Below, in pieces: positions 1-64,000 of a DNA stretch of 64,000 bases. Under the pieces are notes generated by a model. The model did not search any database, was not told the DNA's origin, and was given only the letters and a program-made list of their open reading frames with translations. Position 1 is the stretch's first letter; each line of letters starts with the position of its first letter. Source of the DNA: Eledone cirrhosa (lineage: Eukaryota). The translations under genes and the position numbers were made by a program. The stretch is taken from positions 15,624,001 to 15,688,000 of the forward strand of contig OZ024753.1 in the NCBI GenBank assembly GCA_964016885.1, written 5' to 3'.

Positions 1-954
1 AGAAGAAATTCCTGCAAAGCATTTGTTAGATGTTATAAGAACTATGCCAGCCCAGCGCCCTTACCTGATTAGTAATAAAACTAATGTTTCTGAAACACCC
101 AAAATACAAACTATATATTTAGAAATGAATAAAACAGAAGAATAGTTATGAAAACAGATTTAGAAAATTGGGTAAAATTACACCCAGAAACGAAAAACGT
201 GGTAAGCATACAGAACAGAAAATAATGAAAATTATTGTGTACAGAGCTCAGGTGCACTACAATCGAGAGTTTGATTTCTCTGTAGTGGTTATTGGCCACT
301 TTTTCCGTCTCCAAGGCTGGACTAAAATGAACATAGGCTGACTGTCAAGGAGTGATGCTAGAGTTGTGAAATCTTGCATGCATTAATTTCAACTCTTCTT
401 ATTAGTAACTGCATTGTTTCCGTCCAGGGACTATGTAGAAAAATAAACCTTATTTGGTCATTCCAACAAAGTATCTTGGTCAGCCTATCAGCTTTTCAGC
501 CAACCCTCATGTCCGGGCATTTTTACTTGATTTCCTAAAGTTGTTTTCATCGCTATTCTCCTGCCTTTGATATTTTCATCATTTCTAAATATATTTTAAC
601 AGAATTGATCCTTCAATATTTATTTACAAAAATTGTTCTCACAACAATATGTTTCAACACACGATTCCACATCAACAATTTCAGAAAACCAATACAAAAA
701 ATGCACAAAAAAATAAATAAAATAAAATAAAATATAACAAAATTGTAATCTATTTATGACAGTCGATTGTCGGATTTTTTTTTTTTTTCTTTACATGGTG
801 AAATAGCATTATTTGTGAGAGTTGCTGCAGTCTGCAGTCACCTACAAAATATATGCCAACTCAAGTTTGGCTCTTCCATTCTACTTAACTTACTGTTTAT
901 TTGTTTGAAAGAGAATAGAATTAGGCAAATCCTCTCAGAGTCTGTCTGCAAGTC

Positions 955-1145
955 CTATGTAGGTAGTGTGGTAGCGGCAGTAAGTTTGGTAAGTTGGCTG
1001 TTGATGTTGATGCCATTAACATGAGTATTGTTATGAGAGGGGTGGGGATGGGAGGTGTGGGCTGTGGCTTCACTTTGTATTAAGTAGATTTCAGGGCATT
1101 GCTTTTGTAAGAACAACACAATAGACGTTCTCACTGATTCCACAC
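955..1145 (-). CDS. Candidate terminal coding exon of an unidentified minus-strand gene
   Basis: A long polypyrimidine tract on the minus strand ends in CTCTCAG at 1146-1147. The open frame VESVRTSIVLFLQKQCPEIYLIQSEATAH...TLPT* follows. Downstream sequence (1-950) is U-rich on the minus strand, like a 3' UTR. No recognisable domain. Confidence 0.3.
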
Positions 1146-1159
1146 TGAGAGATGTGGAG

Positions 1160-1490
1160 AAAGGTGAGAGAGAAAGAAAGAGAGAAAGAAAGAAGAGAAA
1201 GGAAGAAGAGAAAGAGAGAAAGAAAAAAAGACAGAAATAATAAATGCAAAAGAAAGAGACATGGAAAGGGAAAATAGGAAAGAAATAAAAATTAGCGAAA
1301 TAAAGAAGAAAAGAGAGAGAAAAGAAGGATGAAAGTGAAGGGGAAAAAAGAAGGAAGGAAATAGATAAAAGAAGGATAGAAATGAAGGAAATAAGGATGG
1401 ACAGAAAAAAAGAAAAGAAAGAAATATATAAAGAAAAGAAGGACAAAGAAAATGAAAGAAAGATAAAATGAAACAAAGAAAAAACATTCA
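1160..1490. repeat. GA-rich low-complexity tract
   Basis: Degenerate AAAG/GAGA repeats; this explains the F/S/L-rich ORFs. Confidence 0.9.
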
Positions 1491-1664
1491 GACAAAAACA
1501 AGTAAAAAAGAGCCAAAATAAGTGACGGCCACCATTTTCTCCTTAATTCTGGTATCTTTTCTAGAACAAATATATTATTTCATTCCTTTACTGACTTCAC
1601 TCATACGACTCTGGTCATACTGGGGCACTGCCTATCACAGATTCTTAGCAATTATATTGTTCTG

Positions 1665-2545
1665 CTCCCACCTTCTCCACTCTGTCCAACCTCCCACCTT
1701 CTCTGACTGTCACCCTCTTCGACCTCCCACTTTCTCCGACCTCCACCCTCTCCAACCTCCACAACCCCCCACCCTCTCCGACTGTCACCCTCTCCGACTG
1801 TCACCCTCTCCGACCTCCACCCTCTCCAACCTCCAACCCCCTCCAACATCTACAACCCCCCACCCTCTCCGACTGTCACCCTCTCCGACCTCCTACCTTC
1901 TCCAACCTCCCACCCTTTCCAACCTCTACAACCTCCACCCCGTCCAACCTCCCACCCTCTCCACCTTCTCCGACCTCCCACCCTCTCCAACCTCCCACCC
2001 TCTCCAGCCTCCACCCTTTCCAACCTCTCCAACCCCCCACCTTCTCCAACCTCCCACCCCGTCCAACTTCCCACCCTCTCCAACCTCCCACCCTCTCTCA
2101 CTGTCACCCTCTCCAACTTCTCCGACCTCCACCTCTTCAACCTCTCCACCTTCTCCGACCTCCCACCCGTCCAACCTCCCACCCGGTCCAACCTCCCACC
2201 CTCTCTCACTGTCACCCTCTCCAACTTCTCCGACCTCCACCCCTTCAACCTTCCAACCTCCCACCCTCTCTCACTGTCACCCTCTCCAACTTCTCCGACC
2301 TCCACCCCTTCAACCTTCCAACCTCTCCACCTTCTCCGACCTCCCACCCCGTCCAACCTCCCACCCCGCCCAACCTCCCACCCTCTCTCACTGTCACCCT
2401 CTCCACCTTCTCCGACCTCCCACCCCGCCCAACCTCCCACCCCGCCCAACCTCCCACCCCGCCCAACCTCCCACCCTCTCTCACTGTCACCCTCTCCACC
2501 TTCTCCGACCTCCACCCCTTCAACCTTTCCACCTTCTCCACCCTC
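1665..2545. repeat. C-rich minisatellite, about 17-bp unit CCTCCCACCCTCTCCAA with variants
   Basis: Direct reading: repeated ctcccaccctctccaac and ctctctcactgtcaccctctcc modules. Confidence 0.9.
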
Positions 2546-2803
2546 ATCACAGTATATTACTGTCTACCACTCTTATTTTGTTGAACATTTCGGGTGTGGG
2601 GGGGGGGGGGATGAAGAGGTGGGAGGAAGGGGAGGGGAAGAAGAGGTTGGAAGGGAGAAGCATGAGGATAAGATAAGCTGCGACTACATTGATGCTGCTG
2701 TTGCTGCTGCTGCTGCAGAAATCATTCAGGTGAGAAAAGAACTACGTAACTGTAACAAAACCAATTACCATAACATTCACTGCTGAGATTCTGACATCTC
2801 CCA

Positions 2804-2805
<2 letters not shown>

Positions 2806-2867
<62 letters not shown>

Positions 2868-2868
2868 T

Positions 2869-2925
<57 letters not shown>

Positions 2926-2926
2926 T

Positions 2927-2992
<66 letters not shown>

Positions 2993-3336
2993 TATGCATA
3001 TATATACACACACACAAATGAATATAAATATATACATACACATATGCATATATATATATATATACATACACATATGCATATATATATGTATATATATATA
3101 TACACATACACAAATGCATATATATATATATGCATATATACACACATACACAAATGCATATATATATACATACACAAATGCATATATATATATATACATA
3201 CACATATGCATATATATATATACATACACATATGCATATATATATATATATACATACACATATATATATGTATATATATATATACACATACACAAATGCA
3301 TATATATATATATGCATATATACACACATACACAAA

Positions 3337-3376
<40 letters not shown>

Positions 3377-3668
3377 CACATATATGCATATATATATATA
3401 TATATACATACACATATGCATATATATATGTATATATATATATACACATACACAAATGCATATATATATATATATGCATATATACACACATACACAAATG
3501 CATATATATATATATATATATATACATACACATATATGCATATATATATATATATATATACATACACAAATGCATATATATATATACATACACATATGCA
3601 TATATATATATACATACACATATGCATATATATATATATACATACACATATGCATATATATATATATA
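2806..3668. repeat. Compound (TA)n microsatellite with CATACACA(A/T)ATGCA modules
   Basis: Direct reading. Confidence 0.95.
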
Positions 3669-3943
3669 TCATCATCATCATCATTTAATTTTATGTCCGC
3701 TTTTTCCCGGCTTGCAAGGGTGGGACGGGAACTGATTCTGGCTTGATTTCTACAGCTGGATGCCCTTCCTAACACCAACCTCATTTACTGTGAGTAGTGA
3801 GCGCTTTTTTGCCGTGGCACCTACACGACCACTTTGCAGTGGAATGATAGGGACCTCAGTCCCTATCATCTCGTTTCTACAACTGAGTAAACTGGAGCAA
3901 TGTGAAATAAAGTGTCTTGCTCAAGGAAACAACACATCACCCG
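3669..3943 (-). mobile_element. 5'-truncated tRNA-derived SINE with RTE-type tail
   Basis: Reverse complement of the 3' part of 4213-4546; ends in (ATG)n. Confidence 0.85.
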
Positions 3944-4104
3944 ATACACACACATATGCATATATATATATATACACATACACAAATGCATATATATATA
4001 TGTGTATACACACATGCATATATATATATATATATATACACACATATTTCTCATTGACTAAGCTCAGTAGAACTTATACTCAGCACTGTACTTTTGTTTA
4101 TAAA

Positions 4105-4149
4105 GCTCTGGTGATTCCTACCCAATGGTATGGATGAAACATTGTCAGC
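4105..4149 (+). ncRNA. Degenerate type-I hammerhead motif (core A6->G)
   Basis: gct-CTGGTGA-ttcctacc caat ggtatggat-GAAA-catt-GTC-agc. The core reads CTGGTGA rather than CTGANGA, and stem I is only 3 bp. Confidence 0.45.
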
Positions 4150-4212
4150 AAATAAAAATTGTATGAGTATGTAGGTGTTCTTTGATTTCGTTTACATATA
4201 AGGTTTACATAT

Positions 4213-4546
4213 GGAGGCACATGGCTTAGTGGTTAGAGCATTGGCCTTGCAATCGAAAGGTTGTGAGTTCAATTCTCAGACCGGGTGATGTGTTGTTTCC
4301 TTGAGCAAGACACTTTATTTCACATTGCTCCAGTTTACTCAGCTGTAGAAATGAGATGATAGGGACTGGGGTCCATATCATTCCACTGCAAAGTGGTCAT
4401 GCAGGTGCCACGGCAAAAAAGCACCCAGCACTCACTGTAAATGAGGTTGGTGTTAGGAAGGGCATCCAGCTGTAGAAATCAAGCCAGAATCAGTTCCCGT
4501 CCCACCCTTGCAAGCAGGGAAAAAGTGGACGTAAAATGAAATGATG
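4213..4546 (+). mobile_element. Full-length tRNA-derived SINE (CORE-like middle, RTE-derived 3' tail)
   Basis: A box TGGCTTAGTGG and B box GTTCAATTC; CORE-like CCTTGAGCAAGACACTT; tail GTTAGGAAGGGCATCCAGCTGTAGAAA...GGACGTAAAATGA; several copies in the window. Confidence 0.9.
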
Positions 4547-5204
4547 AAAAATGATGATATAGTAAAAAAGAAAAAACACAGTAGAAAATCTAAAGGGATT
4601 TTCTCTCAGAATAACATCAAAACATTTATTTACAAAATAGTTATTTCCACATTATTTGTACCAGTTTCAGCTTGTAAGCCTTTTCACACGACAGAAGTGT
4701 ATAATGCCATTAAATTGCATATTAATAAGAATAATAAGAATATGGGGGTGGGGGGGGGGGCGAATTGTATTTAAATACATATTTATGGAAAAAAAATTGT
4801 TTTTACATACATATTTAGGGAGAAAAGTTCACATGTTTATACATATTTAAACACACACACACACACATATATGTGTGTGTGTATGTGTGTATGCATATAT
4901 ATGTGTGTGTGTGTGTGTGCATGATCCCTACACTGCTGCATGGCATTTCGAGTTGGGTGTCTTCCATTTTAGCCTAACTTCCAAACAAAGCCCTATGATA
5001 GATATCCATTCATCGGAAACAGTTTGGAACTCCATCGGATGTATATGTAGCATGTTGAAGACATTTCCTCATAGTGAAGCCCAATAGAAACCCACAGATT
5101 CTGATGTTGTTACATAGAAATTATTTTACCAAAAATACTGGCATGGTGCCAATATCTTCAGGAAGATTTATATAAGGTTGATTGAATTCAATGTCGCTAC
5201 TTAG

Positions 5205-5550
5205 CTCATCATCACCAACACTACCACCCTCACCATCATCACCGACACCACCAACACCCTCATCATCATCAACAACACCACCACCTCCTGATCACCACCA
5301 ACACCACCACCCTCACCACCAACACCACCACCCCTCAGCACCACCACTGCCGCAACCACCACTGCCACCACCAACGCCACCACCACCTCCTCCCCTGCCA
5401 GCACCACCGCGACTGCCACCACCAACACTAACACCACCAACACCACCACCACGACTGCCACCACCACTAACACCACCACCACCACCACCAACGCCCCTGC
5501 CAGCACCAACACCGCCACCACCACCACGACTGCCACCACCACCACCACAT
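5205..5550. repeat. Degenerate (CAC)n microsatellite
   Basis: Direct reading. Confidence 0.9.
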
Positions 5551-5624
5551 CTCTATATAAACAACATATAAACAATAATTGATTTCATTGTTTAATCTGG
5601 AGATTCTTCTGTCAATCTCACAAA

Positions 5625-6693
5625 CAACACAACTACTACTACTACTACTACTGCTGCTACTACTACTACTACTACTGCTACTACTACTACTGCTGCTACT
5701 ACTACTGTTACTACTACTACTACTACTACTGCTACTACTACTACTGTTACTACTACTACTACTACCACAACTACTACTACTGTTACTACTACTACCACAA
5801 CAACTACTACTGTTACTACTACTACTACCACAACTACTACTACTACTGTTACTACTACTACCACAACTACTACTACGGCTACAACTACTACTGCTACTAC
5901 TACTACTACTGCTACTACTACTACTGCTGCTACTACTACTGTTACTACTACTACTACTACTGCTACTACTACTACTGTTACTACTACTACCACAACTACT
6001 ACTACTGTTACTTCTACTACTACCACAACAACTACTACTGATACTTCTACTACTACCACAACAACTACTACTGTTACCATTACTACTACCACAACAACTA
6101 CTACTGTTACTACTACTACTACTACCACAACAACTACTACTGTTACTACTACTACTACCACAACAACTACTACTGTTACTTCTACTACTACCACCACAAC
6201 TACTACTGTTACTACTACTACTACCACAACAACTACTACTGTTACTTCTACTACTACCACCACAACTACTACTGTTACTACTACTACCACAACAACTACT
6301 ACTGTTACTACTACTACTACCACAACAACTACTATTGTTACTACTACTACTACTACCACAACAACTACTACTGTTACTACTACTACTACCACAACAACTA
6401 CTACTGTTACTACTACCACTACTACTACCACAACTACTACTGTTACTACTACTACTACTACCACAACAACTACTACTGTTACTACTACTACTACCACAAC
6501 AACTACTACTGTTACTACTACCACTACTACTACCACAACTACTACTGTTACTACTACTACTACAACCACAACAACTACTACTGTTACTACTACTACTACC
6601 ACAACAACTACTACTGTTACTACTACTACCACAACAACTACTACTGTTACTACTACTACTACCACAACAACTACTACTGTTACTACTACTACT
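5625..6693. repeat. (ACT)n-derived repeat with higher-order CTGTTACTACTACTACCACAACAA modules
   Basis: Direct reading; this explains the poly-L and poly-V ORFs. Confidence 0.95.
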
Positions 6694-6699
6694 AATACA

Positions 6700-7053
6700 A
6701 AAGACCCGCCTTGCCTATGTACAAAGCGAAACCTACAGTCAGTATGCACCTCTTAACCAAATATACACCCCAATCTCACTACCCCTACTCCCACCCCCAT
6801 CAACACCACCCTTTTCTCTGTAAAGTTATGTTGGTACCACAACATCCAGTCCAAAATAAATTCCATGCTGTAATGTGGCCGTGTAGGTAACACGGTAAAA
6901 ACCTCCCAGTCCACACTGTAAACGTGGTTGGTGTTAGGAAGGGCATCCAGCCGTAGAAAACCTGCTAGACAGTCCTATACGCGTTAGACATGGTCTCCCG
7001 AACAATCATGCTAGCGTGGCAGTTGGACGTTAAACGATGATGATGATGATGAT
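6700..7053 (+). mobile_element. RTE LINE 3' end fragment
   Basis: Begins with the KTRLA codons matching the end of the RTE ORF at 49568. Homologous to the 3' UTR at 49220-49567; (GAT)n tail. Confidence 0.8.
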
Positions 7054-7328
7054 GAATTAAACTACACATTTGCCATACATCTAAATGGAAAGTAGCTTCG
7101 TAGTTACTTTTATTACCCTCTAACATATTTTGAAAATTTGCGGCAATATTTATTAGGTATGAATACTGCGTTATTATCAAAATAAAGTTATAAACTTTAT
7201 TTTCAAGAACTGAGAAAATCCTCATGCAATTTTGAATTACTGTTGTATCTAGGAAACTGGAAAGCATCGAGCTTCTCTTATCTTTACCAGGATCTATATT
7301 GGAAAACCCCAATATCAACGTACATATA

Positions 7329-7370
<42 letters not shown>

Positions 7371-7442
7371 CCATATATACACACACATGTATATAGAGAG
7401 AGAGATTACATAGAAGATTATGCAAACACATACATGCATGCG

Positions 7443-8330
7443 TGTGTAACATTGCAATCCAAGAAGAGGAAATCAACATGAAATACCTGATTCACAAAAG
7501 AGATAAGGATGCAGGCAAAACACCTAGATGTGACAGCAAATGCAGACTCTGCAGAATTAACATCGAATATATGACCCATGTCATAAGCAGCTGTCCAAAG
7601 ATGTTATCACGGTACTATCTACCTATGAGGCATGATGTAGTGGCCAAACACTGTACAATGCAATCCGTAAAAAACTTAGCCCCGACCATGAACACAATTA
7701 AAGTTACGTAAACATAATATGAAAGAGTACAGGTGGAATGTTCCAGTAAAAACCCCAATAAAATGCAGGCATACAGACCAGATATTATGATATGGGACAG
7801 GGAAAAGAAGGCATGCACAGTAGTGGAAATTAGCTGACCAGCAGAAGCCAATATAATATCAAAGATTAGCAAAAAGGAGAATATTTATGGAGAACTAATG
7901 AGAAATCTGCAGATACTCCACCCTGATTATACCTTCAGATTTATACCTGTAATTATTGGAGCACTGGGGTATGTTAGTAACTGCCTCAGTACAAATCTTG
8001 AGCAGCTGGGCTTCACAGGAACAGAAAGAACACAACTAGTTAGGAAATTACAAGTACAATCCATTAATGGAACAGTAAAAATATGTAAAACATTCCAAAG
8101 ATTCTGCATCTAATAACTGCATATACACATGTACAGATACAAAGCATATACACATGCACAGATAGAACTAAAAAAATACACATCCACACATACAATAACA
8201 TCAATATCTACACATGCATGCAGACATACATACATATCTACCTAGTTGATGTTGTGTAAATTCCAATGAGAGAGTCTTGTATCTATGTTAGAAACCGACT
8301 CTCTCTCTATTTGTTAAATTATAAAACCAG
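7443..8330 (+). mobile_element. Decayed 5'-truncated non-LTR retrotransposon with restriction-like endonuclease (R4/Dong-like)
   Basis: CCHC knuckle CRLC..E..H..SSC, RHD motif, PDIMIWD..VVEIS, K...Y and IPVIIGALG across frameshifts and a stop. The ORF ends at 8113, and a hairpin GAGAGAGTC...GACTCTCTC lies in the 3' UTR. Confidence 0.8.
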
Positions 8331-8465
8331 AAGAACACACACACATACATACATAATCAGGTTGGTTATAAAGAAACCAGTACCAGAAACTATAATGTTG
8401 GTAGCCATCACTTGGAGAAATCATTCAACGTTTCCAATGTTATATTTACCGGAAATGTGGCTGCA

Positions 8466-11400
8466 TTATTCCAGCAGAGCAAAGTACTATTCTAGCAGAC
8501 CAATGTACTATTCTAGCAGACCACAGTACTATTCCAGCAGACCAAAGTACTATTCCAGCAGACCAAAGTAGTATTGCAGCAGACCAAAGTACTATTCCAG
8601 CAGACCAAAGTACTATTCCAGCAGACAAAAGTACTATTGCAGCAGACCAAATTACTATTGCAGCAGACCAAAGTACTATTCCAGCAGACCAAAGTACTAT
8701 TCCAGCAGACCAAAGTACTATTCTAGCAGACCAAAGTACTATTCTAGCAGACCAAAGTACTATTCCAGCAGACCAAAGTACTATTCTAGCAGACCAAAGT
8801 ACTATTCCAGCAGACCAAAGTACTATTCTAGCAGACCAAAGTACTATTCCAGCAGACCAAAGTAGTATTGCAGCAGACCAAAGTACTATTCCAGCAAACC
8901 AAAGTACTATTCCAGCAGACCAAAGTGCTATTCTAGCAGACCAAATTACTATTCCCGCAGACCAAAGTACTATTCCAGCAGACCAAAGTACTATTCTAGC
9001 AGACCAAAGTACTATTCTAGCAGACCAAAGTACTATTCCAGCAGACCAAAGTACTATTCCAGCAGACCAAAGTACTATTCTAGCAGACCAAAGTACTATT
9101 CCAGCAGACCAAAGTACTATTCTAGCAGACCAAAGTACTATTCCAGCAGACAAAAGTAGTATTGCAGCAGACCAAAGTACTATTCCAGCAGACCAAAGTA
9201 CTATTCCAGCAGACCAAAGTACTATTCTAGCAGACCAAAGTACTATTCCAGCAGACCAAAGTACTATTCTAGCAGACCAAAGTACTATTCCAGCAGACCA
9301 AAGTACTATTCTAGCAGACCAAAGTACTATTCCAGCAGACCAAAGTACTATTCTAGCAGACCAAAGTACTATTCCAGCAGACCAAAGTACTATTCTAGCA
9401 GACCAAAGTACTATTCTAGCAGACCAAAGTACTATTCCAGCAGACCAAAGTACTATTCTAGCAGACCAAAGTACTATTCCAGCAGACCAAAGTACTATTC
9501 CAGTAGACCAAAGTACTATTCCAGCAGACCAAAGTACTATTCTAGCAGACCAAAGTAGTATTGCAGCAGACCAAAGTACTATTCCAGCAGACCAAAGTAC
9601 TATTCCAGCAGACCAAAGTACTATTCCAGCAGACCAAAGTACTATTCTAGCAGACCAAAGTACTATTCCAGCAGACCAAAGTACTATTCTAGCAGACCAA
9701 AGTACTATTCCAGCAGACCAAAGTACTATTCCAGTAGACCAAAGTACTATTCCAGCAGACCAAAGTACTATTCTAGCAGACCAAAGTAGTATTGCAGCAG
9801 ACCAAAGTACTATTCCAGCAGACCAAAGTACTATTCCAGCAGACCAAAGTACTATTCCAGCAGACCAAAGTACTATTCCAGCAGACCAAAGTACTATTCC
9901 AGCAGACCAAAGTACTATTCCAGCAGACCAAAGTACTATTCCAGCAGACCAAAGTACTATTCTAGCAGACCAAAGTAGTATTGCAGCAGACCAAAGTACT
10001 ATTCCAGCAGACCAAAGTACTATTCCAGCAGACCAAAGTACTATTCTAGCAGACCAAAGTACTATTCCCGCAGACCAAAGTACTATTCCAGCAGACCAAA
10101 GTAGTATTGCAGCAGACCAAAGTACTATTCCAGCAGACCAAAGTACTATTCCAGCAGACCAAAGTACTATTCTAGCAGACCAAAGTACTATTCCCGCAGA
10201 CCAAAGTACTATTCCAGCAGACCAAAGTAGTATTGCAGCAGACCAAAGTACTATTGCAGCAGACCAAATTACTATTCCAGCAGACCAAAGTACTATTCTA
10301 GGAGACCAAAGTACTATTCTAGCAGACCAAAGTACTATTCCAGCAGACCAAAGTACTATTCTAGCAGACCAAAGTAGTATTGCAGCAGACCAAAGTACTA
10401 TTCCAGCAAACCAAAGTACTATTCCAGCAGACCAAAGTACTATTCTAGCAGACCAAATTACTATTCCCGCAGACCAAAGTACTATTCCAGCAGACCAAAG
10501 TACTATTCCAGCAGACCAAAGTAGTATTGCAGCAGACCAAAGTACTATTCCAGCAGACCAAAGTACTATTCTAGCAGACCAAAGTACTATTCTAGCAGAC
10601 CAAAGTAGTATTGCAGCAGACCAAAGTACTATTCCAGCAAACCAAAGTAGTATTGCAGCAGACCAAAGTACTATTCCAGCAGACCAAAGTACTATTCTAG
10701 CAGACCAAAGTAGTATTGCAGCAGACCAAAGTACTATTCCAGCAGACCAAAGTACTATTCTAGCAGACCAAAGTAGTATTGCAGCACACCAAAGTACGAT
10801 TCCAGCAGACCAAAGTAGTATTGCAGCAGACCAAAGTACTATTCCAGCAGACCAAAGTACTATTCTAGCAGACCAAAGTAGTATTGCAGCAGACCAAAGT
10901 ACTATTCCAGCAAACCAAAGTACTATTCCAGCAGACCAAAGTACTATTCTAGCAGACCAAATTACTATTCCCGCAGACCAAAGTACTATTCCAGCAGACC
11001 AAAGTAGTATTGCAGCAGACCAAAGTAGTATTCCAGCAGACCAAAGTAGTATTGCAGCAGACCAAAGTACTATTCTAGCAGACCAAAGTACTATTCCCGC
11101 AGACCAAAGTACTATTCCAGCAGACCAAAGTAGTATTGCAGCAGACCAAAGTAGTATTCCAGCAGACCAAAGTACTATTCCAGCAGACCAAAGTACTATT
11201 CTAGCAGACCAAAGTACTATTCCCGCAGACCAAAGTACTATTCCAGCAGACCAAAGTACTATTGCAGCAGACCAAAGTACTATTCCAGCAGACCAAAGTA
11301 CTATTGCAGCAGACCAAAGTACTATTGCAGCAGACCAAAGTACTATTCCAGCAGACCAAAGTACTATTCCAGCAGACCAAAGTACTATTCCAGCAGACCA

Positions 11401-14400
11401 AAGTACTATTCCAGCAGACCAAAGTACTATTCCAGCAGACCAAAGTACTATTCCAGCAGACCAAAGTACTATTCCAGCAGACCAAAGTACTATTCCAGCA
11501 GACCAAAGTACTATTCCAGCAGACCAAAGTACTATTCCAGCAGACCAAAGTACTATTCTAGCAGACCAAAGTACTATTCCAGCAGACCAAAGTACTATTC
11601 TAGCAGGCCAAAGTACTATTCCAGCAGACCAAAGTACTATTCCAGCAGACCAAAGTACTATTCCAGCAGACCAAAGTACTATTCTAGCAGACCAAAGTAC
11701 TATTCCAGCAGACCAAAGTACTATTCTAGCAGACCATAGTACTATTCTAGCAGACCAAAGTACTATTCTAGCAGACCAAAGTACTATTCCAGCAGACGAA
11801 GGTACTATTCCAGCAGACCAAAGTACTATTCCAGCAGACCAAAGTACTATTCTAGCAGACCAAACTACTATTCCAGCAGACCAAAGTACTATTCCAGCAG
11901 ACCAAAGTACTATTCTAGCAGACCAAAGTACTATTCCAGCAGACCAAAGTACTATTCTAGCAGACCAAAGTACTATTCCAGCAGTCCAAAGTACTATTCC
12001 AGCAGACCAAAGTACTATTCCAGCAGACCAAAGTACTATTCCAGCAGACCAAAGTACTATTCCAGCAGACCAAAGTACTATTCTAGCAGACCAAAGTACT
12101 ATTCCAGCAGACCAAAGTACTATTCCAGCAGACCAAAGTACTATTCCAGCAGACCAAAGTACTATTCCAGCAGACCAAAGTACTATTCCAGCAGACCAAA
12201 GTACTATTCCAGCAGACCAAAGTACTATTCTAGCAGACCAAAGTACTATTCTAGCAGACCAAAGTACTATTCCAGCACACCAAAGTACTGTTCCAGCAGA
12301 CCAAATTACTATTCCAGCAGACCAAATTACTATTCCAGCAGACCAAAGTACTATTCCAGCAGACCAAAGTAGTATTGCAGCAGACCAAAGTACTATTCCA
12401 GCAGACCAAAGTACTATTGTAGCAGACCAAAGTACTATTCCCGCAGACCTAAGTACTATTCCAGCAGACCAAAGTAGTATTGCAGCAGACCAAATATACT
12501 ATTCCAGCAGACCAAAGTACTATTCTAGCAGACCAAAGTAGTATTGCAGCAGACCAAAGTACTATTCCAGCAAACCAAAGTACTATTCCAGCAGACCAAA
12601 GTACTATTCTAGCAGACCAAATTACTATTCCCGCAGACCAAAGAACTATTCCAGCAGACCAAAGTAGTATTGCAGCAGACCAAAGTAGTATTCCAGCAGA
12701 CCAAAGTAGTATTGAGCAGACCAAAGTACTATTCTAGCAGACCAAAGTACTATTCTAGCAGACGAAAGTACTATTCCAGCAGACGAAAGTACTATTCCAG
12801 CAGACCAAAGTACTATTCCAGCAGACCAAAGTACTATTCTAGCAGACCAAAGTAGTATTGCAGCAGACCAAAGTACTATTCCAGCAGACCAAAGTACTAT
12901 TCCAGCAGACCAAAGTACTATTCTAGCAGACCAAAGTAGTATTGCAGCAGACCAAAGTACTATTCCAGCAGACCAAAGTAGTATTGCAGCAGACCAAAGT
13001 ACTATTCTAGCAGACCAAAGTACTATTCCAGCAGACCAAAGTACTATTCTAGCAGACCAAAGTACTATTCCCGCAGACCAAAGTACTATTCCAGTAGACC
13101 AAAGTACTATTCCAGCAGACCAAAGTACTATTCTAGCAGACCAAAGTAGTATTGCAGCCCACCAAAATACTATTCCAGCAGACCAAAGTACTATTCCAGC
13201 AGACCAAAGTACTATTCCAGCAGACCAAAGTACTATTCCAGCAGACCAAAGTACTATTCCAGCAGACCAAAGTACTATTCTAGCAGACCAAAGTAGTATT
13301 GCAGCAGACCAAAGTACTATTCCAGCAGACCAAAGTACTATTCCAGCAGACGAAAGTACTATTCTAGCAGACCAAAGTACTATTCCCGCAGACCAAAGTA
13401 CTATTCCAGCAGACCAAAGTAGTATTGCAGCAGACCAAAGTACTATTTCAGCAGACCAAAGTACTATTCCAGCAGACCAAAGTACTATTCTAGCAGACCA
13501 AAGTACTATTCCCGCAGACCAAAGTACTATTCCAGCAGACCAAAGTAGTATTGCAGCAGACCAAAGTACTATTGCAGCAGACCAAAGTACTATTCCAGCA
13601 GACCAAAGTACTATTCTAGCAGACCAAAGTACTATTCTAGCAGACCAAAGTACTATTCCAGCAGACCAAAGTACTATTCTAGCAGACCAAAGTAGTATTG
13701 CAGCAGACCAAAGTACTATTCCAGCAAACCAAAGTACTATTCCAGCAGACCAAAGTACTATTCTAGCAGACCAAATTACTATTCCCGCAGACCAGAGTAC
13801 TATTCCAGCAGACCAAAGTAGTATTGCAGCAGACCAAAGTACTATTCCAGCAGACCAAAGTACTATTCTAGCAGACCAAAGTACTATTCCCGCAGACCTA
13901 AGTACTATTCCAGCAGACCAAAGTAGTATTGCAGCAGACCAAAGTACTATTCCAGCAGACCAAAGTACTATTCTAGCAGACCAAAGTAGTATTGCAGCAG
14001 ACCAAAGTACTATTCCAGCAAACCAAAGTACTATTCCAGCAGACCAAAGTACTATTCTAGCAGACCAAATTACTATTCCCGCAGACCAAAGTACTATTCC
14101 AGCAGACCAAAGTAGTATTGCAGCAGACCAAAGTAGTATTCCAGCAGAGCAAAGTAGTATTGCAGCAGACAAAAGTACTATTCTAGCAGACCAAAGTACT
14201 ATTCCCGCAGACCAAAGTACTATTCCAGCAGACCAAAGTACTATTCCAGCAGACCAAAGTACTATTGTAGCAGACCAAAGTACTATTCCCGCAGACCAAA
14301 GTACTATTCCAGCAGACCAAAGTACTATTGCAGCAGACCAAAGTAGTATTGCAGCAGACCAAAGTACTATTCCAGCAGACCAAAGTACTATTGCAGCAGA

Positions 14401-17400
14401 CCAAAGTACTATTGCAGCAGACCAAAGTACTATTCCAGCAGACCAAAGTACTATTCCAGCAGACCAAAGTACTATTCCAGCAGACCAAAGTACTATTCCA
14501 GCAGACCAAAGTACTATTCCAGCAGACCAAAGTACTATTCCAGCAGACCAAAGTACTATTCCAGCAGACCAAAGTACTATTCTAGCAGACCAAAGTACTA
14601 TTCCAGCAGACCAAAGTATTATTCCAGCAGACCAAAGTACTATTCCAGCAGACCAAATTACTATTCTAGCAGACCAAAGTACTATTCCAGCAGACCAAAG
14701 TACTATTCTAGCAGGCCAAAGTACTATTCCAGCAGACCAAAGTACTATTCCAGCAGACCAAAGTACTATTCCAGCAGACCAAAGTACTATTCTAGCAGAC
14801 CAAAGTACTATTCCAGCAGACCAAAGTACTATTCTAGCAGACCAAAGTACTATTCTAGCAGACCAAAGTACTATTCTAGCAGACCAAAGTACTATTCCAG
14901 CAGACAAAAGTACTATTCCAGCAGACCAAAGTACTATTCCAGCAGACCAAATTACTATTCCAGCAGACCAAATTACTATTCCAGCAGACGAAAGTACTAT
15001 TCCAGCAGACCAAAGTACTATTCCAGCAGACCAAAGTACTATTCCAGCAGACCAAAGTACTATTCCAGCAGACCAAAGTACTATTCCAGCAGACCAAAGT
15101 ACTATTCTAGCAGACCAAAGTACTATTCCAGCAGACCAAAGTACTATTCTAGCAGACCAAAGTACTATTCCAGCAGACCAAAGTACTATTCCAGCAGACC
15201 AAAGTACTATTCCAGCAGACCAAAGTACTATTCCAGCAGACCAAAGTACTATGCTAGCAGACCAAAGTACTATTCTAGCAGACCAAAGTACTATTCCAGC
15301 AGACCAAAGTACTATTCCAGCAGACCAAAGTACTATTCCAGCAGACCAAAGTACTATTCTAGCAGACCAAAGTACTATTCCAGCAGACCAAAGTACTATT
15401 CTAGCAGACCAAAGTACTATTCTAGCAGACCAAAGTACTATTGTAGCAGACCAAAGTACTATTCCAGCAGACGAAAGTACTATTCCAGCAGACCAAAGTA
15501 CTATTCCAGCAGACCAAAGTACTATTCTAGCAGACCAAACTACTATTCCAGCAGACCAAAGTACTATTCCAGCAGACCAAAGTACTATTCTAGCAGACCA
15601 AACTACTATTCCAGCAGACCAAAGTACTATTCCAGCAGACCAAAGTACTATTCTAGCAGACCAAAGTACTATTCCAGCAGACCAAAGTACTACTCCAGCA
15701 GACCAAAGTACTATTCCAGCAGACCAAAGTACTATTCTAGCAGACCAAAGTACTATTCCAGCAGTCCAAAGTACTATTCCAGCAGACCAAAGTACTATTC
15801 CAGCAGACCAAAGTACTATTCCAGCAGACCAAAGTACTATTCCAGCAGACCAAAGTACTATTCTAGCAGACCAAAGTACTATTCCAGCAGACCAAAGTAC
15901 TATTCTAGCAGACCAAAGTACTATTCCAGCAGACCAAAGTACTATTCCAGCAGACCAAAGTACTATTCCAGCAGACCAAAGTACTATTCCAGCAGACCAA
16001 AGTACTATTCTTGCAGACCAAAGTACTATTCTAGCAGACCAAAGTACTATTCCAGCACACCAAAGTACTGTTCCAGCAGACCAAAGTACTATTCCAGCAG
16101 ACCAAAGTACTATTCCAGCAGACCAAAGTACTATTCCAGCAAACCAAAGTACTATTCCAGCAGACCAAAGTACTATTCTAGCAGACCAAATTACTATTCC
16201 CGCAGACCAAAGAACTATTCCAGCAGACCAAAGTAGTATTGCAGCAGACCAAAGTAGTATTCCAGCAGACCAAAGTAGTATTGAGCAGACCAAAGTACTA
16301 TTCTAGCAGACCAAAGTACTATTCTAGCAGACCAAAGTACTATTCCAGCAGACGAAAGTACTATTCCAGCAGACCAAAGTACTATTCCAGCAGACCAAAG
16401 TACTATTCTAGCAGACCAAAGTAGTATTGCAGCAGACCAAAGTACTATTCCAGCAGACCAAAGTACTATTCCAGCAGACCAAAGTACTATTCTAGCAGAC
16501 CAAAGTAGTATTGCAGCAGACCAAAGTACTATTCCAGCAGACCAAAGTAGTATTGCAGCAGACCAAAGTACTATTCTAGCAGACCAAAGTACTATTCCAG
16601 CAGACCAAAGTACTATTCTAGCAGACCAAAGTACTATTCCCGCAGACCAAAGTACTATTCCAGTAGACCAAAGTACTATTCCAGCAGACCAAAGTACTAT
16701 TCTAGCAGACCAAAGTAGTATTGCAGCCCACCAAAATACTATTCCAGCAGACCAAAGTACTATTCCAGCAGACCAAAGTACTATTCCAGCAGACCAAAGT
16801 ACTATTCCAGCAGACCAAAGTACTATTCTAGCAGACCAAAGTAGTATTGCAGCAGACCAAAGTACTATTCCAGCAGACCAAAGTACTATTCCAGCAGACG
16901 AAAGTACTATTCTAGCAGACCAAAGTACTATTCCCGCAGACCAAAGTACTATTCCAGCAGACCAAAGTACTATTCTAGCAGACCAAAGTAGTATTGCAGC
17001 AGACCAAAGTAGTATTGCAACAGACCAAAGTACTATTCCACCAAACCAAAGTAGTATTGCAGCAGACCAAAGTACTATTTCAGCAGACCAAAGTACTATT
17101 CCAGCAGACCAAAGTACTATTCTAGCAGACCAAAGTACTATTCCCGCAGACCAAAGTACTATTCCAGCAGACCAAAGTAGTATTGCAGCAGACCAAAGTA
17201 CTATTGCAGCAGACCAAAGTACTATTCCAGCAGACCAAAGTACTATTCTAGCAGACCAAAGTACTATTCTAGCAGACCAAAGTACTATTCCAGCAGACCA
17301 AAGTACTATTCTAGCAGACCAAAGTAGTATTGCAGCAGACCAAAGTACTATTCCAGCAAACCAAAGTACTATTCCAGCAGACCAAAGTACTATTCTAGCA

Positions 17401-20400
17401 GACCAAATTACTATTCCCGCAGACCAGAGTACTATTCCAGCAGACCAAAGTAGTATTGCAGCAGACCAAAGTACTAATCCAGCAGACCAGAGTACTATTC
17501 TAGCAGACCAAAGTACTATTCCCGCAGACCTAAGTACTATTCCAGCAGACCAAAGTAGTATTGCAGCAGACCAAAGTACTATTCCAGCAGACCAAAGTAC
17601 TATTCTAGCAGACCAAAGTAGTATTGCAGCAGACCAAAGTACTATTCCAGCAAACCAAAGTACTATTCCAGCAGACCAAAGTACTATTCTAGCAGACCAA
17701 ATTACTATTCCCGCAGACCAAAGTACTATTCCAGCAGACCAAAGTAGTATTGCAGCAGACCAAAGTAGTATTCCAGCAGACCAAAGTAGTATTGCAGCAG
17801 ACAAAAGTACTATTCTAGCAGACCAAAGTACTATTCCCGCAGACCAAAGTACTATTCCAGCAGACCAAAGTACTATTCCAGCAGACCAAAGTACTATTGT
17901 AGCAGACCAAAGTACTATTCCCGCAGACCAAAGTACTATTCCAGCAGACCAAAGTACTATTGCAGCAGACCAAAGTAGTATTGCAGCAGACCAAAGTACT
18001 ATTCCAGCAGACCAAAGTACTATTGCAGCAGACCAAAGTACTATTGCAGCAGACCAAAGTACTATTCCAGCAGACCAAAGTACTATTCCAGCAGACCAAA
18101 GTACTATTCCAGCAGACCAAAGTACTATTCCAGCAGACCAAAGTACTATTCCAGCAGACCAAAGTACTATTCCAGCAGACCAAAGTACTATTCTAGCAGA
18201 CCAAAGTACTATTCCAGCAGACCAAAGTACTATTCCAGCAGACCAAAGTACTATTCCAGCAGACCAAATTACTATTCTAGCAGACCAAAGTACTATTCCA
18301 GCAGACCAAAGTACTATTCTAGCAGGCCAAAGTACTATTCCAGCAGACCAAAGTACTATTCCAGCAGACCAAAGTACTATTCCAGCAGACCAAAGTACTA
18401 TTCTAGCAGACCAAAGTACTATTCCAGCAGACCAAAGTACTATTCTAGCAGACCAAAGTACTATTCTAGCAGACCAAAGTACTATTCTAGCAGACCAAAG
18501 TACTATTCCAGCAGACAAAAGTACTATTCCAGCAGACCAAAGTACTATTCCAGCAGACCAAATTACTATTCCAGCAGACCAAATTACTATTCCAGCAGAC
18601 GAAAGTACTATTCCAGCAGACCAAAGTACTATTCCAGCAGACCAAAGTACTATTCCAGCAGACCAAAGTACTATTCCAGCAGACCAAAGTACTATTCCAG
18701 CAGACCAAAGTACTATTCTAGCAGACCAAAGTACTATTCCAGCAGACCAAAGTACTATTCTAGCAGACCAAAGTACTATTCCAGCAGACCAAAGTACTAT
18801 TCCAGCAGACCAAAGTACTATTCCAGCAGACCAAAGTACTATTCCAGCAGACCAAAGTACTATGCTAGCAGACCAAAGAACTATTCTAGCAGACCAAAGT
18901 ACTATTCCAGCAGACCAAAGTACTATTCCAGCAGACCAAAGTACTATTCCAGCAGACCAAAGTACTATTCTAGCAGACCAAAGTACTATTCCAGCAGACC
19001 AAAGTACTATTCTAGCAGACCAAAGTACTATTCTAGCAGACCAAAGTACTATTGTAGCAGACCAAAGTACTATTCCAGCAGACGAAAGTACTATTCCAGC
19101 AGACCAAAGTACTATTCCAGCAGACCAAAGTACTATTCTAGCAGACCAAACTACTATTCCAGCAGACCAAAGTACTATTCCAGCAGACCAAAGTACTATT
19201 CTAGCAGACCAAAGTACTATTCCAGCAGACCAAAGTACTATTCTAGCAGACCAAAGTACTATTCCAGCAGTCCAAAGTACTATTCCAGCAGACCAAAGTA
19301 CTATTCCAGCAGACCAAAGTACTATTCCAGCAGACCAAAGTACTATTCCAGCAGACCAAAGTACTATTCTAGCAGACCAAAGTACTATTCCAGCAGACCA
19401 AAGTACTATTCTAGCAGACCAAAGTACTATTCCAGCAGACCAAAGTACTATTCCAGCAGACCAAAGTACTATTCCAGCAGACCAAAGTACTATTCCAGCA
19501 GACCAAAGTACTATTCTTGCAGACCAAAGTACTATTCTAGCAGACCAAAGTACTATTCCAGCACACCAATGTACTGTTCCAGCAGACCAAAGTACTATTC
19601 CAGCAGACCAAAGTACTATTCCAGCAGACCAAATTACTATTCCAGCAGACCAAATTACTATTCCAGCAGACCAAAGTACTATTCCAGCAGACCAATGTAG
19701 CATTGCAGCAGACCAAAGTACTATTCTAGCAGACCAAAGTACTATTCCCGCAGACCTAAGTACTATTCCAGCAGACCAAAGTAGTATTGCAGCAGACCAA
19801 AGTACTATTCTAGCAGACCAAATTACTATTCCCGCAGACCAAAGTACTATTCCAGCAGACCAAAGTACTATTCTAGCAGACCAAAGTAGTATTGCAGCAG
19901 ACCAAAGTAGTATTGCAACAGACCAAAGTACTATTCCAGCAAACCAAAGTACACTTTCCAGCAGACCAAAGTACTATTCTAGCAGACCAAATTACTATTC
20001 CCGCAGACCAAAGTACTATTCCAGCAGACCAAAGTAGTATTGCAGCAGACCAAAGTAGTATTCCAGCAGACCAAAGTAGTATTGAGCAGACCAAAGTACT
20101 ATTCTAGCAGACCAAAGTACTATTCTAGCAGACCAAAGTACTATTCCAGCAGACGAAAGTACTATTCCAGCAGACCAAAGTACTATTCCAGCAGACCAAA
20201 GTACTATTCTAGCAGTCCAAAGTAGTATTCCAGCAGACCAAAGTAGTATTGCAGCAGACCAAAGTACTATTCCAGCAGACCAAAGTACTATTCTAGCAGA
20301 CCAAAGTAGTATTCTAGCAGACCAAAGTAGTATTGCAGCAGACCAAAGTACTATTCCAGCAGACCAAAGTACTATTCCAGCAGACCAAAGTACTATTCTA

Positions 20401-23400
20401 GCAGACCAAAGTAGTATTGCAGCAGACCAAAGTACTATTCCAGCAGACCAAAGTACTATTCCAGCAGACCAAAGTACTATTCTAGCAGACCAAAGTACTA
20501 TTCTAGCAGACCAAAGTAGTATTGCAGCAGACCAAAGTACTATTCCAGCAGACCAAAGTACTATTCCAGCAGACCAAAGTACTATTGCAGCAGACCAAAG
20601 TAGTATTGCAGCAGACCAAAGTACTATTCCAGCAGACCAAAGTACTATTGCAGCAGACCAAAGTACTATTGCAGCAGACCAAAGTACTATTCCAGCAGAC
20701 CAAAGTACTATTCCAGCAGACCAAAGTACTATTCCAGCAGACCAAAGTACTATTCCAGCAGACCAAAGTACTATTCCAGCAGACCAAAGTACTATTCCAG
20801 CAGACCAAAGTACTATTCTAGCAGACCAAAGTACTATTCCAGCAGACCAAAGTACTATTCCAGCAGACCAAAGTACTATTCCAGCAGACCAAATTACTAT
20901 TCTAGCAGACCAAAGTACTATTCCAGCAGACCAAAGTACTATTCTAGCAGGCCAAAGTACTATTCCAGCAGACCAAAGTACTATTCCAGCAGACCAAAGT
21001 ACTATTCCAGCAGACCAAAGTACTATTCTAGCAGACCAAAGTACTATTCCAGCAGACCAAAGTACTATTCTAGCAGACCAAAGTACTATTCTAGCAGACC
21101 AAAGTACTATTCTAGCAGACCAAAGAACTATTCCAGCAGACAAAAGTACTATTCCAGCAGACCAAAGTACTATTCCAGCAGACCAAATTACTATTCCAGC
21201 AGACCAAATTACTATTCCAGCAGACGAAAGTACTATTCCAGCAGACCAAAGTACTATTCCAGCAGACCAAAGTACTATTCCAGCAGACCAAAGTACTATT
21301 CCAGCAGACCAAAGTACTATTCCAGCAGACCAAAGTACTATTCTAGCAGACCAAAGTACTATTCCAGCAGACCAAAGTACTATTCTAGCAGACCAAAGTA
21401 CTATTCCAGCAGACCAAAGTACTATTCCAGCAGACCAAAGTACTATTCCAGCAGACCAAAGTACTATTCCAGCAGACCAAAGTACTATGCTAGCAGACCA
21501 AAGTACTATTCTAGCAGACCAAAGTACTATTCCAGCAGACCAAAGTACTATTCCAGCAGACCAAAGTACTATTCCAGCAGACCAAAGTACTATTCTAGCA
21601 GACCAAAGTACTATTCCAGCAGACCAAAGTACTATTCTAGCAGACCAAAGTACTATTCTAGCAGACCAAAGTACTATTGTAGCAGACCAAAGTACTATTC
21701 CAGCAGACGAAAGTACTATTCCAGCAGACCAAAGTACTATTCCAGCAGACCAAAGTACTATTCTAGCAGACCAAACTACTATTCCAGCAGACCAAAGTAC
21801 TATTCCAGCAGACCAAAGTACTATTCTAGCAGACCAAAGTACTATTCCAGCAGACCAAAGTACTATTCTAGCAGACCAAAGTACTATTCCAGCAGTCCAA
21901 AGTACTATTCCAGCAGACCAAAGTACTATTCCAGCAGACCAAAGTACTATTCCAGCAGACCAAAGTACTATTCCAGCAGACCAAAGTACTATTCTAGCAG
22001 ACCAAAGTACTATTCCAGCAGACCAAAGTACTATTCTAGCAGACCAAAGTACTATTCCAGCAGACCAAAGTACTATTCCAGCAGACCAAAGTACTATTCC
22101 AGCAGACCAAAGTACTATTCCAGCAGACCAAAGTACTATTCTTGCAGACCAAAGTACTATTCTAGCAGACCAAAGTACTATTCCAGCACACCAATGTACT
22201 GTTCCAGCAGACCAAAGTACTATTCCAGCAGACCAAAGTACTATTCCAGCAGACCAAATTACTATTCCAGCAGACCAAATTACTATTCCAGCAGACCAAA
22301 GTACTATTCCAGCAGACCAATGTAGCATTGCAGCAGACCAAAGTACTATTCTAGCAGACCAAAGTACTATTCCCGCAGACCTAAGTACTATTCCAGCAGA
22401 CCAAAGTAGTATTGCAGCAGACCAAAGTACTATTCTAGCAGACCAAATTACTATTCCCGCAGACCAAAGTACTATTCCAGCAGACCAAAGTACTATTCTA
22501 GCAGACCAAAGTAGTATTGCAGCAGACCAAAGTAGTATTGCAACAGACCAAAGTACTATTCCAGCAAACCAAAGTACACTTTCCAGCAGACCAAAGTACT
22601 ATTCTAGCAGACCAAATTACTATTCCCGCAGACCAAAGTACTATTCCAGCAGACCAAAGTAGTATTGCAGCAGACCAAAGTAGTATTCCAGCAGACCAAA
22701 GTAGTATTGAGCAGACCAAAGTACTATTCTAGCAGACCAAAGTACTATTCTAGCAGACCAAAGTACTATTCCAGCAGACGAAAGTACTATTCCAGCAGAC
22801 CAAAGTACTATTCCAGCAGACCAAAGTACTATTCTAGCAGTCCAAAGTAGTATTCCAGCAGACCAAAGTAGTATTGCAGCAGACCAAAGTACTATTCCAG
22901 CAGACCAAAGTACTATTCTAGCAGACCAAAGTAGTATTCTAGCAGACCAAAGTAGTATTGCAGCAGACCAAAGTACTATTCCAGCAGACCAAAGTACTAT
23001 TCCAGCAGACCAAAGTACTATTCTAGCAGACCAAAGTAGTATTGCAGCAGACCAAAGTACTATTCCAGCAGACCAAAGTACTATTCCAGCAGACCAAAGT
23101 ACTATTCTAGCAGACCAAAGTACTATTCTAGCAGACCAAAGTAGTATTGCAGCAGACCAAAGTACTATTCCAGCAGACCAAAGTACTATTCCAGCAGACC
23201 AAAGTACTATTCTAGCAGACCAAAGTACTATTCCAGCAGACCAAAGTACTATTCTAGCAGACGTAAGTACTATTCCAGCAGACCAAAGTACTATTCCAGT
23301 AGACCAAAGTACTATTCCAGCAGACCAAAGTACTATTCTAGCAGACCAAAGTAGTATTGCAGCCCACCAAAATACTATTCCAGAAGACCAAAGTACTATT

Positions 23401-26400
23401 CCAGCAGACCAAAGTACTATTCCAGCAGACCAAAGTACTATTCCAGCAGACCAAAGTACTATTCCAGCAGACCAAAGTACTATTCCAGCAGACCAAAGTA
23501 CTATTCCAGCAGACCAAAGTACTATTCTAGCAGACCAAAGTACTATTCCCGCAGACCAAAGTACTATTCCAGCAGACCAAAGTAGTATTGCAGCAGACCA
23601 AAGTACTATTCCAGCAGACCAAAGTACTATTCTAGCAGACCAAAGTACTATTCCCGCAGACCTAAGTACTATTCCAGCAGACCAAAGTAGTATTGCAGCA
23701 GACCAAAGTACTATTCCAGCAGACCAAAGTACTATTCCAGCAGACCAAAGTACTATTCCAGCAGACCAAAGTACTATTCCAGCAGACCAAAGTACTATTC
23801 TAGCAGACCAAAGTACTATTCCAGCAGACGAAAGTACTATTCCAGCAGACCAAAGTACTATTCCAGCAGAAGATAGTACTATTCTAGCAGACCAAAGTAC
23901 TATTCCAGCAGACCAAAGTACTATTCTAGCAGGCCAAAGTACTATTCCAGCAGACCAAAGTACTATTCCAGCAGACCAAAGTACTATTCCAGCAGACCAA
24001 AGTACTATTCTAGCAGACCAAAGTACTATTCCAGCAGACCAAATTACTATTCCAGCAGACCAAATTACTATTCCAGCAGACCAAAATACTATTCCAGCAG
24101 ACCAAAGTACTATTCCAGCAGACCAAAGTACTATTCCAGCAGACCAAAGTACTATTCCAGCAGACCAAAGTACTATTCCAGCAGACCAAAGTACTATTCT
24201 AGCAGACCAAAGTACTATTCCAGCAGACCAAAGTACTATTCTAGCAGACCAAAGTACTATTCCCGCAGACCTAAGTACTATTCCAGCAGACCAAAGTAGT
24301 ATTGCAGCAGACCAAAGTACTATTCCAGCAGACCAAAGTACTATTCCAGCAGACCAAAGTACTATTCCAGCAGACCAAAGTACTATTCTAGCAGACCAAA
24401 GTACTATTCCAGCAGACCAAAGTACTATTCCAGCAGACCAAAGTACTATTCCAGCAGAAGATAGTACTATTCTAGCAGACCAAAGTACTATTCCAGCAGA
24501 CCAAAGTACTATTCTAGCAGACCAAAGTACTATTCTAGCAGACCAAAGTACTATTCCAGCAGTCCAAAGTACTATTCCAGCAGACCAAAGTACTATTCCA
24601 GCAGACCAAAGTACTATTCCAGCAGACCAAAGTACTATTCCAGCAGACCAAAGTACTATTCTAGCAGACCAAAGTACTATTCCAGCAGACCAAAGTACTA
24701 TTCTAGCAGACCAAAGTACTATTCCAGCAGACCAAAGTACTATTCCAGCAGACCAAAGTACTATTCCAGCAGACCAAAGTACTATTCCAGCAGACCAAAG
24801 TACTATTCTTGCAGACCAAAGTACTATTCTAGCAGACCAAAGTACTATTCCAGCACACCAAAGTACTGTTCCAGCAGACCAAAGTACTATTCCAGCAGAC
24901 CAAAGTACTATTCCAGCAGACCAAATTACTATTCCAGCAGACCAAATTACTATTCCAGCAGACCAAAGTACTATTCCAGCAGACCAATGTAGCATTGCAG
25001 CAGACCAAAGTACTATTCTAGCAGACCAAAGTACTATTCCCGCAGACCTAAGTACTATTCCAGCAGACCAAAGTAGTATTGCAGCAGACCAAAGTACTAT
25101 TCTAGCAGACCAAATTACTATTCCCGCAGACCAAAGTACTATTCCAGCAGACCAAAGTACTATTCTAGCAGACCAAAGTAGTATTGCAGCAGACCAAAGT
25201 AGTATTGCAACAGACCAAAGTACTATTCCAGCAAACCAAAGTACACTTTCCAGCAGACCAAAGTACTATTCTAGCAGACCAAATTACTATTCCCGCAGAC
25301 CAAAGTACTATTCCAGCAGACCAAAGTAGTATTGCAGCAGACCAAAGTAGTATTCCAGCAGACCAAAGTAGTATTGAGCAGACCAAAGTACTATTCTAGC
25401 AGACCAAAGTACTATTCTAGCAGACCAAAGTACTATTCCAGCAGACGAAAGTACTATTCCAGCAGACCAAAGTACTATTCCAGCAGACCAAAGTACTATT
25501 CTAGCAGTCCAAAGTAGTATTCCAGCAGACCAAAGTAGTATTGCAGCAGACCAAAGTACTATTCCAGCAGACCAAAGTACTATTCTAGCAGACCAAAGTA
25601 GTATTCTAGCAGACCAAAGTAGTATTGCAGCAGACCAAAGTACTATTCCAGCAGACCAAAGTACTATTCCAGCAGACCAAAGTACTATTCTAGCAGACCA
25701 AAGTAGTATTGCAGCAGACCAAAGTACTATTCCAGCAGACCAAAGTACTATTCCAGCAGACCAAAGTACTATTCTAGCAGACCAAAGTACTATTCTAGCA
25801 GACCAAAGTAGTATTGCAGCAGACCAAAGTACTATTCCAGCAGACCAAAGTACTATTCCAGCAGACCAAAGTACTATTCTAGCAGACCAAAGTACTATTC
25901 CAGCAGACCAAAGTACTATTCTAGCAGACGTAAGTACTATTCCAGCAGACCAAAGTACTATTCCAGTAGACCAAAGTACTATTCCAGCAGACCAAAGTAC
26001 TATTCTAGCAGACCAAAGTAGTATTGCAGCCCACCAAAATACTATTCCAGAAGACCAAAGTACTATTCCAGCAGACCAAAGTACTATTCCAGCAGACCAA
26101 AGTACTATTCCAGCAGACCAAAGTACTATTCCAGCAGACCAAAGTACTATTCCAGCAGACCAAAGTACTATTCCAGCAGACCAAAGTACTATTCTAGCAG
26201 ACCAAAGTACTATTCCCGCAGACCAAAGTACTATTCCAGCAGACCAAAGTAGTATTGCAGCAGACCAAAGTACTATTCCAGCAGACCAAAGTACTATTCT
26301 AGCAGACCAAAGTACTATTCCCGCAGACCTAAGTACTATTCCAGCAGACCAAAGTAGTATTGCAGCAGACCAAAGTACTATTCCAGCAGACCAAAGTACT

Positions 26401-29400
26401 ATTCCAGCAGACCAAAGTACTATTCCAGCAGACCAAAGTACTATTCCAGCAGACCAAAGTACTATTCTAGCAGACCAAAGTACTATTCCAGCAGACGAAA
26501 GTACTATTCCAGCAGACCAAAGTACTATTCCAGCAGAAGATAGTACTATTCTAGCTGACCAAAGTACTATTCCAGCAGACCAAAGTACTATTCTAGCAGG
26601 CCAAAGTACTATTCCAGCAGACCAAAGTACTATTCCAGCAGACCAAAGTACTATTCCAGCAGACCAAAGTACTATTCTAGCAGACCAAAGTACTATTCCA
26701 GCAGACCAAATTACTATTCCAGCAGACCAAATTACTATTCCAGCAGACCAAAATACTATTCCAGCAGACCAAAGTACTATTCCAGCAGACCAAAGTACTA
26801 TTCCAGCAGACCAAAGTACTATTCCAGCAGACCAAAGTACTATTCCAGCAGACCAAAGTACTATTCTAGCAGACCAAAGTACTATTCCAGCAGACCAAAG
26901 TACTATTCTAGCAGACCAAAGTACTATTCCCGCAGACCTAAGTACTATTCCAGCAGACCAAAGTAGTATTGCAGCAGACCAAAGTACTATTCCAGCAGAC
27001 CAAAGTACTATTCCAGCAGACCAAAGTACTATTCCAGCAGACCAAAGTACTATTCTAGCAGACCAAAGTACTATTCCAGCAGACCAAAGTACTATTCCAG
27101 CAGACCAAAGTACTATTCCAGCAGAAGATAGTACTATTCTAGCAGACCAAAGTACTATTCCAGCAGACCAAAGTACTATTCTAGCAGACCAAAGTACTAT
27201 TCTAGCAGACCAAAGTACTATTCCAGCAGTCCAAAGTACTATTCCAGCAGACCAAAGTACTATTCCAGCAGACCAAAGTACTATTCCAGCAGACCAAAGT
27301 ACTATTCCAGCAGACCAAAGTACTATTCTAGCAGACCAAAGTACTATTCCAGCAGACCAAAGTACTATTCTAGCAGACCAAAGTACTATTCCAGCAGACC
27401 AAAGTACTATTCCAGCAGACCAAAGTACTATTCCAGCAGACCAAAGTACTATTCCAGCAGACCAAAGTACTATTCTTGCAGACCAAAGTACTATTCTAGC
27501 AGACCAAAGTACTATTCCAGCACACCAAAGTACTGTTCCAGCAGACCAAAGTACTATTCCAGCAGACCAAAGTACTATTCCAGCAGACCAAATTACTATT
27601 CCAGCAGACCAAATTACTATTCCAGCAGACCAAAGTACTATTCCAGCAGACCAATGTAGCATTGCAGCAGACCAAAGTACTATTCTAGCAGACCAAAGTA
27701 CTATTCCCGCAGACCTAAGTACTATTCCAGCAGACCAAAGTAGTATTGCAGCAGACCAAAGTACTATTCTAGCAGACCAAATTACTATTCCCGCAGACCA
27801 AAGTACTATTCCAGCAGACCAAAGTACTATTCTAGCAGACCAAAGTAGTATTGCAGCAGACCAAAGTAGTATTGCAACAGACCAAAGTACTATTCCAGCA
27901 AACCAAAGTACTATTCCAGCAGACCAAAGTACTATTCTAGCAGACCAAATTACTATTCCCACAGACCAAAGTACTATTCCAGCAGACCAAAGTAGTATTG
28001 CAGCAGACCAAAGTAGTATTCCAGCAGACCAAAGTAGTATTGAGCAGACCAAAGTACTATTCTAGCAGACCAAAGTACTATTCTAGCAGACCAAAGTACT
28101 ATTCCAGCAGACGAAAGTACTATTCCAGCAGACCAAAGTACTATTCCAGCAGACCAAAGTACTATTCTAGCAGACCAAAGTAGTATTCCAGCAGACCAAA
28201 GTAGTATTGCAGCAGACCAAAGTACTATTCCAGCAGACCAAAGTACTATTCTAGCAGACCAAAGTAGTATTCTAGCAGACCAAAGTAGTATTGCAGCAGA
28301 CCAAAGTACTATTCCAGCAGACCAAAGTACTATTCCAGCAGACCAAAGTACTATTCTAGCAGACCAAAGTAGTATTGCAGCAGACCAAAGTACTATTCCA
28401 GCAGACCAAAGTACTATTCCAGCAGACCAAAGTACTATTCTAGCAGACCAAAGTACTATTCTAGCAGACCAAAGTAGTATTGCAGCAGACCAAAGTACTA
28501 TTCCAGCAGACCAAAGTACTATTCCAGCAGACCAAAGTACTATTCTAGCAGACCAAAGTACTATTCCAGCAGACCAAAGTACTATTCTAGCAGACGTAAG
28601 TACTATTCCAGCAGACCAAAGTACTATTCCAGTAGACCAAAGTACTATTCCAGCAGACCAAAGTACTATTCTAGCAGACCAAAGTAGTATTGCAGCCCAC
28701 CAAAATACTATTCCAGAAGACCAAAGTACTATTCCAGCAGACCAAAGTTCTATTCCAGCAGACCAAAGTACTATTCCAGCAGACCAAAGTACTATTCCAG
28801 CAGACCAAAGTACTATTCCAGCAGACCAAAGTACTATTCTAGCAGACCAAAGTACTATTCCCGCAGACCAAAGTACTATTCCAGCAGACCAAAGTAGTAT
28901 TGCAGCAGACCAAAGTACTATTCCAGCAGACCAAAGTACTATTCCAGCAGACCAAAGTACTATTCTAGCAGACCAAAGTACTATTCCCGCAGACCAAAGT
29001 ACTATTCCAGCAGACCAAAGTAGTATTGCAGCAGACCAAAGTACTATTGCAGCAGACCAAATTACTATTCCAGCTGACCAAAGTACTATTCTAGCAGACC
29101 AAAGTACTATTCTAGCAGACCAAAGTACTATTCCAGCAGACCAAAGTACTATTCTAGCAGACCAAAGTAGTATTGCAGCAGACCAAAGTACTATTCCAGC
29201 AAACCAAAGTACTATTCCAGCAGACCAAAGTACTATTCTAGCAGACCAAATTACTATTCCCGCAGACCAAAGTACTATTCCAGCAGACCAAAGTAGTATT
29301 GCAGCAGACCAAAGTACTATTCCAGCAGACCAAAGTACTATTCTAGCAGACCAAAGTACTATTCCCGCAGACCTAAGTACTATTCCAGCAGACCAAAGTA

Positions 29401-32400
29401 GTATTGCAGCAGACCAAAGTACTATTCCAGCAGACCAAAGTACTATTCCAGCAGACCAAAGTACTATTCCAGCAGACCAAAGTACTATTCTAGCAGACCA
29501 AAGTACTATTCCAGCAGACGAAAGTACTATTCCAGCAGACCAAAGTACTATGACCAAAGTACTATTCTAGCAGACCAAAGTACTATTCCAGCAGACCAAA
29601 GTACTATTCCAGTAGACCAAAGTACTATTCCAGCAGACCAAAGTACTATTCTAGCAGACCAAAGTAGTATTGCAGCCCACCAAAATACTATTCCAGCAGA
29701 CCAAAGTACTATTCCAGCAGACCAAAGTACTATTCCAGCAGACCAAAGTACTATTCCAGCAGACCAAAGTACTATTCCAGCCGACCAAAGTACTATTCTA
29801 GCAGACCAAAGTAGTATTGCAGCAGACCAAAGTACTATTCCAGCAGACCAAAGTACTATTCCAGCAGACCAAAGTACTATTCTAGCAGACCAAAGTACTA
29901 TTCCCGCAGACCAAAGTACTATTCCAGCAGACCAAAGTAGTATTGCAGCAGACCAAAGTACTATTCCAGCAGACCAAAGTACTATTCCAGCAGACCAAAG
30001 TACTATTCTAGCAGACCAAAGTACTATTCCCGCAGACCAAAGTACTATTCCAGCAGACCAAAGTAGTATTGCAGCAGACCAAATTACTATTCCAGCAGAC
30101 CAAAGTACTATTCTAGCAGACCAAAGTACTATTCTAGCAGACCAAAGTACTATTCCAGCAGACCAAAGTACTATTCTAGCAGACCAAAGTAGTATTTCAG
30201 CAGACCAAAGTACTATTCCAGCAAACCAAAGTACTATTCCAGCAGACCAAAGTACTATTCTAGCAGACCAAATTACTATTCCCGCAGACGAAAGTACTAT
30301 TCCAGCAGACCAAAGTAGTATTGCAGCAGACCAAAGTACTATTCCAGCAGACCAAAGTACTATTCTAGCAGACCAAAGTACTATTCCCGCAGACCTAAGT
30401 ACTATTCCAGCAGACCAAAGTAGTATTGCAGCAGACCAAAGTACTATTCCAGCAGACCAAAGTACTATTCTAGCAGACCAAAGTAGTATTGCAGCAGACC
30501 AAAGTACTATTCCAGCAAACCAAAGTACTATTCCAGCAGACCAAAGTACTATTCTAGCAGACCAAATTACTATTTCCGCAGACCAAAGTACTATTCCCGC
30601 AGACCAAAGTAGTATTGCAGCAGACCAAAGTAGTATTCCAGCAGACCAAAGTAGTATTGCAGCAGACCAAAGTAGTATTGCAGCAGACCAAAGTACTATT
30701 CTAGCAGACCAAAGTACTATTCCCGCAGACCAAAGTACTATTCCAGCAGACCAAAGTAGTATTGCAGCAGACCAAAGTACTATTCCAGCAGACCAAAGTA
30801 CTATTCCAGCAGACCAAAGTACTATTCTAGCAGACCAAAGTACTATTCCCGCAGACCAAAGTACTATTCCAGCAGACCAAAGTACTATTGCAGCAGACCA
30901 AAGTAGTATTGCAGCAGACCAAAGTACTATTCCAGCAGACCAAAGTACTATTGCAGCAGACCAAAGTACTATTGCAGCAGACCAAAGTACTATTCCAGCA
31001 GACCAAAGTACTATTCCAGCAGACCAAAGTACTATTCCAGCAGACCAAAGTACTATTCCAGCAGACCAAAGTACTATTCCAGCTGACCAAAGTACTATTC
31101 CTGCAGACCAAAGTACTATTCCAGCAGACCAAAGTACTATTCCAGCAGACCAAAGTACTATTCTAGCAGACCAAAGTACTATTCCAGCAGACCAAAGTAC
31201 TATTCCAGCAGACCAAAGTACTATTCCAGCAGACCAAAGTACTATTCTAGCAGACCAAAGTACTATTCCAGCAGACCAAAGTACTATTCTAGCAGGCCAA
31301 AGTACTATTCCAGCAGACCAAAGTACTATTCCAGCAGACCAAAGTACTATTCCAGCAGACCAAAGTACTATTCTAGCAGACCAAAGTACTATTCCAGCAG
31401 ACCAAAGTACTATTCTAGCAGACCAAAGTACTATTCTAGCAGACCAAAGTACTATTCTAGCAGACCAAAGTACTATTCCAGCAGACGAAAGTACTATTCC
31501 AGCAGACCAAAGTACTATTCCAGCAGACCAAATTACTATTCCAGCAGACCAAATTACTATTCCAGCAGACCAAATTACTATTCTAGCAGACCAAAGTACT
31601 ATTCCAGCAGACCAAAGTACTATTCCAGCAGACCAAAGTACTATTCTAGCAGACCAAAGTACTATTCCAGCAGACCAAAGTACTATTCTAGCAGACCAAA
31701 GTACTATTCTAGCAGACCAAAGTACTATTCCAGCACACCAAAGTACTGTTCCAGCAGACCAAAGTATTATTCCAGCAGACCAAAGTACTATTCCAGCAGA
31801 CCAAAGTACTATTCCAGCAGACTAAAGTACTATTACAGCAGACCAAAGTACTATTCCAGCAGACCAAAGTACTATTCCAGCAGACCAAAGTACTATTCTA
31901 GCAGACGAAAGTACTATTCCAGCAGACGAAAGTACTATTCCAGCAGACCAAAGTACTATTCTAGCAGACCAAAGTACTATTCCAGCAGACCAAAGTACTA
32001 TTCCAGCAGACCAAAGTACTATTCCAGCAGACCAAAGTACTATTCCAGCAGAAGATAGTACTATTCTAGCAGACCAAAGTACTATTCTAGCAGACCAAAG
32101 TACTATTCCAGCACACCAAAGTACTGTTCCAGCAGACCAAAGTACTATTCCAGCAGACCAAAGTACTATTCCAGCAGACCAAAGTACTATTCCAGCAGAC
32201 CAAAGTACTATTCCAGCAGACGAAAGTACTATTCCAGCAGACCAAAGTACTATTCCAGCAGAGCAAAGTACTATTCCAGCAGACCAAAGTACTATTCCAG
32301 CAGACCAAAGTACTATTCCAGCAGACCAAAGTACTATTCCAGCAGACCAAAGTACTATTCCAGCAGAGCAAAGTACTATTCCAGCAGAGCAAAGTACTAT

Positions 32401-32730
32401 TCCAGCAGACCAAAGTACTATTCCAGCAGACCAAAGTACTATTCCAGCAGACCAAAGTACTATTCTAGCAGACGAAAGTACTATTCCAGCAGAAGATAGT
32501 ACTATTCTAGCAGACCAAAGTACTATTCCAGCAGACCAAAGTACTATTCCAGCAGACCAAAGTACTATTCTAGCAGACGAAAGTACTATTCCAGCAGAAG
32601 ATAGTACTATTCTAGCAGACCAAAGTACTATTCCAGCAGAGCAAAGTACTATTCCAGCAGACCAAAGTACTATTCCAGCAGACCAAAGTACTATTCCAGC
32701 AGACCAAAGTACTATCCCTGCAGACAGAAG
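8466..32730. repeat. 24-kb satellite, 21-bp unit CCAGCAGACCAAAGTACTATT (about 1150 copies) with higher-order repeats
   Basis: Direct reading; recurrent variants CTA, CCC, AGTAGTATTGC; degenerate units at both ends. Confidence 0.98.
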
Positions 32731-32743
32731 TATATTTATCTAC

Positions 32744-32810
32744 CTTAACGTAATTATACTCTTCCAGTAAAATACTCCATTCTGAGAATCTGCTACAATA
32801 AAATCTTCAG
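32744..32810 (-). CDS. Candidate 67-bp exon between the two satellites
   Basis: CAATAG|CT...TTAAG|GTAGAT; frame EDFIVADSQNGVFYWKSIITL. The acceptor is weak. Confidence 0.2.
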
Positions 32811-32934
32811 CTATTGATTAGTTACATCCGTGATGGTCAGTTTTATAAAAACACCATTAATGTTGATATTGATTTGAATTTCTAACTAACAACATTTAAT
32901 GTTCACTGGAGTAAATAAAAAAACAGTTAATGTG

Positions 32935-35900
32935 ACAGTCTTATCTTTGCATCAGTGTTAGCTGTAAGCCAGTCTTACCTATACACCAGTCTTAACTTTA
33001 CACCAGTCTTATCATTACACCAGTGTTATCTTTACACCAGTCTAACCTATACACCAGTCTTAACTATGCACAAGTCTTATCTTTACATCAGTCTTATCTT
33101 TACACCAGTCTTATCTTTACACCAGTCTTATCTTTACACCAGTCTTATCTTACACCAGTCTTATCTTACACCAGTCTTATCTTTACACCAGTCTTATCTT
33201 TACACCAGTCTTATCTCTACACCAGACTTATCTCTACACCAGTCTTATCTTTACACCAGTCTTATCTTTACACCAGTCTTATCTTACACCAGTCTTATCT
33301 TACACCAGTCTTATCTTTACACCAGTCTTATCTTTACACCAGTCTTATCTCTACACCAGACTTAGCTCTACACCAGTCTTATCTTTACACTAGTCTTATC
33401 TTTACACCAGTCTTACCTATACACCAGTCTTATCTTTACATCAGTCTTATCTTTACACCAGTCATATCTTTACATCAGTCTCACCTTTACACCAGTCTTA
33501 CCTATACACCAGTCTTATCTTTACATCAGTCTTATCTTTACACCAGTCTTATTTTTATACCAGTCTTATCTTTACACCAGTTTTATCTTTAAATCAGTCT
33601 TATCTTTACACTAGTCTTATCTTTACACCAGTCTTACCTATACACCAGTCTTAACTTTACACCAGTTTTACCTATACACCAGTCTTAACATTACACCGTC
33701 TTATCTTTACACCAGTCTTATCTCTACACCAGTCTTATCTTTACACCAGTGTTATCTCTACACCAGTCTTATCTTTACAATAGACTTAACTTTACATCAG
33801 TCTTATCTTTACACCAGTCTTACCTATACACTAGTCTTATCTTTACACCAGTCTTAACTTTACACCAGTCTTAACTTTACACTAGTTTTAACTTTACACC
33901 AGTCTTAACTTTACACCAGTCTTAATTTTACACCAGTCTTAACTTTACACTAGTCTCATCTTTACACCAGTCTTAACTTTACACTAGTCTTAACTTTACA
34001 CCAGTCTTATCTTTACACCAGTCTTATCTTTACACCAGTCTTACCTATACACTAGTCTTATCTTTACACCAGTCTTATCTTTACACCAGTCTTATCTTTA
34101 CACCAGTCATATCTTTACATCAGTCTCACCTTTACACCAGTATTACCTATACACCAGTCTTATCTTTACACCAGTCATATCTTTACATCAGTCTCACCTT
34201 TACACCAGTCTTACCTATACACCAGTCTTATCTTTACATCAGTCTTATCTTTACATCAATCTTATCTTTACATCAGTCTTATCTTTACACCAGTCTTATT
34301 TTTATACCAGTCTTATCTTTACACCAGTTTTATCTTTAAATCAGTCTTATCTTTACACTAGTCTTATCTTTACACCAGTCTTACCTATACACCAGTCTTA
34401 ACTTTACACCAGTTTTACCTATACACCAGTCTTAACATTACACTGTCTTATCTTTACACCAGTCTTATCTCTACACCAGTCTTATCTCTACACCAGTCTT
34501 ATCTTTACACCAGTCTTATCTTTACACCAGTGTTATCTCTACACCAGTCTTATCTTTACAATAGTCTTAACTTTACATCAGTCTTATCTTTACACCAGTC
34601 TTACCTATACACTAGTCTTATCTTTACACTAGTCTTAACTTTACACCAGTCTTAACTTTACACTAGTCTTAACTTTACACCAGTCTTATCTTTACACTAG
34701 TCTTAACTTTACACCAGTCTTAACTTTACACCAGTCTTATCTTTACACCAGTCTTAATTTTACACCAGTCTTAACTTTACACTAGTCTCATCTTTACATC
34801 AGTCTTAACTTTACACTAGTCTTAACTTTACACCAGTCTTATCTTTACACCAGTCCTATCTTTACACTAGTCTTAACTTTACACCAGTCCTATCTCTACA
34901 CCAGTCTTATCTTTACACCAGTCTTATCTCTACACCAGTCTTAACTTTACACTAGTCTTATCTTTACACCAGTCTTAACTTTAGACTAGTCTTATCTTTA
35001 TACCAGTCTTATCTCTACACCAGTCTTATCTTTACACCAGTCTTAACTTTACACAAATCTTATCTTTACACTAGTCTTAACTTTACACCAGTCTTAACTT
35101 TACACTAGTCTTAACTTAACACCAGTCTTAACTTTACACTAGTCTAAACTTTACACCAGTCTTATCTCTACACCAGGCTTATCTCTACACCAGTATTATC
35201 TTTACACCAGTATTATCTTTACACCAGTCTTAACTTTACACTAGTCTTATCTTTACACCAGCCTTACCTATACACCAGTCTTAACTTTACATCAGTCTTA
35301 TCATTACACCAGTCTTAACTTTACACCAGTCTTATCTTTATACCAGTCTTATTTTTATACCAGTCTTATCTTTACACCAGTTTTATCTTTACATCAGTCT
35401 TATCTTTACACTAGTCTTATCTTTACACCAGTCTTACCTATACACCAGTCTTAACTTTACACCAGTCTTACCTATACACCAGTCTTAACATTACACCAGT
35501 CTTATCTTTACACCAGTCTTATCTCTACACCAGTCTTATCTTTACACCAGTCTTATCTTTACACCAGTGTTATCTCTACACCAGTCTTATCTTTAAAATA
35601 GTCTTAACTTTACATCAGTCTTATCTTTACACCAGTCTTACCTATACACTAGTCTTATCTTTACACTAGTCTTAACTTTACACCAGTCTTAACTTTACAC
35701 TAGTCTTAACTTTACACCAGTCTTATCTTTACACTAGTCTTAACTTTACACCAGTCTTAACTTTACACTAGTTTTAACTTTACACCAGTCTTAACTTTAC
35801 ACCAGTCTTATCTTTACACCAGTCTTAACTTTACACTAGTCTCATCTTTACATCAATCTTAACTTTACACTAGTCTTAACTTTACACCAGTCTTATCTTT

Positions 35901-38900
35901 ACACTAGTCTTAACTTTACACCAGTCCTATCTCTACACCAGTCTTATCTTTACACCAGTCTTATCTCTACACCAGTCTTAACTTTACACTAGTCTTATCT
36001 TTACACCAGTCTTAACTTTACACTAGTCTTATCTTTATACCAGTCTTATCTCTACACCAGTCTTATCTTTACACTAGTCTTAACTTTACACCAGTCTTAT
36101 CTTTACACCAGTCTTATCTTTACACCTGTCTTAACTTTACACCAATCTTATCTTTACACTAGTCTTAACTTTACACCAGTCTTAACTTTACACTAGTCTT
36201 AACTTAACACCAGTCTTAACTTTACACTAGTCTAAACTTTACACCAGTCTTATCTCTACACCAGTCTTATCTCTACACCAGTATTATCTTTACACCAGTA
36301 TTATCTTTACACCAGTCTTAACTTTACACTAGTCTTATCTTTACACCAGCCTTACCTATACACCAGTCTTAACTTTACATCAGTCTTATCATTACACCAG
36401 TCTTAACTTTACACCAGTCTTATCTTTATACCAGTCTTATTTTTATACCAGTCTTATCTTTACACCAGTTTTATCTTTACATCAGTCTTATCTTTACACT
36501 AGTCTTATCTTTACATCAGTCTCACCTTTACACCAGTCTTACCTATACACCAGTCTTATCTTTACATCAATCTTATCTTTACATCAGTCTTATCTTTACA
36601 CTAGTCTTATCTTTACACCAGTCTTACCTATACACCAGTCTTACCTATACACCAGTCTTAACTTTACACCAGTCTTATCATTACACCAGTCTTAACTTTA
36701 CACCAGTCTTATCTTTATACCAGTCTTATTTTTATACCAGTCTTATCTTTACACCAGTTTTATCTTTACATCAGTCTTATCTTTACACCAGTCTTACCTA
36801 TACACTAGTCTTATCTTTACACCAGTCTTAACTTTACACTAGTCTTATCTTTACACTAGTCTTAACTTTACATCAATCTTAACTTTACACCAGTCTTATC
36901 TTTACACCAGTCTTAACTTTACACCAGTCTTAACTTTACACTAGTCTTAACTTTACACCGGTCTTATCTTTACACTAGTCTCATCTTTACACCAGTTTTA
37001 ACTTTACACTAGTCTTATCTCTACACCAGTCTTAACTTTACACTAGTCTTATATTTGCACCAGTCTTATCTCTACACCGGTCTTAACTTTACACTATTCT
37101 TATCTTTACACCAGTCTTATATCTACACCAGTCTTATCTTTACACTAGTCTTATCTTTACACCAGTCTTATCTCTACACCAGTCTTATCTTTACACTAGT
37201 CTTATCTTTACACTAGTCTTATCTTTGCACTAGTCTTATCTTTACACCAGTCTTTTCTTTACACCAGTCTAAACTTTACACCAGTCTTAACTTTACACTA
37301 GTCTTAACTTTACACTAGTCTTATCTTTACACTAGTCTTAACTTTACACTAGTCTTATCTTTACACCAGCCTTACCTATAGACCAGTCTTAACTTTACAT
37401 CAGTCTTATCATTACACCAGTCTTAACTTTACACCAGTCTTATCTTTATACCAGTCTTATTTTTATACCAGTCTTATCTTTACACCAGTTTTATCTTTAC
37501 ATCAGTCTTATCTTTACACTAGTCTTATCTTTACATCAGTCTCACCTTTACACCAGTCTTACCTATACACCAGTCTTATCTTTACATCAATCTTATCTTT
37601 ACATCAGTCTTATCTTTACACTAGTCTTATCTTTACACCAGTCTTACCTATACACCAGTCTTACCTATACACCAGTCTTAACTTTACATCAGTCTTATCA
37701 TTACACCAGTCTTAACTTTACACCAGTCTTATCTTTATACCAGTCTTATTTTTATACCAGTCTTATCTTTACACCAGTTTTATCTTTACATCAGTCTTAT
37801 CTTTACACCAGTCTTACCTATACACTAGTCTTATCTTTACACCAGTCTTAACTTTACACTAGTCTTATCTTTACACTAGTCTTAACTTTACATCAATCTT
37901 AACTTTACACCAGTCTTATCTTTACACCAGTCTTAACTTTACACCAGTCTTAACTTTACACTAGTCTTAACTTTACACCGGTCTTATCTTTACACTAGTC
38001 TCATCTTTACACCAGTTTTAACTTTACACTAGTCTTATCTCTACACCAGTCTTAACTTTACACTAGTCTTATATTTGCACCAGTCTTATCTCTACACCGG
38101 TCTTAACTTTACACTATTCTTATCTTTACACCAGTCTTATATCTACACCAGTCTTATCTTTACACTAGTCTTATCTTTACACTAGTCTTATCTTTGCACT
38201 AGTCTTATCTTTACACCAGTCTTTTCTTTACACCAGTCTAAACTTTACACCAGTCTTAACTTTACACTAGTCTTAACTTTACACTAGTCTTATCTTTACA
38301 CTAGTCTTAACTTTACACTAGTCTTATCTTTACACCAGCCTTACCTATACACCAGTCTTAACTTTACATCAGTCTTATCATTACACCAGTCTTAACTTTA
38401 CACCAGTCTTATCTTTATACCAGTCTTATTTTTATACCAGTCTTATCTTTACACCAGTTTTATCTTTACATCAGTCTTATCTTTACACTAGTCTTATCTT
38501 TACATCAGTCTCACCTTTACACCAGTCTTACCTATACACCAGTCTTATCTTTACATCAATCTTATCTTTACATCAGTCTTATCTTTACACTAGTCTTATC
38601 TTTACACCAGTCTTACCTATACACCAGTCTTACCTATACACCAGTCTTAACTTTACATCAGTCTTATCATTACACCAGTCTTAACTTTACACCAGTCTTA
38701 TCTTTATACCAGTCTTATTTTTATACCAGTCTTATCTTTACACCAGTTTTATCTTTACATCAGTCTTATCTTTACACCAGTCTTACCTATACACTAGTCT
38801 TATCTTTACACCAGTCTTAACTTTACACCAGTCTTAACTTTACACTAGTCTTCTCTTTACACTAGTCTTAACTTTACATCAATCTTAACTTTACACCAGT

Positions 38901-41900
38901 CTTATCTTTACACCAGCCTTAACTTTACACCAGTCTTAACTTTACACTAGTCTTAACTTTACACCGGTCTTATCTTTACACTAGTCTCATCTTTACACCA
39001 GTTTTAACTTTACACTAGTCTTATCTCTACACCAGTCTTAACTTTACACTAGTCTTATATTTGCACCAGTCTTATCTCTACACCGGTCTTAACTTTACAC
39101 TATTCTTATCTTTACACCAGTCTTATATCTACACCAGTCTTATCTTTACACTAGTCTTATCTTTACACCAGTCTTATCTCTACACCAGTCTTATCTTTAC
39201 ACTAGTCTTATCTTTACACTAGTCTTATCTTTGCACTAGTCTTATCTTTACACCAGTCTTTTCTTTACACCAGTCTAAACTTTACACCAGTCTTAACTTT
39301 ACACTAGTCTTAACTTTACACTAGTGTTATCTTTACACTAGTCTTAACTTTACACCAGTCTTAACTTTACATCAGTCTTATCTTTACACCAGTCTTATTT
39401 TTATACCAGTCTTATCTTTACACCAGTTTTATCTTTAAATCAGTCTTATCTTTACACTAGTCTTATCTTTACACCAGTCTTACCTATACACCAGTCTTAA
39501 CTTTACACCAGTTTTACCTATACACCAGTCTTAACATTACACCGTCTTATCTTTACACCAGTCTTATCTCTACACCAGTCTTATCTTTACACCAGTGTTA
39601 TCTCTACACCAGTCTTATCTTTACAATAGTCTTAACTTTACATCAGTCTTATCTTTACACCAGTCTTACCTATACACTAGTCTTATCTTTACACCAGTCT
39701 TAACTTTACACCAGTCTTAACTTTACACTAGTTTTAACTTTACACCAGTCTTAACTTTACACCAGTCTTAATTTTACACCAGTCTTAACTTTACACTAGT
39801 CTCATCTTTACACCAGTCTTAACTTTACACTAGTCTTAACTTTACACCAGTCTTATCTTTACACCAGTCTTATCTTTACACCAGTCTTACCTATACACTA
39901 GTCTTATCTTTACACCAGTCTTATCTTTACACCAGTCTTATCTTTACACCAGTCATATCTTTACATCAGTCTCACCTTTACACCAGTATTACCTATACAC
40001 CAGTCTTATCTTTACACCAGTCATATCTTTACATCAGTCTCACCTTTACACCAGTCTTACCTATACACCAGTCTTATCTTTACATCAGTCTTATCTTTAC
40101 ATCAATCTTATCTTTACATCAGTCTTATCTTTACACCAGTCTTATTTTTATACCAGTCTTATCTTTACACCAGTTTTATCTTTAAATCAGTCTTATCTTT
40201 ACACTAGTCTTATCTTTACACCAGTCTTACTTATACACCAGTCTTAACTTTACACCAGTTTTACCTATACACCAGTCTTAACATTACACCGTCTTATCTT
40301 TACACCAGTCTTATCTCTACACCAGTCTTATCTCTACACCAGTCTTATCTTTACACCAGTCTTATCTTTACACCAGTGTTATCTCTACACCAGTCTTATC
40401 TTTACAATAGTCTTAACTTTACATCAGTCTTATCTTTACACCAGTCTTACCTATACACTAGTCTTATCTTTACACTAGTCTTAACTTTACACCAGTCTTA
40501 ACTTTACACTAGTCTTAACTTTACACCAGTCTTATCTTTACACTAGTCTTAACTTTACACCAGTCTTAACTTTACACTAGTTTTAACTTTACACCAGTCT
40601 TAACTTTACACCAGTCTTATCTTTACACCAGTCTTAATTTTACACCAGTCTTAACTTTACACTAGTCTCATCTTTACATCAGTCTTAACTTTACACTAGT
40701 CTTAACTTTACACCAGTCTTATCTTTACACTAGTCTTAACTTTACACCAGTCCTATCTCTACACCAGTCTTATCTTTACACCAGTCTTATCTCTACACCA
40801 GTCTTAACTTTACACTAGTCTTATCTTTACACCAGTCTTAACTTTAGACTAGTCTTATCTTTATACCAGTCTTATCTCTACACCAGTCTTATCTTTACAC
40901 CAGTCTTATCTTTACACAAATCTTATCTTTACACTAGTCTTAACTTTACACCAGTCTTAACTTTACACTAGTCTTAACTTAACACCAGTCTTAACTTTAC
41001 ACTAGTCTAAACTTTACACCAGTCTTATCTCTACACCAGTCTTATCTCTACACCAGTATTATCTTTACACCAGTATTATCTTTACACCAGTCTTAACTTT
41101 ACACTAGTCTTATCTTTACACCAGCCTTACCTATACACCAGTCTTACCTTTACATCAGTCTTATCATTACACCAGTCTTAACTTTACACCAGTCTTATCT
41201 TTATACCAGTCTTATTTTTATACCAGTCTTATCTTTACACCAGTTTTATCTTTACATCAGTCTTATCTTTACACTAGTCTTATCTTTACACCAGTCTTAC
41301 CTATACACCAGTCTTAACTTTACACCAGTCTTACCTATACACCAGTCTTAACATTACACCAGTCTTATCTTTACACCAGTCTTATCTATACACCAGTCTT
41401 ATCTTTACACCAGTCTTATCTTTACACCAGTGTTATCTCTACACCAGTCTTATCTTTAAAATAGTCTTAACTTTACATCAGTCTTATCTTTACACCAGTC
41501 TTACCTATACACTAGTCTTATCTTTACACTAGTCTTAACTTTACACCAGTCTTAACTTTACACTAGTCTTAACTTTACACCAGTCTTATCTTTACACTAG
41601 TCTTAACTTTACACCAGTCTTAACTTTACACTAGTTTTAACTTTACACCAGTCTTAACTTTACACCACTCTTATCTTTACACCAGTCTTAACTTTACACT
41701 AGTCTCATCTTTACATCAGTCTTAACTTTACACTAGTCTTAACTTTACACCAGTCTTATCTTTACACTAGTCTTAACTTTACACCAGTCCTATCTCTACA
41801 CCAGTCTTATCTTTACACCAGTCTTATCTCTACACCAGTCTTAACTTTACACTAGTCTTATCTTTACACCAGTCTTAACTTTACACTAGTCTTATCTTTA

Positions 41901-44370
41901 TACCAGTCTTATCTCTACACCAGTCTTATCTTTACCCTAGTCTTAACTTTACACCAGTCTTATCTTTACACCAGTCTTATCTTTACACCAGTCTTAACTT
42001 TACACCAATCTTATCTTTACACTAGTCTTAACTTTACACCAGTCTTAACTTTACACTAGTCTTAACTTAACACCAGTCTTAACTTTACACTAGTCTAAAC
42101 TTTACACCAGTCTTATCTCTACACCAGTCTTATCTCTACACCAGTATTATCTTTACACCAGTATTATCTTTACACCAGTCTTAACTTTACACTAGTCTTA
42201 TCTTTACACCAGCCTTACCTATACACCAGTCTTAACTTTACATCAGTCTTATCATTACACCAGTCTTAACTTTACACCAGTCTTATCTTTATACCAGTCT
42301 TATTTTTATACCAGTCTTATCTTTACACCAGTTTTATCTTTACATCAGTCTTATCTTTACACTAGTCTTATCTTTACATCAGTCTCACCTTTACACCAGT
42401 CTTACCTATACACCAGTCTTATCTTTACATCAATCTTATCTTTACATCAGTCTTATCTTTACACTAGTCTTATCTTTACACCAGTCTTACCTATACACCA
42501 GTCTTACCTATACACCAGTCTTAACTTTACACCAGTCTTATCATTACACCAGTCTTAACTTTACACCAGTCTTATCTTTATACCAGTCTTATTTTTATAC
42601 CAGTCTTATCTTTACACCAGTTTTATCTTTACACCAGTCTTATCTCTACACCAGTCTTATCTTTACACTAGTCTTATCTTTACACTAGTCTTATCTTTGC
42701 ACTAGTCTTATCTTTACACCAGTCTTTTCTTTACACCAGTCTAAACTTTACACCAGTCTTAACTTTACACTAGTCTTAACTTTACACTAGTCTTATCTTT
42801 ACACTAGTCTTAACTTTACACTAGTCTTATCTTTACACCAGCCTTACCTATACACCAGTCTTAACTTTACATCAGTCTTATCATTACACCAGTCTTAACT
42901 TTACACCAGTCTTATCTTTATACCAGTCTTATTTTTATACCAGTCTTATCTTTACACCAGTTTTATCTTTACATCAGTCTTATCTTTACACTAGTCTTAT
43001 CTTTACATCAGTCTCACCTTTACACCAGTCTTACCTATACACCAGTCTTATCTTTACATCAATCTTATCTTTACATCAGTCTTATCTTTACACTAGTCTT
43101 ATCTTTACACCAGTCTTACCTATACACCAGTCTTACCTATACACCAGTCTTAACTTTACATCAGTCTTATCATTACACCAGTCTTAACTTTACACCAGTC
43201 TTATCTTTATACCAGTCTTATTTTTATACCAGTCTTATCTTTACACCAGTTTTATCTTTACATCAGTCTTATCTTTACACCAGTCTTACCTATACACTAG
43301 TCTTATCTTTACACCAGTCTTAACTTTACACCAGTCTTAACTTTACACTAGTCTTATCTTTACACTAGTCTTAACTTTACATCAATCTTAACTTTACACC
43401 AGTCTTATCTTTACACCAGTCTTAACTTTACACCAGTCTTAACTTTACACTAGTCTTAACTTTACACCGGTCTTATCTTTACACTAGTCTCATCTTTACA
43501 CCAGTTTTAACTTTACACTAGTCTTATCTCTACACCAGTCTTAACTTTACACTAGTCTTATATTTGCACCAGTCTTATCTCTACACCGGTCTTAACTTTA
43601 CACTATTCTTATCTTTACACCAGTCTTATATCTACACCAGTCTTATCTTTACACTAGTCTTATCTTTACACCAGTCTTATCTCTACACCAGTCTTATCTT
43701 TACACTAGTCTTATCTTTACACTAGTCTTATCTTTACACTAGTCTTATCTTTGCACTAGTCTTATCTTTACACCAGTCTTTTCTTTACACCAGTCTAAAC
43801 TTTACACCAGTCTTAACTTTACACTAGTCTTAACTTTACACTAGTCTTATCTTTACACTAGTCTTAACTTTACACCAGTCTTATCTTTACACCAGTCTTA
43901 TCTTTACACCAGTCTTAACTTTACACTAGTCTTATCGTTATACCAGTCTTATCTCTACACCAGTGTTATCTTTACACTAGTCTTATCTTTACACCAGTCT
44001 TATCTCTACACCAGTCTTAACTTTGCACCAGTCTTATCTTTACACCAGTCTTAACTTTACACCAGTCTTAACTTTACACCAGTCTTAACTTTACACTAGT
44101 CTTAACTTTACACTAGTCCTATCTTTACACCAGTCTTATCTTTACACTAGTCTTAACTTTACACCAGTCTTAACTTTACACCAGTCTTAACTTTACACTA
44201 GTCTTAACTTTACACTAGTCTTATCTTTACACCAGTCTTATCTTTACACTAGTCTTAACTTTGCACCAGTCTAAACTTTACACCAGTCTTACCTATACAC
44301 TAGTCTTAACTTTACACCAGTCTTATCTCTACACCAGTCTTAACTTTACACTAGTCTTAACTTTACACTA
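32935..44370. repeat. 11.4-kb satellite, 17-bp unit ACACCAGTCTTATCTTT (about 670 copies) with higher-order repeats
   Basis: Direct reading; variants CTAG, TTAACTTT, TTACCTAT. Confidence 0.98.
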
Positions 44371-44384
44371 CTGTTAGCTTTAGT

Positions 44385-44530
44385 TGGTGAATTGGCTGAG
44401 TTGTTAGAACATCAGATAGAAGCCTTTGAGATATTCCCTCCAGCTCTCCCCTTTCTGAGTTCAAATCCCACTGAGGTCAACTTTGCCTTTCATCCATTCA
44501 AGGTCAATAAAAAAAGTTCCAGTCTAATAC
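44385..44530 (+). mobile_element. Diverged second SINE family
   Basis: GGTGAATTGGCTGAGTTGTTAG...CTGAGTTCAAATCCCACTGAGGTCAACTTTGCCTTTCATCC; homologous in reverse to 54051-54257. Confidence 0.65.
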
Positions 44531-44636
44531 TTCCTTTTTATCTCTTTATCACCTCCTTACTCTCACTCTCCATCTTTCTCTGGAAGAAATCTGCTGTATT
44601 CAGGACTGGAGAAGAGGTGGGCTCAGCCAGGTTTTA

Positions 44637-45893
44637 AAATACCCTAGCAACACTGTATGTCAATATAGTACCCCTAAAACTTGCAATACCCTAGCAACAC
44701 TGTATGTCAATATGGTGCGCCTAAAACATGAAATACCCTAGCAACACTGTATGTCAATATGGTGCCCCTAAAACATGAAATACCCTAGCAACACTGTATG
44801 TTAATATGGTGCCCCTAAAACTTGAAATACCCTAGCAACACTATGTCAATATGGTGCCCCTAAAACTTGAAATACCCTAGCAACACTGTATGTCAATATG
44901 GTGCCCCTATAACATGAAATACCCTAGCAACACTGTATGTTAATATGGTGCCCCTAAAACTTGAAATACCCTAGCAACACTATGTCAATATGGTGCCCTT
45001 AAAACTTGAAATACCCTAGCAACACTGTATGTGAATATGGTGCCCCTGAAACATGAAATACCCTAGCAACACTGTGTGTCAATATAGTACCCCTAAAACT
45101 TGCAATATCCGAGCAACACTGTATGTCAATATGGTGCCCCTAAAACATGAAATACCCTAGCAACACTGTATGTCAATATAGTACCCCTAAAACTTGAAAT
45201 ACCCTAGCAACACTATGTCAATATAGTACCCCTAAAACATGAAATACCCTAGCAACACTGTATGTCAATATGGTGCGCCTAAAACTTAAAATACCCTAGC
45301 AACACTGTGTTTCAATATAGTACCCCTAAAACATGAAATACCCTAGCAACAGTATGTCAATATGGTGCCCCTAAAACTTAAAATACCCTAGAAACACTGT
45401 GTGTCAATATAGTACCCCTAAAACTTGAAATACCCTAGCAACACTGTATGCCAATATGGTGCCCCTAAAACTTAAAATACCCTAGAAACACTATGTCAAT
45501 ATAGTACCCCTAAAACTTGAAATACCCTAGCAACACTGAATGTCAATATAGTACCCCTAAAACTTGCAATACCCTAGAAACACTGAATGTCAATATAGTA
45601 GCCCCAAACCTTGCAATACTCTAGCAACACTGAATGTCAATATAGTACCCCTAAAACTTGCAATACCCTAGAAACACTGCATGTCAATATAGTACCCCTA
45701 AGACTTAAAATACCCTAGCAACACTGAATCTCAATATAGTAGCCCTAAACCTTGCAATACCCTAGCAACATTGAATGTCAATATAGTACCCCTAAAACTT
45801 GCAATACCCTAGAAACACTGCATGTCAATATAGTACCCCTAAAACTTGCAATACCCTAGAAACACTGCATGTCAATATAGTACCCCTAAAACT
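44637..45893. repeat. 47-bp minisatellite, about 27 copies (AAATACCCTAGCAACACTGTATGTCAATATGGTGCCCCTAAAACATG)
   Basis: Period 47 (ACCCTAGCAA at 44641 and 44688); some units are 45 bp. Confidence 0.95.
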
Positions 45894-46270
45894 CTCTCAG
45901 GAGTTAGGGGACAATGCATGCAATGTTAGCTTCACTTGACATCGGCATTAGGTTAGTGCTGTCAGTAGAACAGGAGAAACCAGAAACAGGAAATAATCAT
46001 ATTTGAAGAAAACATCAGAGAATTGTACTATGTTTGAAAGTAGAATCCCCAACTTTCTGAAGTGTCAGCATATCAAACTGTATTCTTATAAATTCATTTT
46101 AGCTGCTACAATCATATTAACTCCATTGATATGTGATATATGGCTGTAGCCATATCAATAACTCTAATGAGTTCAATAAGTATTTGGATATGACATTAAT
46201 TAATGAATTATTAATTTCATTAATTCATTAGTCTTTGAACATTACTATTAGAAGAATGCAGCCATGACTG

Positions 46271-46560
46271 TGGAGGCGGGTAGCCTAGTGGTAAGGGTGT
46301 TGGACTTACAAACATAATGTCATGGATTCAATTCTCGGACTGGGTTGCATGTTGTGTTCTTGAGCAAACAATTTCATTTCATGTTGCTCCAGTGTACTCA
46401 GTTGAAAATGAGTCCCAACAATAGCTCTGAAGAGTTAACCCGGTGATGGACTGTTGTCCTGTCCAGGGGGGAGTCCCCTTTTCTCTCAGTCGCTTAACAC
46501 CATGGAAACTGAGAAGTGCACTAGCCTGTAGAAGAACCTCCAGGTTATGTACAGACTTAA
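46271..46560 (+). mobile_element. Diverged tRNA-derived SINE
   Basis: TAGCCTAGTGG A box, degenerate B box, CTTGAGCAAACAATTTCATTTCATGTTGCTCCAG. The 3' part is shared with 46823-47075. Confidence 0.7.
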
Positions 46561-46822
46561 GCAGCCTTAGCTAAGTAGTAAAGAAGTTCAATTTGCAATT
46601 ATGAGGTCCCACGTTTGGTTTAACTACATGGAATTGTGAGCAAGAATCTTTATCTTAACCTTGATGCAATCAAAGTTTTGTAAGTGAAATTGTGTAGATA
46701 GAGACTGCATGGAAGCCCATTATATGTATTTGTACCTGTTAATCAAAAGGGCCCGACATAATACATACTGTGTCATGCTGATTCAGCTTGGTAACTATGT
46801 TAAGAGTACTCAAGACTGTGTG

Positions 46823-47075
46823 AAAGTGCATGGCTTAGTGGTCAGTGTATTGGACATACGGTCATAATGTTGTGGGTTCGATTCCTGAACTGGGTTATGT
46901 GTTGTGTTCCTTAGCAAAACAATTTATTTCATGTTGCTCCAACATACTCAGCTGAAAACAAGTACCAGCAATAATAGCTGGGAGTTTAACCCTGCAAGGG
47001 ACTGGTGCCCTGTCCAGGGGGAAAGTCTTGTATTCTCAGTCAGTTCAGGCCACAGAAACGAATACAAACTTTAGA
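46823..47075 (+). mobile_element. Diverged tRNA-derived SINE
   Basis: TGGCTTAGTGG A box, GGTTCGATTCC B box, and the same body as 46271-46560. Confidence 0.75.
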
Positions 47076-47548
47076 CTTGTGACTGTGGAATACTCAGCCA
47101 CTTACAGATTAATTAAAGAGTTTTTATCAAACAACTAAATGCTCATCATGACTACCAACGAAGGATCCATCACAGTATTAAAATACAACTCTTTTGAAGA
47201 GTGTTTCAATCTCTATATCTCTTACATCATCTTTTCACTACTCAATTGGAACCATTCCATGCATATTGTTAATATTCTTTGAATGCTGCAACATAGAAAT
47301 ACCGAAAGAGCTCAAACAGCACCACCTAGCCGCCCCCCATGGCTGCCATTAGTGGTATTCACTCTACTACAAACATTTAGGTTAGAATTTCTATTGAAAT
47401 ACAACTCTGTTGAATTATCACTATCTCTATCTCATCTTTCATACAGCAATTGAAACCTTTCCATGCATGTTGATAATGTTCTTTGAAAATACATGTTGCA
47501 ACGTAGAAATATCGAATGTTTGGCTGCTTTTAGAGGTGATTACTCAAC

Positions 47549-47661
47549 TGAAAGGACACGGGTCAGGCTTCCACTTTATGGTTAACTTATTTTCTTTTTG
47601 CTCATCAGCCTGGGATGCTCTGAAAATGATGGGGCCATAGGTGTTACTCTTCCTTCCTTGA
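47549..47661 (-). CDS. Candidate internal exon of the minus-strand gene
   Basis: Strong acceptor TTCTTTTTTACTTTATCATTTAG|T; frame QGRKSNTYGPIIFRASQADEQKENKLTIKWKPDPCPF; phase-compatible with 48466-48622. The donor A|GTTGAG is weak, and an in-frame TGA follows. Confidence 0.3.
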
Positions 47662-47910
47662 CTAAATGATAAAGTAAAAAAGAATTCTCAGTCCTGGAAA
47701 CCTCAAGAGAGTTATACATGCTACACTTCCTCTTTGGATTAATACATTATTTCTGACTAACATTTATGATCTGGAATCAAATGAAGACAGGGTCCATGTT
47801 GTTTTCCAAACAATTAAACTGAGAACAGGTGAATAAGGAAATATATATTGAAACAAGGGCCTTTTCAATATGTACAAATCACCCCAAAACTACAAAATGT
47901 CCTCTATTTA

Positions 47911-48303
47911 CGAGGGCAATCCCAAAAGTAAGGTCTCCTTCCGATATTGCAACTTTTCCGTTAAAATCCTGTGGATGGTGCTTCAGGAAACCTCAGGAAC
48001 CAAAATGCAGAGAGCATCCAGAGTGATCCGTCGATCTTTACCAATGTTTTCCTCGGAAGGAGACCTTACTTTTGGGATTGCCCTCTATATAATAACTGCG
48101 CGAAATTCCCCCTTGGCGGTAGTATTCAATGGGAACCCCATTCTCAACAGCTGCCAAGCCAAGATTAAGCGTCCCAGCAAAGCACGTGCATGCTTGTTTG
48201 GGAGTGAAGGAAGCACCAATCACCACAGTGTTGCCAACAACCGTACGAACAGTTTCTCTGCGTCCCCATCGCTTTGGAGACCTTACTTTTGGGATTACCC
48301 TCG
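47911..48303. mobile_element. Tc1/mariner-type MITE composite with one left and two right TIRs
   Basis: TA|CGAGGGCAATCCCAAAAGTAAGGTCTCC at 47911; reverse complements at 48053-48086 and 48276-48303|TA. Confidence 0.85.
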
Positions 48304-48465
48304 TATTTATATACAGTTAAGACTTTAGAATGTTCTGGAAACTCATACTCTGATTGGACCATAATAGATTCACCCAATGACTGATACATGTCTTAGTTTT
48401 GACCAAACCATTTTAGTTGCCAAATATTCACAGATCTGTCCCCCTCCCTCAATGGATTATCTTAC

Positions 48466-48622
48466 ATTTGTAGAAAAGCAATGACTTGGTCTTCCTTGAT
48501 AATTTGAAGGTCATGAGTTCCATTCTCTCCTGTGCATCTTCCTAACAGTTCACCTTTCATCCTCATCAGATCAAAGAAGTGAAGCACTGTTGTTGATATA
48601 ATCGATATTACAATAGTTGTGT
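48466..48622 (-). CDS. Candidate internal exon of the minus-strand gene
   Basis: TTCTAACTCAG|AC...CAAAT|GTAAGA; open frame TTIVISIISTTVLHFFDLMRMKGELLGRCTGENGTHDLQIIKEDQVIAFLQ. Confidence 0.4.
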
Positions 48623-48817
48623 CTGAGTTAGAATTAAATATTTCTCCTAGAACCATGTTTTATTGGCAGTAAACAATAACCCCAGGGAGGGGTTTAGATT
48701 CTATTGGGGAAAATTACCCATGTCCTGCCACATAAAGATCTAATCTTTCAGGCTCATATGTGACAATAACATTTCCCTAATAATTAAAAAGCAGTTAACA
48801 AAATGCATTCTTTTATT

Positions 48818-48982
48818 ATTTTACTTATTTCAGTCATTAGACTATGACCATGCTGGGGCACTACTTTGAAAAGGATTTAGTTAATTATATTGACAAAATA
48901 TTCATTTTTTTAAAACCTAGTGTTTATTTTATCAATCTTTTTTGACAAACTACTGAGTTTGGGGATATAAAAACAGACAAGA
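48818..48982. mobile_element. Diverged interspersed repeat fragment
   Basis: TTTCAGTCATTAGACTATGACCATGCTGGGGCAC resembles an abundant octopus repeat as I recall it; a related remnant lies near 1600-1632. Confidence 0.45.
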
Positions 48983-48995
48983 ACACACATACACA

Positions 48996-49038
<43 letters not shown>

Positions 49039-49130
49039 CCAAAAGTTAAACAAGGTTCATTGATTAATCAATGACTGCCAATACTGGAATTGAACCATCA
49101 GCACAGTTGAGGTATGTCATACATCAATTT

Positions 49131-49202
49131 ATATATTTTATCTGATGAGGACGTACTGAAAAAACAGCACAGTACCTCCAAAATATATATAATAAAATAT
49201 AT
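49131..49202 (+). ncRNA. Minimal type-I hammerhead, probably inactive (G12->A)
   Basis: atatattttat-CTGATGA-ggacgtactg...cagtacctcc-AAAA-tatat-ATA-ataaaatatat; close relative of 61712-61775. Confidence 0.6.
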
Positions 49203-49218
49203 TTTGATTAATTTGAAT

Positions 49219-51156
49219 CATCATCATCATCATGAACGTTTAACGTCCGTGTTCCACGCTTGCATGGGTTTGGACGGGGGTAGTCCCACTTGAGGCAAGA
49301 GTGATTGTCTTGCTCGCATAGGACTGTCTGGCAGGTTTTCTACAGTTGGATGCCCTTCCTAACACCAACCATATTTACAGTGTGGGTCTGGGAGGTTTTT
49401 ACCGTGTTGCCTACACGGCCACATTACAGCGTGGACTGTGTGTTTTTTGTCGTGACACCTACACGATCTCATTTGTTTCGGCCTGGATGGCGCGGCACCA
49501 ACATAACTTTACATAGGACAGGGTGGTGTGGATGGGTGGGGGTGGTGGCGGGACGGGGTGTATTTTGTTAGAGATGCCTACTGGCAAGGCGGGTCTTCTC
49601 TGTTACTGAGTACCGCCAAAGGTCTCGGTCCAGTGACATTGTCTTGGAGAGGTGTAAGTGTGTGAGGTCGGAGTTTATCAGCTCGTCCCAGGTTTTTCTA
49701 GGTCTGCCTATTCCGTGGCTACCGTCTATCTTTATTGCCCTGCACTTTGTTATACAGCTATCGACTTTCATGCGCATCACGTGTCCATACCAACGTAGCC
49801 TTCTCTCGAGTAAACAACATCTGATCCCTCTTATCTCTAATTTTTTCCTTAGTTCGTTTATGCTTTGCCGTTCACGTATATTACTGTTACACATCCAGCG
49901 GAGCATGCAAGCTTCGTTTCTCTCTAGTCTGCGTATATCCTCTGCACACAATGCCCAGGTCTCACTGCCATGCAACATTGCTGTTCGTATGCAGGCATCG
50001 TACAACCTGCCTTTCATTTTTAGGGAGAACCCTTTAGCAGCTAATAGTGGTATAAGCTCTCTGAACTTTTTCCAACCAGTTCTGACTCTAGCTACAGTAC
50101 TTTCAGAGCACCCTCCCCCACTGCTGATTTTATCGCCCAGGTAACGGAAGCTGTCCACTATTTCTATAGAACCCTCTGCGCAATTGAAAGAGCTAGTATT
50201 TTGTGGGCACTTGCTGCTACTTATTGCACCAGAACACCGGCCACATGTAAAATCTATGTTCTTAGTTAGCTTACCTGTGATCCCACTACATCTTTTATGC
50301 ACCCATACTTTGCATTTAGGACATAAAATGGAGTTTCTACCTACGCCTTTCCTACACACCGAGCACGACCATTTCCCAGAAGGGACCGCCGCCTTGTTTT
50401 CTTTCCTACAAACTAGAACTTTGGTCTTAGCCAGGTTAATTTTAAGTCCTTTTGACTCTAGGCCGTGCTTCCATGTTTGGAATTTCTTCTCTAGCTCGGC
50501 CATTGATTCCGCTATGAGTGTCAGGTCGTCTGCGTATAGGAGTTCCCATGGGCAGCCTGTCTTGAACTCCTCTGTTATAGCCTGAAGGGCAAAAATAAAT
50601 AGTAGGGGGCTGAGAACAGAGCCCTGATGGACGCCAACTTTTACGCTAAACTCTTCACTATATTCGTTGTTAATTCTAACCTTGCTGACTGTTTCTTTAT
50701 ACATGGCTTGTATAGCCCTCACAAGCCATTCGTCAACGCCTAGTTTTCTAAGAGCCCACCAGATAATGGAGCGGGGGACTCTGTCGAAGGCTTTCTCCAA
50801 GTCGACAAAAGCTAAGTAGAGGGGTTTACCTTTAGCTAGGAACTTCTCCTGTAGTTGTCGTACTATGAAAAGAGCGTCTGTGGTACTTTTGCCTGACACA
50901 AACCCGAACTGCATTTCATCTAGGTCAATTCTCTCTCTGATTAGTTGCGCTATTACTTTTTCCGTGACCTTCATGACCTGGTCGATTAATTTAATGCCTC
51001 TATAGTTACTCCTATCTAGGGCGTCTCCTTTACCCTTATAACAGTTAACGATGATGCTGCTATGCCAGTCCTTCGGAACAACCCCATTCTGTACGACTTG
51101 GTTAACTATGCGGGTGACCATGGTGTGTCCCACCGTGCCAGATGCCTTCAGCATCT
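49219..51156 (-). mobile_element. 5'-truncated RTE-clade LINE
   Basis: RT ORF plus 3' UTR ending GGACGTTAAACG...(ATG)n. Confidence 0.92.
49568..51154 (-). CDS. RTE-type reverse transcriptase (N-terminally truncated) with a PHD-like finger
   Basis: NYRGIKL, QFGF, FVDLEKAFDRV, GVHQGSVLSPLLF, YADD, FRYLG, HGSETW and RRLRWYGHVMR motifs; C4HC3 finger CSVC..CPKC..H..C..CGRC; 528 codons without a stop. Confidence 0.92.
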   Translation of the reverse strand: MLKASGTVGHTMVTRIVNQVVQNGVVPKDWHSSIIVNCYKGKGDALDRSNYRGIKLIDQVMKVTEKVIAQLIRERIDLDEMQFGFVSGKSTTDALFIVRQLQEKFLAKGKPLYLAFVDLEKAFDRVPRSIIWWALRKLGVDEWLVRAIQAMYKETVSKVRINNEYSEEFSVKVGVHQGSVLSPLLFIFALQAITEEFKTGCPWELLYADDLTLIAESMAELEKKFQTWKHGLESKGLKINLAKTKVLVCRKENKAAVPSGKWSCSVCRKGVGRNSILCPKCKVWVHKRCSGITGKLTKNIDFTCGRCSGAISSSKCPQNTSSFNCAEGSIEIVDSFRYLGDKISSGGGCSESTVARVRTGWKKFRELIPLLAAKGFSLKMKGRLYDACIRTAMLHGSETWALCAEDIRRLERNEACMLRWMCNSNIRERQSINELRKKLEIRGIRCCLLERRLRWYGHVMRMKVDSCITKCRAIKIDGSHGIGRPRKTWDELINSDLTHLHLSKTMSLDRDLWRYSVTEKTRLASRHL

Positions 51157-51176
51157 ATATTTATTAATATTTTGAA

Positions 51177-51215
<39 letters not shown>

Positions 51216-51546
51216 GTGTGTGTGTATGTGTGCGTAAATAATGTGCCACTAAACTCAATACAAATTTTGAAATACTGCCTCATGCAAGCTAAAAACATCA
51301 AGTAGATAAAATTGAAGGTCAAGGAGAATTAGATTGATGGGAACAAAAGCCTCTATATCAGCTGTATGTAGACCAGAGAACATTAGTGGCTGAGGAGTTC
51401 AGGAGTAAGGACAGAAGGGTCAGTGCTATTTGTTCAAGACCAAAGCTTGCTTACCAAAACCTAGCAAGCAAATGCATTACAGATATATAGGTATACAGAA
51501 AATGACACTATTAGACACTAAATGTATATTATATAGAGCAATATAG

Positions 51547-51596
51547 TCTAACCCATGCTAGCGTGGAAGATGGACGTTAAACAAAGATGATGATGA
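51547..51596 (+). mobile_element. Short RTE/SINE 3' tail
   Basis: TCTAACCCATGCTAGCGTGGAAGATGGACGTTAAAC...GATGATGATG; matches 63928-63990. Confidence 0.7.
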
Positions 51597-51890
51597 ATAT
51601 CTACACAATAGAAACAATAACAACATATACAAAAAGACTGCACAAAACCAAGGCACACAAAGCTGTGCTCTTAAGTAATGCAGTGACAGTATTCAATAAA
51701 AATATAACTGATGATAGTAATAGGTTGCATTAGTTTGAATAATGGCAGATATTGTTGTTTCACGGGGAAAAAATATCCATTAACATTCATGAAATAGTAA
51801 CAATGAAAACGAAAAACAATTGACGCAAATGTTGATATATATTTGTGTAAGTAATATATAGCCTATTGTCTGATTTTTATTGCTATTTAC

Positions 51891-51962
51891 CTAATATAAT
51901 CTGTGTATTACTAATGCTGGCACTAATCGCTGTCCAACACAAATGAAGCTGAAACACTCTAC
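51891..51962 (-). CDS. Candidate internal exon of the minus-strand gene
   Basis: T-rich tract ending AATAG|GT...TTAG|GTAAAT; frame RVFQLHLCWTAISASISNTQIIL; ends in phase 1, compatible with 48622. Confidence 0.25.
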   Translation of the reverse strand, partial: VECFSFICVGQRLVPALVIHRLY

Positions 51963-52911
51963 CTATTTGGCCAGCAACAAAACATGACAAATAACAGCAA
52001 TAAAAATAATGTCATTCTCCCAAAAGGTTACAACAGGACATGCATACTTTGAATGTGATGCATAAATAAAAGGTGTTGCTAGAAATGAATAAAGCATTAG
52101 TGGATAAAAAATAATATGACAATCTAAATAAAAGCTTCATTTTACACAAGATTACTAAATATAAGAGAAAATACATAAATGATCCCAAGAGGAATATATT
52201 TCCATGCTATAAACCTACTTCACAGCTACACTATACTTTGGAAATGAAACTGTCACATAACATAGTATGTAAAATATCAAGAGAAAAAATAATCTTAATA
52301 CAGAAGAGACTTTAGATCCCAGTAGACTAACAAATTGAAGGAGATATATCCAGCCATAGAGAGCATGCCAAATAGTCGGGAGAGCTGTTTAGCCATATCA
52401 AGGACATGACAGCTCTACTCTCTAGTATTGGTGATCTACATGATAAATGCACTCAGTACATGCTGTAAAGTGGTTGGTAATAGGAAGCTTGCCAGAAAAA
52501 GGGTTGGAAGGATCCTCAGTTGTATTAGAGATATGACAACATCCCCTGTGCGTATGGAAGAACATGTGACCATACATAAATGAAACCACAGATCCCTGGC
52601 GAGTCTGGGAGATCAGTAGCCCCTCCTTCAGTACTAACGTGGACTTCATAGACCCATCCAACCCTTGCTAGGGTTGATAATTATAAACAATGATGGTGTT
52701 GATAGTTATACAAAAGACAAAACACAAGCACAATACAATTATAAACACTGGCCAACAGAAACAACCAAGATAGATTTAGCACAATAAAATGAAATTAAGA
52801 TGAAATCTAGATATGTCTGCTAATAACCAACCATTGGAAACCAAACTAGGATGGTATGGACTGTCATTTCTGTTAGTGCCATGATGATGATGGTAGTGTT
52901 GCATACGGTGT

Positions 52912-53247
52912 ATCATTTCATTTTTTATGTCCGCTTTTTCCCTGCTTGCAAAGCTGGGACGGGAACTGATTCTGGCTTGATTTCTACAGCTGGATGCCCT
53001 TCCTAACACCAACCTCATTTACAGTGAGTGCTGGGTGCTTTTTTGCCGTGGCACCTCCACGACCACTTTGCAGTGGAATGATAGGGACCCCAGTCCCTAT
53101 CATCTCATTTCTACAGCTGAGTAAACTGGAGCAATGTGAAATAAAGTGTCTTGCTCAAGGAAACAACACACCACCCGGTCTGAGAATTGAACTCACAACC
53201 TTTCGATTGCAAGGCCAATGCTCTAACCACTAAGCCATGTGCCTCCA
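52912..53247 (-). mobile_element. Full-length tRNA-derived SINE with RTE tail
   Basis: Near-identical reverse complement of 4213-4546. Confidence 0.9.
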
Positions 53248-53449
53248 TTCGCCTCCATGTGCCACCATTGGTGTATCTGAAAGGATTTTACAATAAAATG
53301 CACCTAGTGCATTTGGTAATGTGCAGGAACATATCGGTGAGATGCAAACCTCCCTCATGCTGGCACCATGATAAAATGCACTTAGCAAAGTAGAGAAACA
53401 TATGTAAGTAAGATGCAGTCACCTGATGTAGTCCTTCGATGCATTCACA

Positions 53450-53829
53450 AGATGCAGACCCCCCGATGTAGTGCCAAGATGTGGTCCCCAGATGCAGACC
53501 CCAGGTGTAATCCCCAGATGCAGACCCCAGATGTACTCCTCAGATGTAATCCCCAGATGTAGTCCCCAGACACAGACACCAGGTGTAATCCCCAGATGCA
53601 GACCCCAGATCTACTCCTCAGATGTACTCCCCAGGTGTAATCCCCAGATGTAGTCCCCAGACGCAGACTCCAGGTGTAATCCCCAGATGCAGACCCCAAA
53701 TGCAGACCCCAGATGTACTCCTCAGATGTACTCCCCAGATGTAGTCCCCAGACGCAGACTCCAGGTGTAATCCCCAGATGCAGACCCCAAATGCAGACCC
53801 CAGATCTACTCCCCAGATGTAGTCCCCAG
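53450..53829. repeat. 13-bp minisatellite (CCCCAGATGCAGA / CCCCAGATGTAGT / CCCCAGGTGTAAT)
   Basis: Direct reading. Confidence 0.9.
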
Positions 53830-54050
53830 TTTATATGAGTACTCAGTAGAGTGTTGGGGAATGTAATGTATACAAGATGAAGGCCTTGGTTTGTCTGATG
53901 AGTCAGTAGCTCCACACGAGTTCTCATTTGGTCTGTGACGACTCACCCAACTCTTGCTAACAGGGAAAAATGGTGATGAAGATGGTAATGAAGATGATGA
54001 TGATGGTGATGATAATGATGATGATGATGGTGATGATGATGATAATAATC

Positions 54051-54257
54051 GTTTCTGATTTAGGCACAAGACCAACAATTTTCAGGGGTGGGGAGCTTGA
54101 TTATATTAACTCCAGTGCATTACTGGTACTTTATTTTATTGACCTCATAAGTATGAAAGGCAAAGTTAAACTTGGTGAAATTTGAACTCAGAGTATAAAG
54201 GGATGTAACTATATGCCACAAAGCATGTTGGCCGACGCTCTACCAATTCTACTGCCA
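54051..54257 (-). mobile_element. Diverged second SINE family, flanked by (GAT)n tracts
   Basis: ATGAAAGGCAAAGTTAAACTTGGTGAAATTTGAACTCAGA is the reverse complement of the 44455-44495 motif. Confidence 0.65.
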
Positions 54258-54839
54258 ATGCATGATGATGATAATAAGGATGATAATGATAACGCTCATA
54301 ATGATATTAATTATGTTAATGATGATGATAATAAAAATGATGATGATGATGATGATGATGATGATATGAATGGTAATGCTGATGATGATGATGATGATGA
54401 TATGAATGGTAATGCTGATGATGATGATGTTAATGATTGTTAATAATGATTGATAATGGTGATTTCTGGCGAATATGTTGATTAACTAGGAACACTCTTG
54501 TTGTTATTGCCTCAATGGGGAAATAAAGAATAGCTTTGACAATTGATGATAAATGTTGACATTAGAAATTAAATTAAAAATTTAATTTGTGAATGAAATT
54601 GAAAAGAAATCTATTCTGATATAATAAAATTGAGTGAAATTGATTCAATCTCATATCTGACCTTCTTGGATATAAAACAGAAACAAAAGACAAATTAGAA
54701 GACAGGTGGCTTCGGAAGGAATTGACAAAACAAAAATGTTTAAAGTCTGTTCTGGGACTGGAGGCTCTAAAAGTGGTTGGTAAAAGGAAGGGTTTCCAGC
54801 TATAGAAAGCTTACAAATAAAGTATCTTGGGAACACTTT

Positions 54840-55117
54840 TGTTGCACCATAGACATAACATTTTAGTAAGTTGGTCACAGGGTTATTTACTTTGGTAAAC
54901 ACCACTGCAGGCCAACCACTAATTTAATTTGATACAGATATAATAAGGTTAACAAACTCGCTCGTGAGTGAACTGTCTCAGAGCTGGTCGCCAAAGAAGC
55001 CAAGATGTCTCTTTTCTCCCTCCTTTATAATTCCTAAACCGGAAGTTCAAGGAATCCTCTAGAATTCAACGGGAAGTAACTCCAGCTACTTCCCTTTGTC
55101 TAGAGAACGCCACAACA
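54840..55117 (-). mobile_element. Possible solo-LTR-like remnant
   Basis: TGTTG...CAACA termini, with TATAAAG and ATTAAA on the minus strand. No target-site duplication seen. Confidence 0.25.
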
Positions 55118-55521
55118 TCCTCAGTATTGTTGGGGATATATAAAATAAATGAACACAACACAGTCTATAAAATTGCTGATTCTATGGGAAGTAACTCTAG
55201 CTACTTCCCTTTCACTAGAGAGCGCTACAATAGGAAGGGTATCAAGCCATATAAAACAAAAACTGGTGAAGAAAAGGCCAGGAGGACATATCAGCTGTGT
55301 GAAAGACATAACTTCTTTAGTGTTGGTGGCAGAAAGGAGACACAGAAGAGGAAGAGCAAGGAAAACCTAAGCAGAAGAGGTGAGATCTGATATTAAATCA
55401 GTGAATCTCAGAGAGGAGGTAGGAAGATGGACAGTGGAAGGATGCTGTGCAGATAAAAACCTGTCTAACCCAGGTATGAAAAGGTCGGCATAGAATTGAC
55501 ATAATAAGGGTGATGATGATT

Positions 55522-56065
55522 CACACACACATATACACTCCCACTCACACAGATACATGCATACACAGTTACACACACACAGAGATATACATGCATATGC
55601 ACACACACAGATACGCACGCACGCACAAAGAAATACATGCATACACACATACAAATATACATACATGCACACACACACACAGATATGCACAAGCACACAG
55701 ACATACATGCAGACACACACACACACAGAGATATACACGCACACACATACAGATACACACACTCGCAGATGTACATGCAGACACACACACACACAGATAT
55801 GTGCTGACACAAACACACAGATATACACGCATATGCACACACACACACATGCACACCGATATACACCCATACACACAGATATACATGTATACACAAAAAC
55901 ACACACTGACACACCCACACACAGCCACATACACTGACACTCAGATATACACACACATGCACACACACACACACACACACACACTGACACACAGATATAT
56001 ACACACACACTCACACACTGACCACAGATACACACAGAAACACTGATACACAGATATATACACAC

Positions 56066-56096
<31 letters not shown>

Positions 56097-56178
56097 TGCA
56101 CACACATACACATGCACACACACACTGTGACACACACACACACACGCACGCACACACACACGCACACACACACACATA
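55522..56178. repeat. Compound (CA)n microsatellite
   Basis: Direct reading. Confidence 0.95.
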
Positions 56179-56523
56179 TTCATCTCTATACACTATGTTT
56201 TTTCTTGGTATGAAAATGCAAGCGATCAACATTATTGCATGAATAATTATAAGATGTTACAAACTTTCAACCCTAGAAATATATTCTACTCTACAAATTG
56301 GATTGTTTCTACTAAATAAACACATTTCTTTCTCAAACAAAAGTAATTGCTTCATTTTCCAAGTAATTTATGCAATGAGAAAGAAAATAAGAAAATATAT
56401 GCAGTCATGTATTGGCTGTAGACATTACAGACTACAGCCAAATCTTGTTGGTTCTAAATAATTTGGTGCAAAAATTCAATTTGCATGATAAATGGAATAA
56501 GTGCTTATATATGTGTGTGGGTA

Positions 56524-56555
<32 letters not shown>

Positions 56556-56632
56556 ACGGAGGAAATGTGGTAAGGAACCGGGTGGACCATAACGCACCAA
56601 AGTACTCAATACTTAGGGTAGTAGAGTGGGTA

Positions 56633-56757
56633 ATAGGAATGAGTAGGACCCCGACGGCTGAGCTCAAGCCGTTTCGACGGCTAATTCTGGACTAAAATCT
56701 TAATCCAGAATTAGCCGTCGAAACGGCTTGAGCTCAGCCGTCGGGGTCCTACTCGTT

Positions 56758-56762
<5 letters not shown>
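56633..56762. repeat. 130-bp palindrome made of two hammerhead 3' halves
   Basis: 56641-56691 is the exact reverse complement of 56704-56754. Each arm reads GAAA-CGGCT-tgagctc-AGCC-GTC-ggggt outward. Confidence 0.9.
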
Positions 56763-56816
<54 letters not shown>

Positions 56817-56846
56817 AGATCAAAAGATGATTAAAAGAGTTCCAAG

Positions 56847-56917
56847 TATTTTATTATGCGCATTTCAAAAACAAATATCATCATGGGATGATATCTGCGT
56901 TCTCCTCAGATAAAATA
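56847..56917 (-). ncRNA. Minimal type-I hammerhead ribozyme
   Basis: tattttat-CTGAGGA-gaacgcagatatcatc ccat gatgatatttgttttt-GAAA-tgcgc-ATA-ataaaata; 8-bp stem I; palindromic stem III ATGCGCAT. Confidence 0.75.
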
Positions 56918-56969
56918 GGGAGACATGATATGAAGCTTAAAAACACTTGTGAATAGTGAAGTTTTAAAT

Positions 56970-57020
<51 letters not shown>

Positions 57021-57025
57021 TATAT

Positions 57026-57376
57026 AGGTGCATAGCTTAGTGGTTAGAGCATTGGCCTTGCAATCGAAAGGTTGTGAGTTCAATTCTCAGACCAGGTGAT
57101 GTGTTGTTTCCTTGAGCAAGACACTATATTTCACATTGCTCCAGTTTATGCAGCTGTAGAAAGTCCCACTGCAAAGTGGTCGTGGAGGTGCCACAGCAAA
57201 AAACCACCCAGCCCACACTGTAAAGTGGTCGTGGAGGTGCCACAGCAAAAAACCACCCAGCACTCACTGTAAATGAGGTTGGTGTTAGGAAGGGCATCCA
57301 GCTGTAGAAATCAAGCCAGAATCAGTTCCCCTCCCACCCTTGCAAGCAGGAAAAAGTGTACGTAAAATGATGATGA
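57026..57376 (+). mobile_element. tRNA-derived SINE with an internal 49-bp duplication
   Basis: Matches 4213-4546. The module CACTG(C/T)AAAGTGGTCGTGGAGGTGCCACAGCAAAAAACCACCCAGC occurs twice. Confidence 0.9.
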
Positions 57377-57511
57377 TATATATGTATATGTATATATATA
57401 TGTGTGTATATGTATATATATATGTGTATATGTGCATACATTTATATATATGTAGGGGATCCCAAAGGAGCACTGAGTGCAATGTCAACTCTGGATGTCG
57501 GTGAGCATGTC

Positions 57512-58910
57512 CAATACACTATATATACATTCAACAAACAATACACTATATATACATTATATATACATTCAACAAACAATACACTATATATACATTATAT
57601 ATACATTCAACAAACTATACACTATATATACATTCAACAAACAATACACTATATATACATTATATATACATTCAACAAACAATACACTATATATACATTA
57701 TATATACATTCAACAAACAATACACTATATATACATTATATATACATTCAACAAACAATACACTATATATACATTATATATACATTCAGCAAACAATACA
57801 CTATATATACATTATATATACATTCAACAAACAATACACTATATATACATTATATATACATTATATATACATTCAACAAACAATACACTATATATACATT
57901 ATATATACATTCAACAAACAATACACTATATATACATTATATATACATTCAACAAACAATACACTATATATACATTATATATACATTCAACAAACAATAC
58001 ACTATATATACATTATATATACATTCAACAAACAATACACTATATATACATTATATATACATTCAACAAACAATACACTATATATACATTATATATACAT
58101 TCAACAAACAATACACTATATATACATTATATATACATTCAGCAAACAATACACTATATATACATTATATATACATTCAACAAACAATACACTATATATA
58201 CATTATATATACATTCAACAAACAATACATTATATATACATTCAACAAACAATACACTATATATACATTATATATACATTCAACAAACAATACACTATAT
58301 ATACATTATATATACATTCAGCAAACAATACACTATATATACATTATATATACATTCAACAAACAATACACTATATATACATTATATATACATTCAACAA
58401 ACAATACACTATATATACATTATATATACATTCAGCAAACAATACACTATATATACATTATATATACATTCAGCAAACAATACACTATATATACATTATA
58501 TATACATTCAATAAACAATACACTATATATACATTATATATACATTCAAAAAACAATACACTATATATACATTATATATACATTCAGCAAACAATACACT
58601 ATATATACATTCATATATACATTCAACAAACAATACACTATATATACATTATATATACATTCAACAAACAATACACTATATATACATTATATATACATTC
58701 AGCAAACAATACACTATATATACATTATATATACATTCAACAAACAATACACTATATATACATTATATATACATTCAACAAATAATACACTATATATACA
58801 TTATATATACATTCAACAAACAATACACTATATATACATTATATATATACATTCAACAAACAATACATTATATATACATTCAGCAAACAATACACTATAT
58901 ATACATTCAC
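57512..58910. repeat. 38-bp minisatellite AATACACTATATATACATTATATATACATTCAACAAAC
   Basis: Period 38 (ATACACTATA at 57541 and 57579); built from 11-bp TATATATACAT subunits. Confidence 0.95.
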
Positions 58911-59041
58911 ATATATATCGCTATTTCAGAGCACCAATTCTACTTTTCAATTTTTGCTGGACCGGCAACCACTCTGTATAATCAGTTCCTGATTATTACT
59001 GGAATTCTATAAGAATCCAACATTCATAATTTTCAACAAGC

Positions 59042-59107
59042 AGGGAGAGTGCTAAGCTCTGAGGAATACCAACAGTATGAAACAGAGATCTGTCAGCTTA
59101 TCTCCCT
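59042..59107 (+). ncRNA. Canonical type-I hammerhead ribozyme
   Basis: Stem I AGGGAGA-gtgc-TAAGCT pairs with AGCTTA-TCTCCCT; core CTGAGGA (59059-65); stem II ATAC-caaca-GTAT; GAAA (59079-82); stem III ACAG-agat-CTGT; GTC site with predicted cleavage after 59094. Confidence 0.85.
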
Positions 59108-59244
59108 TTGTTTGTTGAAAAAAGAAGTAAGTGACATAGTCACTACTTTAAAACAATAGCGTAAGGTCTTCAAAATGCTTTTAATTAAGCATACAGTTTA
59201 TTGCAAAATACACTATGTATACATACATATATATATATATATAT

Positions 59245-59836
59245 TTATATATAAAAAACATGTGAAGAAAGAATACTGCGTGGTTGCACATGGGTTACAT
59301 ATGATAAAAATAGTCCTTCGTCAGTGATTTTCCAACCATCATTGGTATTTCATCGCTTTAAAAATCATATACCTCCAGTTGGTGCGAGCAATAGCTAAAT
59401 AAAGCTATTGGGACAAGTAAATCGCATAAAGCAAGCGAGACAAGTAAACAAACATAGAAGGATAGCAATGCAAAGATAGGAAAAAACAAGCACATGGGAG
59501 TCCGATCAGCTTAAACTGTGTGGATTTCATGGGCGAGAGAGAGAGCAGACCGTCCGACGCAAGTGAGGTGTGAGCAAGAAGAGAACCCACTACAGGCCAA
59601 ACGGGAGGAAGTGAGAAGGAGAGAAGCAGAGAGTGAGTGAGTGGAAGTGCGAGGAAGAGGCCAGTCGAGAGAAAGTGTAACTGACAGAGGAGGCGAAAGA
59701 AGGTGAGGGAAACAGAGAGAGCGGGGAAGCAGTAAGAGAGAAACAGACAAATGCACTGGGGAAATTATATATAAAAAACATGAGAAGAATGAATACTGCG
59801 TGGTTGCACATGGGTTACATATGATAAAAATAGTCC

Positions 59837-59837
<1 letters not shown>
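59245..59837. mobile_element. 520-bp unit with 73-bp terminal direct repeat, inserted in (TA)n
   Basis: 59245-59317 recurs at 59765-59837 with 2 mismatches; (TA)n on both flanks; non-coding. Confidence 0.65.
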
Positions 59838-59869
<32 letters not shown>

Positions 59870-59889
59870 ATACGTATATACATTCACAA

Positions 59890-59927
<38 letters not shown>

Positions 59928-60868
59928 CACTGCCTTGCTAGAAGAAAAAGATGATGATGATGGTAATAATAGATAATTTATTTTGTATTTCTTGAGAATA
60001 TTATGGAGATCAAACCACTTGATAAATAAACATTCTTCCCAAACTAATTGTGGATTTACATGTTGAATTATTATCGAGTTGTTGCAATGTTCAGAATATA
60101 ATACTTGCAGAAATACACACACACACACACATATGTATATATATATATATACATATACACACATATATATATGCGTATGTGTGTGTATATATATATATAT
60201 AATGAATATATATATAATGAATATATATATAATGAATATATATATATAAATGCATATTTACATATATAGCTATGTGCATATATATATATATATATTCACA
60301 TACATATATACATAAACAAACAAACAAATATACTTGTGTGTGTATGTGTCTGTATGTGTGTGTATGTGTTTATGTATAATATTTCTACATTTAATGAAAA
60401 CAATTTGAATGAACAACATTTATTCAGAAGCTAAGCTCCATATTAAAATTCTTAGACATTCAAATTCCACGCTATTTATCCCTCGTATGCTAATCATATT
60501 GGCGTTTTACCTCTTTTAAAATCTTTCTTTGCCGTAATAAGGAAAATTACATTTTTTTTACAATAATTTAAATAATGTTTTGACTGATAAAAACCAATCC
60601 TAATTAACAATAATATACGCAGGCATAATTGTTTGAATGAGGAATTTAGTCGACAGCCACAGAGTTTCATGTTCAGCCTCACTATGTGGCACCTTGGTCA
60701 AGTATCTTCTATAGTTACAGCCCTGCTAATGTAGAGGGACATTTGGTAGACTAAAACTGCAGAAGTACCTCATATACATGTCTCTCTCTCCTTCTCTCTC
60801 TCTCTCTGTATATATATATATATATATACGATATTAATAAATGGAAACTATATTTATAAAACCATATT

Positions 60869-60931
60869 TATTTCATTATACATATTTCAGCGATACCACA
60901 TTAAATTATGGTATGCCTTCATCAGACAATG
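60869..60931 (-). ncRNA. Minimal type-I hammerhead (stem I eroded)
   Basis: CTGATGA-aggcataccataatttaatgtggtatcgct-GAAA-tatgt-ATA-atgaaata; same family and 3' flank as 62373-62438. Confidence 0.55.
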
Positions 60932-61042
60932 TCTGTTTCCATTTATTAATATCGTATATCTACTCCAAAAATTTGTCGAGTGCTTTATGTCGGTTATAAA
61001 AATATTTACTTGTTGTATCCCAACAACTTTAAATAGAACTTT

Positions 61043-61104
<62 letters not shown>

Positions 61105-61144
61105 TTCAAAATATTAACAAAATAGATATTCTTGTGATCAATTA

Positions 61145-61211
61145 TATTTTATTATACATATTTCAGAGGTACTGAGTTAAGTTTAACAGTACGTCCTCAT
61201 CAGATAAAATA
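61145..61211 (-). ncRNA. Minimal type-I hammerhead ribozyme
   Basis: tattttat-CTGATGA-ggacgtactgttaaacttaactcagtacctct-GAAA-tatgt-ATA-ataaaata. Confidence 0.75.
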
Positions 61212-61365
61212 GGATGATGCATGACATACCCTGACATGTTACATGGTTAAGATTCAGTCATGGTAGTGATTAACATATTACAAAATTCAATATTTATACC
61301 CTAATATTGAGAACATGAGATAACATAATGCAAACAATAGAGAGGGTATGTACAAACATTGCTAC

Positions 61366-61412
61366 TGCTCTGATGATTCCAAACGATAGTTTGGAAAAAA
61401 CGATTGTCAGCA
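61366..61412 (+). ncRNA. Type-I hammerhead, probably inactive (G12->A)
   Basis: tgct-CTGATGA-ttccaaac gata gtttggaa-AAAA-cgatt-GTC-agca; perfect 8-bp stem II. Confidence 0.55.
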
Positions 61413-61610
61413 AGAAAATGATTTGAACATAGCTTTCATTATTGTGTAATTTATATATATATATATAACCAAAGATTCATATGGTTCATTGATTATTCAA
61501 TGAATATAGTTTTACAATAGATTAAAAGCACTCTACAGTAAATAATTTTCTGGAGTTATTATTATTCAGAATAATAATAAATGAAGACATTCACATAATC
61601 AAAATATATG

Positions 61611-61672
61611 TTTTATTATATATATTTCGAAGGTACTGTGCTGTTTTTTCAGTATGTCCTCGTCAGATAAAA
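61611..61672 (-). ncRNA. Minimal type-I hammerhead ribozyme
   Basis: ttttat-CTGACGA-ggacatactgaaaaaacagcacagtaccttc-GAAA-tatat-ATA-ataaaa. Confidence 0.75.
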
Positions 61673-61711
61673 TACATGAATTGATGTATATGTCATACAT
61701 CAATTCATTTA

Positions 61712-61775
61712 TTTTATCTGACGAGGACATACTGAAAAAACAGCACAGTATCTTCGAAATATATATATAATAAAA
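61712..61775 (+). ncRNA. Minimal type-I hammerhead ribozyme
   Basis: ttttat-CTGACGA-ggacatactgaaaaaacagcacagtatcttc-GAAA-tatatat-ATA-ataaaa. Confidence 0.75.
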
Positions 61776-61865
61776 CATATATTTTGATTATGTGAATGTC
61801 TTCATTTATTATTATTATGAATACTATATATATATATATATATATATTTATTTATATATAGAGAG

Positions 61866-62281
61866 AGAGAAGACCCGCCTTACCTAAATACAAAGTAAAA
61901 CCTACTACAGTCAGTAGGCATCTCTAACAAAATACACCCCCGTCCCACCACCCCCACCCCATCCACACCACCCCTTTCAATGTAAAGTTATGTTGGTGCC
62001 ACAACATCCAGGCTGAAACAAATGAGATCGTGTAGGTGTCACGACAAAAAAACACACAGTCCACGCTGTAATGTGGCCGTGTAGGCAACACGGTAAAAAC
62101 CTCCCAGCCCCACACTGTAAATGTGGTTGGTGTTAGGAAGAGCATCCAGCTGTAGAAAACCCGCCAGACAGTCCTATGCGAGCAAGACAACCACTCTTGC
62201 CTCAAGTGGGAAACCTCCCGTCCAAACCCATGCAAGCGTGGAACATGGACGTTAAACGATGATGATGATGATGATGATGAT
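61866..62281 (+). mobile_element. RTE LINE 3' end fragment
   Basis: Starts at the EKTRL codons; homologous to 49220-49600 (minus strand); (GAT)n tail. Confidence 0.88.
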
Positions 62282-62372
62282 ATGCAGAGGTTCCTATCCA
62301 GAAAGCTCCAACCGCTAGGGTTGTCTTTTTTCAGGGTAAGTCAATATTTATTTATAAAACTAATCTGTATTG

Positions 62373-62438
62373 TATTTTATCTGATGAAAGCACACCATAA
62401 TTTGCCTTGGTGGCCCTTGAAATATGTATAATAAAATA
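62373..62438 (+). ncRNA. Minimal type-I hammerhead ribozyme
   Basis: tattttat-CTGATGA-aagcacaccataatttgccttggtggccctt-GAAA-tatgt-ATA-ataaaata. Confidence 0.7.
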
Positions 62439-62476
62439 AATATGGTTTTATAAATATAGTTTCCATTTGTTAATAT

Positions 62477-62582
<106 letters not shown>

Positions 62583-62797
62583 AAACAGTCAATTGACTAG
62601 ATCCCAGGCCTTTTGAAAGAGCAAGAGATCTTTCATTTAACTATACTCTACTACCCCAAGTATTGAGTACTCTGGTGAGTAATGGTCTGACCATTTTCGT
62701 ATTGTATCTATCTTGATATATATATGTATATATATGTGTAATGTGTCAGTGCATGTATGTGCATGTGTGTGTGTCCATATTTATGTTTATGTTTGTG

Positions 62798-63338
62798 TCA
62801 CCAATACCAGCACCATCATCATCACCACCAACATCACCATCATCTTCCCCATCATCACCACCAGCACCATCACCACCACCACTAGCACCAACACCATCAT
62901 CACCAACATCACCTTCATCATCTTCCCCATCACCACCACCATCACCATCAACCACCATCACCACCATCACCACCAACATCACCATCTTCCCCACCACCAC
63001 CACCGCCATCATCACCATCATCACCAACATCACCTTCATCATCTTCCCCATCACCACCACCATCACCATCATCACCCACCACCACCACCATCACCACCAT
63101 CACCACCAACATCACCATCGTCTTCCCCACCACCACCACCGCCATCATCACCATCATCACCACCATCACCATCATCACCCACCACCACCATCTTTCCCCA
63201 CCACCACCACCGCTATCATCACCAACATCACCTTCATCATCTTCCCCACCACCACCACCATCACCATCATCACCCACTACCACCACCATCACCACCATCA
63301 CCATCAACCACCACCACCATCATCACTTTCATCATCAT
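62798..63338. repeat. Compound (CAT/CAC)n microsatellite with internal duplications
   Basis: Direct reading. Confidence 0.92.
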
Positions 63339-63582
63339 TTAACATCTATTTACATTCTAACATAGACTGGATGGTATCTGTTTCATTTGCTAATATAGAA
63401 ATGATATATTGTTAAATGGTTCGTTTAAGGTGGTTAATTAATTGTGTTAATGTGGGTGTTAGTAGCTGAGTAATTATATTTTTCTGCTGGTCATGGTTTG
63501 TTAAGTTTGTTGTATTCGTTTACCTTTATCTTGATGTTGCATGAGAAGGAATTTCATATATATTATATCATATATATATGCC

Positions 63583-63991
63583 GATCTTACCCAATTACAC
63601 CTCTCAAAGACAATGACACACGACCATGACTTCTAGTGTCACGCAGTAATACAGAGTACCCGACCTCCCATGGGTACAAGCTGAAGCATATAGACAATAT
63701 GCCCCCACACCCCCCACCGCAAGGTGGTCGTGGAGGTGCCACGGCAAAAAAAGAACCCAGCCCACACTGTAAAGTGGACGTGTAGGCGCCACGAAAAAGC
63801 ACCCAGCACTCACTGTAAATGAGGTTGGTGTTAGGAAGGGCATCCAGCTGTAGAAATCAAGCCAGATCAGTTCCTGTATGAGCAAGGCATGGTCAGCCGA
63901 CCAGACACTGCCCACAACGGGAACCCGTCTAACCCATGCTAGCGTGGAAGAACGGACGTAAAACAGTGATGATGATGATGATGATGATGAT
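63583..63991 (+). mobile_element. 3' end of a second RTE subfamily (likely SINE partner)
   Basis: Translates DLTQLHLSKTMTHDHDF*CHAVIQSTR, against DLTHLHLSKTMSLDRDLWRYSVTEKTR in the RTE ORF. The 3' UTR matches the SINE tail and ends in (GAT)n. Confidence 0.82.
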
Positions 63992-64000
63992 ATATATATA

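Follow-up and report, generated by a model that had tools for sequence, protein, structure and literature searches.

A thousands-copy 318-bp hammerhead repeat in Eledone cirrhosa, a non-LTR retrozyme likely copied in trans by PLEs

The window, meaning the whole 64,000-nucleotide stretch of Eledone cirrhosa DNA analysed here, contains a hammerhead motif that an earlier note, made from the letters alone, judged to be the best candidate for an active monomeric ribozyme. The locus raises the question of whether this ribozyme stands out in its genome or is one copy of something larger. The earlier reading overlooked the 318-bp element carrying the hammerhead. With a probability of about 0.8, we read that element as a non-coding non-LTR retrozyme of thousands of copies, likely copied in trans by enzymes of Penelope-like elements (PLEs) into (TA)n tracts, and the window copy as an ordinary, slightly decayed member that is predicted to misfold.

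The hammerhead motif and the repeat that carries it

The motif lies on the forward strand. Proximal stem I (6 bp, 59053-59058 paired with 59095-59100) leads into the core segment C3-A9, CUGAGGA (59059-59065; N7 is G, and the 3-8 pair of this copy is C3-G8), followed by a 4-bp stem II with loop CAACA (59066-59069/59075-59078), closed by A10.1-U11.1, and a GAAA segment (59079-59082). Positions 59079-59094 hold G12-A15.1, a near-palindromic 12-nt stem III, U16.1 and C17; stem III pairs 59082-85 with 59090-93 around the loop AGAU, giving three Watson-Crick pairs plus A15.1-U16.1. From the descriptor match, the scissile bond is predicted to follow C59094, the C17 of a GUC triplet, as the earlier note had it. 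Distal stem I has its 5' strand at 59030-59049, with minority letters at 59040, 59043 and 59046, and its partner at 59102-59121; the 3' strands of both parts of the stem together occupy 59095-59121. The extension of stem I described earlier was borne out, and the hairpin reaches beyond the limits then given, to 59030/59121. Between the two parts, UGC (59050-59052) faces U59101 across an internal loop and is the predicted partner of loop II.

The core of a type I hammerhead was found: C3-A9, G12-A15.1, U16.1, H17 and an open stem I. The core nucleotides, the GUC triplet and the three helices reported earlier are all present, and a descriptor requiring stems of at least 6, 4 and 3 bp with short loops had no match in 20 Mb of simulated order-2 Markov sequence. 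Judged by its sequence, this is a genuine type I motif. It is not, however, fully canonical, as had been claimed: the closing pair 10.1-11.1 is A-U, not G-C, in the window copy and its subfamily (other subfamilies have G-C), and Rfam returned no hammerhead family, either for the entire 64-kb window at the gathering score or for 58880-59840 at E-values up to 10. An A-U pair at 10.1-11.1 slows hammerhead cleavage. Passages of PMC4209133 describe G10.1-C11.1 as highly conserved in canonical hammerheads, and a similarly weak pair, U-U, is given for axolotl HHR_Amex2 in parts of PMC7229834; the G-C pair is conserved yet not obligatory. The stem I internal-loop strand reads U-R-C or U-R-G in most subfamilies. 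With both loops present and this pattern conserved, a tertiary contact joining stem I to loop II is predicted for the family by analogy with passages of PMC6155905, a review with which the general statement about such contacts in the earlier note agrees.

The hammerhead sits in a 348-bp retrozyme copy (58889-59236, forward strand) made of one 318-bp unit (58919-59236) and 30 bp of the preceding unit, or 1.1 units. An alignment of 30 loci placed homology at 58889-59236 of the window and revealed head-to-tail repetition of the unit. The copy terminates at what is the 'short' 3' end of the family and is followed by a (TA)n tract (59237-59253), the family's usual target. A 26-bp segment (58919-58944, forward strand) that forms an optional 3' 'tail' in other copies is internal here. 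The unit has 34% G+C, a longest ATG frame of 28 aa and one 11-nt purine run, and no RNA polymerase III A or B box was found in it. On the basis of frames, boxes and purine runs, it has the layout of a non-LTR retrozyme, being non-coding, below 50% G+C and without an LTR/PBS/PPT arrangement, and its length falls within the 150-450 bp range of the tandem repeats of such elements. By these sequence features, we class the repeat as a non-LTR retrozyme, a further member of an established class; literature searches on cephalopod or octopus hammerheads, non-autonomous Penelope elements and core 3-8 variants yielded no description of the 318-bp family.

Upstream of the copy lies a locus-specific 38-bp minisatellite of about 36 copies (57512-58888, forward strand). 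It opens with the element's own terminal word, it is built up of 19-20 terminal bases of the element and a 12-base word taken from the element's stem I, and all 31 genome-wide matches to the array junction motif lie inside 57512-58888. Units of 27, 38 and 49 bp are mixed in it, suggesting slippage, and by its sequence the array is most likely a minisatellite expanded from the 5' junction of the insertion. The flanks of the window copy share no word longer than 5 bases, (TA)n targets being such that they mask target-site duplications. Across the (TA)n tract, the copy adjoins a second repeat (59245-59837) whose 73-bp direct terminal repeats are separated by 520 bp; its relatives in L004 are about 80% identical, and no hammerhead was recognised in it. 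A weak tRNA match (57027-57094, forward strand, 30.2 bits) directly follows another (TA)n and continues into repeat sequence; it is likely the head of a tRNA-derived SINE.

A search of the 3.0-Gb source genome with the window repeat gave 1,517 candidates, of which the 40 that were scored proved 95-100% identical. Approximately 4,200 core-intact hammerheads were counted genome-wide, in solos, partial tandems and arrays that reach 16 or more units (16 consecutive full units in L172, 13 in L173), so the copy-number check proposed earlier shows that the window motif is not special. The period is 314-322 bp in all subfamilies. Exact matches to the window's core plus stem II numbered 228, and those to the 26-bp tail motif 4,102 (control 0). 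Cores with U3-A8, a known hammerhead variant according to passages of PMC4209133, make up over half of the family (2,533 matches, control 34); C3-G8 cores gave 1,704 (control 2) under a pattern slightly stricter than that for other cores. The 3-8 pair was matched, as C-G or U-A, in 4,237 exact-pattern matches and mismatched in 230 (109 C-A and 121 U-G), the latter being partly unrelated background. A tree of 101 units formed a subfamily ladder that is not firmly rooted; further subfamilies came to light in three contig runs from one sample. A distant subfamily (L038 516-859) is 68% identical and has a 6-nt palindromic stem III and a GUA triplet; that copy is tandem and adjoins a younger one. 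At another locus (L201, G000:C1:56078496-56078846), three tail motifs occur at 163-bp spacing, which suggests that a deletion gave rise to a derivative of half the unit's length that forms tandems too.

Stem II takes several forms among 89 hammerheads from 74 loci: AUAC/GUAU, ACAC/GUGU, GUAC/GUAC, ACGC/GCGU and U-U-closed forms. In 40 chosen sequences, three of the four stem II pairs had changes on both sides, pairing cells reached 90.4% (85.1% when shuffled) and the covariation score 0.252 (0.156 when shuffled, reached in 0/500 shuffles; 0.074-0.100 when slid), measures that relatedness inflates, the underlying counts being a few subfamily-founding events rather than thousands. Nine pairs showed double changes against 6.7 in shuffles, which is not clearly above chance (33/500 shuffles reach 9). 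Compensatory change across subfamilies affects stems I-III and the core 3-8 pair. Because these elements covary, we conclude from the sequences that the family's ribozyme has been under selection in the past.

Predicted folding and mode of cleavage

At 6 of 290 positions the window copy departs from its subfamily majority, as given by 45 aligned segments; this is the median divergence (2.1%). The earlier note held the motif to be recently inserted or retained; a subfamily divergence of about 2% bears out a fairly recent insertion; retention found no support. Three of the six differences fall in stem I, on the distal 5' strand, where the minority letters at 59040, 59043 and 59046 are common to 6, 1 and 2 of 38 other copies, respectively. 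At 59046 (forward strand) an A replaces the family G, which breaks one pair and offers a shifted register. The strands AGGGAGA/UCUCCCU can pair as originally written, but the 'GUGC bulge' beside them is a product of this G-to-A change and is peculiar to the window copy; in the family, G59049 pairs with C59102, the internal loop is UGC/U and the distal stem is 20 bp long.

We folded the copies with ViennaRNA. The predicted pairing probability of proximal stem I was 0.01 in the window copy and 0.71 in the family majority, and the low value persisted in five differing sequence contexts. In silico reversion of A59046 to the family letter restored 0.71, and another copy (L021) with the same A but a compensating U also scored 0.71. 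By this model, A59046 by itself is predicted to explain both the shifted register and the misfold. The description 'apparently intact' does not hold for the predicted fold of lowest energy, in which CUCUG (59057-61) is paired with CAGAG (59083-87) and stems I and III are disrupted. Nor can the window copy be called the best candidate: among 52 copies with equal stem III length, 37 scored at least 0.71 and it was the fourth lowest. The catalytic secondary structure had a predicted probability of 0.0007, against 0.04 for the family majority, at a penalty of approximately 4.5 kcal/mol, which tertiary packing might partly repay, as the model neglects tertiary contacts and Mg2+; slow cleavage after refolding is therefore possible. 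Subfamilies with short stem III were also near zero as monomers in this model. No second hammerhead of the 318-bp family occurs in the 64-kb window, and with a single one the copy could not release a monomer. Thus, the window copy is probably impaired on these predictions, an ordinary, slightly decayed insertion expected to misfold. On its own, such a motif carries little weight: hammerheads of this kind number in the thousands in animal genomes, and the present copy is below average. For L021, the cut-to-cut circle was predicted to fold at -70.1 kcal/mol (z -5.1 against 60 shuffles), with stem I contributing much.

The term 'monomeric' also fits the family poorly, as its stem III is self-complementary even in the loop and the locus has only one family hammerhead. 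Across 142 motif matches at 103 loci, the commonest stem III was a perfect palindrome or had one central mismatch or unpaired base; the perfect forms had the loop AGCU or GGCC, or were 10-nt. The change from AGCU to GGCC retains self-complementarity, which is superfluous for a monomer hairpin, and its retention indicates cleavage as a dimer. Predicted energies for the commonest variants were 0 to -1.8 kcal/mol for the hairpin versus -6.9 to -24.3 kcal/mol for the dimer. The window subfamily, whose AGAU loop makes its 12-nt stem III the least palindromic, could fold as a monomer, albeit through a weak hairpin (-1.8 kcal/mol); its dimer, with a tandem G-A mismatch, was at -12.2 kcal/mol. According to PMC4209133, PMC3088659 and PMC6765202, it is an established rule that type I motifs carried by repeats have a palindromic stem III and cleave as dimers. 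Taken together, the modelled energies and palindromes point to a family that would cleave mostly as a dimer, or double hammerhead. The series of core and stem III variants is a convenient natural panel for the biochemistry of dimer versus monomer hammerheads. We considered a one-way shift of stem III from dimer-type to monomer-type but abandoned the idea, because the ladder has no firm root and 12-nt perfect palindromes stand beside the window subfamily.

Insertion structure and PLE partners

For the enzyme that moves animal retrozymes, PLEs are called 'a strong candidate' in PMC7229834; here, the insertions themselves bear a PLE footprint of tail and inversion. Their 3' ends take one of two fixed positions separated by 26 bp, and (TA)n often comes next. 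Head-to-head arms were present at 39 of 74 loci. A first set of such pairs included 28 that could be classified; 27 of these carried the 26-bp tail at one end and not the other, where independence would give 13.8 (P = 8e-8). A second set (20 loci, 12 pairs) had a one-ended tail in 9/9 classifiable pairs, and a third (80 loci, 56 pairs), for which wider merging distances were used, in 42/46, with both tails in one pair and neither in three. Overlapping duplicate loci were removed ahead of each count. Pooled, 78 of the 83 classifiable pairs had the tail at one end, 24 of all 107 pairs being unclassified; 60 of the 100 later loci had been selected by the tail motif, which conceals 'neither' but not 'both' outcomes.

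Blocks longer than one unit made up 43 of 123. No accumulation of 5' ends was seen around the cut site: the interval 59088-59102 held 8 of 123, against 5.8 if uniform, in a sample biased to copies bearing the hammerhead. Long blocks and spread 5' ends fit either a circle or an uncut multimer as template. For PLEs, PMC8557442 describes partial tandems beside which lies an inverted copy, a tail that is often present at one end, and a microsatellite bias. According to PMC11167929, two internal RT start sites bracket the tail, which is unique to PLEs, and uncut RNA is the main template. The partial tandem, inverted arm, one-ended tail and microsatellite target were all observed in the 318-bp family. 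This insertion structure supports the view that the retrozyme moved like a PLE; it does not support membership among PLEs.

Three PLE families were found in the genome, with 25,173, 55,304 and 12,911 first-look candidates, of which 20, 20 and 30 loci were read. The first includes an intact ORF (L122 1303-3489; 775 aa stop to stop, with RT and GIY-YIG) that has its own hammerhead (3876) about 390 bp downstream. Two of the three families carry their own minimal hammerheads, one of these with U3-A8. No parent of the unit was found among the three, as it shares no sequence with them save the last 7 bases of one tail, and the translated unit had no match to PLE proteins. An RT and GIY-YIG ORF between pLTRs is absent from the unit, and no shared coding 5' flank was seen at 185 loci, examined out of several thousand and most of them on one contig. 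Likewise, of the 82 free 5' flanks at these loci no two agreed in the sequence upstream of the junction, and the 185 thus yielded no parent with an ORF. The family of 12,911 candidates (L262 1860-5573, reverse strand; L264-L293) is abundant, and its frames reach 791 aa. It has a long 3' UTR and a minimal hammerhead whose core is U3-A8; its tail, about 60 bp long, ends in the same 7 bases as the retrozyme tail.

The unit is joined directly to PLE sequence, the remainder of the PLE being missing, at three of the 185 loci. At L130, one arm is a PLE 3' end and the other a retrozyme; at L262, the short end of the unit leads into a 5'-truncated ORF; and at L263, the 5' part of a PLE leads into a 5'-truncated unit. 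The simplest reading is template switching by the PLE enzyme, although the joins could be insertions with deletion. A further locus (L012) is a plain nested insertion.

In the mechanism we propose, multimeric transcripts from tandem source loci would undergo cleavage after GUC, for the most part as double hammerheads formed via the palindromic stem III, and the 318-nt monomers would circularise. A PLE RT-endonuclease acting in trans would nick AT-rich DNA at (TA)n tracts, and reverse transcription, with a circle or an uncut multimer as template, would begin at two internal sites 26 nt apart, approximately 140 and 170 nt downstream of the cut. The products of such copying would be partial tandems and head-to-head arms, with a one-ended tail. 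The PLE footprint predicts two exact RT start sites, after 59236 and after 58944. The window copy would contribute at most weak cutting of a read-through transcript. We lean slightly, at a little better than even odds, towards the fuller account in which PLEs mobilise in trans a free-standing retrozyme unrelated to them, as a PLE-only tail, copying past the cut site and template-switch fusions would suggest, and in which the core switched from C3-G8 to U3-A8 and stem III was rebuilt repeatedly.

Alternatives, known relatives and neighbouring elements

If the window copy were an intact and efficient monomeric cutter at low Mg2+, standing out among its relatives, its GUC and complete core bases would be as expected, and the long distal stem would keep its ends together. 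Its stem III, with three Watson-Crick pairs, A15.1-U16.1 and a 4-nt loop, is longer than the 1-2 bp that PMC4209133 gives as usual for type I motifs of metazoans, and single coral and mussel retrozyme copies cut during transcription in passages of PMC7229834. We nevertheless consider this unlikely: the catalytic structure is predicted at 0.0007 rather than 0.04 in all five contexts, the copy ranks fourth worst of 52 and has A10.1-U11.1, its divergence is typical of neutral decay, and, according to Li, Clavereau and Pollet 2026 (bioRxiv 10.64898/2026.07.22.740005), just 1 of 9 retrozyme dimers from Xenopus showed cutting in vitro. That the hammerhead was instead domesticated and serves the host, like the intronic RECK motif, is barely credible for a young high-copy repeat in a satellite-rich region, with three of six differences in stem I and one of them pair-breaking.

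The PLE-like insertion structure would equally suit a unit that is the pLTR of an unseen autonomous PLE, its copies being 5'-truncated ends and not an independent retrozyme. Xenopus pLTRs and retrozymes are related according to the same preprint, and our 185 loci come from several thousand, mainly from one contig. Variable truncation, however, could not produce head-to-tail units at a fixed period, up to 16 of them consecutive. The 82 free 5' flanks had no upstream sequence in common, and the PLE protein matches beside units were nested or one-off, of differing families and positions; we regard a pLTR origin as quite improbable. Spread at the DNA level as a satellite or minisatellite, with the hammerhead a dead relic, would account for the long arrays, but copies are dispersed, have fixed 3' ends and show 5' truncations as well as inversions, which indicates reverse transcription, and the core 3-8 pair and stems were rebuilt compensatorily between subfamilies, which leaves this explanation very little room. 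We therefore keep to a PLE-copied non-LTR retrozyme as our reading.

Metazoan non-LTR retrozymes described in passages of PMC7229834 include those of coral, mussel and axolotl, together with newt satellite 2, Schistosoma Sm-alpha and Dolichopoda pDo500. Like these, the 318-bp family has a type I hammerhead of canonical type, with 6-bp stem I and a looped extension and 4-bp stem II, in a non-coding unit of 34% G+C that occurs from monomers to multimers in thousands of copies, with a predicted self-paired circle. Unlike them, it is found mainly as dispersed copies of 1-1.5 units, has a longer, fully palindromic stem III and carries U3-A8 in over half of its members; head-to-head arms and a one-ended tail go unmentioned in that paper's main text, where the word 'inverted' does not occur. 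With endonuclease-positive PLEs, as described in passages of PMC4209133, PMC8557442 and PMC11167929, the family shares partial tandems, an inverted 5'-truncated arm, the one-ended tail and (TA)n targeting. It also shares a palindromic stem III with PLE pLTR hammerheads and the U3-A8 core with Schistosoma PLE motifs reported in PMC4209133. It differs from PLEs in having no ORF, a fixed 318-bp period, a full-size rather than minimal hammerhead and no sequence match to the three local PLE families; its tail is 26 bp, compared with 30-40 in the PLE descriptions. In bioRxiv 10.64898/2026.07.22.740005, vertebrate retrozymes resemble it in class, size range, mixture of monomers, dimers and multimers, and proposed PLE partnership. 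There the PLE evidence is co-occurrence and pLTR phylogeny, whereas here it is insertion structure and direct joins; unlike those retrozymes, the 318-bp family yielded no pLTR parent, and the word 'tail' is absent from the preprint's main text.

The window holds several other elements. Seven minimal hammerheads of another type, with long stem II and a 6-8-nt palindromic stem III, lie at 56909, 60925, 61203 and 61666 on the reverse strand and at 61718, 62381 and 49142 on the forward strand; those at 61666 and 61718 form a head-to-head pair, and that at 49142 is without G12. They look like truncated PLE ends. A hammerhead-like motif of a third family (61361-61409, forward strand) has GUC and a long stem II, and its junction is irregular around G12-A15. 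Adjacent satellites occupy 8467-32736 (21 bp x 1,156), 32936-44368 (17 bp x 673) and 44637-45893 (47 bp x 27). On the reverse strand, 49571-51154 holds an open frame of 528 aa that matches RVT_1 and a PHD finger and is a fragment of a non-LTR retrotransposon.
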